A stretch of 64,000 bases of DNA, taken from Oculina patagonica (Eukaryota). The notes below the pieces were generated by a model. It had not been told where the DNA came from. It did not search any database and saw nothing but the letters and a program-made list of their open reading frames with translations. The stretch lies in the NCBI RefSeq assembly GCF_052425735.1, contig NC_135771.1, positions 5,828,001 to 5,892,000 on the forward strand, written 5' to 3'. Below, one piece after another: positions 1-64,000 of this stretch; position 1 is the stretch's first letter; each line of letters starts with the position of its first letter. The position numbers were made by a program, and so were the translations under genes.

Positions 1-10005: not shown

Positions 10006-11025
10006 TCAACGTTTTTCCATCTCTTCTACTTGAAGCATGCTAGTTGTACCTGTTCTCGTTCTATTATCTGTACAACTTTGATTGATATTTTCGTTGCCAA
10101 GACGACCACAACTTATTGCCTTTTTAAAGGCCAGTTTGAACTGCGGGTTCATAATTCCGTAGATAATGGGATTTGCCAGGCTGCTGGAGAACATCAGGTA
10201 GATAACTACCGTATAGACCTCCCTTGGAATAACACCCCCAGCGGTCTCGATAATAACAACTATCGATACCGGACCCCATGTCATCAAAAAGACACAGACC
10301 ACGGTAAAAGTAGTCTTCAGTAGTTTCATATCAGTACGGTGAGAATTTGAAGTACCGACGCCATTTTCTGTGTCATGAGCATTTACATTTCGCGTACTTT
10401 CTTTCACCGTTTTGTAGATTTTGTAATAGAAATAAAATATTGCGGCTGTGGTTCCGTTAACGACTACGCCTGCGGTCAATATGGCGTATGAAATGTGCTC
10501 GATTTGCCAGTTGAAAGTGCAAACAAAGAACTTCTTATGATAAGCCATCTTCCCCCATCCGTACAACGGCGGCGTAGCCAAAAGTATTGCAATCAGCCAG
10601 ACAAGAAGACAGTATAACCGAGCCGCTCTTTTACTGGCGAATAGCTTGCTGTACAAGGCTGGTTTCACGACTTTTATATATCGGTTCAGAGCAATTAGGC
10701 CCATGTTAAGAATGGAAGCCATACCCAAGGTAAACTGTATTGATGCGGAGACTTCACACCACTTTTGGCTAAAACTCCACGTTCCCGTGTACATGCTCAC
10801 TACCCAGAACGGCATGTGAAGCGTTGCCATGGAGATGTCAGTCAGCGCCAAATTGTGAATAAAAATGTTCGTGATACTTTTGAGCCTGGAGTCTTTATAG
10901 ATAACATAAACCACCAGCAAATTGCCAAGCGTGGAAATGAGGCAGATTAGAATGGCCATGGTCACCTCGACACCAATTTCAGCAAGTGATCGACCGAGAG
11001 GATCTTGGGATGCTGATTGAGACAT
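10006..11025 (-). CDS. Rhodopsin-family (class A) GPCR, single coding exon, melatonin/amine-receptor-like orphan
   Basis: 339 aa, seven hydrophobic segments, GN, NLALTD, LNRY, TWGP, NPIIY, FKLAF helix 8; splice-acceptor-like TTTTAG just upstream of the ATG. Confidence 0.92.
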   Translation of the reverse strand: MSQSASQDPLGRSLAEIGVEVTMAILICLISTLGNLLVVYVIYKDSRLKSITNIFIHNLALTDISMATLHMPFWVVSMYTGTWSFSQKWCEVSASIQFTLGMASILNMGLIALNRYIKVVKPALYSKLFASKRAARLYCLLVWLIAILLATPPLYGWGKMAYHKKFFVCTFNWQIEHISYAILTAGVVVNGTTAAIFYFYYKIYKTVKESTRNVNAHDTENGVGTSNSHRTDMKLLKTTFTVVCVFLMTWGPVSIVVIIETAGGVIPREVYTVVIYLMFSSSLANPIIYGIMNPQFKLAFKKAISCGRLGNENINQSCTDNRTRTGTTSMLQVEEMEKR

Positions 11026-11731
11026 TGTGTGAAGCTGGTTAGAAAGGTTGTCAGTCTGAAACTAAAAATTTAATAAATATTAATTTATATTGATAAGATA
11101 ATTTTAATTTAGAAGTGGCAGTTGGTAAAACGGAGTTCTATCTAAGGACATTATCAACTAACGATTTTCAAAATGGCGGCCTGCCATCTTGAAAAGCGGA
11201 GAAGACGCTGGAGACGAGGATGGGACAATGTCCTTCATTGTCCGTCAAAGACATTTCCATCCCCAGAGCCGCTTGCCTTCTTAGCCGGCGAGGTCTGGGG
11301 TACGAGGTTTTGAATAGCTAGATTTTTAACATACAGAATTTAACGTAGTTATTCAAATCAACCGTAGTAAAATCTCTTACAACAAAGGGATTCTACTTAC
11401 TCTTTTTGGGACAGGCGATCCTGGGGACGAGAATGCGACAGTTTATCCTGAACATTCAGTCCAAATGGAGGAAATACTTTGTGTCCGTTCGTGAAGATGC
11501 TCTGAAACGGCTTAACTGTGTATTTTCCACTTTTAAAAAAGTTATGTTTTCATGCTTACTTTATCTTTTTTAACATTTTCCTTGTCCTGTTAAGACCATT
11601 AACAAGCTGGGCTATTGTTGATCGGTTTTAAAACTTTTTTTGTTAAATGTAATTTCTTTCCCCACTCCCGTTTCGATAATATTTTGATAACTGACGAAAT
11701 ATGCAGTTTTCATTTATGGTTACCGGTACAT

Positions 11732-12014
11732 TAGAGCAGTTTTCAGCCGAGTGTTTTAAAACCACAACCAAAATAATCACTCTAGGCAATCACAAAGGAC
11801 ACAGACAATCAAGTAAACCAATCAAAACTCGAAGCAAAAACATGTAGCCGGCACGAAGCGCGGGAAAACGTGCGCGAGCGATTCATCACTGGTTTTGGTT
11901 TTACTTCTGATTGGCTCAGAAATTGGCGCGAGAGTTTTACACCAATCACCAAGTGTAGTTATGCAAAACCAATGAAAACGCGAATTACTTCGACACTCAC
12001 GTGAAAACCGTTCT
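11732..12014. mobile_element. CCAAT-rich MITE family copy (other copies about 31664-31895 and 40980-41240)
   Basis: Termini TAGAGCAGTTTTCA...TGAAAACCGTTCTA; shared internal CCAATCAAAACTCGAAGCAA...GCGGGAAAACG. Confidence 0.75.
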
Positions 12015-15000
12015 ATTGAGATGAACAATTGTTTTACGGCATGGTTAATTCTGTATTTTTATACTACTAGAACGGGATGCAAAAGCTTGGCTTGGCGAAC
12101 TTAGTTAAGGCACGTCAAGAAGGATTAATAATTTGCTTCTTGTTGAAAGTCGTTTAATAATTTTTTTTCAGCTAGTGTTGATCAGCTGGTGTCTTTTTTC
12201 AATTGATCTGAGTATGTTTACTTTCCGAAATCATTTTTAATCATCTTGGCTCACTGATTGAATGACACCTACACTAAGAAAGACTAAAATTATAATTTTA
12301 CATGTAAAGATCTACAGAAACTAATTTGAAAAAATGGAGTTCCGTTTGTTTTTAGAAAAGTATATTATCGTATATTTAAGCGGTCAATATCTTGTTTATC
12401 AAACATTGAAATCATAACGTTTAATTTTGTTCCACAATACCAGGGCAAAATTCGTGTTGCCAGTAAGTTTGTGCAGGAAATACATAAATCCTAAAACTCG
12501 AAACTTTCACTGCGAAAATATTCACAAAAACTTTCTTACTGCTATTATATGGTATTTTTAATGGCTTTACATGATTGAACTCTCAAAAAAAAATTTTTAA
12601 TTTCGTCTCGTCTACCGATATACCCATTTTTAACATGTTTTAATTGAATAAACTATACACCATTTTTTAAAACGGCGGTCGAATGCGCGATCGAGGGCAA
12701 ATAAATTCTAAGCTAACCTGACTCAGTGAATGGCATGGCCTACTTGTATTAACAGAAGTCACAAAAATATGAAATGACTAAGAGAGAGAAGGGCCAAAAT
12801 TCACGGCTTTCAACCATTTGATGGAAACTACAATTTTAGCCCTAAAATCCATGATCCAGAAAGCGTATTTTTCATCTGTTATGCAAACAGAATAACTACA
12901 CTACCTTTTCAAACTCCACAAATTGTAAACTTATCAGACATTGATGCTGAAATATAACTGATTCCTTTTCCAGGCGCTTTTGTTAAAATAGAAGTCCAGC
13001 AAAATATCAAGGTTATTATTCGAATAGAGAACATATCGTTTGAGTATGAAACGTTATGTGACCCTGTAAAAATGTGTAACTATAATTTGTTTTGTTCGTA
13101 TCATCTTTTAAATGAAATTCTTGAACAGGTTAAAAAAATCTTAGTGCTGGAACAATTTACATTTTATCTTAACATGTTAACTTACAATTGTGCTCACCTT
13201 GAAATGATGCAATCGATTTTTAACACTTGTCCTTCGAGATTGTGCGCGCAAAATTGAAGTACCAAGAAGCGGATCTGAAGCAAACTTACGTTTGTAGTGG
13301 GTCTTCTGGAAGCAGAGCGAATTTTAAAGCTCTTAGTAAGCGGGTGGAAACCTTTGAAGGCAAAGCAGCTGCAAATTTACTTTGATATCTTAGCCGCAAC
13401 ACATTTAAGGGTGCCTGTAACGAAGAAACAAACAGAGCAAATATCACCAAATATCACAGTCGCCGACAATTATAAAGGTGAAAATTACACCGCTCATTAT
13501 GTACACAACTGCTGCCATCGGTTTAACTGGTATTAAGATTTGTCTCGTGAAATTTGCTTTATAGATATTCATCTGATATATGAACATAATTGTGTCAATA
13601 TGTATCAGACACGGTAAATTGGAAATATTGCATTGTTATTGCATAATGTTGATAGCAGGAAATATAAATACAAAAATATTATAAAGATAGATTACGGTTT
13701 TCGTAACAGGCGAACAGATGATGAAATATAGATGAGGTGAAACACTTTCAAATTTCCTTTTGAAGTGTAAATTAATTTTTCCATCCTTCTCATCAGTGTC
13801 ATTGTCCTAATTTCTCTTTTTATAATTTTTCACCATACTGTTAAACAAGTTTTATGGAAATGTATACGATAATTGCTCAATAAACGTTTGTTTTACTTAT
13901 GTGGAATCTGGTCGCTGAACAGTTGAGCCCGCAGTCGGGTTGAGCTGCGCGAGTCTTACGGTGCATGCGCAGAAAGATCAGAAAACACAGCTTCACAAGA
14001 CGAACCGCCATTTTGGAACCTTTTACTCTTTATCATTTTTTTGTCCAGGACATTCCGGATTTAATATATCTATAGAGGAGGTAACAAAAATACAATAATT
14101 TGAAAAATATCCATCTCCCTTTCTGCCTAAAAAAGAAACTTCTACCCCACTCATTAACCGCCTCTTATCGCTCTTAGGGACTGTGCAATAATTATCAGGG
14201 AGGGGGGGGGGGGGGAATTGGAAAATGGGCTTCAAGTGGGAAAATATTAGGTTCTTCTAAAGGAGTGAATTCAGTTATTGTCCCCCCTCTGATCAGTCAG
14301 AAATTTTGTATGACCCCCCCCCCCCCTCGCACACTTTTATATACAAATACCCAGCATTTTCTTTTATTGCTATAAGGTAATGTTTGTTCGCAGATATACA
14401 GCAATCATGATTACTTAATGGACATCCGTATCTGGAACAAACATAATCTCGAAGCAGTCTTCCCATGCCAGAAAGAAGAAGGATCAGGAGGGGGGAGCAA
14501 GTGAAGCTCTCTACCCCCCCCCTTTCCGTTTTGCGCTGGTATCCAGTTCTCTCACCGTTCATAAGAGGGCTGTTAACAGTATACCTCATTCATCTGGCGC
14601 AAAATACTAATTAAGTGTCGTGTAAGAGCTGTTTTATGTTTGTTGCTTAGTGGGAGGTGAGTGGATAAACATCTTTTCTTCCGAGGCCATGCATTTTTCA
14701 CTCCAAGTCTACTCCTGTTAATCGGTTTGTTCATCAACAGCTACTTCTCAAGTTTTTCTCTTCGTTTAAAAACTGTTGCGCGGTTACTGAATTCTACAGT
14801 TGGTTAAATTAAAGATCTCTTCGAGATATCGACTTTGTTGCATGAAGTTAGTATGAGTAGAAGGTTTATCCTGGGCATTGTTGTTCGAACATATCATGGA
14901 AGAATTCAAACGTCTTTCAGTTCAAGCATTGGTTTTTATTTTCGCGGAGGAAATGCTGTATTTGTCAGTCGCGACGGCTGGGCGCTTTGCGACTCATATA

Positions 15001-15618
15001 TTTTGGCTTGGTTAAAAATGGTAAACTTTGACGTTTGCCTTTAATCGAAATAGTTGTTTCCTTTCGAGTTAGAAAGATTTCTACTCGGCTTAATGCAGGG
15101 TTCCCGATAAAGGTTACGCACGACAGAGTTACCTTTTTTCTCGTCACGCAATGTTAACCCCACATTGAGAAGTCAATTTTCGTTTGGATATTATTATATA
15201 TATTACTTATTCCTTTCACTAACCAATTAGAACAAACATGCTGATTTTTCGACCAATCAGGAACAAAACCAAATCCAGGCGTGACTTGGCTTTCGCGCGT
15301 TTTCCCGCGCTTAGTACCGGTGCCATGTTTTTGTGACGTCCCGTCCCGTCCCGTCCCATAATGAACCAAATGTTTCACCTGCCAACGGACGTAGCACAAC
15401 AGTTCGTTCACAAAATAATCGTTTTACGCAATGGCGATTTTGCTCATAAGCAGAAGTCAACTAGAATACATTAGCTTCATTGAAAACTCCACACTTATTC
15501 CTTTGAAGGTCTATTCAAAGTCCTTTGGTTATTTCATTATTATGCATGTAAGACATAAATCTCGTGTATCTTCTAGTTAGCATTCACTTGCACGTACATT
15601 CTTGTCTGTGGTCTTTCG

Positions 15619-15766
15619 CAGTGGTGGATCTAGGGGAGGGGCCTATTTTTAGACCTGTAGGGCCGAGAAAAATTATTTTCGAGCCCCCCCCCGCCCCACC
15701 CTTATTCCAGGGTCTGGATGATCGCCCCCCCCCCCCCACTTAGCTGAAGGTCTGGATCCGCCACTG
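15619..15766. mobile_element. Short MITE with CAGTGG.GGATC terminal inverted repeats
   Basis: CAGTGGTGGATC...GATCCGCCACTG, with TTTCG on both sides. Confidence 0.7.
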
Positions 15767-16814
15767 TTTCGTATCTGTTGTGTATTTCTGTGTCAGTATT
15801 TTAATTTGTATCTCATGTCTCTTATTTTGTTTTTGAATATTTTATTGATAATAAAGATTGTTTTGTATTATTTTGTTCACCAAACATGGGTCGTATCATA
15901 CTGAGTCATGGCACCCACGTAACCAAGCGGGGGGTTTGATTAATTACATAGTAATAAAAATCATTCGTTTTTATGTCATGTGTAAAATTAGCATAACCAG
16001 CAATAGCACTCCGCCTTGCAATAGGGCCAAATATGCGATATGGCTAAAATTCCGGGGGGAAGGGTGAAAGAGATGAAGTACTTCTCAAGGAAATTGGAGA
16101 CAGGGAAGTGTTACTGACGCCGTGGGTTAATCCCTCTCCCCAGAAAAAAACCCTATGATAAATGTCAACCCCCAAAATAATCTTGTCTTTCTTTTCCAGC
16201 CCCCCCAAAAATTTCATGAAACGCAAGAAAAGAGTAATCATTTAATTAAACATCAAAAATTCATCGCCAGACAGCATACTGTAATTTTCATATTCCGAAA
16301 CTCCCCTACGTCACACCCGGTGGGAAGGGCGGGGGGGGGGGGGAGGATGTAAAAGCTATAGCCAATGCAACTACACACCCCGCCCCCTCCAATCCCAGTG
16401 TAGAGGAGGTGGGGTGGAAGAGTGGTTGGGTTCATCAAAAGACTTGCAGCGTGGTTGAGTGTAAAGCGTTATTTAATTTGCGGAAATGTTTTTTTCCAAA
16501 TCTGGTAAGATATACTTATAGATATACAGTTTACATGAAAAGAACATTATAACGATTATATCATATTAGAATTGAAGATATGCATAACGGTGCAACGTAT
16601 AATGGTTAAATCGTGTTTGAATAGCGAAGCGCGCAAGGTCTTAAAATAGAATGCAAATGAATACCCCCCCCCCCCCCCCCTCTCTCTCTCCCCCACAAGG
16701 CACAGAAAACAACAACGTGTTCTAAGAGAAATAGAGATAATCTAGGCGAAGTTTTTGTTTTAGTAAAGTGTTTTAGGAACACCGGCTGTTTTAGAAAGTG
16801 TTTTAGGAAAATCG

Positions 16815-16879
16815 TCCGCCATTCTGGTTTGTTTGTCTGAGTCATGACGTCACTCGCGCGCTTCGCTATTGAACACGTG
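16815..16879. promoter_or_regulatory. Motif cluster (YY1-like, AP-1, CRE, E-box) downstream of reductase A; repeated at 20301-20365
   Basis: CCGCCATT, TGAGTCA (16838-16844) abutting TGACGTCA (16845-16852), and CACGTG (16874-16879). Confidence 0.4.
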
Positions 16880-16986
16880 CAGAACGGTGCTATATATTTA
16901 CAATGCAATAAAAAAAACTCGGTCTAAAGTTCTTTAAGTTCTAAAATAATTGACTTAACAAGTTTTGTAGAGTTTGTTAATCGAGA

Positions 16987-18582
16987 TTAGAACTCGAAGA
17001 CTTCTTTGTGAAAGTCAAATGTAACACCTCCACAGCCTGCAGACGAATACTTGGAACACAGTTTCTCGATGCTGTCAACCAAGGAGGTTGGTCCACATGA
17101 TAACACGGCCACACGGTGCTCTCCTTGTTCAGTCGCGCAGCCTTTCATCTTACTGAACAGCTCTGGGAGCTCAGGACGGCCGAATTTTAGATCTGGTTGC
17201 ATCTCTGGACGGATGTTAGCCTCTGCAAACTTGGACGAATCTCGTTCTCTGGTGAGATGGAAGTAATTTTCCATCACCTCGCTTGGCTCGCCTCTCGTGA
17301 CAAGGTCTGGAGTGAAGGACATAGGAAGACGATGATCCGAATTCTGCTGGAAGTATTCCTTGTCGTAGTCAAGTACTGATGTCACCATGAAGAGGTCGCG
17401 GACCGACCAGATGAACATGACCTTCCGGATGTCCCTTCCTCGTCTTCGTTGATGGAGAACGTCGTTGCAGATGGACTGCATAGGGGTGATGCCGATGCCT
17501 CCACTGACGAACATGAACAACTTGTAGCGATCACCATCTACATCTAGGCATGGAGCTCCGTACGGCCCGTCCAAGTAAACATCGATTGGTTTCGTCCTCT
17601 CTACGTAATCGTACAGCCGCTGGGTCCAGTCACCAAGGACGCGGATATGTATAGAGACCATGTTCTCGTGGGGGGAGGAGGACAGGCTGAAGGGATGCCA
17701 TTCAAAATAGGACACGCCTGGTACACAAATGAAGCAGTACTGACCGGATTTGTAGTTGAAATCTCCCTTGAGGAACGTCAGGCGAATGACATTGGAGGGC
17801 AATCTCACGGCCAAAATACTTCGCTGCTTTCGGTTGTTGATAAATGCGATCAGCGCCCGGACTAGTATGTCGAACACCCACAGACCCACCCCGTACAGAA
17901 TCGCTCCGGCGCCATGAGCTATGGCGGCACCAATTGCAAGCAGGAACAGCACCCAGTGTAGTCGATAGAAAGCCTCGAAGATCTTCCGGCGAATAAACCA
18001 GAGGGATAGCAGGCAGAGGCCAGCCATGGAGCCAGTAAGTAGAAGACCCGACGCATCCCACTCTGTGGACACATAACCATGCCAAGCACCAACAATGACA
18101 CTGACATAGGCGCACAGTTTATGCCAAAACAGCGCTCGTTCAAACGGCAGGCCAGTAAACAGCACCCATAGCGAGTTTCTGCAAGCGAAGGCGAATGCCA
18201 GAGCCGGTGCGATGTTAGCAATGGCCCCAGTTCCTTCGCCTTCGTCGTCGTCTAAACCGATCACACCCAACGCCGCGGCGAGTCCGCCGATGAGCAGCAC
18301 AAAAAAAAGCACCTCTCCAAGAACGATGCCAAACAGAAGGCGAGTGTGGAAAATGCTTAGTATCTTCCAGCGGCAGTAGTAATACAGTGGCCAAGGTATC
18401 AAGCGATTCAGCACGGGCGATTCGTACTTGGAATCTTCGTATGCTTTCCATCGCTTAGGAGCTTGTTGTTCGGGGTCTTCCATGCTGAAATGTTCTACAA
18501 CTGCCGGTTGTTGCAGTTGTTGTGGCTCGGCTTGCTCCGTTCGTTCAAGCTGCTTGAACGATACTCTGTAGATCCCTTTCAT
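16987..18582 (-). CDS. Ferric-reductase-domain transmembrane flavocytochrome (FRE/FRO-like, NOX superfamily), copy A, intronless
   Basis: Four heme His in H-x13-H and H-x13-H pairs, RNS..LFTGLPFERALFWH, GQYCFI, EWHPFSLSS (FAD), DGPYG, SGGIGITP (NADPH), FIWSVR, GRP, CGP, C-terminal FHKEVFEF; first ATG at 18582. Confidence 0.9.
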   Translation of the reverse strand: MKGIYRVSFKQLERTEQAEPQQLQQPAVVEHFSMEDPEQQAPKRWKAYEDSKYESPVLNRLIPWPLYYYCRWKILSIFHTRLLFGIVLGEVLFFVLLIGGLAAALGVIGLDDDEGEGTGAIANIAPALAFAFACRNSLWVLFTGLPFERALFWHKLCAYVSVIVGAWHGYVSTEWDASGLLLTGSMAGLCLLSLWFIRRKIFEAFYRLHWVLFLLAIGAAIAHGAGAILYGVGLWVFDILVRALIAFINNRKQRSILAVRLPSNVIRLTFLKGDFNYKSGQYCFICVPGVSYFEWHPFSLSSSPHENMVSIHIRVLGDWTQRLYDYVERTKPIDVYLDGPYGAPCLDVDGDRYKLFMFVSGGIGITPMQSICNDVLHQRRRGRDIRKVMFIWSVRDLFMVTSVLDYDKEYFQQNSDHRLPMSFTPDLVTRGEPSEVMENYFHLTRERDSSKFAEANIRPEMQPDLKFGRPELPELFSKMKGCATEQGEHRVAVLSCGPTSLVDSIEKLCSKYSSAGCGGVTFDFHKEVFEF

Positions 18583-18689
18583 GTTCAAAGCCAGCCAAAA
18601 GCGCTCGTAAAATCCGGCTAAAGTTGTATTGACAAACTAGCGGTTTAATGTTCGGCGCAGAATGTAACGGCCAACCAAAATAACCGTAG

Positions 18690-18695
18690 TTTATA
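18690..18695 (-). promoter_or_regulatory. Candidate TATA box for reductase copy A (conserved in copy B at 22175-22180)
   Basis: TATAAA about 108 bp upstream of the ATG in both duplicates. Confidence 0.4.
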
Positions 18696-19452
18696 ATCTG
18701 TCTTGCCTGTACACTCCAACGCACAAATTTTACTGGCGTGAGTAAATAACAATAAAAAGGATTTGAGCCTTTGTTTCAACGTCGTAGCCTAGCGGCGAAG
18801 GAACATTGTTTTGCAAAACAGTACATAAAAATAATGCTTCCGTCACGGAAACATTATCTCTCTTCGCGACCTTAACCCGGATGTAGAAATTCCAAAAAAT
18901 GTCTTTAGCCGAAAATGTACGGCGAAACAAACCTAAAAATATTGGTATATAGATGCCGATCAAGCAAAAAAGTAAATTTTTTCCGAGACATAGGTCTCTA
19001 CTATGAATTTAGTCTCGACAAAAGACTTAAACAAAGAAAAAAAACACTAATTTGCATGTTATAAATATAAACGTGATTTTATGCACGGAATGGACTTCAA
19101 TGAAAACTGACCTCACATTATTCCGCTTCGAAATTTAATCTTCAGCTTTGACAAACAGTGTTAGTTGCTAAGATATCTATATAAACAGTTTTATTAATAG
19201 TTCATGCATCATTTTTTCAACTCTTTCTTTGCAGTTTACTGACATGTAAACATTGCTTCCATAACTGCCACAGGCACTTTCACTCGTGTTTTTTATATAC
19301 TTATATACACCCATGTTTGCAGTGTTGTTTTTCACATGGTTTTGTCCATGTTTTCAGTGTAAGGATAGTCCTGTCTATTCTCACTTTCCTTATCGAGACG
19401 ACATGATATTTCGAATTCTTGACCTATTGAGTAATAGTCACGCTATGATCAA

Positions 19453-19493
19453 TCTGCTGAAGAGACCCAATCAGGTCGAAACAGCTGTCCAGA
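19453..19493 (+). ncRNA. Type-I hammerhead ribozyme in the spacer between the reductase duplicates
   Basis: UCUG-CUGAAGA-GACC(CAAUCA)GGUC-GAAA-CAGCUG-UC-CAGA: canonical core, paired stems I and II, palindromic stem III. Confidence 0.82.
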
Positions 19494-20470
19494 GTTTGCA
19501 TTGTTTCGTTTCTACGTAGTGTCAGCCTTGCTTATCTTGTCTCCAGACGTCGTCTGTCTTGTCTCTGTATTTTTATTTTTGGCTTATTAGAGCTTCTTTT
19601 TTACTGTGCCATGTACGTCAAGACATTGTTTGGTCTGTTTGCTGCAGAATTTCTTGTTGTGTGACACCATTGCGTCCTAAAAATATTCACAAGTTCAAGT
19701 CGAATATCAGTACCGTATTACCTAGCGCGCGGAAATAACACATAACACATTATTCGTGGTGACAACACACACGATTATTTCCGGGCTTCTAGTGGTAACC
19801 ACAGGTTAGAAAGTGCGGGCTTTGACGCACTTAGAAAAGGTACTGGTACGAGAGTGCGTACTGTTTTACTGTTTTGTGCGTACTGTTTTTTGACGGGGAG
19901 GGGTTGGATGGGGGACGTCAAAAGACTTGCAGCGTGCTTGAGTGTTTAACGTTATATTTAATTTGCAGAAATGCTTTTTTCCAAATCTGGTAAGATATAC
20001 TCATATACGGTTTACATAAAATGACAATTATTACGATTATATATATATATATATCATATAAGGATTGAAGATACGCATAACGGTGCAACATATAACGGTT
20101 AAATCGTGTTTGAATAGCGAAGCGCGCGATGTTTAAAAATAGAATGCAAATGAATACCCACCCCCCCCCCCCTCCTCTCCACGAGGCACAGAAAACAACA
20201 GCGTGTTCGGAGAGAAATAGAGAGAATCTAGGCGAAGTTTTTGTTTTTATAAGGTGCTTTAGGAACACCCGCTGTTTTAGAAAGTGTTGTAGGAAAATTG
20301 TCCGCCATTCTGGTTTGTTTGTCTGAGTCATGACGTCACTCGCGCGCTTCGCTATCAAACACGTGATTAACGGTGAAATATATTTACAAAGAATAAAAAA
20401 ACTAGGTCTAAAGCTCTTTCAAGTACTAAAATAATTGAAGTAACAAGATCTGTCGAGTCTGTTGACTAGA

Positions 20471-22066
20471 TTAGAACTCGAAGACTTCTTTATGAAAGTC
20501 AAATGTAACTCCTCCACAGCCTGCAGTCGAATACTTGGAACACAGTTTCTCGATGCTGTCAACCAAGGAGGTTGGTCCACATGATAACACGGCCACACGG
20601 TGCTCTCCTTGTTCAGTTGCGTAGCCTTTCATCTTGCTGAACAGATCTGGGAGCTCAGGACGGCCGAATTTCACATCTGGCTGCATCTCTGGGCGGATGT
20701 TAGCCTCTGCAAACTTAGACGAATCTCTTTCTCTGGTCAGATGGAAGTAATTTTCCATCACATCACTAGGCTCGCCTCTCGCGACAAGATCTGGAGTGAA
20801 GGACATGGGAAGCCGATGATCTGAATTCTGCTGGAAGTATTCCTTGTCGTAGTCGAGCACTGATGTCACCATGAAGAGGTCTCGGACCGACCAGATGAAC
20901 ATCACCTTCCGGATGTCTCGCCCTCGTCTTCGTTGATGGAGGACATCATTGCAGATGGACTGCATGGGTGTGATGCCGATGCCTCCACTGACGAACATGA
21001 ACAACTTGTAGCGATCACCATCTACATCTAGGCATGGAGCTCCGTACGGTCCATCCAAGTAAACATTGATCGGTTTCGTCTTCTCTACGTAATCGTACAG
21101 CCGCTGGGTCCAGTCACCAAGGACGCGGATATGTATCGAGACCATGTTCTCGTGGGGGGAAGAGGACAAGCTGAAGGGATGCCATTCAAAATAGGACACG
21201 CCTGGTACACAAATGAAGCAGTACTGACCGGATTTATAGTTGAAGTCTCCCTTGAGGAACGTCAGGCGGATGACATTTGAGGGTAGTCTCACGGCCAAGA
21301 TGCTTCGCTGCTTTCGGTTGTTGATAAATGCGATCAGCGCCCGGACTAGTACGTCGAATACCCACAGGCCAACCCCGAACAGAATCGCTCCGGCGCCATG
21401 AGCTATGGCGGCACCAATCGCCAGGAGGAACAGCACCCAGTGTAGTCGATAGAAAGCCTCGAAGATCTTCCGGCGAATAAACCAGAGGGATAGCAGGCAG
21501 AGGCCAGCCATGGAGCCAGTAAGTAGAAGACCCGACGCATCCCACTCTGTGGACACATAACCATGCCAAGCACCGACAATCACACTGACATAGGCGCACA
21601 GTTTATGCCAAAACAGCGCTCGTTCAAACGGCAGGCCAGTAAACAGCACCCATAGCGAGTTTCTGCAAGCGAAGGCGAATGCAAGAGCCGGTGCGATGTT
21701 AGCAATGGCCCCAGTTCCTTCGCCTTCGTCGTCGTTCAGACCGATCACACCCAACGCTGCGGCGAGTCCGCCGATGAGCAGCACAAACACAAGCACCTCT
21801 CCAAGAACGATGCCAAACAGAAGGCGAGTATGGAAAATGCTTAGTATCTTCCAGCGGCAGTAGTAATACAGTGGCCAAGGTATCAAGCGATTCAGCACGG
21901 GTGATTCGTACTTGGAATCTTCGTATGCTTTCCATTGCTTAGGAGCTTGTTGTTCGACGTCTTCCATGCGGAGCTGTTCTACAACCACCGGTTGTTGCAT
22001 TTGTTGTGGCTCGGCTTGCTCCGTTCGACCCGGCTCTTTGATTGATACTCTGTAGGTCCCTTCCAT
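20471..22066 (-). CDS. Ferric-reductase-domain transmembrane flavocytochrome (FRE/FRO-like), copy B, intronless
   Basis: Same length and motifs as copy A; about 25 amino-acid differences counted by eye; first ATG at 22066. Confidence 0.9.
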   Translation of the reverse strand: MEGTYRVSIKEPGRTEQAEPQQMQQPVVVEQLRMEDVEQQAPKQWKAYEDSKYESPVLNRLIPWPLYYYCRWKILSIFHTRLLFGIVLGEVLVFVLLIGGLAAALGVIGLNDDEGEGTGAIANIAPALAFAFACRNSLWVLFTGLPFERALFWHKLCAYVSVIVGAWHGYVSTEWDASGLLLTGSMAGLCLLSLWFIRRKIFEAFYRLHWVLFLLAIGAAIAHGAGAILFGVGLWVFDVLVRALIAFINNRKQRSILAVRLPSNVIRLTFLKGDFNYKSGQYCFICVPGVSYFEWHPFSLSSSPHENMVSIHIRVLGDWTQRLYDYVEKTKPINVYLDGPYGAPCLDVDGDRYKLFMFVSGGIGITPMQSICNDVLHQRRRGRDIRKVMFIWSVRDLFMVTSVLDYDKEYFQQNSDHRLPMSFTPDLVARGEPSDVMENYFHLTRERDSSKFAEANIRPEMQPDVKFGRPELPDLFSKMKGYATEQGEHRVAVLSCGPTSLVDSIEKLCSKYSTAGCGGVTFDFHKEVFEF

Positions 22067-23136
22067 TTTCAAAGCCAGCTAACACCGCTTGTACGACCCG
22101 GCTAGAGTTGTATTGACAAACTAGCGGTTTGATGTACGGCCCAGAATGTAACGGCCAACCAAAATAAACCGTATTTTATAATCTGTCTTGCCTGTACACT
22201 CCAACGCACAAATTCTCCAGGGATGAGTAAATCAAAATAAAAAGGATTTGAGCCTTTGTTTCAACGTCGTAGCTTAGCGGCGACGGAACATTGTTTTGCA
22301 AACAGTACATAAAAAATTATGCTTCCGTCACGAAAACATTATCTCTCTACACGACCTTAACGTCCTTAACCCGGGTGTAGAAATTCCAAGAAATGTCTTA
22401 GCCGAAAATGCACGGCAAAACAACCCTAAAAATATTAGTTTATAGATACCGATCAAGCAAAAAAGTAAATTTTTACAAGACATCGGTCTCCATTATGAAT
22501 GTGGTCTCGGCAAAAGACTTCAACAAAGAAAAAACACTAATTTGCATGTTTAAAATATATACGTGATCTTATGCAAATAGAATGGACTCCAACCAAAACT
22601 GACGTCACATTATTCCGCTTCGAAGTCTCCAGCTATGAAAAACAGTGTTAGTTGCTAAGATCTCTGTATAAACAGTTTTATTAATAGTTCAAGCGTCATT
22701 TTTTGTACTCTTTCTTTGCATTTTTTATTTTACTCTTACATGTAAACATTCCTTCTATAGCTGCCACAGGCACTTCCACCCGTGTTATTTATATACGTAT
22801 ATACTTCATACGTATGTAATAACATTATCATAACAACAGTATTTAGTTTTTATTTCAACGACTTGAAGTAATACCTGATAGCTGTGTCAATATACTTCGT
22901 TCAAAATCAATTTTTCCCTGTTATGTATGTTTTTCCGAGACAAATTTAATCAACTTGTGTTTCGTGATAGTATACTTTAATAACGTTTTTTACTCCGAAG
23001 GTAACACAAACTTCAAAGAAAATGGAAGCTTCTGCGGTTACCAATTACACGCGATCTTCGTTTAAACACTCGGTTCAGGGGTTCATTCAAATCTCAAGAA
23101 TATATAGAATCCCGGTCAGCATCGACTGAAAGCATT

Positions 23137-23294
23137 GAGTGCGGAGTGCGGAGTGCGGAGTGCGGAGTGCGGAGTGCGGAGTGCGGAGTGCGGAGTGCGG
23201 AGTGCGGAGTGCGGAGTGCGGAGTGCGGACTGCGGAGTGCGGACTGCGGAGTGCGGACTGCGGACTGCGGACTGCGGAGTGCGGACTGCGGACT
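23137..23294. repeat. Heptamer microsatellite (TGCGGAG)n grading into (TGCGGAC)n
   Basis: More than 20 tandem 7-mers. Confidence 0.95.
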
Positions 23295-26200
23295 ACATAA
23301 CGAACCGGGTATAAAACACGAACTAGGGTATAAAACGCGGCTACGCACTGCGCACTTGGTATAAAATAATGAGAACCCAGACAGAATACCTCGGCAAAAT
23401 ACCTGGATTTTATAACACCTATTTTTAAGTGGAGCAAAACGTTTGGACCAAAATAAATTTAATTTTTTGTGGACTAGCTACAACTGAGGTTTTTCCTCAG
23501 TTTTTATTTTTTTCGTGCGTGATCGAAATCACAATTTTGGGAGTAAAGCCATCGGGAAACCGTGCTAAAATAAATATTTTCAAATGTCTGCCTGTCGAAA
23601 AAATGCTGTTCATCCGGTCACCTATGTATTCCTACATAGAATGTTCAATATATTCTGGAGTTTGAAGAAAACCGAGTAAACTTTCGCGTTTCGGCAAAGA
23701 GGGGGAGATGATTGACATCCCAAATTTTCGTCTTTCCCTTTTGCTCCGAAGGTCGTGTGTGATTGATAACCGCAGTAATTTAGAAATTACACACAATTTC
23801 AGTTTCTCCATTTTTTTGTCATTAATTTATATTGCAGGAATTGCTTGAACTCAGTGACAAGTGTAGCATAATATTTAGATTTCAAAAGGAAACAGACACT
23901 AGCTAAAACAAATTAAATTTAAAGGGAATTCATTCCCTCCGATTGGGAAAGAAAAACCTTGGAACCGTAGATCCAAGAACATGTGCAAAATAGAAGTTTT
24001 GCAATCAAACGTACTTGATATATTTTACATTTTTTTCATAAAGTACTTTCGGTTATTCAGTATTTAAGAAGATTGACTTAGTTCAGATGGTCTATGCATT
24101 TCGAGCTTTTTTTAGAACGGGTACTTCACACAAGCGCAGTTGTGCTCGCCATCTTGGAATATCGCTTTAAATGCGACAAGCTATGAAGGACTCAACTTCT
24201 TTATGGACGATAGGGGGATTAATAACAAATCCATATTTGTAACACGAAATTTTAAAGAATTTCAGTTCTCGCTAATTTGTGATGATACTTCGAAAGACAA
24301 GAAAGCGATCTTCATTATACTGCAAGGCATATCTGAAAACCACATGGTCGCTGGCTTGAGGAAAAAAATCCCTCAAAAATTTTTCCCTCCGGCAATTATG
24401 GATCAATATTTCCACAGTTTTTTAATAAAAGGTCATAGTAAGCGCTACATACATTTGTCGCTTTGTGGATATATTGGAAATGTAAGTTATTTTTTGCATC
24501 TTCCTTTTTTCTGCAAAATTTGTTTACCACGTGACTCTCGGATGCAATTTTATTTGTATGTTCCTTTATAACAAGTCTTCATTTAACCGTGTGGTTCTTA
24601 TTTTAAAATGAAATATTAAAAAAATTATATAGTGCAACTTTCAATAAAAACTGATCAAGCGCGCTTTACATGTTATAAAAACTAAATACTACAAACACCG
24701 AAAATTAATCATCTTTCTTTCGAACCTTTCAAAGATTTTCTCAAATAAGGAGATGAAAAGTAAACTGGGCCTCACACAGCGAACAATAAAAACTTCAAAT
24801 TAAAAGAAGTCACAATAAATGTTTCTTTTTTTAAAAAAATACGATAGAATTTTCCAGATTGATTCCCAAAAGAAGACAGCGTAAGCTGAAATTAAAATCA
24901 AAACCCTTCTTTTTGAAGAATTGCTTTGTACCCCCATGCCCTTATTTTAAACATCCACTCTTGTTTAAAACTATTCACGAAATATCCTATAGAACCAACG
25001 AAAGTTTCGTGGGTCGTTCTTTGTAGTTTGATGAATAAATTGTAATATATTTATTGAGATTGGTGACTTTCATTGTCATGGTCTTAACAAATTCGGTTTC
25101 CAGCTGAAAAAAAGAGCACTGAACCCAAGGAAGATTTTTTTAAAAAAAATTGAAAACCATAAAAATTAAAACCTGAGATAAAAAAAAAAACGTTAACTTT
25201 CTTGTAGCTAAAACAAAAAGTTGTTATAAAATTAGATATAAGAAAAACTCTCATCTTAATCATTAACACATATTAAACTTAAATTCATTTTGAAATGCAC
25301 ATTTTTCACAGTTGAAAGAAATTAATAGTTTTGGTTAAAAAATGAAAGTAAGCACGAAATGTCAACACTTAAAATTGCAATTAAAAAATCTATTCACTTT
25401 TTAATGAAAAGTGATTTTATCCTGGACGGGAAAAGAAAGAAAAAGCACGTCTTAGAGTTTTTATACAAATTGTAAGCACAGTAACAATGCGTTTAGATTG
25501 CGGGATATAAGAATCGCCATAGCGACGGAAAACAAAACATTTTGCATTATTGAAAAGCAGGCTGCTACCTTAAAAAAGTTTCAGTTTTTATTAGCTTCAA
25601 GAAAGCTAGAACGCTATTTTTTTGCCTGCTTTGATTAACGATTTTTGATCAAGATTTTTGCGAAGTTGGACGTTTTGCTACAAATGAGCAGCTAAAATCC
25701 ATCTACAAGGAAATCAACAGTCGAGGTAAAGTATTTTACAATCCGTTACTTTTTTTGAGAATATATGATTTTCATTTGACTACCTTTACAGAGCTCACTG
25801 GCCCGGCAAAATCATTAGGGCGACTTCTTATTTTACGTATTTCGCGAAACATTTTAGATCTACACTTGATTGGCCGAAAAGTGACGAAACCAAACCCGAT
25901 TAGCAAGTGAAACTTAGGTGTAACATAAAAACACAATTAATTAACTTGTTGTGCAACACCTGATAACGTTTTTTCGCTGGAGTGGTTTGTAGGGTTAAGC
26001 CAACTTTTGGTAGTTTTAATGCTGATGTAATCTTATAAGTGAGGGGAAAAATTGCTTCAGGCTGAGTCCTTTATCATTGATATTTCGTCTTAATGCCTTT
26101 AACTTGCGAGCACATGATATTTTTCGATAGCTACAACTACAGGCTAATATATGAATATTTTTCTTAACAAGAAATTATGAAGATTTTGTCCATGTGTATT

Positions 26201-27102
26201 CTGAAGCGTCGAGGCAATACGTTCGTTCACTTATATTCGAGGGATAGAGTTTTCTTGTATAAAAGAAGAAAATCCACAAGATGAAAAAGCCAAAAGCTCA
26301 AAGCGAGTTGTTAGCCAAGTTTCAAATGCATACCGAAGTGGCATATTGATAGAGCAAACTTTTTTCTGTTTTCTAAATATTACTTTAAAGCTTCGTACTT
26401 TCGTTGCGAATTTTGCACACCTTTTTTCACTTTCGTAAGTAAAGCAACTTTAAAGCCTTTTAAGGTTGGGTATTTTTCAGTTAACGAAATTTTTAATCTT
26501 TTATTTATTAGAAATCCTTTTCGTGGACATTTGTTTCAAGGGAGAGTCACAAATTAATAACTTCTTCCTTGCTGGAGGTCTCAAAGAAAAGTTTCTTTTT
26601 CGGCATACTGTTCTTATTAATTTTAGGTTCCCATTTGATAAAATTTAACAAAGACGAAAAAAAAAAAGACAGAGTCAACAGGCTCCTCAGGGAAAACTGC
26701 ATTCGAGCTAGCTTTGATTAGATTTTGGAACCCATGGATTGCACAAAGGACTTCGCGGCTTCTTAAACCAACTGTCTTATTGGCAACATGAAACGATTTT
26801 AATTAAAAGTGATCGAACGTGGTAATAACTTAGCTTGGGGTTTGTCTTGTTTGCTGATAAGACAAATAACATGCAATGAGATCCCTTTCTGAAGCACTTG
26901 AAGTTATTACTGCAGTCGGAGGACGTAGCTTTGATGCTAAAATTGCAGGCCGTAATAGCACAAACAACACCACGTTTAGCTTGGGCGAAAATAATTTTCT
27001 TCATGTAATTTATAGCTTAAGTTACTACAGTCAAACTTTTATTTGTACTAATTAATTGCGATTACTTTCTTGGCGCAGTTTCCAAGACCTTGAAATCGAA
27101 CC

Positions 27103-27338
27103 GTTAAAGGAGCTACGTCACGGTAAATGCAACTTGAAAAAATTGGCAAAGTTTTTCAAGTTTGTCTTTCGTGATCTGTCTTTAATCGTCGCCAGTTGAT
27201 ACCATCCTTGTTTATTTTCGTTTTTTTCTTTACTTCTTTTTTGTTTTTCCATGTTAGAAAAGTGTTGTTTTGAGGTTTCCTTCAATTTATAACCAATCAA
27301 AAAATGACCGTTGAAATACCATGACATTGCCCCTTTAA
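27103..27338. mobile_element. TTAA-flanked MITE (Kolobok/piggyBac-like)
   Basis: TTAA-AGGAGCTACGTCACGG...CCATGACATTGCCCCT-TTAA; related termini at about 36951-37338, 52650-53039, 28956-28973 and 63356. Confidence 0.7.
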
Positions 27339-28188
27339 ATAGAGTCAATTTAACGGTCCGCTGCTAAATTCATCCACTCAAATACTTTACTACTTTAATC
27401 TTTTCCAAAGCACCGCCTAGCGTTTAAGACCTGTATATTTAACGCCAGTTTAAATGATAACGTGTTGGAGAAAATCGAAGACATTAAGCAAACTGACTGC
27501 ATATTGATTTAACTAAAAATCTATATAGAAAAGTCGAGAATTGATCCACGTTGAAGTCCTATTGAATGAAGTTTTCTGTGCACTAACATACTCGGCTATT
27601 TGTGGTAAAACCTACGTTAATCGATCAGCAGCTACCCATTCTCTAATAGTGACCGTTTGGTTGTAGCCTTTTATCAGAAATAAAAGTACCTTATTCTTAC
27701 GTATTTTCGTGAAAACTCGGGAGCCGAATTTAAATTTAAATTTAAATTTTAATTTAAATGTGTTAAATTTCGCGATTTAATCAGTGTTTTCTGGATCAGT
27801 CGTCAATGACTAAGAAACTACTACAAATATATATACAAAGGTCTGGTTCAATGTAATTACAAGGAGCCTGCAAACGGAAACTTTGGTGACTGTACTAAAG
27901 AGGTTTTGGCCAATGTACAAGCTGAAGAAAACGGTAATCAGAGGATGGGTGCTAGTCGAAAACAAGCTAAGGCGGAGGGATAGTTGCAGTTCCAAACATT
28001 TAAAATTTTAAAATTTTTATTGTTTTGATGCAAAATATGGTATTAATTTTCGCGTGTTTAAATTTCGTGCAATGTTTTTTTTCGCGCGTATTAAATTTCG
28101 CGATTATTTTGAAATCGCGAAAATCGCGAAAATTAGTACTTAATCGAAAAAATTAGTAAGAATAAGGTAAAAAGTAAATTCTGTATAC

Positions 28189-28477
28189 GAGCCTAGTGGC
28201 CCATCATCAGATCAAGACGGGGCGTATCGGGTTTCCGAGGCATGACGCGACAAGGAGTATTTCTACTCCCCCCTGGATGGGACGCTAGTCCATCGCAGGG
28301 TTACCCCCCAGCAGTAAATTCGCCGGTACCAATTTATACACCTGGGTGGAGAGAGGCACTATGATAGTAAAGTGTCTTGCCCAACAACAAGACAATTGTG
28401 TTGTCTTACACAACACAATGACCCCGGCCAGGGCTCGAACCCGGACCACTCGATCCATAGTTCAGCGCCGTAACCAT
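28189..28477 (-). mobile_element. tRNA-headed SINE with Nin/Deu-like core (second copy about 46745-46965)
   Basis: Minus strand B box GGTTCGAGCCC, then GGGCAAGACACTTTAC...CCACCCAGGTGTATAAATTGGTACCGGCGAA...CCCATCCAGGGGGGAGTAG. Confidence 0.75.
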
Positions 28478-29072
28478 TTTATTAGTAGTGCTGATATTAA
28501 TTGAACCGTAAATCCGCCGTTTTCCGTATGTATAGCTTTTTCTGGCAACCTAAGTAGCGCGAAATTTTTATATATTGCCAAAATATGCCTGGTATACTTC
28601 AGCAAACTCTATGATAAAAGGCGCTTTGTTACGGATTTTAACAAATAATTGATTTAAACAGCCAAAATTTGTATTTGTGTCGTAGGAAACCTTGATACGC
28701 AACTTAACCCATGAAAAACATCTTTGAACATATAAAGGAAGGAATAACCTTAATTTGCGGAGAGAAATCAAACTTCGGCTATAAATATCGATACAACTTA
28801 AAACGTTTAGCCTCAATTTTTCAATTCCATCCTAGTCATCCGCAGCCAAAGACGTTTGTTGTAAGTTTCAGTGCTCTAATATAACAAACGTTAATAACAA
28901 TGGACCATTAGTTTAAAGTTTCAGAACAGTTAAGACCAAAAATCTGCGAAATCCCCGTGACGTAGCTCCTTTAGGTTGTGGAAGAGGTCATGCAGAGAAA
29001 ATCTGGGCTTTTGATCATATGTATTAAATCTTTCTATTTTTTCAATTGCAGTTTCTAAACTAAGTGACAGCC

Positions 29073-30212
29073 ATGGGAAACAACATACAGGTCAATTCAA
29101 CTTTCACCGCCAGAAATTACTCCAACACGACAAACGGCACCTATGGGTACAAACCAACGGAACCTGTTCCGCCCTTCAGATCCCCCCAAGATTTAGAAGA
29201 CGTGTGGGATCAGTTAAAAGCCTTGGCTTGTGTCAGTACACTGACGTTTGCGATCAATCTTTCCATGGTGATATTCACTTCTTACAGACTCAGAGCTGTA
29301 CCGTACATGTTTATCCAGAATTTTATGGTCATCGACATCGTAAACGCCCTAGTTACAGCTGGTCCTTGGGCAACGGGTGTCTGGCTGGATTTTTTTGGGC
29401 TGCAGGTGGTATCATTCCTATGCCGCATTCAAGGATTCTTTCACAACACCCTGGCTACTGTGTTCTTGGGAACCGTCACTGCCATTGCAGCCAGCCGCTA
29501 CCTGTACGTGGTGTCGCCACACGCCTATGCTATGTTCTTCGTGAACAAGCCCGTTGTCCGCTTGTTGCTGTTCACCATCTGGTTCGGTGCAGGCTTCTTG
29601 GCCGCTCCACCATTAAACCCAGACACCTGGGGAGCCTATGGGAAGTTTGAAGGCACCTGTTGGGTCTCCTGGGAGAAGGGGAACGTTGCCGCTGTGACTT
29701 ACTCAGCGTTCCACACCGTCATCACCCTTGGCCCCGCTGTCATCTTCACCGTGTTGGCAATCGTCTTCATTGTGCTGAAGAAGAAGAACTCCATCCACCC
29801 CGCACCGGCCGCGCCCTCCATGCAGCTGAACAACAACCAGCCAGGACTGCCGCCTCCGACACCAACCATGATGGGGTCAACCCGAGGAGGAACGCACTTC
29901 TTGAACCTGGAGGTGCTGTACATCTCGTGCGCCTTGTTCCTGCTGTATCTGATACTGTGGACCGCGATGACTGTGGTGGAATCCCTCATCATTGTCGACT
30001 GGCGTACCGTGGACTACAAAGTGGTGATTGTGCTTACATTCCTGTACCAGTCACGTGGTCTGATGCACCCTTTCCTATATCTCCTTCTCAGCGCCGAGAT
30101 GAGGCATGCCTTTGTGAAGTGCACAGGTAAAGGGCAGGCTGGGATAACGCTGTCCGCTGATAGAGGCGCTCTGTCTCAGTCCATCGCTGACATGCAAGCC
30201 CCCAGGCACTGA
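29073..30212 (+). CDS. Divergent rhodopsin-family orphan GPCR, single coding exon
   Basis: N-terminus rich in NxS/T sites, seven hydrophobic segments, TM3 Cys (LCRIQG), SRY in place of DRY, ECL2 Cys, HPFLY in place of NPxxY, helix 8 EMRHAF; acceptor TTGCAG at about 29051. Confidence 0.85.
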   Translation: MGNNIQVNSTFTARNYSNTTNGTYGYKPTEPVPPFRSPQDLEDVWDQLKALACVSTLTFAINLSMVIFTSYRLRAVPYMFIQNFMVIDIVNALVTAGPWATGVWLDFFGLQVVSFLCRIQGFFHNTLATVFLGTVTAIAASRYLYVVSPHAYAMFFVNKPVVRLLLFTIWFGAGFLAAPPLNPDTWGAYGKFEGTCWVSWEKGNVAAVTYSAFHTVITLGPAVIFTVLAIVFIVLKKKNSIHPAPAAPSMQLNNNQPGLPPPTPTMMGSTRGGTHFLNLEVLYISCALFLLYLILWTAMTVVESLIIVDWRTVDYKVVIVLTFLYQSRGLMHPFLYLLLSAEMRHAFVKCTGKGQAGITLSADRGALSQSIADMQAPRH

Positions 30213-30430
30213 TTCCAACTTTACAAGAACAACCTAATGAGAAACTATTTATAGGAATAGGATTTACTTGCTAAGTTAAGACTGATAAACGATTTTACTG
30301 ATAGGTTAGTTACCTGATGTGGCAATTCCACACTAAATTAAATGTGGAATTGACAAGAGAGGCGATAAGTCCCTGACACATATTACAAGGGCTATATATG
30401 TCGGAATTATCATAACCCGGTTTGAGATTA

Positions 30431-30606
30431 CAGTGGAACCTCGATTTAACGAATCTCTATATAGCGAAGTCCTCGATATAACGAACGATATTCTTCGCCC
30501 CAGCAATAATACAATATATGGAAAAGAACCTTGATATAACGAAACCTCGTTATAGCGAACACATTTTGTCAGTCCCTTGGGCCCTCGTTATATCGAGGTT
30601 CCACTG
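30431..30606. mobile_element. Tc1/mariner (pogo/Tigger-like) MITE
   Basis: TA-CAGTGGAACCTCGAT...ATCGAGGTTCCACTG-TA. Confidence 0.85.
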
Positions 30607-32569
30607 TAGTAGGTCCTTTTAGGGGAGATATAAAGTAGATCCATATCGGAAACTAGAAGGTCCCCGTTTGCTACTAGCAGCATTTCTCACAAATTTCCTT
30701 TAGCTGGTCGAAGATTAGTAAGCTCCTTACGGAGACTAGAAGGCGCTCTTCACCGAAATGAGCAGGTCTTTGTAGAAAAAAGGTAGCCATTTCTCGGATT
30801 TTGTTAGCACCTTTTCTGTTTATTGTTGGATTTTATGCTGTCAGGGGCATAACATTCGAAATTCAATGAAAGCACGTTTTTTATGAGAGATGTCTTATCA
30901 AGTTACACCAATCCCATTAATTTTTGTGTAACACACATTGTAACCCTTCAATGCCACCACAAACGCGAAGGGTGTTTGCAATAAGATGACCTGTCAGGCT
31001 CTCGACTTTCATTCACTTACATAGGGCTGCACATGAATGCATTGTACAGTTCCAAATTTATAATTATCAATATAATGTAAATCTGTAATATACGATATGA
31101 CAGTGTTTAGCAGTGTATTTCATGTATTTCATTTGACGAGAATTCGTCAAAGTTTTTAAAAGCTTTAAGAGAAATAGGTTAAAACCTAAAAAGAAAACTT
31201 AAAAGTTTCTCGTATAAATTACTTATATACTAGGTCTACCACAAGAGTAGCTCCTAATGAATATGTAAATAGTTATTAGATGTATAAGACTAATGTATTT
31301 AGTTTAGGGGTGGTCAGTAAATATACATATGGGAGTGTGGTCCTTAGTAGAGCTTTTATAGCAGTCTAAACAGTGTCTAAAATATAGCATTTTACCTAAA
31401 GCTTAAATTTGACTTAATGATTCCAGAATGTTAGTTTAGGCTTACTTCGTACTTTGTACTTCAGTCGTAGATCGCCATCCCTGGCTTTAATATTTAGAAT
31501 AAGCCACAAATACTGATATTGAAAAAATGTTTCGTACACAAAAAGGATTTGAGATACAGTAACCGTATTGAATATTTCACGTTTAAGTAGAGATACCGTA
31601 ATGCACCTCTGCACTAAATTCATTTCAATGATGATACATAGTGCAGTGATCAAATTGTTTCATTAGAGCAGTTTTCAGACAATCCAGCTCAGTGAACCAA
31701 TCAAAACTCGAAGCAAGGACCCATAAAGCCGGCAGGAAAGGCGGGAAAACGTTCGCGATCGAGACACGATTGGTTTTGGTTTTAGTTCTGATTGGCTGAG
31801 AATGTGACGCGATATTTTTAAACCAATCTCTAAGCGTAGTAATGCAATACCAAAGCAAACGCACATACTTTCGACACTCGAGTGAAAACCGTTCTATTAC
31901 CTTACCAAGTGATGCTATTTTGTTTAGATCGGAAAAAAGCACTGGCCCAAACTGAATGGCCAATCAGAACTCGAAACGAAACGTGACCTGCGTAAGCGCG
32001 GGAAAACGCGCGCGTCACTGCGGTTGGTTTGCTCCGATTAATGTGAGCAAGTTTCATGACTTTTTCCCGCAAAAACAAACAGTTTTCGACAGCCAGTCGC
32101 AGCCAGTGCTGTTATATTTTGCAGATCAATTTTTCAGTTGTATAAAACTGCTGATTCTAATCATGATATCAATTTTAGTCCATACTTTTGTCAGTAGTCA
32201 CTCGAGGGATGTTAATGTGATTATTTAATAATTAATAGGTTTTAATGTATGACTTGACTGAAAAATAAACAAGTGCTAGCGTCAATGGCCGTCTCTTTGA
32301 TTTACTTAATTATTGCCACTACATTTCTACGGTTGCAACAACGTCGTTCCCAGGCCTTTTCCCTCGTTAATTTGGAAGGGAAAAGTAACAAGGGATAAGC
32401 CCTGGGAACGAGTTGCAACAAAATAGAAATATAACTTGACGTTAAATCTTCTTAACTGAAATTTCCCCTGACCTGATACACAGTTATAAAAAAGAAATTC
32501 ATTAAGCTAAACTTTCAATTTGAAAACAGAAGACCGCAAATAAACCCAACAATATTCGTGCTTGATACC

Positions 32570-33810
32570 CAATCTCGAGCCCAGAGTGACCCCCGGCTCC
32601 GCGATCCGTCAGCGGTTGGTCAGCGGTAGGGTCGCCGGGACTCACTCTGGGAAACTGAATTTTAATTCAGTTGCCTACTGGTCCTCACAGAACAATGGAA
32701 ATCAACACGGAAGTCTGAAAATCTTCCCCGGAAGTAAACCAAACCGGAAACCCTGGAAAAACATTTTTTGTTTTCAATGGTCAAATGTTCAGATGTATCA
32801 CCTTAATTTTGTAAAACATCTAAGAACTCGTGATATGGCGCTACATAAATGTATTATTTTCTAATTCTACCATTTTTGAACTCAAAAGATACCATGAATA
32901 AAAAAGGACTTCCTTTAAACGTCAATTCTGAACGGAGTTTTAAAACAACAACGACGGCGTCACCAAGGACAAGGTCGATTGAAAACTCAATTTATACTTG
33001 ACTTACAAATCTTGCTAGAACTACTGTTTTCATTCAAATCTCCGTTACGGTTGAAAAACTGAATATCGCACTAACTAATAACGCAGAATTTGAACATTAC
33101 GCGTTGTTGTTTTGCTGAAAAAAAGGAATTGTACAATTGTGTGCACGTGAATTGCAATTAGCATTTTGGCGACTCAACTCGTGCACGAGTTGAGTCGCCA
33201 AAATGCTAATGACACCTTTTGAATAGCGTTGACCGGTGTGTTGACCGCCATTCGACGAGGAAAAAATTATTTGCTCGAAAACATGCAATCTATCATGAAA
33301 AGATGCGCTGTCAGCGAGAAGCCTCTGAAATATACGAAAGTCGCCAAACAAAATTTTTTATCAACAGAACAATAGCTTGTCCGTGCGTTGTGCATTATGT
33401 AAATTTTTTTCGCCGTCGTCTGACACACGCACGAAGGCAAACAAGATCTTTGATTTAAAACCAATATAGCAGTATGCTCAAGAAAGAGACTAACGGAAAT
33501 CAAAACACCAGACGCTCTTTTGTTAACTCTCTCTTTTGTTAACTGCAGAACGTTTTTGTTACGTTTGTTTCTTCGATAAACACCAGTTCTGTCGATACTG
33601 TGTTCAGTGTGTTTTAGAAATAGTTCAACTTTCTCGATTTACTTCCGTTCTGGTAAATTTACTTCCGTTTAGACCTGAGAGCATGCGCAATAAAAACCGG
33701 AAGACCAAGGTTCTACCAGAAATCGACCTGAAATTGATCTGATCGATTCCAGTTTCCAAGAGTCCGTCCCGTTCCGCTGACCGACTAGACGGACTCTGGG
33801 CTCGAGATTG
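32570..33810. mobile_element. Non-autonomous DNA transposon (Mutator-like) with 10-bp TSD
   Basis: TIR CAATCTCGAGCCCAGAGT / ACTCTGGGCTCGAGATTG; GCTTGATACC at 32560-32569 and 33811-33820. Confidence 0.85.
33157..33210. repeat. Perfect 54-bp spacerless palindrome
   Basis: ATTAGCATTTTGGCGACTCAACTCGTG|CACGAGTTGAGTCGCCAAAATGCTAAT. Confidence 0.95.
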
Positions 33811-34829
33811 GCTTGATACCCTGAACTTTTTTGGGCTATGAGCGCCAATTTTTTTGAATGGCAGATCGAAGACCAGTTGAAATAAATCAATTAGTTAATA
33901 AATTATTTAATGTGTTTACAAAATTTAAATACATACAAGAGTTAATTAAACAAATGATAAAAGAACTCTCACAGCATCAATAATGTTTAGTATATTTTAT
34001 TTCATACTACCTAATATCAGATTAATCTACTTTTTAAACCTTTTTACAGATATCTACAAAATCCGTCCTTTGAAACTTTACAAAATTAGTGTATTCACAA
34101 TTCATTCACCCTGCAAACTCGAAATCTGCAATAAAATATTAATTAACATTACACATCGGCACTCATAATTCACATGACGCGAGTGTTAAATAGTTCTTAA
34201 ACTTACAAACTTTACGTTAAATTTTGGTTCAGGAAGTTTTGAATTTATTTAATTCTGCCTCACTTAAACTTCAGTCTGTCATTCAGTTTGAAAACGAAAA
34301 ACGTTTGAGATGTCAATTAACGGATATTTTGCGCAATGCTAAAATGATGCTAAGTTAACTTACAAATTAACAGTTACGAAAAAGTGTTTTTTTTTTACTT
34401 CTAAAAATTCATGCCAATTAACCTGGCATCATTAGCGACCTTTAAAGTTAAGTTTGGGCAACGAGTGAATACAATTTAGATTCGCTTGTTTTAACATTTA
34501 TAAATCTTTGGCGGAGAAAAATACATTTTAAGATTAAATAACAGTAGCTTTGGAAAATTTCGCTAGGTGTCTAAATTTTGCAAATTTCGACGTATAAAAA
34601 TAAAGCAACTAGAATTACAAATCGCTGGTTTTTTATACGACTGGCTAAATGACGCTAGCCAAAAGATTAGAAAAAACATGCATTTTGTCTATACTTTAGA
34701 ACGCTTCGGGTACCTCCCAAAGGCGGATACCAATCCTAACTGGACACACAGTCGTGGTCCCAGTGACACAAACAAACACTGCAATTTCAACCTCCCATAA
34801 CCGTGCGCCTCTACTAAGTGGACACTTAA

Positions 34830-35139
34830 GAGGCCGTCTTTCTGAAAAACACCCAGTCAAATTCGCGTCAAACAATAATTTGCCTGAAACTCTGGCAACT
34901 GAAAAAATTTACCGAGGCTAGAACTAAAGCAGATTTGGTTTGATTCAAAATGATTTTTTGGCCGCACTTCGGGCCCGCTGTAACGTCTGCAAAATTAGAA
35001 AAATAGGCATTTTTCGAGCCGCTGTCAAATATTCCATTCGCATCGAACACCAACAGTATTTGTATCAGTTTGTTCATAAACATTTCTAGTTTTCTAAGAA
35101 AGTAGCAACTTTGTGGGTGTTTTTCAGAAAGACGGCCTC
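34830..35139. mobile_element. TTAA-flanked MITE
   Basis: TTAA-GAGGCCGTCTTTCTGAAAAACACCCA...TGGGTGTTTTTCAGAAAGACGGCCTC-TTAA. Confidence 0.85.
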
Positions 35140-35298
35140 TTAATCTGGTATCAAGAGAGGTTCGATTACGGGAAATTACACTGCACACCAAAATGACAGT
35201 GGGACACATTGTGCATTGTTGACATCCTCATAACGAATCCCATGAATGGCTTCATCTTTTTCGCTAGACTGACGTATTTCCGGTCACGTGCAGTGTTC

Positions 35299-38200
35299 TT
35301 ACGCCGGAAGTAAAGTTGTCCAAAGGTGGAAGCACACGGCGTTAATGACACTGTACACGTGACTTCTAGTCTTCTTGTTGAGTAAAGACCCGTTGTCATC
35401 TGTTAGATCCTCACGGAAAACAACTGAAATGTCCTGCAACAAACATAAGCAAAAAATACGTGGACAAAAGTTCCATTCGTTCAGTAAAAAAAAGTAAATA
35501 TAATGGTTTGCCAGTTTACAACAGTAAAGACTTTGAGCTGGAAACATGATCAAAATTTCATCAGCTGATGGGAAGCAACGCGATGGATGGCAAAACTTGA
35601 AAAAAGACCCTAACTTTTAAATATTCTCTAAGTAGTTGACCGGGAAACGTTTCTACGGCTCTTTTTCAATTATAAAGTTGTGTAATAAATCACCACTTTA
35701 TAATAATACTCGGCTAATACTTATTAGCCAAGCTTCGTTGTTGTTGAACATTGGCATCGGTCTTTTCTGTACGGACCTCGCTGCGCTTTATCTCAACTGT
35801 CAAGACCAAAGGCCAATATTGTCTCAGTACGGCCCTCGCGATTGGCAAACTACTTACTTAATACAATACTTACTGCACTATCGTTGTTTTCGTCCACATA
35901 AAGCAGAACAAACATCTCTGGACTTTCAGGGTTCAGGATTGCCAAGTAATGAACTGCACTGTCTTCGCTAGTGAATAATCGATGAGAGTCCGGGAACTTG
36001 GCGGTTATGACTCTGTAGAATAACGCAAATGTAAAATCTAAGTGGCTTATCAAGCTACGGGTAAATCCGTTTTCCGTAGGATTTAGCGACTAGGGGTACC
36101 GTAAAATGCCGGTTATAAGTCCCCCTCCCCTCATCCCACATGGTGAGGTGGCGCCCTATCGTCTGCAAACGAAAAAATATTCCGGTAATAAGCCCCTCAA
36201 CCCCCACCCCACATGGTTGGGGAGAGGGGGGGGAGGGGGGCATCTGTTGCTAACTTAAAAATATGCCGGTGATAAGACCCCCCCCCCCGGCCCTCGAAAA
36301 AAGCAATTTCCCAAGAAATCCATGTGTATAGTGGAATAGGTCCCTTACGTGAGATGCAAAAAAAAACAAAAAGACTCACCGAAAAAGATTTAGATACCAT
36401 GAAGCTCTCATCGACAGAAGAGGAATCAACTGCGGATCTTTATTCTTTAAAGATTTGCTTCCAACAATTGATAACAACTGTTTGAACTCTTCATAGTTCA
36501 GGCGAGGTGCCGACGCCTGGAAGGTAAAAATGGTAAGTCAGAAGCTGAGGCAGAGAGCATGTTCTTAGAAGAGTCGTTATATGTTTTTTTTTTTACGTAG
36601 TTTAAAACCAACTTCGCGGGATGTTGCAATTATTAACAAAACGATCAAACTTAAAAGGCAAGATGATTTCGCTATTTCAAAAAAGTTTCATCTATGAGTA
36701 AAGGAACAATCGGTAGTTCGTTTTGAATTAAATTTAAGTTGACACGACAAATGAGCAGCACTATTGTGCTACTTATTCTTTATTGAACATCTTTAGCTAC
36801 AGCTGTAATACTAAATGCATACAAGCTGATCCGTTATTTCTGCCGAGTCTTGGCTCCTCTATTAAGCCCCTCTTGACCTGCAAATAAAATTCCTAAGCTC
36901 TCACCAGAGCTCACAGTAACGAAGTCAAGATGAGCAATATGGCGTTGTGTAAAAGGAACTGTGTCACGGATTTTAGCTAAATTTAGGCATGAGAAATGAC
37001 CATCAAATTCGTTGAAATAACCTCTTAAAAAAGTGAAGGAACATTGCAATAACACACCAAATACAAAAGAAGGTACGGATGGCCAAAAGCAACAAAGATT
37101 GAAACGGTTTGCGATATGGGTTTTTGAAATATTGTTGGGCTGAACAGTTTTCAAGGTTAATCTTAATTGCTTGTAATTTAAATTATAACGCCCGGGAGAC
37201 ACATTTGGTTGCAAGGAAGCTATCGTTTTGTCATTAAGACCCACAGAAGGTATTTCTTTGCATACATTACGTTTCAAAGCGAATATTTGGCAAAAATTAA
37301 TAAAACAAACTTAACCCAGCCATGACACAGCCCCTTTAAAGAGTAACAGAATCACTAAGACGCTACCTGCTCATCCCCTGGAGTTCAGTGGATCCAAACT
37401 CTTCATCCAGCTTTGTTTCAGACTCACTTCTGAGTTGGATTTTCGCATCACGCTCTTTCGCCTCATCCTCTTTGCTCGATCTTTCTCCTCTTCCTCAGTC
37501 TCCCCAACAAGCAAACGATGCCACAGCAAGTCTCGGTTGCAGTGGGTCTGGGCCCGACAGGCTATATGCACGAGGTGATCACGTGCACGATTGAAAGCTT
37601 CCGTGAGGAGCCTGGATTCTCGTTGGGAGGCGTTGTCAGGCGAAGATTCTTCATAATTCGCCGGAAGTGGTAGTAACGTTGGTAGCGAGTCCCTGCGTTG
37701 TTCTGCGATGTTCTCGTCGGAGCGTGACGCATGGAAGTTGAAGACCTGGGAACCATTATCGTTGCCCAATGTGAACAGGGAGTGGGGTGAGGAGGCTGAC
37801 CTGTGAAACTCACCAGGGGAGGGAGGGTTGAGTACTCCCAGGGAACCGCTAGAGCTGCTGCTTGGTAGAGTGAATCGGACACGTGATCCTAAAAGTGGAA
37901 ACGGAAGCGAGGCTTCAAAACAAACTGTCGGTTGTTTTTACAGTCAACTCTCTCTAAGACGGACACCTTCGGGACCGGCCGCAGCTGTCCGTCTTAGAGA
38001 GGTGTCCGTCTTGTAGAGAGTCGAGGAAACATGACACCAGTAATTTTGAGATAATGAAGCTAAACCTATGCACAATAAATACTCGTCTGTTTTGAGTGTG
38101 TTGAAAGTCGCTTTCTTTAACAAAACCTACAAACAGGGACAACAATAATTTCAGAAAATTGTATCGTTTGTTCATTAAAATCGATAATTCACTGCTTCAC

Positions 38201-40861
38201 GTAAGCAGAGAAGCTTCATTGTTTTGGTTAGTAAGCTTGGTATGCGCGTATCCTTAGGGCGCTGACAAACTTTGCTTTATCGATATGAAGATTGGAAGTA
38301 ATTTCACGAATAAAACATGATAAAAAACACTTCTTAAGTGTCCGTTGATGATTTCAAAGTGTCCGTTGTCCGTCTTAGAGAGGTGTCCGTCTTATAGGGA
38401 GTTTAGTTACAGTAAAATGACTGAAAAACGGCAGGGACCATCCCCAGGTGTCCGTCTTATGGAGGTGTCCTCTTATAAAGGTGTCCGTTAGAGAGAGTTG
38501 ACTGTATTTAGCAAGTTTTCGGCAATCAACAGTCATCAAGATCATAGTAAATTATAACCATTTATAATGGTTTGATTTTGCGGAACAGTACTCGATACAT
38601 GACAGCACACAAAGAAGTAAGAATAATTAGCGATGGTGAGACAATTTATTGGACAAAACAGCTCGAAACATGCTGTGACGTTGAATTTTTCTCCTCTTAG
38701 AGATCGACAAAAGGTGGATTAACCGTATTTACTCGATTAAACGCCGAGGTGTTTATTTATTTTTTTGCGTTTCCAGTGCGGCGTTTATTCAAGGGCGGCG
38801 TTTATTCGAGGCCGGCGTTTAATTCAAAATCATATTTCTTAAATCACCGACAACAATTAAGGCAAATCATTTGTAAAAATTATGTAAAACAGAAACAGAC
38901 TTTGTTTAAAGTTCCATTGTCTCACTTTTTTGCTGAGATTGTGCAAGGATGGTGTAGATTACCGAGTTGTACCGTACTTGGTTTTATTTGATATTGCTTT
39001 TTCTTATAATCCTCGAATAAACGCCGCATTCTTCTGATTGGGTGCGGCGTTTATTCGAGGGCGGCGTTTATTGGTAATTTTTCTTCAATCTGCGGCGTTT
39101 AATCGAGTAAATACGGTAACTCTACATCCATGGATGAAACCCTTGAGTATGGCCATTCAAATGAAAGCTGTTGAGCGGTACTATCATGTACTAGGGTCTA
39201 ACTTTTACGCCAGGGAATGGTACCCTTGTGCATGGCCATTCAAATGAATGCTGTTGAGCAGTACATTAAATTAATTTCAGTTTTATTTGGCGTTCTTGGG
39301 TGTAAAAGTAATAACAACACAAACCTTTTCCCTGCTCTATTTCCCCTGCTTCAGGGAAAGACCCCTTTCTAGCCCCGCCCATAGTCGACAGCGAGCTTGA
39401 CGAAGGCGACTTCTTTCTCAGTCTTAAATCTAACGTCAATTTTGGAAACAACTCTCTCCGACTGGTCATCAGCACAACATACTCCATGGTGACCACACCC
39501 TCTTCCATCGAATCCTTGAGCGACACGACGAAACTGATGTCATATTCGTTGTTGTCTCGGAGGATGTCGTAAGCCTTCGTGTCCGAGTTTTGCTCTTGTG
39601 TAAGGACCTTGTCTGTGCCTAGCAACACGTGACTGGATTTTCCGGTATATTCCTGTTTTCAAAGGGAGCGTGTTGAAGTCGTACTTGGAAGCGTTTTTCA
39701 CCAGGTAGTTGAACACTGCTTGGGGTGAAATGCCTGGATGACATGGTACTGAAATTTCCCCTGAAAAGAATTTTCAGCACAACATTACAGCAAGGCGCCC
39801 AAAAGTGGACCACTTATATTCACATTCTCTGCAGAAATCCAATCAAAAGCCGTGGATAGCTTGCAGTTGACTTCTGATTGGAAAATCTGCACGAAAGAAT
39901 GTGAATAAATTAAAAGTGGTCACACTTTTGGGCGCCTTGCTGTAATACATCGTTTGATTTATTACTGTTTACGTCACACTCAAGCAAAATGGACGCTTTT
40001 GATTGGTTTGCAGTGAGATGATATTTAACTAAGACCTCAATAGTATTGCAACTCATCGCTTATGAAAGGGCAACAAAACGAGAAAGTAGTATATTAATGA
40101 TACTTAACATTATTCATTTCTCTCTCTACACCTATACGCTATTTGTCAGAATTGTGCATCTTATCAAAGTAGAAATAAAGATACAACGTGCGGACAGAAC
40201 AGACCATATTAAGTTTGCTATCGAGTGCAAGCTCGCGGCTTTATGTCGTTGTTGGCAGCTCATGATAGAAGAAAACCATATTAATATTTAGAGCTACTAA
40301 AACCTTACTGTCCATGGGCATACCGTAAAATGCCGGTTTTAAGCCCTGGGCTTATACAACTTTGTTGGGGTGCGCTTATAACTTGTGGAGCTTATATTTG
40401 ATCTCACCCTGCTTGCGAACGTATTCAATTACTGCTTTCACGTGAAATACGATGTTCTGGAAGTGAGAGAAAATTTTAATTTTGAGCAGACGGACGAGGC
40501 AATAATCTAGGAGGGAGAGGAGGGCTTACCACCAGCGTTTTACCATATTTTAGTTGAAAAGCAGCTCGTTGGTGGGGAATTTTTTTGCCTAAGAGCTTAT
40601 TTGAGGAAGCGTACTGTAAGCTGTACAACAGGAGTTCTATTGATTACCATTGCAAAGGCGGTTCCTTGCAAACAACGGACACTTGGCGTACTCCAGTAAC
40701 AATCCCTTGAGCATGTGTGTGACACCGTAACCCTTGTTGAAGATTCGCTGGCTTCCATTCAAATACAGCTGAACTTTACACAAATGAAAGTCATAGTTGA
40801 ACGAGAGCAGATGAATGTACTCCCTGTAGCGATTGCAGTCTTCAACAAACACTCGGCACAA
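35299..40861 (-). CDS. SZT2: SZT2 terminal exons 40648-40861, 39325-39760 (frameshifted), 37428-37888, 36380-36516, 35874-36012, 35299-35433 (stop)
   Basis: [60 protein letters not shown]-stop. Confidence 0.88.
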
Positions 40862-43800
40862 CTGTGAAATAAGAAGAAGCAGTTTATAAGGCTAAATTCT
40901 CCTTACATTATCAGTACATTGTCAAGCAGACAGCTAATGAGAACAAAGAAAATCATCAACAAGAAAAAATTGTGTAATAAAGAGCGATTTTCGATTGAGT
41001 ATCGTAAAACTAAAACAAGAGTAATCACTCTGGCCAATCACAAAGGATACACACAATACAGTAAACCAATCAAAACTCGAAGCAAATACATGTACCCGGC
41101 ACGAAGCGCGGGAAAACGCGTGCGAACAAGTCATGATTGGTTCTGGTTTTATTTTCTGATTGGTCCAGAAAGTGGCGCAAGGTTTTTTTAAGCCAAAGCA
41201 AACGCAAATTTCTTTCGACCCTCAAGTGAAAAACACTCTTTTTATAGTGGATTACGATTAATACTATGTTTTTTTTTTCATTTTATAACAATTCTCTTAT
41301 TCTCATAGATGATTTAGAAGACGTTTTTGAAGGAGGAGAAACAGGGGATAATAATAGGGGGAAATGAGGATCTAAGGACAATTTAAATTAAGAGTTTTAT
41401 TTCGAGTTGCAAATTATTAGACTGACACCAAACTACATGTAGGCTACCTCCAAATAGACTGTTTGGTCCGAAATAATACTGATTTTTTTCCTTCGCTTAA
41501 CTAAAAAAAAATTCCCCTCTACTCTCTAATTGACAAAAATCGCGGAAATCGGTAAAAAGGAAAAAATTAATCTCTGTCTTTAATAGGCGCTTTGCACGAT
41601 TGGGTCATCTGGTACAAAATCAGCCATACAGGACCACAAACCACGCAAGGGGGCATAAAGAATAAAGCGACTTGCACCAGTCAAGCTTCATGTTCCTTTG
41701 TTTTAGATGTCTCACTGCGGCGTAGCATGGCTGATTTTGTACCATGTGACCGGACCATATGTACCATGTGACCGGACCATATGTACCATGTGACCGGACC
41801 ATATGTACCATGTGACCGGACCATATGTACCATGTGTGCAATGGACTATTTCTACTCGTACTGGAAAGGCAACTAAGGTCTCATTAATGTCATCTAGCAA
41901 TCACATGACCTTCTAACATCTTTTTATTGATCTCTTGCCTCAGACCGCTGCATAGGTAAAATTTCGCAGAAATTGCTTACATAGAACTGGTTTGACGGTG
42001 TCAAGCTCGTTCAGACAACCATGGTCACAAGTATTGGAAAATAATCATTCACACACATTTTGCCCCTCCCCACCCCTATGCAATGTTGTTAAAAAACATT
42101 CATCTGACAGATGAAAGCGTCTTACCACTTGCCAACATTGAAAGGGGGAACGGGGGTACTGACACGTATTTAACAGTTACTATGGTGATGAATTCATGTT
42201 TTTAAGAGCGTTTCAACCAAAAATGTCCATGGTTGTAGAAAGGCAATCTGAAACCTCATTTCTGTATTAGTGCACTCACCTGCATACCAACTGTTTTGCC
42301 AGAAGGAATCTGTGAACATGCTAGAGAATACAATCGCACGATGAAGAAGCATCCCTGAACAACAAAAATAAATTCAATCAGTTAGACTTCCCATAAACGG
42401 TTTAATAAAATCAGGGACTTCAAAATAATAACTGCATGTAATAACTGATGAATTGTGCTCTAGTTAGTTATTCTTTCTGTCAAAGTAGCGTTCAAAATTT
42501 TCTTGTCATTCATCACATAGCATTACAGCAAAACAGCACGATCAAACACGGCCAAACCCGACCGATGGCCGAACACGGCCGAAAATTACCAAGCAGAACG
42601 AAACTTGACCGACGGCCGAGCACGACCAAGCACGACCAAATTTATACGACAGTCGCCGGCAGTTGGAGAAACGAGTAAGTTTCGATCTTATAATTTGCTA
42701 GGTTGTACTGACCTGAAACACTAACTCCATCAGCATAATTCCACCGGCCGAGGTCCTCTGTAGGTAACACTGCAAGGTTTTTGGCGGACTGCCCTTTTTT
42801 TCTTTTGATGAGGATTGTTTTTTTGTGTCAACTGGGCTGGATTCTCTCTTTGGCTTGGCGCTAGCAGCTGAACGGCCAAGATGTCTGAATAATAAACAGT
42901 AATGTGTTTATGCTATGATAGGTATTTCAACCTTTTAAGACTGTGTACAAAACCCCAGTGTGTGACCATTCAAATGAAAGCTATTGAGCAGTACTTTCAT
43001 GTGGAACTGTTTATTATGTTGTACAAGGTGGTTCTAACTTTCAAGTCTGTGAATGTAACCCTAGTGTGTGATCATTCCAATGAGCTACTGCGCAGTACGT
43101 TTATGTGGTACTGTTAATTATACTATACAAGGTGGTTGTAACTTTAACGTCTGTGGATAAAACCCTAGTGTGTGGCCATTCAAACCAAAGCCATTGAGCA
43201 CTACTTTTCTTGTGGTGCTGAAATAATTCCATATGGTACTATTTAATAAGCTGCGAAAGGTTGATCTAACATTAAGTCTGTGAATAAATCCTAGCATGTG
43301 ACCATTCAAATGAAAGCTGTTAAGAAGCACTTTCATGTAGTACTGTTTGTTATGCTGCACAAGGTGGTTCTAACTTTTTAAGTCTTTGAATGTAACCCTA
43401 GTGTGTGACTATTCAAATGAAAGCGATCGAACAGTACTTTCATGTGGGACTGTTTGTTTAACGGTTTAAACATACCTTCTGGTTTGCTTTGGTGATTGTG
43501 GTCGGGTCTGTACCACAATGAACCGCAGTGACTGCATGTACTGTACATACTGCTGCATATACGCAGATTGAAGCTCCTGATGCCAAGCTTCTTCACAAGA
43601 TGGCGTCTTCCCTGCTGGATCAACTGATTTTTCTTTCTTTGTGGACTCACCAACAGTTTGTTTTTGCCCTTTACTGATCTTTCTTTCTTTAGTTTCTGCT
43701 TTTTTCTCTTCTGTTAGTAGCTCGTCTGGAATACCCGTGGAATTCTCTAGTCCTGAAGAGGAACGCAACTTTCTCCACTCAGGGTGGAACAGAAGCGGGG

Positions 43801-46800
43801 CTGCACAGTAGTGGATTAACCTGGAGGAACGCTTGAGTGTTTCGATTTTGTCCTCCTGTGAAACAACAACAGAACATGGTTCTAACTTCTAGTGTGTGAC
43901 CATTCAAATGCAAGCTATTGAGCAGTACTTTTATGTGGTAATGTTTATTATGCTGTACAAGGTGGTTCTAACTTCTAAGTCTGTGGATGAATCCCTAGTG
44001 TGTGACCATTCAAATGAAAGCTATTGAGCAGTACTTTCATGTGGTACTGTTTATTGTGCTGTACATGGTGGTTCTAACTTCGAAGTCTGTGGATAAAACC
44101 CCAGTGTGTGACCATTCAAATGCAAGCTATTGAGCAGTACTTTCATGAGGTACTATTTATTTTGCTGCACAAGGTGGTTCTAACTCCCAAGTCTGTGGAT
44201 GAAACCGTTGTGTGTGACCATTCAAATGAAAGCTACTGAGCAGTACGTTTATGTGGTAATGTTTATTATCCTGCACAAAGTGGTTCTAACTTCTTAGTCT
44301 GTGGATAAAACCCTGGTGAGTGACCATTCAAATGAAAGCCATTGAGCAGTACTTTTATGAGGTATTGTTCGTTCTCCAATGTTTTGCAAAACAAAAGTTG
44401 GGATTCTTCAACCTTTTCTTTGGCAGCCTTTGAGTTAAGGATTTAAGAGGAAATCCGCCAGGACTTCGAGTAGTTATTGGACAAAATTATGTACCAAAAC
44501 TATTTACACCTGATTGCAAGCTTTTGTGTTACTGCTTCAAATATCTTATCGAAAGAAATCTTTTCTAACAACACCACACATCGAAAACACATTTTGAAGT
44601 TCCGCTGAATTCCACTGAATCGCTTAAAAGATGTAAGCTTTTGCCCATAGCTTGTGAACTTTAAATATCATTTTCTCAGACTCTGATAAGAAATTGTTGT
44701 ACCAGAATAATTTCCACCTTATTGCAAACTTTTTTGTTACTGCTTCAAATATCTTATTAAAAGAAATCTTTTCTAACTACACCACACATCGAAAACACAT
44801 TTTGAAGTTCCGCTGAATTCCACTGAATCGCTTAAGACGAATTTACAAAATGGCTACACGTGAGATTTTGCCCATACCTTGTAAACTTTGAAATTCATTT
44901 TCTCAGACTCTGATAAGAAATTGTTGTTGGTGTTATCACGGATAATAACTTACATCTTTACCTTTTATTAAGGGTAGGAAATAACGCAATAGGATTTAAA
45001 TTATTCTGGAAATTGATTTTTGTCCAACTTTAATAAATATTACTCGACTTCCTAGTGGATTCCGTCTTAATGTGTTGAGCATTAAAAGGGATCAGTCACT
45101 GAACTTACACTTATCTGTACATGAGGAGGCCTTCGTTGCCACATGACGTAAAGCTCGTCCAAGTTCTGCGCCAAAATCGCTTCTAAAAAAAAGAAAAGTT
45201 ATAGTAATGGTGACAAACTCAAAACAATTACAATGTTACTATGCAGTCACAACAATACAAGTGGCTTGAATGAAGGGGAATATAACTTAAGGTTTTCTAA
45301 GAGATGATCATTGACTGAAGCACTCCGGCAAAATTTATAGTAATCTAAACAATTGAAAGAAATGATTACAGAAATGAAGAGAATATAAGATTTATGTATA
45401 ATGTCCCATTTGTGTGCTTACATTCTTACATTAAATATTAGAATGCAAGCAAACAGTCACAATAATACAGTGAGTCCTGGGCGAACATTACCATATAAAA
45501 TAACGTTAAGTAAATGAGCCCTTACTTTTTATCTGGACCGAACGAATCTCCTGGAAAATAAGGAAAGCGAAAGAACTGGTGAGAATTCATTTTATTTTTT
45601 GTTAATAATAATTGACAACTTACTGGCAAGAACGACAAAAAATAACCAATCATAAAACGAGAAACAAAGCAAAAAAATTGCTTTTAGAAAGCGTAAATAG
45701 CAAATTACCTGAAACTGGTACCCATGCCTCTTAACGGGATCACGGTTGTGAAAATAAGGAGTGCGGTAAAGAGGCTTGGGAGGTGTGACGTCACGGAGCA
45801 CTTCATCAAATACCAGGATGTTCGGAGAGGGTGGCATTTGTCTCGGCATGACACGTTCACGCTACAGAAAAAAATTCAACAATCACATATTTTTTTATTT
45901 TATTTTTGTCTTGCCGTTAAATCAAACTTGGCTATGATCACATAGAATAAAGGCTGAAAAAAGGGAATGACGATCATCTGTTTTAACGAAGTTACGTATC
46001 CCTATAGCTTCTTGTTAACCGAGTTTGACCGAAGAAACCACTTGTAACGTCGTACACACATTAGTTTAAGGAATGTGTCAACCAAAGCCAAAGCCAGGCC
46101 AAGTCATGAGATATTTTACGGTATACCAGAGTTATCTACTTACGTCCGGTGGAGGCGGTCCAGGATGGCTTATTAACAGCACCATGTCCTTATCATTGGC
46201 AGACAAACAGAAAGGATTCATTTCCTGCAAAACAACGGGCTACAATGCTAAAGAGTTCATAAAAAAAAAACAAACATAAAAACACATACATAGTTAGAGC
46301 CATAAAAAGTAATTGCTAAAAAAGATAAAGTCACAGCCGGACCGAACTGGTTCACACATGTTACAAATTGAAAATGCAGAGGACCATTCGACGCTTTGAT
46401 AAGTTTCGTGGTAACTTTCTTTCCGGATCTTCCGAAGGGATGCGTGTACTAGACGTCACTCAAAGTGAAGAACAAACAACTTAAATTTCAAGGCTAGTAC
46501 GACGGGAAAAAAGCCTGCCTATCTTCATTTCCGTCCTACTAGCCTTGCAATTTAAATTGTTGTTTCACACAGCCGGAGCTTATATCGAGTTTCCGTATCA
46601 TGAAGCATCTAGTAGTACTGCTCTTCCCCGAATGGGATCCAAGCTTAACGCCAGTTACCCATGCCCCACCGCCTCTCCCCGGCCCAAGCATTCATTTTGT
46701 CGGGTTTCTCTAACAGTTCTTCGGTACCCTTTTGTTCTGCGTTCGAGCCAAGTGGACCATCAGGCCGGAGCACATCCCGCATTAAGTGACAAGGAGTATT

Positions 46801-49800
46801 TCTACTCCCCCTGGATGGGATGCTAGTCCATCGCAGGGTTACCACAAGCATAAAATAAACTGGTATCCATTTATACAACTGGGTGGGGAGAGGTTATATG
46901 AGAGTGAAGTGTCTTCCCCAAGAACGACCTGGACCGCTCGATTCGGAGTCCAACGCGCTGATCACATAAAAGAACAATTACTTTAAAATAATTTTCTACC
47001 TTTCCTTCTTTTCCTTTGTTAATGTCTGCAAACAGAGTGTGATGGAAGAGACCCATTTTCTGGCTCAGAAGACACGAGGTAAGATGGCACCGTGCATTAC
47101 TCCAGTTTAACAAACGGTGCAGTTGTTTGTCAAAGATGAGATTTAAATCTGCAGCCAAGTTGTATGTGAATGCTATCACCTAGCAAGAAGACACACAAAC
47201 GGAAATAAGAAATAATAGTAACACAATTGCAAACTGCGAGCAGTCTCCTACTTTCCCTCATAGATCGCCGAGCGTGAATGGGTAAAAACAAAAAGCAGGC
47301 GGGAAATATGGGACTTCTTGTAGTATGAAATTCAAGCACGCTTCGTTTTCACCGTGCGAAGGAAGGCGTTTGTGGAAGCCAATTATGCTTAACATTTTAT
47401 ATTTTCATTTGCAAGTTATAAATACATATATGATATATGTTATTTGCCGGCCGGGAGGTCCGTATTGGGAAAAACTGTACCTGAGGTCTTGAGTACGGCC
47501 CGAGGCCGCAGGCCGAGGGCCGTGCTCAAGACCGAGGGTACAGTTTTTCCCAATACGGACCGACCTAGGCCGGCAAACAACGTTTTTATTTTTTTTTACT
47601 TTAATTTGTTTGGAAAAGAAACCAAGGAAAAATGTGTCGCAAAATCTTTGTTTGTGTACGCGCGAATTTGATTTGAGTTGAGTCCGACTTGATCGACGAG
47701 CAAGAATGAAGAATGCTGTTTGCTATTTAATTCCGAATGAAATAGCTTCACTTAAAATGAACCGTACTCAAAAAAGTTTCAGCATATTTAATTTACACTG
47801 CAGAGAATCAAGAAAAGCAAATGAAGTCATAAATAAAGCACAAATATGCCGCAAAACGTAACACATTTAAATCGAATTCAGTCGGCTTCCCAAACAATTC
47901 TCGATAAATTCTCTTGAAAGAATTTTTGCTCACAAGGTGTTAAGGTTATTTCTTTGACTCAAAAATACTCTTTGACTGGAAAGCTGTATTTTAAGCTAAT
48001 CACACTTGTATTTAACAAATTAATAATTTCTGTACTTTTCCCAGCAGAATTTTATTCTGATAAACAGTGTCATACTGAATAAAATGCGTAGTGTCTACGT
48101 ACGGCACAATATTGTGATAATTAATTTGTCCGTTTTTAATCAAAGAATCTCATTTCCTTGAATGATGGCAAATAGTGTTCAGCTTTAGCAAAACTTGACA
48201 GATAAACAAGGCAGTTTAACTCATAGATAGAGCCTAAAAACCGCGGTGAAGGTTACCGCAATGGCGTGAAAATCATTGCAAAATGCACAAACAACGCGAC
48301 GGCAAACTACGAACGGTAAACTACAACTCGATTTTGTTGAGAAAGAAATAAATACTCGCCTTTTGAAGAACTTCGAGGCCTTTAATTCCACTGCTTTTTA
48401 GTCCTTTCAAATTTACAACGGTTGGTAAACTCGAGTAAACAGCTATTTCGATTTTGGAGAGCAAAACTTTCATGTGTTCGCACACTGATTTCGCGCGGAA
48501 CTGAATCCCGTTCCGTTGACCGCGGTCAAGATCGGAAAATTCCGCCCGCTCCCGGAACCAATCAGATTGCAGGATTCGGTTCATCTTGCCCGCTCGCGCG
48601 CTGAGAAAAAAATAATTTGGGATATTCTGTTCGCCAAAGCCAAGAAACGGCGTTACTGAACATCATACTGATATGGAAAAACCTCATTTGCATTGACTCT
48701 CAATTCACATACCCGACTACAAAAACTAGTTTCGTCAAAAAGACCTCGTCAGTTGGCAGCCATATACTGTCAAACTAGTTTTGTAGTCGCGTATGTGAAT
48801 GTGTGTTAAATGGAAATGGTTTTTTTGCCATATCAGTATGATCTTATAAATACTATCTAATCTCTCTTGTTTTGTAGGCCTAACCTGTAGGTCAGTAGTA
48901 TTGTTGTAAGAGCCAACTAGACAATTCAAATGCGAGACCAACATAACTCCCCTTCATCATTAGAAGATAATTAATTGTTGCCTTGGTTCAATTTTTATCG
49001 GAACTTACATCTTTATCCATTATGGTCACCAGGAGGAATTTCTGTCTGGGGACCCCACCTACTGACAGGCTGGAAAGAGATACATTATCAGGCGGCATTC
49101 GTCCTGGGACTGGTGCATTCGGGTCCAGTGGCTTAAAACGCTGAAGACCTGTACGAACTACAATGAAGAAAACAACAGCAGCATCAAGGATCAAGAGAAA
49201 CACAGACAGACAAACGGACACACCGACAGGCAGCTAGACAGACTGACTGACAGACAGACAGACAGACAGACAGGTAGGCAGGCAGAGAGGCAGACGGACA
49301 GACAGACAGATAGACTGACTGACAGACAGACAGACTGACTGACAGACAGACAGACAGACAGGTAGGCAGGCAGATAGGCAGACAGACAAACAGAAAGACA
49401 GGGAGGCCGATAGGCATACAGACAGACAGGCTTACAGACAGACAAGCAGGCAGGCAGACGGAGGAACGGAGGGAAGGATGGACGGATGGACAGAAAGACA
49501 GGTAGGGAGGTAGAAAGGCAAGCAGAAAGGCAGGGAGAAAGATAGACGGACGGGCAGACGGACAAACGGATAGACAGAAAGACAAATAGATGGGGAGGGG
49601 GGCATTTTTATACACCTTTAAACCAATATCTACTTCTGAAGTGGTCACAACAAGCGTGTTCAAAGGCTACAGATAAGAGACTTACTTCTAGGACGGCCCA
49701 ATGCATCTTCATGGGACAAATCTGCAAACAAAAGCAGTCCAAACATGAGATAAATACGTTAGGTTACGCCAGGTCGTGTCACGCTTGTTTTGCCTCGCAT

Positions 49801-52800
49801 GTTGTGTGACAAATGAAGTAACGGATGCGAAAGGTATAAAAAAAAATTGTTATCATTTTGTCAAGTTCGTACCTTCTTCCATCCCCAGGCTCGCTCGCCA
49901 TTGGTCCACATTTCGACCGACCACAACAAAGAAGTGTGACGAGTTTGGGAGGGCTGTGAACGACTTGCCAGATTTGTCTGCAGACGATTCATCCGTGTCT
50001 TGTACCTGACAGGAAAAAACACCAGAGTAGAAAAATATAAACTTTAATGAATGAACTCAACTTTAACAGTTTATCAGTTCAATCAGTTCCAAAAAATATG
50101 TATGATTTTAAATTCTAAATATTGATTAAATTATTTATATAACCGCTTATTTTAATTTATATCGCAATCTCGTTGTTTAGATAGTGAGTTATATTGTAAC
50201 TTAGTTACCTTGTATTTCTATTATTCCATTCTATGAAACCCTTACTAGCGTACAAGCATGNNNNNNNNNNNNNNNNNNNNNNNNNNNNNNNNNNNNNNNN
50301 NNNNNNNNNNNNNNNNNNNNNNNNNNNNNNNNNNNNNNNNNNNNNNNNNNNNNNNNNNNNNNNNNNNNNNNNNNNNNNNNNNNNNNNNNNNNNNNNNNNN
50401 NNNNNNNNNNNNNNNNNNNNNNNNNNNNNNNNNNNNNNNNNNNNNNNNNNNNNNNNNNNNNNNNNNNNNNNNNNNNNNNNNNNNNNNNNNNNNNNNNNNN
50501 NNNNNNNNNNNNNNNNNNNNNNNNNNNNNNNNNNNNNNNNNNNNNNNNNNNNNNNNNNNNNNNNNNNNNNNNNNNNNNNNNNNNNNNNNNNNNNNNNNNN
50601 NNNNNNNNNNNNNNNNNNNNNNNNNGACTGACCTTCAATGGTTGTCGAGCTGGATAATAATGCAGACAATGTGTTTCTTGTTGATCAGCACTTTCCTCCC
50701 CATTAGTGGAATCTCTGTTGGTAGAAAACAAGAATAAAATTCAATCCAGGCATAGATTTCCTCTCTTTATTTATTAGGCTCCACAAGTTTATTTACACTT
50801 CAGTAATTTATCAAGGATAAAGTTACTTTAATTTCAAGGGTCCTTGCAGTAACTAAGTGTGCTACGTTTGCACACAAGAAAAATACTTGCTTCATTATTA
50901 TACGTTAAATCAGCCACCGTGTTAGACTACAACTGACGTTCAGTGGAAACAACCACAGAATTCTGATAACAAACGGCAACGCACGTAGACGCAAGTTGAA
51001 AACTTGCGTCCACTTGCGTCTCCGTTTGGCCAGGACTTGCGTGCACTTGCGTTGACTTGTGTTCACTTTGCTTGAGATCAAATTTAGCACTGTTTGGCAA
51101 CACATCGAAAGGCAACGTATTTTTTGCAGTTTACTTCAAATACTGAGATGCACCTCGTAGCATTTTAAATGACTGTTTGCAAACATGATTGCACTTGCAA
51201 CTAAACTTGCGTGTCCGTTTGGCCAGCCAACGCAAGTCTGTACGCAAGTTGAACTTGCGACTACTTGCGTCCACTTGCATTACCGTTTGGCCAACGCTTT
51301 ACTTAGCTTTTTCTCAGCCTTCCCCACTTGAGAAACGTTCAAGATTTCACCCCAAAATCTCCCTACTGATGACGCAACTGTACAGAGATCCGTGTAGCCT
51401 CTCTGATTGGCTGTTACTTTCGTGCGAAAAATTCAAAACCAAGCAACAACCAATCACAGACGATGCATGATCTCTGTTTATCTACGTCATCAGCACGGAA
51501 TTTCTCAAGTGTTGATGTCTTTTCCACAGAGATAGAATTGTCTGTTTAACTTGATATACTTACAAAGGGGCTTCGCGGTAAATTTTCGGTTTCATGTCAG
51601 GACACAGGGATGAGATGAGATTTGATAGCTCAGCCAAGAACGCGTCTGACGCAAAGTTGTTGATTAGCTTTCCCTCCATGCAGTACACTGATGGAACTCT
51701 GAGATCGCAGAAGTAGGAAAACATGTCTTGACCTAAACCTTGAAGACTAAAATGAAGAAGATATGAAAAATTAGATGTCAAGCTTCGATATCAAATGTAA
51801 AATAAAAATGTAAAATATGTACAATGTAAATGTAAAATAAAGTTAAAAACAAGACTCAGTACAATACAACAAAAACAGGCTTAACAACCTTGGATGAAGT
51901 TCCCCGCGTTCTCCATTCTCAAACTGTATTCGTCTTCGTCTCTTGTCCTGTTCTTTCCTGCGTCTACCCTCAATATCCTGCCATGTGCCTTGTCCATTAC
52001 TCGGCTGCCCAACACTCAACGAATCCACACCGTTGAACGAAGAGGCCTTGGAGCCGCCTATAGAAGCCGCAGAAGACAAACTTGAAGGCTTTTCTCGCTC
52101 GGAAAGCTGCTCTTCTTTCTTGGGAATGAAAATCGTCATGTTTTCCGAGACAGGCGTTCCTGGCTGCGACGTGAATTCTTGAGATTCTTGTATTTCAGCT
52201 GCGGTGAAACTCTCAAATGTTTGTTCCACATCAGATGATTGGTCTCCCTTGTCCTGCTTCTTCAGTTTGTCAGTTGTTTTTGCTTTGGCCTTTGATGGTG
52301 TGTCATCGCGTGCTTTCAACTCTTCAAGAAAGAAAAAACCTAGTTAATATATAACACCCATATCCAAGATCAAGTCTTTTTAGTTTGTACTAGCTCAACA
52401 GCTGTTTATTGGGTTACCAAGTAATAGAACCGTCGCGTGACGATCTTAACTATCGCCTGTGAAAGAGACCACTTAGGACACGTTACCAGTATATGAGAAA
52501 ACGCACGAGGTACTTTTAGATGTGCAAACTATATAAAACTTAGTAAAAACGTATCTTTTAGCAATTTTGAGAAATCATTAGTATACTTAAATGCAAATAT
52601 TAGGTTCCACTTTCCTTCGACTGTAGTTTTGTTAACTAGAACTTATGTGTTAAGGGGACTATGTAACGGGGATTTCGCAGTTTTTTGGTCCAAAATGTTC
52701 TTAAATAAGTGGTAGGCAAATTTACCCATGAAAAACACTGTCTTTGAACATGTAACGGAAGATATAACCCTTATTTGGGGATAGAAATCAAACTTTGGCT

Positions 52801-55800
52801 ATAAATATCGATATTTTTCGAAGGTGCGCGGAAACAACTTGAAAACGTTGGCTAACGCTGTTAAATTGCAATCCATTTCCATCCGAGCCATCCGCAGCCA
52901 AACGCGCTTTAAACAGTTTTAGTGCTCTAAAATAGCAATTGTAAATAAAAATGGACCATTATTTCTAGGTTTCCTACGACACAAATATAAATTTGGGCTG
53001 TAAAAAAATCTGTTAAAATCCGTGACATGGTCCCTTTAAGCCCTTTTAAGATTAATTGTACTTTTACTAAAATCATCATCGCCATTATTATAACACACCT
53101 TCTGGAGGTAATGTTGAGGATGACTCTCTGATTTCTTGAGCGTCTAATTTGCTTCCTTCATATGACATTTCCATTGCTTCTACACCAGGCGAGACAGCCT
53201 CTGTTTGAAATACTTCATCTTCCACAGTACTTTGTCTCGAAACCGGATAAAGAGAAGAAACACTCTGCCGTTGGGAGAGGAACGGATTGTGTTGAGTCCT
53301 TCCTGGTGCCCCTGTGGACCCTGATGAAAGAGCGCTAATGTGGCTCCCTGCGGAAGGGGATCGTCGTTGCCCTGCAAATGAGGACCTCCTACTGCGAAAC
53401 CCAGATTGACTGCCAAAGTCTAGTTGTCGCTTGGAGGACTTTTCTGATGTCTCAGGGAGGGATCCCAGTTTAGGGCCTTTTGGTGTTAGGGTTATTGGCG
53501 AAGGGGGCTCAGAAGAGGATCGTGGACGTGTAATCAAGGACCTCCAGTACATCTTGGGTACTTTCGATAATGGGGCTGCCAAGAGGTAGTACTCTGTTAG
53601 GAGGTCGCACAGAGCATGCCTCAGAGCGAGCTTCAGCTGGCCAGCGAGTTGGTCAAGCCCGATGTCACCACGTTCCCAGACTGCAAACTGCACCATGATA
53701 TCGTCATCAGCTGGAAAGCAACAAGACAGAATTTAAATGGACTTTGTCATAGTTGCGTTCAGCTTTATTTTACTTAAGTTTTGCGAAATATTCGTTCTAG
53801 TGAAATTTAATATTTGCAGAGAAATCATTTCTACAGATCTAAAGGCCAAAACCATAGCTTTCATTAGCAATCAAATGAATGTCTCCCGGGCGTAAGAATT
53901 TAAAGTAACAGGCAAACGAAGGAAACTGTTCAACTCCAACGATATTTCAAAAACCCATATCGAAACTCCGTTTCAATCTTACGTCGCTTTTGAACATCCG
54001 TACCTTCTTTTGGTATATATGTTCAATCTTCACTGTTCTACGAGGTTATTATTTGTATTTCAACGAATTTGATATTATTTTCTACCTTAAACTACTTTTG
54101 TCTGTGTCCCTGTATTCGGGCCTATCAATAGCAGGAACATTCACGAATAATTCCCAACGTGACTATGCCAGTCTGGTGCCATACTCACAGCTGTCAAACG
54201 CAATAATTGACGTCACCTCCGGTTTTCGGCGCCTCGAACTTTCTAAGAACTTGACTCGAAAGTGTGCAACCAAGATTTTGAAGGAAACGTTACCGAAAAA
54301 TCCAAACGGTGAAAGAAAATTGCAAGTTGGGAAACTCAGTGAGAGACCAAGTTATCAAGAAATTTCCAATGCATAAGCTGCGTATAAACCTCAACTTTCC
54401 AGGGACGACGTTAACTTTTGGCTTTTGGCTTTATTTCTTCTAGATCAAATTATAATTTATTACCTAGCTGATGTTCATCTGTGTACAAGAACACTTCAGT
54501 CAACGGCTCAAAGTAGTCCAGTTCACCAACATACACAGACGCTGTCTTGCCACACGGAATGTAAATATATCCACCACGTGAGTTAAGAACAGATACGGAA
54601 ATGCAGGCCAGACCTGGAAATACAACAAAGGACAAGCGACTGATCAGTTAGGCTACCACTAAACAGCAAGTAGGAAAAATACTTAACTGCATTATCCTGT
54701 TAGTTAATGATCCAGCTGGGTATTATTAAAGCATTTTTCCCCATTCACAGCAACTAACATGTTTTTAAAAGTAAATTAAGATTTTTTTTTTTAAAAAAAA
54801 AAAGAAGAAATCAGATACAGAACTGAAAGCTTAAATTCTTCACAGGATTAGAACAAGCGCCAGCTGCAGTAACTTTACGTGTGAAATAATCTGAGACCAC
54901 TTTAAATTAAACAGCTGAGCAGGTTTAAAACGTGGTTGACATGTTAAACGTCAACACTAAACATGTTTAGTGTGAACGACGTTATACGATATCAATAATT
55001 GCCGAGATTAAAAAACCCAAAACCTCTACATGACTACACGCCTCCGAAATATACCCTGAACGGTCCCCAGAATTGTGTATGCACCTCAGATTCCTAGAAT
55101 TGTCAGTTTGTAGACTCCAACCTTAATCCACTTAACCTTCCAATTTTGTGTGCCCACTCAAGACCCGCTTCTGGTCTGCTTATATGCCCCATCCACTGCA
55201 AGACTCTACATTTTTCATTATGGATATCCGAATACCTTTTCCTCCCGAAGAATGTGGCCTGTTATACAAGTAAATCTCCGGTTCCAGCCTACAGCTTTCA
55301 CCGCTAGCACTACCAGTAGCTTCCATCTTGCTTCCACTCACAGCTTTAAAATGATGACTAGGGTCAGAGTCCATGTATCTTGGAGAGAACAGGAGCTGCA
55401 ACAAGTTTTGACGCAAGTAAAACGCCAACGGACACAGAAAATTCACGTCCATGGGCGGGATAATCAACGTTAGAGTTGTCTTGGGTGCTTGTCCTTGGGG
55501 TTGTATGAACTGTGAAGATAAAAAAAAGTTGAAAGAACCGTCATATTAATGTGTGAAACTATATTGGACAAATAGCAGGCGAAAAGAGCTTGATATATTT
55601 TCTGTACTATATACGATATAGTCAAGTTACCCGGAATTTTCAATTAATAAAACGCAAGAAGTTTGTGAACATTTTTGTTTTTTGCTCTACTCTCGTAGCA
55701 ACTCTCGGAAAGCCCGTATAAATTCATTGTTATGCTTTGAAGTCGGTGCTTCTGTTCTATCAAACACTGTATTTGCAATCGCTTTTGCATGTTGGAAGCT

Positions 55801-58800
55801 GTCGTAGGCGACCAACTTTTTCCTTTTCAATGCGTACCAGTCGCTTAAAGATTTCATTTTCGTAAGCAGCCAGCTCTAATTACGACCAATTTAATTTTTC
55901 CAAAGCCCTAAGGTGGACGCTTTGAAGAGCTCCGACTGTAGATAAGTTATCTATTTTGCCATCCATTTATATTGCAGCAGTCCAGCTAAAAAACTCAAAA
56001 GTAATAAGCAATCAAACAAACTGAGTATAATCGATAACGCGTCATAACACTCACCCGCACATCAGTGTAAGTCAGTTTACAGTTTGGATTTCTGGCGAGA
56101 AGAACAGACAACACTTCTAACATGGCTTCGTTTATTCTGTTTTGCAAAACCTCAACCAGTTCCACTGTGATCTCAGGACCGGGATCATCCACGCCGTATA
56201 CATGAAGTGCAATGCTCTTGTCTATCACGGGTTGCACCGAATGAATGCTTCGTCCGCTCTCACTGATCGTGTCTCGTTCAAGAGCTGGAACATGCTTCTT
56301 TAATTTCGATTCCTGTGGAAAAAAGGACGGTTTCCGACATAAAGAGTGAATTTCTGCCTATAGCTCTCGCCGTATGAAGGCATTACTCAATCGCTTTCAG
56401 ACTCAAAAGTTTGAACGCCTTGTACAGCATAAAACAGTACCACATGAAATACTACACGATAGCTTTCATTTAAATGATCACACATTAGGGTTTTATCCAC
56501 AGACTTAAAAGTGAAAGCCATCTTGTATAGCATACTAAACAGTACCACAAGAAAGTACTGCTCAGTAGCTTTCATTTGCAGGTTCACAAACTGGGGTTTT
56601 ATCCACAGACTTAAAACAGGGCCCCGTATACTTTTTACGTGAAGCGCGATTAAAGAAATTTTATTTGCCGTGAATCGTGATTTCGGTTTTTATTTCTCGT
56701 GATTCGTGATTCCCAATTTTAAGATCTTTTCACGTGCGCGTGAACGCAATTTTTAGCTTAAACGTGACCCGTGAACGAAGATTTAAATTAGACGTAAATC
56801 GTGAATCATCTTCTTTTTCGTGACTATATTTCTGATTTTTTAGGTAGTTCTAGTAAACGTACGACTTTGTTTTAGCTCTGTGGTTGGGTTTAAAACAGAT
56901 GAAACTTTTGTCAGCTATTTTGCCGCCTGCGTGATCTTGACAGACACAATATCCTGTCTTACACCTTCAGCGCGTAACAGTCTAAACAGGGATCGCCATG
57001 ATTTTTGCGTGAACGTGAAAACATTTTTAGAATTATTCGTGACGCGTGAAAAAGCCAAATATTCTTACTTGGTTTCATTTTGCAAAGAGATATAAGGGGA
57101 CACAGTTAAAGGAAAGAAAACTCTTTGTAACGATAGCGCGGTACAGAAACAGGACAACTTACAATGACTTCCTCATCCAGCTCGCCTGTCCCTCCTTTCA
57201 CTAAAGACCATTGTGAAGACGTTGGTGAACCAGCCAGTGACGCAACTGAGGACATCCCAGAGCGGACCTCATCATCGTCATCATCTGGAGCACGGAGCTC
57301 AGATGGAAACTGATTTGAAGAGTCACTGGAACACAGAGACTCAAACAACCTGAAAGATTAAAAAGCGCAGTGTTTTCAGAGACGTCGAGATATTATTGAG
57401 TTTATCTTTGTTCAGAGAACAAAACCATCATACATATTTTTGATGGATCGATCTGACTATGGGTGAAACGATCTGATCATGGACAGATCTGACTATAGTT
57501 CTATTTAGGAGGAGGTGCAAAGTTCACCTTTAAATGTCAAAAACGTTTTACTAGCGTGCAAAGCAAACGGGTGAAATTTTCTTTTCGCCTCAAGAGAACA
57601 ACTTCCAGGGCCGTACCTTGCAAGACTGAGGCAACACGAGGCACTTGCCTCGTCTAGATTTACACCAAAACTTAAAAAAAAAATGGTTGGGATAATAATC
57701 CACAGTTGAACGATATTGACTTTTCAGAACAAATATTATGTAAAAATGCTGAAAATAGCGTTTGTGCATCTAGATTTCAAAATTTTCAGGGGGGGCCGGG
57801 ACTGCCGACTGCCGATCGGCGATCTTGCCTCGTCTATGTCAAACGTCTGGTTACGGCCCTGACTTTATATTCGCCTACAAGTGCCATTTTTGGCACATTG
57901 TCGCTGAAGAACACGAAGAGTCACTGGAACAAGCATTCAGAAACTAGAACATTACGTCAGCTTCCCGTCATCAGGGTTTGCCTCTGCACGTTACCTAGCA
58001 ACGACCCTTACAAACATTGCGGGCTCGGTCTCTTCCTAGAGATACAAATATCGCCGAAATGCCTGCAATTCCTAAAGTACTAAGAAGAAATGGCTAACCT
58101 GAAGTAAAAGACAGCTCCAGTTTTGTCTTTATAAACAAACATGTCTTTCCTATTGCTCACACCAAACCTGTCCAGCACACTCTTGATAGCCTTCAGCCCG
58201 CGGGAGATCCCGGTCCGACCCGAAGTGTCAAAGAGCCTCTGGTGCACAGGTAGGTGTGTGTGCCAAACACTGTTGCAGCCAAAATGACCGGGTTGGAAGA
58301 GAAACTGGACTTGAACAAACTTGCTTGTGACACGACCTAGAAAAAAATCAAAGCTTTCCAGGTCAACACAGGCACATCATGCCTGTAAACTAACTATCTC
58401 GAACAGATATGAAGCTAAGTGCATGACCACTATAAACAACCTGACTGAAAGGCGTATCTCTTCGCGTCGTTATTTCCACCTCCCTCCCCCCACCCCCACC
58501 ACTCCCTGATCCATATTATAGTAAATCTTAAACTCGACATTCTAGATTTCTGTTTTTCTTCCCATTCTGATAAACAGAGAGAAAAGCTAATAGCTAAGAG
58601 AATGATGCTTAAAACATAGCCTGCAATGTCTGCAATGTCAGTCGTGCCTTCATCCCTAAAATTAAACTCCGGGGAATTTGGGGGAAGATGAAACGACTTC
58701 TAAGGACAATTCCTTGGCTGTAGACATCCCAGCGAATCTTGACACAAGCATTAAACAAGCCGAAAAAGACTTAGTTACTGCTAGCTTGTGGGTGGTTGAC

Positions 58801-61800
58801 ACAGAACTATGTAAACCACCACCGGGCGGAGGCTAAAACGTATTACCACAAAATGGATTACCCGCAGTTCACGTAGATCGTTCAAAGTGGTGTAATAAAT
58901 GTGGCTATAGGTGTAAACGGATTTTACTAGATTTTTAAACAGCCCAAATTATATTTGGGTCGTAGGAAACTTAAAAATAATGATCCATTTTTATTAGCAA
59001 TTGCTATTTTAGAGCGCTAAAACTGTTTTAAAGCCCGTTTGGCAGCGGATGGCTCGGATGAAAATGGATTGCAATTTGAAAACGTTAGCCAACGTTTTCA
59101 ACTTGTTTCCGCGTGCCTTAAAAATGATCGATAATTATAGCCGAAGTTTGATTTCTATCCCCAAATAAAGGTTATATCTTCCGTTAAATGTTAAAAGACA
59201 ATGTATTTGAATTTTCAAGGGTAAATTTGCCTACCACTTATCTAAGAACAGTTTAGACCAAAAGAACATGAAATTCCCGTGAATGGCCTAATGATCATAC
59301 CTTTGCTATCTCCTTTGCTGATATGAACTCCAAGAGGTGATACTGAGATTTGAACATCCTCGTGCTTCCAGATGTCCTCGTCAGACTCAGGAAACAACAT
59401 CGAGTTACAAATCTTGGTCTCATACAACTCATGTAACAACATACGCTGTGAATAAAAGGAAACAAACACTGCATTGCACTGTACTGCATTGCGCTTCCTC
59501 TCTCAGGACCTGTTTACACGATTCCGGAATGACTTTCGTTCCGGAACAAAACTCGTTCCGGAATGAAGTTCGTTCTGCATCCACATGACAGAGTCGACCG
59601 GCTTAATCTAAGGCGTTTCTCACGTGCGTGGCTTACGCGTGAGATCAAAAACAAAGATGGCGCGGCTTTCGCGCAAACATGTTATTGTGCCCATTAATGG
59701 CCATATCTGCAATTTTAACAAGCAGTTTAACCATAAGGCTGCTTTTCTGGGTTAAACAGGAAATGCTTATGCGTTTTTTCACTCTGAGTTCAAACTGTGG
59801 CCTCTGTATATGGTTTCACGGGATGCGGTTTTATCTCGGAACGAAATTCGTTTTGTGTTTACATGATACCAGAATGAGATGTCATTCCAGATCGAAAATT
59901 TAATTTCGGAATGAAAACCGGAATGAACTCATTCCGGAATGACTTGACTTTCGTCTCGGTATCATGTAAACAGATACAGAGAAATAGAGAAAGGGAATGT
60001 TACACTTGCGAAAACTTTGTCAAAATTGTCACACAATTGATTGCCGAAAACTGTCACGTAAGTCTAACCTTTACTACAAACATTCCTACCTGATTAACAA
60101 TGCGGCATGTTTCATGAATAGCATTCGTGACCATCTCTACCAGACCATTAGCTTTTGTTGCACAAAACGCTTTAGGATCATCTGACTCTCTGGGTTAAAA
60201 AAAATGACAAAAAATGACTGTTAGTAATCATAAAGCTTACAATGGTTTATTACCATAAAGCATGAAAAAAAATTCTTCATGGTACAAAATAAAAAACCGT
60301 TCAACTTGATGTACAAGTGATAACCCAGCGTACTAAAATTTAATTAAAAAGTATCGGCATAACATGCATTTTTCCTGCACATGTGCATATGCTGAACTTG
60401 ACCAATATATGAAAGAACATTTGATCCACATTTCTTAATTTAAACACAGTTTGGCACGAAGGAAAACAAACCTTTTACAAGCTTTGTGTTAAGAGGAACG
60501 CAACTAAGCATAGAAACAACAAAGCTTTTTTATCAGTCCAGTACCGTCTCCTACTTTGGATCTGTTTGATCATAATATTCTTAACAGGGAGTCTTTTTTT
60601 GTTTACAAAATTTGCCTCAATGGCATAAGCGCTTTACTTTCTGATCGAGCTACAAGAATATCAATTCTGAATATTGAAAGTACATGGTACGATTAAATTT
60701 CGCTAAACATTTGAGCCCGATGTATTAAATACTTTTTCTATGACGCAGGTTTATTTGAAAACGTGATATTTTACAAAGGATGTATGGGCTCATTTGCGCT
60801 TTTGCCACCCAGAAATTTTGCGGGTTTTGAACGCTTATATCTCCTTGAATATTGCACACAAAGAGCTGGAAAATGTCGCTGATTATTAAGTTTCACAAGC
60901 TCTATAAATATTCGAGACAGCAGCAAAAATGTAGAAATTTTCAAAAATAATACGACTTTGTTAATTTTCACGAACATGTTTCGACGGTACATCCGTCATC
61001 GTCAGTGTGACGGTTATGAAAGTTAACAGTGATTTAAAACGTGCCTGTTCTGCCTGTTGCAAATCATACGTTACATTGCGTTGAAAAGCAATACGCTAGA
61101 TAAAATTCGAAGTTAACGGAATTAAAAAGAAGCGCGCGCGCGTGCAGCTACACGGAAAGCGTCAAATTGATGTGTTTGACCTGTTGATTAAGGTCCGGCT
61201 TTTTCCACTTGATGTACATAGACTCCTTAAGCTTAACCTGGTACTTAGTAGGCCCAGAGTCTAAGATCTTGAAGCAGTCAAAGTTACAAGAGGTACGGCA
61301 TGACTCTGAAGCCTGCAAATGCTTATAAACGTGAGAGGTTCTGTCCGATGACAAGTGCTCGTGCACGCGCGTGGAGAAATGTCGGCTTGTTTCACCAACG
61401 TAACAAGCATTACAGCTTGAACAAGAAAATTTGTACACGATGCACGTACGGAGCCTGTCAGGGAGAGGATCTTTCACGTTGAACAAGTTCTTAATTTTAA
61501 AAGTAGAATAAACAAATTTGATGTCGATGGGTTTACAGAATCTATCGATTAGCTTGCACACCCTTTGTTGTGCAACACCCGAAAAATGCCCGATGTAGGG
61601 GATCTTGAAATAGTGCTTGGGCAACTCCTGTTGCTCGACACCTGTTGAAGGTCGTTTGTCGTTCCCTACTACTTCTCTCGTGACATAACGGTGGAGTAAC
61701 ATGTCTAATACATGCTCACTGTAAACTTTCATAACCGTCACACTGACGATGACGGATGTACCGTCGAAACATGTTTGTGAAAATTAAAAAAGTCGTATTA

Positions 61801-62934
61801 TTTTTGAAAATCTCTATAAATATCTGGAATCAATTTGTATATAGCATAATGCCTTATCTACGCAAAGTTGTATGCTAATGAGGCAAAATGAAAACAATAA
61901 CGACAGCAAAGATCGCCCTATATACTTACCTCCGATGAAAGAAGATAGCCACTTCATTATCGAATATCCTCATCACAAGCCAAAACTGTAAGTACTCTTC
62001 AGCAATCTCGCTGGCATTCTGCTCTTCTTGACGCGGAGTGCACGGACTGGGTGAGCTACCCTCGTCTTCCTCTGTTGCAGTGTATCCGGAGTCAGCTGTG
62101 GTGACGTCTACGGCAGGCATGATTAACTTCCCAATCGGGGTGCTACCAGCAGAGGAAACAAATGAAGAGTCCTTGACTGGGGTGACCGCAGCTGGGCTGT
62201 CTGGCTCCTCTTGTGTGGGAAGCTGCTTGCCTACCTGGCCGAGATGCGGGTGTTTAGGGGGTGGTGTTCTCTCTCCGTCCTCCGCGGCGGCGTCTTCTTG
62301 TGAAACAGTAACTGCTGGTGGTTCAATGGAAACGTCTGAATCACTAACGTCTTCTTGAGTGATCGTTGACTGCTTCTCTTCGTATATAGCCAAAAGGCCA
62401 TCATTTGCTGCAGCGTGGGGCTCAACAGTGTTTTCTACTTTAGAAAACGTTGTAGTTTCTTCGTCTCCCTTACTGGAATCCGCGAACCCTTTTGGAGTTG
62501 TAGCACCATTTTGATTATCCACTGATTTCTGCTCCTGTTTCACTAAACCACTCGTTCCTCCTTCCAGAGCCAACGGCGACACCACAGCAACCTGTTTCTC
62601 AACAAAACTTGTCAAGTAGTAATACTTCTCAGTTTCGTTCAGCACATATTCGGGCAAACTGATCTTTTCGAATTCTTTAACAAACAACTCTAAGCTCTGT
62701 TCAGCGCCATAGACAAACTGCAGGCGAACGTGACGGTTAATGCAGGAAGGATGGTCCCCAGGTTGTTTTACGTGGTGTTCGACTTTTTCAAGCATTGACC
62801 TGCTAACTGCTCCAATATGGCGGAGTTCAGAGACGATTTCGTCTTGTAAAAGCCATCGGATATCGTCGCATGTGCTGGTAACAGCCAGACGCTGGGAATG
62901 ACGAAGACCATGAAGAGGATCCACGCTATTATTT
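35299..62934 (-). CDS. SZT2: KICSTOR complex scaffold SZT2, 3' portion (29 exons; gene starts beyond the window end)
   Basis: GT-AG, phase-consistent exons: 61930-62934, 60090-60189, 59301-59445, 58099-58336, 57163-57349, 56055-56312, 55236-55509, 54464-54613, 53099-53710, 51889-52321, 51564-51746, 50633-50714, 49873-50005, 49686-49721, 49009-49148, 47000-47179, 46144-46224, 45709-45861, 45526-45550, 45109-45182, 43476-43855, 42713-42884, 42280-42354, 40648-40861, 39325-39760, 37428-37888, 36380-36516, 35874-36012, 35299-35433. Recognised SZT2-like blocks: [74 protein letters not shown]. Confidence 0.9.
37941..38504. mobile_element. Tc1/mariner (pogo-like) MITE in SZT2 intron
   Basis: TA-CAGTCAACTCTCTCTAA...TTAGAGAGAGTTGACTG-TA; internal GTGTCCGTCTTA repeats. 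Confidence 0.85.
38723..39116. mobile_element. MITE with CCGTATTTACTCGATTAAACGCCG TIRs
   Basis: Perfect ~24-bp inverted termini. Confidence 0.85.
39788..39942. mobile_element. Short TA-flanked MITE
   Basis: TA-CAGCAAGGCGCCCAAAAGTG...CACTTTTGGGCGCCTTGCTG-TA. Confidence 0.85.
41739..41836. repeat. 22-bp tandem repeat (GTACCATGTGACCGGACCATAT, about 4.4 copies) inside a MITE end
   Basis: Starts at 41739, 41761, 41783, 41805 and 41827; GTACAAAATCAGCCA at about 41612 is the inverse of TGGCTGATTTTGTAC at about 41728. Confidence 0.85.
42280..47179 (-). CDS. SZT2: SZT2 exons 47000-47179, 46144-46224, 45709-45861, 45526-45550, 45109-45182, 43476-43855, 42713-42884, 42280-42354
   Basis: TYNL...[56 protein letters not shown]. 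Confidence 0.88.
42950..44370. repeat. 106-bp satellite arrays flanking SZT2 exon 43476-43855 (dispersed copies about 39130-39265 and 56390-56615)
   Basis: GTGTGACCATTCAAATGAAAGCTATTGAGCAGTACTTTCATGTGGTACTG... at a 106-bp period (43898, 44004, 44110). Confidence 0.9.
44491..44928. repeat. ~210-230-bp tandem duplication in an intron
   Basis: GTTACTGCTTCAAATATCTTAT...CTCTGATAAGAAATTGTTGT present twice. Confidence 0.8.
47436..48616. mobile_element. Probable non-autonomous element with a long terminal hairpin (47443-47577)
   Basis: ~135-nt inverted repeat with a GCA loop at one end; GGAACCAATCAGATTGCAGGATT...GCCCGCTCGCG motif at the other; related fragment about 35760-35850. Confidence 0.55.
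48662..48842. mobile_element. Foldback MITE
   Basis: ATCATACTGATATGG...CGACTACAAAACTAGTT / AACTAGTTTTGTAGTCG...CCATATCAGTATGAT. Confidence 0.7.
49009..52321 (-). CDS. SZT2: SZT2 exons 51889-52321, 51564-51746, 50633-50714, 49873-50005, 49686-49721, 49009-49148
   Basis: [24 protein letters not shown]; splice phases consistent. Confidence 0.8.
49200..49590. repeat. (GACA)n/(GGCA)n tetranucleotide microsatellite
   Basis: Long degenerate GACA runs. Confidence 0.95.
52650..53039. mobile_element. TTAA-flanked MITE (Kolobok-like); related copies about 28560-28973, 58905-59280, 63356-63590
   Basis: TTAA-GGGGACTATGTAACGG...CCGTGACATGGTCCCT-TTAA; shared internal CATCCGCAGCCAAA, GTTTCCTACGAC. Confidence 0.75.
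53099..57349 (-). CDS. SZT2: SZT2 exons 57163-57349, 56055-56312, 55236-55509, 54464-54613, 53099-53710
   Basis: [12 protein letters not shown]...[39 protein letters not shown]...LRHALCD. Confidence 0.88.
58099..60189 (-). CDS. SZT2: SZT2 exons 60090-60189, 59301-59445, 58099-58336
   Basis: TCRIVNQ|[17 protein letters not shown]...[12 protein letters not shown]...NRKDMFVY. Confidence 0.88.
60912..61811 (-). mobile_element. 5'-truncated Penelope-like element in an SZT2 intron, with inverted pLTR and 12-bp TSD
   Basis: GIY-YIG ORF remnant 61148 to about 61715 (IVYKFSC...[16 protein letters not shown]...KPDLN); ~96-bp inverted repeat 60937-61032 / 61716-61811; CTCTATAAATAT at 60900-60911 and 61812-61823. 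Confidence 0.9.
61738..61780 (+). ncRNA. Minimal type-I hammerhead ribozyme (inverted pLTR copy; partner copy 60968-61010 on minus)
   Basis: UCACA-CUGACGA-U-GACGG(AUGUA)CCGUC-GAAA-CAUG-UU-UGUGA. Confidence 0.75.
61930..62934 (-). CDS. SZT2: SZT2 exon (largest in the window)
   Basis: TTTCTAG acceptor, [14 protein letters not shown]...FWLVMRI, AG|GTAAG donor. Confidence 0.88.
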
Positions 62935-63286
62935 CTAGAAATAATGAAACTGCTTTAGACAACACTTCAATAACTTGCATCCTCATTCGTTGTAAACTGC
63001 TTAATTGCAGTCTGTCTAAGTCCCCCAAAAAGTGTTGTAAAGCGCATTGAGCATATGGAAATGCGCTATATAAATACCGTCATTCATTCATTAGTATAAA
63101 CTCAGCCGTGTTCCATTGGAAATCCGGGAATCTGATTGGTTCTCCCATTGATTTCTATTCGCCGATAGAACACAATCGCGCGCGCATTGCTCTGTACAGG
63201 GTCAATTTTTTCTTTATTTTTGGCTTAAAAAACATAAAATTGTAGGGTTTGGACTACAATTCTGCGCCTCGTTGACTATTCGCTCA

Positions 63287-63322
<36 letters not shown>

Positions 63323-64000
63323 AAACTAGGGATCAGATCTTTAACGAGAACTCTTTTAAAGAGGAGCTTTGTCACGGATTTGACCAGATTTTTGAACAAC
63401 CCAAATTTATTTTTGTGCCGCAGGAAACCTAAAAATAACAGTCCACTTTTATTAACAATTGTTATATTAGAGCAATGAAACTGTTAACAAGCGTCTTTGG
63501 CTGCGGGTGACAAGGATGGAAATGGATTGCAACTTGGTAAGTGAGGTAAAATTTTCAAGATGTTTCTGTGCGTCTTCAAAAAAAATATATTTACAGTCAA
63601 ATCTCGTTATAGCGGACACGCCGGGACTCGTTTAGTGTCCGTAAAGCGAGAGTCGTAATAGGGGGGTGAGGGAAAGGCGTACAAGGTAAATAGTATGGGC
63701 ATGACGAGCACAACAGCGGAAAGACCAGTAGTCTAGGAGGAGAGGAATGGTCGAGGGTTGAGGGTTTGATTTCTCAAAAGGAGTCGCGAAAGAAAAGGGC
63801 GCAAGTGAAGGAAAAAGCAAAGTCGGGTACAGCACAAGAAGAAAAATATTATTGCAGAAGACCGAAGTGTTCGAAGACCACTGACGCAATAATGTATGGA
63901 GAAGCGGTGTCCGCTTATCAGAGAAAACAATTAAATTGTTCTTTTGGTACCAGAAAGTGTCCAATCCGATAGCGAGAGTCGAAGCGGGAGTCGACCAGCA

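What the first reader, a model, noticed from the sequence alone, without database searches (positions are those of the whole stretch)
16987..22066. Duplicated intronless FRE/FRO-type ferric reductases in an animal genome: candidate horizontally acquired or relict metal-reduction system
Seen: two complete 531-aa, intron-free flavocytochromes in clearly metazoan DNA, with intron-rich SZT2, GPCRs and host-type repeats in the same gap-free stretch. Both heme His pairs are spaced H-x13-H. There are no EF-hand or peroxidase domains, TM4 has SG rather than TG, there is no His four residues after the second heme His, and the protein has an RNS..TG.PFER..WH loop and ends HKEVFEF. Known: animal NOX1-5/DUOX are multi-exon, have 13/12 spacing, the TG motif and an HKENF-type end, whereas 13/13 spacing is typical of yeast FRE1 and plant FRO metalloreductases. 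Animals usually reduce iron with STEAP and cytochrome b561 proteins. Inference: a reductive Fe/Cu uptake enzyme of non-animal type, possibly gained from an alga or protist and expanded in tandem; this would matter for iron supply in a symbiotic coral.
Basis: partly seen in the sequence, partly recalled or inferred. Interest (0 to 1): 0.8.

Follow-up and report, generated by a model that had tools for sequence, protein, structure and literature searches.

The report
Tandem unclassified NOX-like flavocytochromes in coral
The two intron-free genes are real, selected host genes, but they belong to an already published, uncharacterised "unclassified NOX-like" family found across Cnidaria and many algae and protists, not to the FRE/FRO ferric reductases, and they were not gained recently by corals.

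Summary
Two uninterrupted minus-strand ORFs of 531 aa (16987-18582, 20471-22066) are 95% identical and under purifying selection (dN/dS 0.12). They sit between rhodopsin-type GPCR genes. Another coral has the same GPCR / tandem pair / GPCR layout.

Each protein has a six-helix di-heme domain plus FAD and NADPH domains. There are no EF-hands and no peroxidase domain. The His-x13-His spacing on both helices, the absent "His119" and the HKEVFEF end are all confirmed.

- Massari et al. 2022 (PMC9421330) already list orthologues from Orbicella, Nematostella, Exaiptasia and Actinia as "Unknown" NOX-like sequences, next to Chlamydomonas RBOL and outside all NOX classes.
- I also found the family in Hydra, scyphozoans, an acoel, a chytrid and many protists.
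- In my tree it forms its own clan (100/97), separate from NOX4/DUOX/RBOH and from plant FRO-type proteins.
- Its characters are mixed. The FRO-like ones are a short B-loop and no His119. The NOX-like ones are the (T/S)G motif and a compact dehydrogenase domain. The 13-residue TM5 spacing and tiny outer loops are its own.

The only characterised relative, Chlamydomonas RBO1, is needed for extracellular superoxide. Whether these proteins make superoxide or reduce metals is untested. The origin is old, either an ancient algal transfer or a relict.

The parts
16987..18582 (-). Copy A (downstream copy): complete intron-free CDS, 531 aa plus stop
   Evidence: A 1969-nt contig of run X11 is colinear with 16984-18810, with no joint inside the CDS.
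20471..22066 (-). Copy B (upstream copy): complete intron-free CDS, 531 aa plus stop, 95% identical to copy A
   Evidence: Between the copies dN is 0.022, dS 0.186 and dN/dS 0.12.
17827..18321 (-). Copy A, six-helix ferric-reductase (heme) domain, aa 88-252. Heme ligands are H154/H209 (inner) and H168/H223 (outer); the S178-G179 dipeptide is here. The outer loops A, C and E are each only about 4 residues long.
   Evidence: AlphaFold model with pLDDT 85 and helices 88-109, 114-132, 147-172, 177-192, 202-223, 228-252. Invariant columns.
17548..17817 (-). Copy A, FAD-binding domain (aa 256-345) with EWHPFSLSSSP
   Evidence: Pfam FAD_binding_8, E 5e-21; motif.
16990..17523 (-). Copy A, NADPH-binding domain (aa 354-531) with GGIGITP, CGP and the end FDFHKEVFEF. 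It has no inserted helices.
   Evidence: Pfam NAD_binding_6 covers residues 354-510. Aligns to the NOX2 dehydrogenase domain at E 1.6e-33.
16435..19308 (-). Duplication unit A: CDS plus about 550 nt of 3' flank and about 725 nt of 5' flank
   Evidence: blastn of the two halves: 90.45% over 2911 columns. Flanks are 85-86% identical and the CDS 94.5%.
19918..22804 (-). Duplication unit B
16472..16477 (-). Candidate poly(A) signal of copy A, about 509 nt after the stop. The equivalent signal of copy B is at 19957-19962.
   Evidence: Hexamer scan. Consensus match only, not shown to be used.
10006..11025 (-). Flanking rhodopsin-type GPCR gene, a syntenic marker of the host locus
   Evidence: Pfam 7tm_1, E 7e-50. 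84% identical at DNA level to the GPCR flanking the tandem pair in another coral, L017 15293-16409.
29064..30212 (+). Flanking GPCR gene on the other side, also a syntenic marker
   Evidence: Pfam 7tm_1. 87% identical to L017 96-1244.

Best explanation
What it is: a tandem pair of functional host genes. Each encodes a minimal transmembrane flavocytochrome of the 'unclassified NOX-like' family, which includes Chlamydomonas RBOL1/RBO1 and the cnidarian 'Unknown' sequences of Massari et al. 2022.

How it works:
- Shown by sequence and model: a cytosolic FAD/NADPH dehydrogenase domain is fused to six helices, and four invariant histidines are placed to hold two stacked hemes.
- Inferred: NADPH gives electrons to FAD. 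They pass through the inner heme (H154/H209) to the outer heme (H168/H223), and from there to an acceptor on the far side of the membrane.
- Inferred: the three outer loops are only about 4 residues long and the NOX 'His119' is missing. The outer heme is therefore probably exposed rather than capped by an O2 pocket.
- Inferred: there are no EF-hands and no long polybasic B-loop, so the protein is not regulated like NOX5/DUOX or NOX1-4.

Most likely acceptor: O2, giving extracellular or lumenal superoxide as genetically shown for Chlamydomonas RBO1 (about 0.5). Direct reduction of Fe(III)/Cu(II) chelates is the main alternative (about 0.3).

History: the gene was present before the cnidarian radiation and possibly before the cnidarian-bilaterian split. 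The tandem pair lies at a conserved coral locus. In this species the two copies have stayed, or become, 95% alike.
For: Real, selected host genes:
- Intact ORFs with dN/dS 0.12.
- Only two copies in the 529-Mb assembly, 5.8 Mb into contig C14.
- Collinear GPCR / pair / GPCR locus in another coral.
- A DNA run of the same species covers the genes and spacers. Probable RNA runs cover only the CDS plus 230-380 nt upstream.

Family:
- All 120 listed hits with their TM3-TM5 region present have 13/13 spacing; nearly all have EWHPFS.SSSP and, where the C-terminus is present, the FDFHxExFEF-type end.
- The supplement of PMC9421330 holds Orbicella, Nematostella, Exaiptasia and Actinia orthologues labelled 'Unknown'. 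Their tree puts these next to Chlamydomonas and a chytrid, outside the eight NOX classes.
- My 73-row tree gives the family 100/97, the NOX clan 100/98 and plant FRO-type 100/100. The topology is the same under LG+C20.

Spread in animals: Actinostola, Exaiptasia, Hydra, Sanderia, Aurelia and Convolutriloba. Monophyly of Cnidaria (AU p 0.39) and of Cnidaria plus acoel (p 0.35) is not rejected.

Structure: AlphaFold model with pLDDT 85. The best solved match is human NOX2 (E 1.5e-25); SpNOX also matches.

Character table.

Function of a relative: RBO1 = Cre03.g188300 = P0093 is required for extracellular superoxide (PMC5016757).
Against: - No activity, localisation or regulation data exist for any animal member.
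- Absence of His119 is the published mark of metalloreductases (Zhang 2013). The B-loop length and the two residues after the last aromatic match plant FRO-type proteins.
- XTT reduction in the RBO1 study does not by itself exclude direct reductase activity.
- My FRO references are only two land-plant proteins, identified by architecture. No yeast FRE sequence was available.
- The RNA runs are only guessed to be RNA.
- The relatives nearest the animal sequences (clades c and d) come from unidentified organisms.
Confidence: 0.7

Rival explanations
1. Functional rival, the core of the first reader's idea: the proteins act mainly as cell-surface or symbiosome ferric/cupric-chelate reductases. They would be the only FRE-like reductive metal-uptake enzymes in animals, whatever their family name.
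For: - No His at the NOX2-His119 position in any of the 57 family rows of the 73-row alignment. Zhang 2013 uses this position to separate NOX from metalloreductases.
- The short B-loop (18 residues) and the C-terminal +2 residues are shared with plant FRO-type proteins.
- Tiny outer loops suggest an exposed heme.
- Massari 2022 remark that the unclassified sequences resemble ferric reductases.
- A Trebouxia gene model fuses a family member to a VIT1 iron-transporter domain.
Against: - The (T/S)G dipeptide of NOX enzymes is kept in 51 of 57 members, whereas the FRO-type proteins have PG or AG.
- Chlamydomonas RBO1 is linked to superoxide.
- Family members are named after NoxA or NOX2 by four independent annotations.
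- No MRE-type metal-response cores occur in four promoters (weak evidence).
- The Trebouxia fusion may be a gene-model artefact.
Confidence: 0.3
2. Origin rival A: ancient horizontal transfer. A green-alga-like or other protist gene entered the animal lineage before the cnidarian radiation and was later lost or never spread elsewhere.
For: - The 18-row animal-bearing clade (100/99) is nested among protists. It is sister to a Klebsormidium / Symbiochloris / Chlamydomonas clade (aLRT 92 under LG+C20; 84/80 together with Heterosigma under LG+G4).
- Grouping it with the chytrid member is rejected (AU p 0.00045).
- The gene is intron-free in Anthozoa and in the scyphozoan-type clade.
- Among animals, published surveys report the family only from Cnidaria.
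Against: - The family exists in chytrid fungi, so opisthokonts had it.
- Only one long-branched chytrid row was tested, and the tested group was named after the tree was seen.
- The acoel protein's best hits are cnidarian, which fits inheritance within animals.
- Hydra has a GT-AG intron.
- Deep nodes have only moderate support.
Confidence: 0.45
3. Origin rival B: vertical relict. An ancient eukaryotic family was retained in Cnidaria and Acoela and lost in most other animals.
For: - Very broad spread: green algae, stramenopiles, haptophytes, dinoflagellates, a diplonemid, Paulinella, chytrids.
- Massari 2022 infer that these sequences predate the NOX classes.
- Monophyly of Cnidaria plus acoel is not rejected.
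Against: - It requires many independent losses.
- The animal clade does not group with the chytrid.
- Unidentified AT-rich, gene-dense marine eukaryotes interleave with the animal sequences.
Confidence: 0.35
4. Recent coral-specific transfer, or contamination or misassembly from the algal symbiont.
For: The genes are intron-free and slightly richer in G+C than their surroundings (0.46-0.48 against about 0.40).
Against: - Orthologous tandem locus with the same GPCR neighbours in another coral.
- Host-type interspersed repeats lie in both flanks, and a same-species DNA run covers the spacers.
- The Symbiodinium homologue is only 34% identical and sits elsewhere in the tree.
- Orthologues occur across Cnidaria.
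Confidence: 0.02

Closest known systems
Cnidarian 'Unknown' NOX-like sequences of Massari et al. 2022 (Orbicella XP_020631551, Nematostella XP_032234487, Exaiptasia XP_020899725 and XP_020894978, Actinia XP_031569869)
   Same: Same length class, the same N-terminal YEDSKYESP...RWKILSIFHTRL segment, the same loop, EWHPFSLSSSP, and an end of HKEVFEF (Nematostella HKEIFEF). These are orthologues of the window's genes.
   Different: Nothing essential. That paper did not report the tandem arrangement, intron status, spread into Medusozoa and Acoela, selection, or comparison with FRO.
Chlamydomonas reinhardtii RBOL1/RBO1 (Cre03.g188300, P0093) and RBOL2
   Same: Same family clan. Shares 13/13 spacing, TG, no His119, a short B-loop and the end HAEVFEF. 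There are no EF-hands. It is also a tandem pair in the alga (neighbouring gene ids Cre03.g188300 and Cre03.g188400).
   Different: About 34% identity over 68% of the query. It has a longer loop C and an insert in the NADPH domain. Its role in light-dependent superoxide export may not carry over to an animal.
Plant ferric reduction oxidases (FRO-type: P0263 Deinandra, P0266 Lonicera; Swiss-Prot FRO1, 4, 5, 6, 7 by fold)
   Same: Core architecture. B-loop of 18 residues with a ..PFE.....H motif, no His119, and two residues after the last aromatic. Foldseek E is about 1e-23.
   Different: Separate clan in the tree. FRO-type proteins have a 12-residue TM5 spacing, PG or AG instead of (T/S)G, an insertion of about 100 residues in the NADPH domain, a longer loop C, and only 16-18% identity.
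Canonical NOX enzymes (NOX2, NOX4, NOX5, DUOX, plant RBOH, Dictyostelium NoxA/B)
   Same: Best solved and Swiss-Prot structural matches at 19-22% identity. The dehydrogenase domain matches NOX2 at E 1.6e-33. Shares the (T/S)G dipeptide and an F.FHKE.F-type end, as in RBOH.
   Different: NOX enzymes have His119, a 12-residue TM5 spacing, a B-loop of 23-27 residues and a loop C of 42-50 residues. Many also have EF-hands, a peroxidase domain or p22phox dependence. The family lies outside the NOX clan.
Bacterial SpNOX (Streptococcus pneumoniae)
   Same: A minimal six-helix plus dehydrogenase protein with short outer loops and no regulatory domains. Foldseek E 1.6e-16, TM-score about 0.6 normalised to the target.
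   Different: 18-19% identity, bacterial, and not included in my tree.

Membership tests
FRE/FRO metalloreductases (plant FRO type) | Ferric_reduct + FAD_binding_8 + NAD_binding_6 core without EF-hands | tested here: met
   Pfam. This core is shared by the whole superfamily, so it does not discriminate.
FRE/FRO metalloreductases (plant FRO type) | No His at the NOX2-His119 position (Zhang 2013) | tested here: met
   Ser172 in the window's proteins. None of the 57 family rows has His there.
FRE/FRO metalloreductases (plant FRO type) | Lacks the Thr/Ser of the NOX (T/S)G dipeptide (Zhang 2013; Massari 2022) | tested here: not met
   S178-G179 here. SG or TG in 51 of 57 family rows. The FRO-type rows have PG and AG.
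FRE/FRO metalloreductases (plant FRO type) | Insertion with extra helices inside the NADPH-binding domain | tested here: not met
   NAD_binding_6 spans 157 residues here, against 257-258 in P0263 and P0266.
FRE/FRO metalloreductases (plant FRO type) | Groups with FRO in a phylogeny | tested here: not met
   The family (100/97) and FRO-type (100/100) are separate clans, under both LG+G4 and LG+C20. Only two FRO-type rows were available, and no yeast FRE.
FRE/FRO metalloreductases (plant FRO type) | Fe(III)/Cu(II)-chelate reductase activity | not testable with these tools
   Needs expression and ferrozine/BPS assays.
Canonical NOX (NOX1-5, DUOX, RBOH, NoxA-C) | Non-ligand His119 at the outer heme | tested here: not met
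   All 13 NOX rows have His; the family has none.
Canonical NOX (NOX1-5, DUOX, RBOH, NoxA-C) | (T/S)G dipeptide in TM4 | tested here: met
   SG here, with G179 invariant.
Canonical NOX (NOX1-5, DUOX, RBOH, NoxA-C) | 13/12 spacing of the heme His pairs | tested here: not met
   13/13 in all 57 family rows. The second spacing is 12 in all NOX rows.
Canonical NOX (NOX1-5, DUOX, RBOH, NoxA-C) | Falls inside one of the eight NOX classes | tested here: not met
   Outside the NOX clan in my trees and in the published tree.
Unclassified NOX-like family (Massari 2022 'Unknown'; Chlamydomonas RBOL type) | Orthology to the published cnidarian 'Unknown' sequences | tested here: met
   The printed Orbicella, Exaiptasia and Nematostella sequences carry the same motifs from the N-terminus to the end.
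Unclassified NOX-like family (Massari 2022 'Unknown'; Chlamydomonas RBOL type) | Monophyly with Chlamydomonas RBOL1 and the protist members | tested here: met
   57-row clan at 100/97 and aLRT 96 under LG+C20.
Unclassified NOX-like family (Massari 2022 'Unknown'; Chlamydomonas RBOL type) | Family signature: 13/13 spacing, 18-residue B-loop, EWHPFS.SSSP, end F.FH.E.F plus 2 residues, no EF-hand | tested here: met
Unclassified NOX-like family (Massari 2022 'Unknown'; Chlamydomonas RBOL type) | NADPH-dependent extracellular superoxide production (shown only for Chlamydomonas RBO1) | not testable with these tools
   PMC5016757. No animal member has been assayed.

The most novel reading that the evidence does not exclude
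A flavocytochrome of green-algal type entered the animal lineage before the cnidarian radiation. It survives as the only FRE-like ectoreductase of animals. It would reduce Fe(III)/Cu(II) at the cell surface or symbiosome membrane, directly or through superoxide. It would also be an overlooked third source of the DPI-sensitive extracellular superoxide that coral studies now assign to NOX2 and NOX4.
Probability: 0.15. Interest if true: 0.7.

Novelty: new member of a known kind. Interest (0 to 1): 0.35.

Why it matters
Coral studies of reactive oxygen species count only NOX2 and NOX4 (PMC13069887, PMC11721785). This third, well-conserved and selected NOX-like type has no assigned function in any animal.

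If it exports electrons to O2, it is a candidate source of coral surface superoxide. If it reduces iron or copper, it would contradict the 2013 statement that no metazoan eukaryotic FRE orthologue had been identified (PMC3591440), and it would bear on metal supply in symbiosis.

Its mixed NOX and FRO characters also make it a natural test of which residues decide between O2 and metal reduction. Its nested position among algal sequences is a testable case of ancient transfer against relict retention.

Tried and rejected
- A single-sequence AlphaFold run gave a useless model (pLDDT 41). It was replaced by a run on an alignment.
- The first AU test included two wrong rows through a name-prefix slip and is void. 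It was redone.
- Synteny with mycosporine-pathway genes: a DHQS-like gene and an O-methyltransferase gene flank the homologue in L009. In this genome those genes are on contig C13, not near the window, so this lead was dropped.
- I tried to name the organisms of clade c from a neighbouring scramblase gene. Only unnamed metagenome relatives turned up, with the best named hits in a ciliate (42%) and Cafeteria (36%). Their identity stays open.
- The Protein Atlas search returned only generic fungal ferric-reductase-like clusters.
- Metal-response-element cores: none in the four 800-nt promoters, against a background of 0.39 per 800 nt. This is uninformative.
- SZT2 could not be confirmed from ORFs of 110 aa or more.
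- The acoel gene is not on record in the look-up of encoding contigs, so its intron structure is unknown.
- Earlier scan notes had nothing on this family.
- The search of protein representatives and complex prediction were not used. Unnamed hits would not have settled the open questions, and no binding claim is made.

Full report
OBSERVATION. The window holds two uninterrupted minus-strand ORFs. From the first ATG each is 531 aa: 16987-18582 (copy A) and 20471-22066 (copy B). They are 506/531 identical with no gaps. Pfam finds Ferric_reduct, FAD_binding_8 and NAD_binding_6 in both, and nothing else. H154-x13-H168 and H209-x13-H223 are there, with Ser rather than His four residues after H168. 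S178-G179 sits at the NOX2 T178-G179 position. The loop reads CRNSLWVLFTGLPFERALFWH and the protein ends FDFHKEVFEF.

The duplicated unit is 16435-19308 versus 19918-22804, 90.45% identical. Within the CDS 88 of 1596 bases differ. dN is 0.022, dS is 0.186 and dN/dS is 0.12, and 13 of the 25 amino-acid changes fall in the first 44 residues. Both copies are therefore under purifying selection.

HOST CONTEXT. The window is C14:5828001-5892000 of a 529-Mb assembly. A search with the protein itself found only these two copies; a FAD_binding_8 search added exon-sized matches on C9 and C6, probably the canonical NOX genes. Around the pair lie rhodopsin-type GPCR ORFs and a Penelope-like RT+GIY-YIG ORF. 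A 192-kb contig from another coral (its proteins are 85-87% identical to the window's) carries the same order: GPCR, two tandem copies, GPCR. Collinear DNA matches run across about 20 kb.

A DNA run of the same species covers the genes and the unique spacers. High-copy interspersed repeats lie in both 3' flanks. Contamination and misjoining are effectively excluded. SZT2 could not be confirmed.

TRANSCRIPTION. The evidence is suggestive only. Three runs guessed to be RNA have contigs on the CDS and 230-380 nt upstream, but zero depth in the unique intergenic bins that the DNA run covers. One 1969-nt contig is colinear with 16984-18810, so the CDS has no intron.

WHAT FAMILY. The closest proteins are unnamed coral and anemone sequences (62-86% identity), then Actinostola (71%), Exaiptasia (61%), Hydra (57%) and a scyphozoan-type group (about 50%; Sanderia, Aurelia). 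Next come an acoel, Convolutriloba (40%), and then green algae (Klebsormidium, Symbiochloris, Trebouxia, Chlamydomonas CHLRE_03g188300), Heterosigma, diatoms, a haptophyte and Symbiodinium. Where the region is present, all listed hits have 13/13 spacing; nearly all have EWHPFS.SSSP and an F.FH.E.F(E/N/D)(F/L)-type end.

The family is already in the literature. The supplementary FASTA of Massari et al. 2022 (PMC9421330) contains Orbicella, Nematostella, Actinia and two Exaiptasia proteins labelled 'Unknown', with the same motifs from end to end. Their tree places these next to a Chlamydomonas 'Unknown' (TBE 0.996) and then a chytrid (0.998), outside all eight NOX classes. The authors note a resemblance to ferric reductases. 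Other surveys and coral ROS papers list only NOX1-3-like and NOX4 for cnidarians.

NOX OR FRE/FRO? A search with the acoel protein returned named references:
- DUOX, E about 1e-25.
- Fish NOX4, about 1e-20.
- RBOH, about 1e-19.
- Two land-plant proteins with FRO architecture, including the roughly 100-residue insertion in the NADPH domain, about 1e-14.

An L-INS-i alignment and a 73-row maximum-likelihood tree give three separate clans: the family (57 rows, 100/97), NOX4+DUOX+RBOH (100/98) and plant FRO-type (100/100). The topology is the same under LG+C20.

The characters are mixed:

| Character | This family | Plant FRO-type | NOX |
|---|---|---|---|
| B-loop length | 18 | 18 | 23-27 |
| His119 | absent | absent | present |
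| TM4 dipeptide | SG/TG | PG/AG | TG |
| TM5 His spacing | 13 | 12 | 12 |
| Residues between distal TM3 His and the TM4 Gly (loop C) | about 10 in the cnidarian proteins (28 in the acoel; median 18, up to 86, in protists) | 30 | 42-50 |
| NADPH domain | compact | with insertion | compact |
| Residues after the last aromatic | two | two | none |

This is the 'preNOX' pattern of Zhang et al. 2013.

The AlphaFold model (pLDDT 85) matches human NOX2 best among solved structures. Among Swiss-Prot models it matches NOX, RBOH and Dictyostelium Nox (19-22% identity) slightly better than FRO or Frp1 (16-18%). The proteins are therefore members neither of FRE/FRO nor of a NOX class. They belong to the unclassified NOX-like family.

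MECHANISM. What is shown is a cytosolic FAD/NADPH module, six helices and four invariant heme histidines. The electron path from NADPH through FAD, the inner heme and the outer heme to an external acceptor is inferred. The outer loops are each about 4 residues long and His119 is missing. This argues for an exposed outer heme, as in bacterial SpNOX, and hence for a permissive acceptor site. No EF-hand or polybasic B-loop is present.

The only characterised relative is Chlamydomonas RBO1 (Cre03.g188300). It is required for DPI-sensitive extracellular superoxide and for current output (PMC5016757). I rate superoxide production at about 0.5 and direct metal reduction at about 0.3. A Trebouxia gene model that fuses a member to a VIT1 domain is a weak hint toward iron.

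ORIGIN. The gene is intron-free in Actinostola and in two members of the scyphozoan-type clade. Hydra has one GT-AG intron plus a frameshift. The animal sequences lie in an 18-row clade (100/99), together with sequences from unidentified AT-rich, gene-dense marine eukaryotes, one of which carries three tandem copies. This clade is sister to green algae (aLRT 92 under LG+C20).

The chytrid member branches at the base of the family. Forcing it together with the animal clade is rejected (AU p 0.00045). That test used one long branch, and the group was named after the tree was seen. Monophyly of Cnidaria (p 0.39) and of Cnidaria plus acoel (p 0.35) is not rejected, and the acoel's best hits are cnidarian. 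Any transfer was therefore ancient, not coral-specific. I put ancient transfer at about 0.45 and relict retention at about 0.35.

The tandem pair is shared with another coral, where the two copies are 87% alike. The 95% identity here points to gene conversion or to a second duplication.

VERDICT. This is a new member of a published but uncharacterised family. The interest is moderate. It rests on the untested function, on the fact that coral ROS work overlooks this gene, and on the open question of origin.

Noticed in passing
window 5573-7714 (-); also 61148-61741 and 61926-62924 (-): A Penelope-like retroelement ORF of 713 aa with RVT_1 plus a C-terminal GIY-YIG domain. A second GIY-YIG ORF near 61 kb lies next to a 332-aa ORF with no Pfam hit, and may be another copy.
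   Followed up: partly
window 16500-16900, 19300-19900, 20100-20500: Very high-copy interspersed repeats in the 3' flanks and the spacer of the tandem genes. Contig word depth reaches 10^3-10^4 in all four runs, with many joints between the two copies.
   Followed up: no
L009 10435-14581; own genome C13:21381397-21412177: In another cnidarian contig the homologue lies next to O-methyltransferase and DHQS-like ORFs, which look like the first two mycosporine-pathway genes. In this genome the DHQS-like exons are on contig C13, so the neighbourhood is not conserved.
   Followed up: partly
L014/L015 8031-13574; L016 10001-11605: Marine metagenome scaffolds (27-34% G+C, about one gene per 1-1.5 kb) from an unidentified eukaryote carry one to three tandem copies of the family. 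These copies branch among the animal sequences. The neighbouring scramblase has only unnamed relatives.
   Followed up: partly
P0056 (Trebouxia sp. C0006), residues 607-680: A gene model that fuses a family member to a partial VIT1 (vacuolar iron transporter) domain. It may be a real fusion or two merged neighbouring genes.
   Followed up: partly
L007 6223-6898 and about 6925 (Hydra vulgaris): The Hydra orthologue has one GT..AG intron after residue 74. It needs a one-base frame correction near residue 82, which could be an assembly error or incipient decay.
   Followed up: partly
L017 7039-8622 and 10001-11587: In another coral the tandem copies are only 87% identical to each other and 85-87% to both window copies. 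The pair is therefore old, and the window's copies have probably been homogenised.
   Followed up: partly
window 41-87 aa of both proteins (about 18322-18462 for copy A): A conserved cytosolic N-terminal segment before TM1 (W.PYE....E.P......P...Y..RW..L..F..R). It is modelled with pLDDT near 90, is kept from algae to corals, and has no known function.
   Followed up: no
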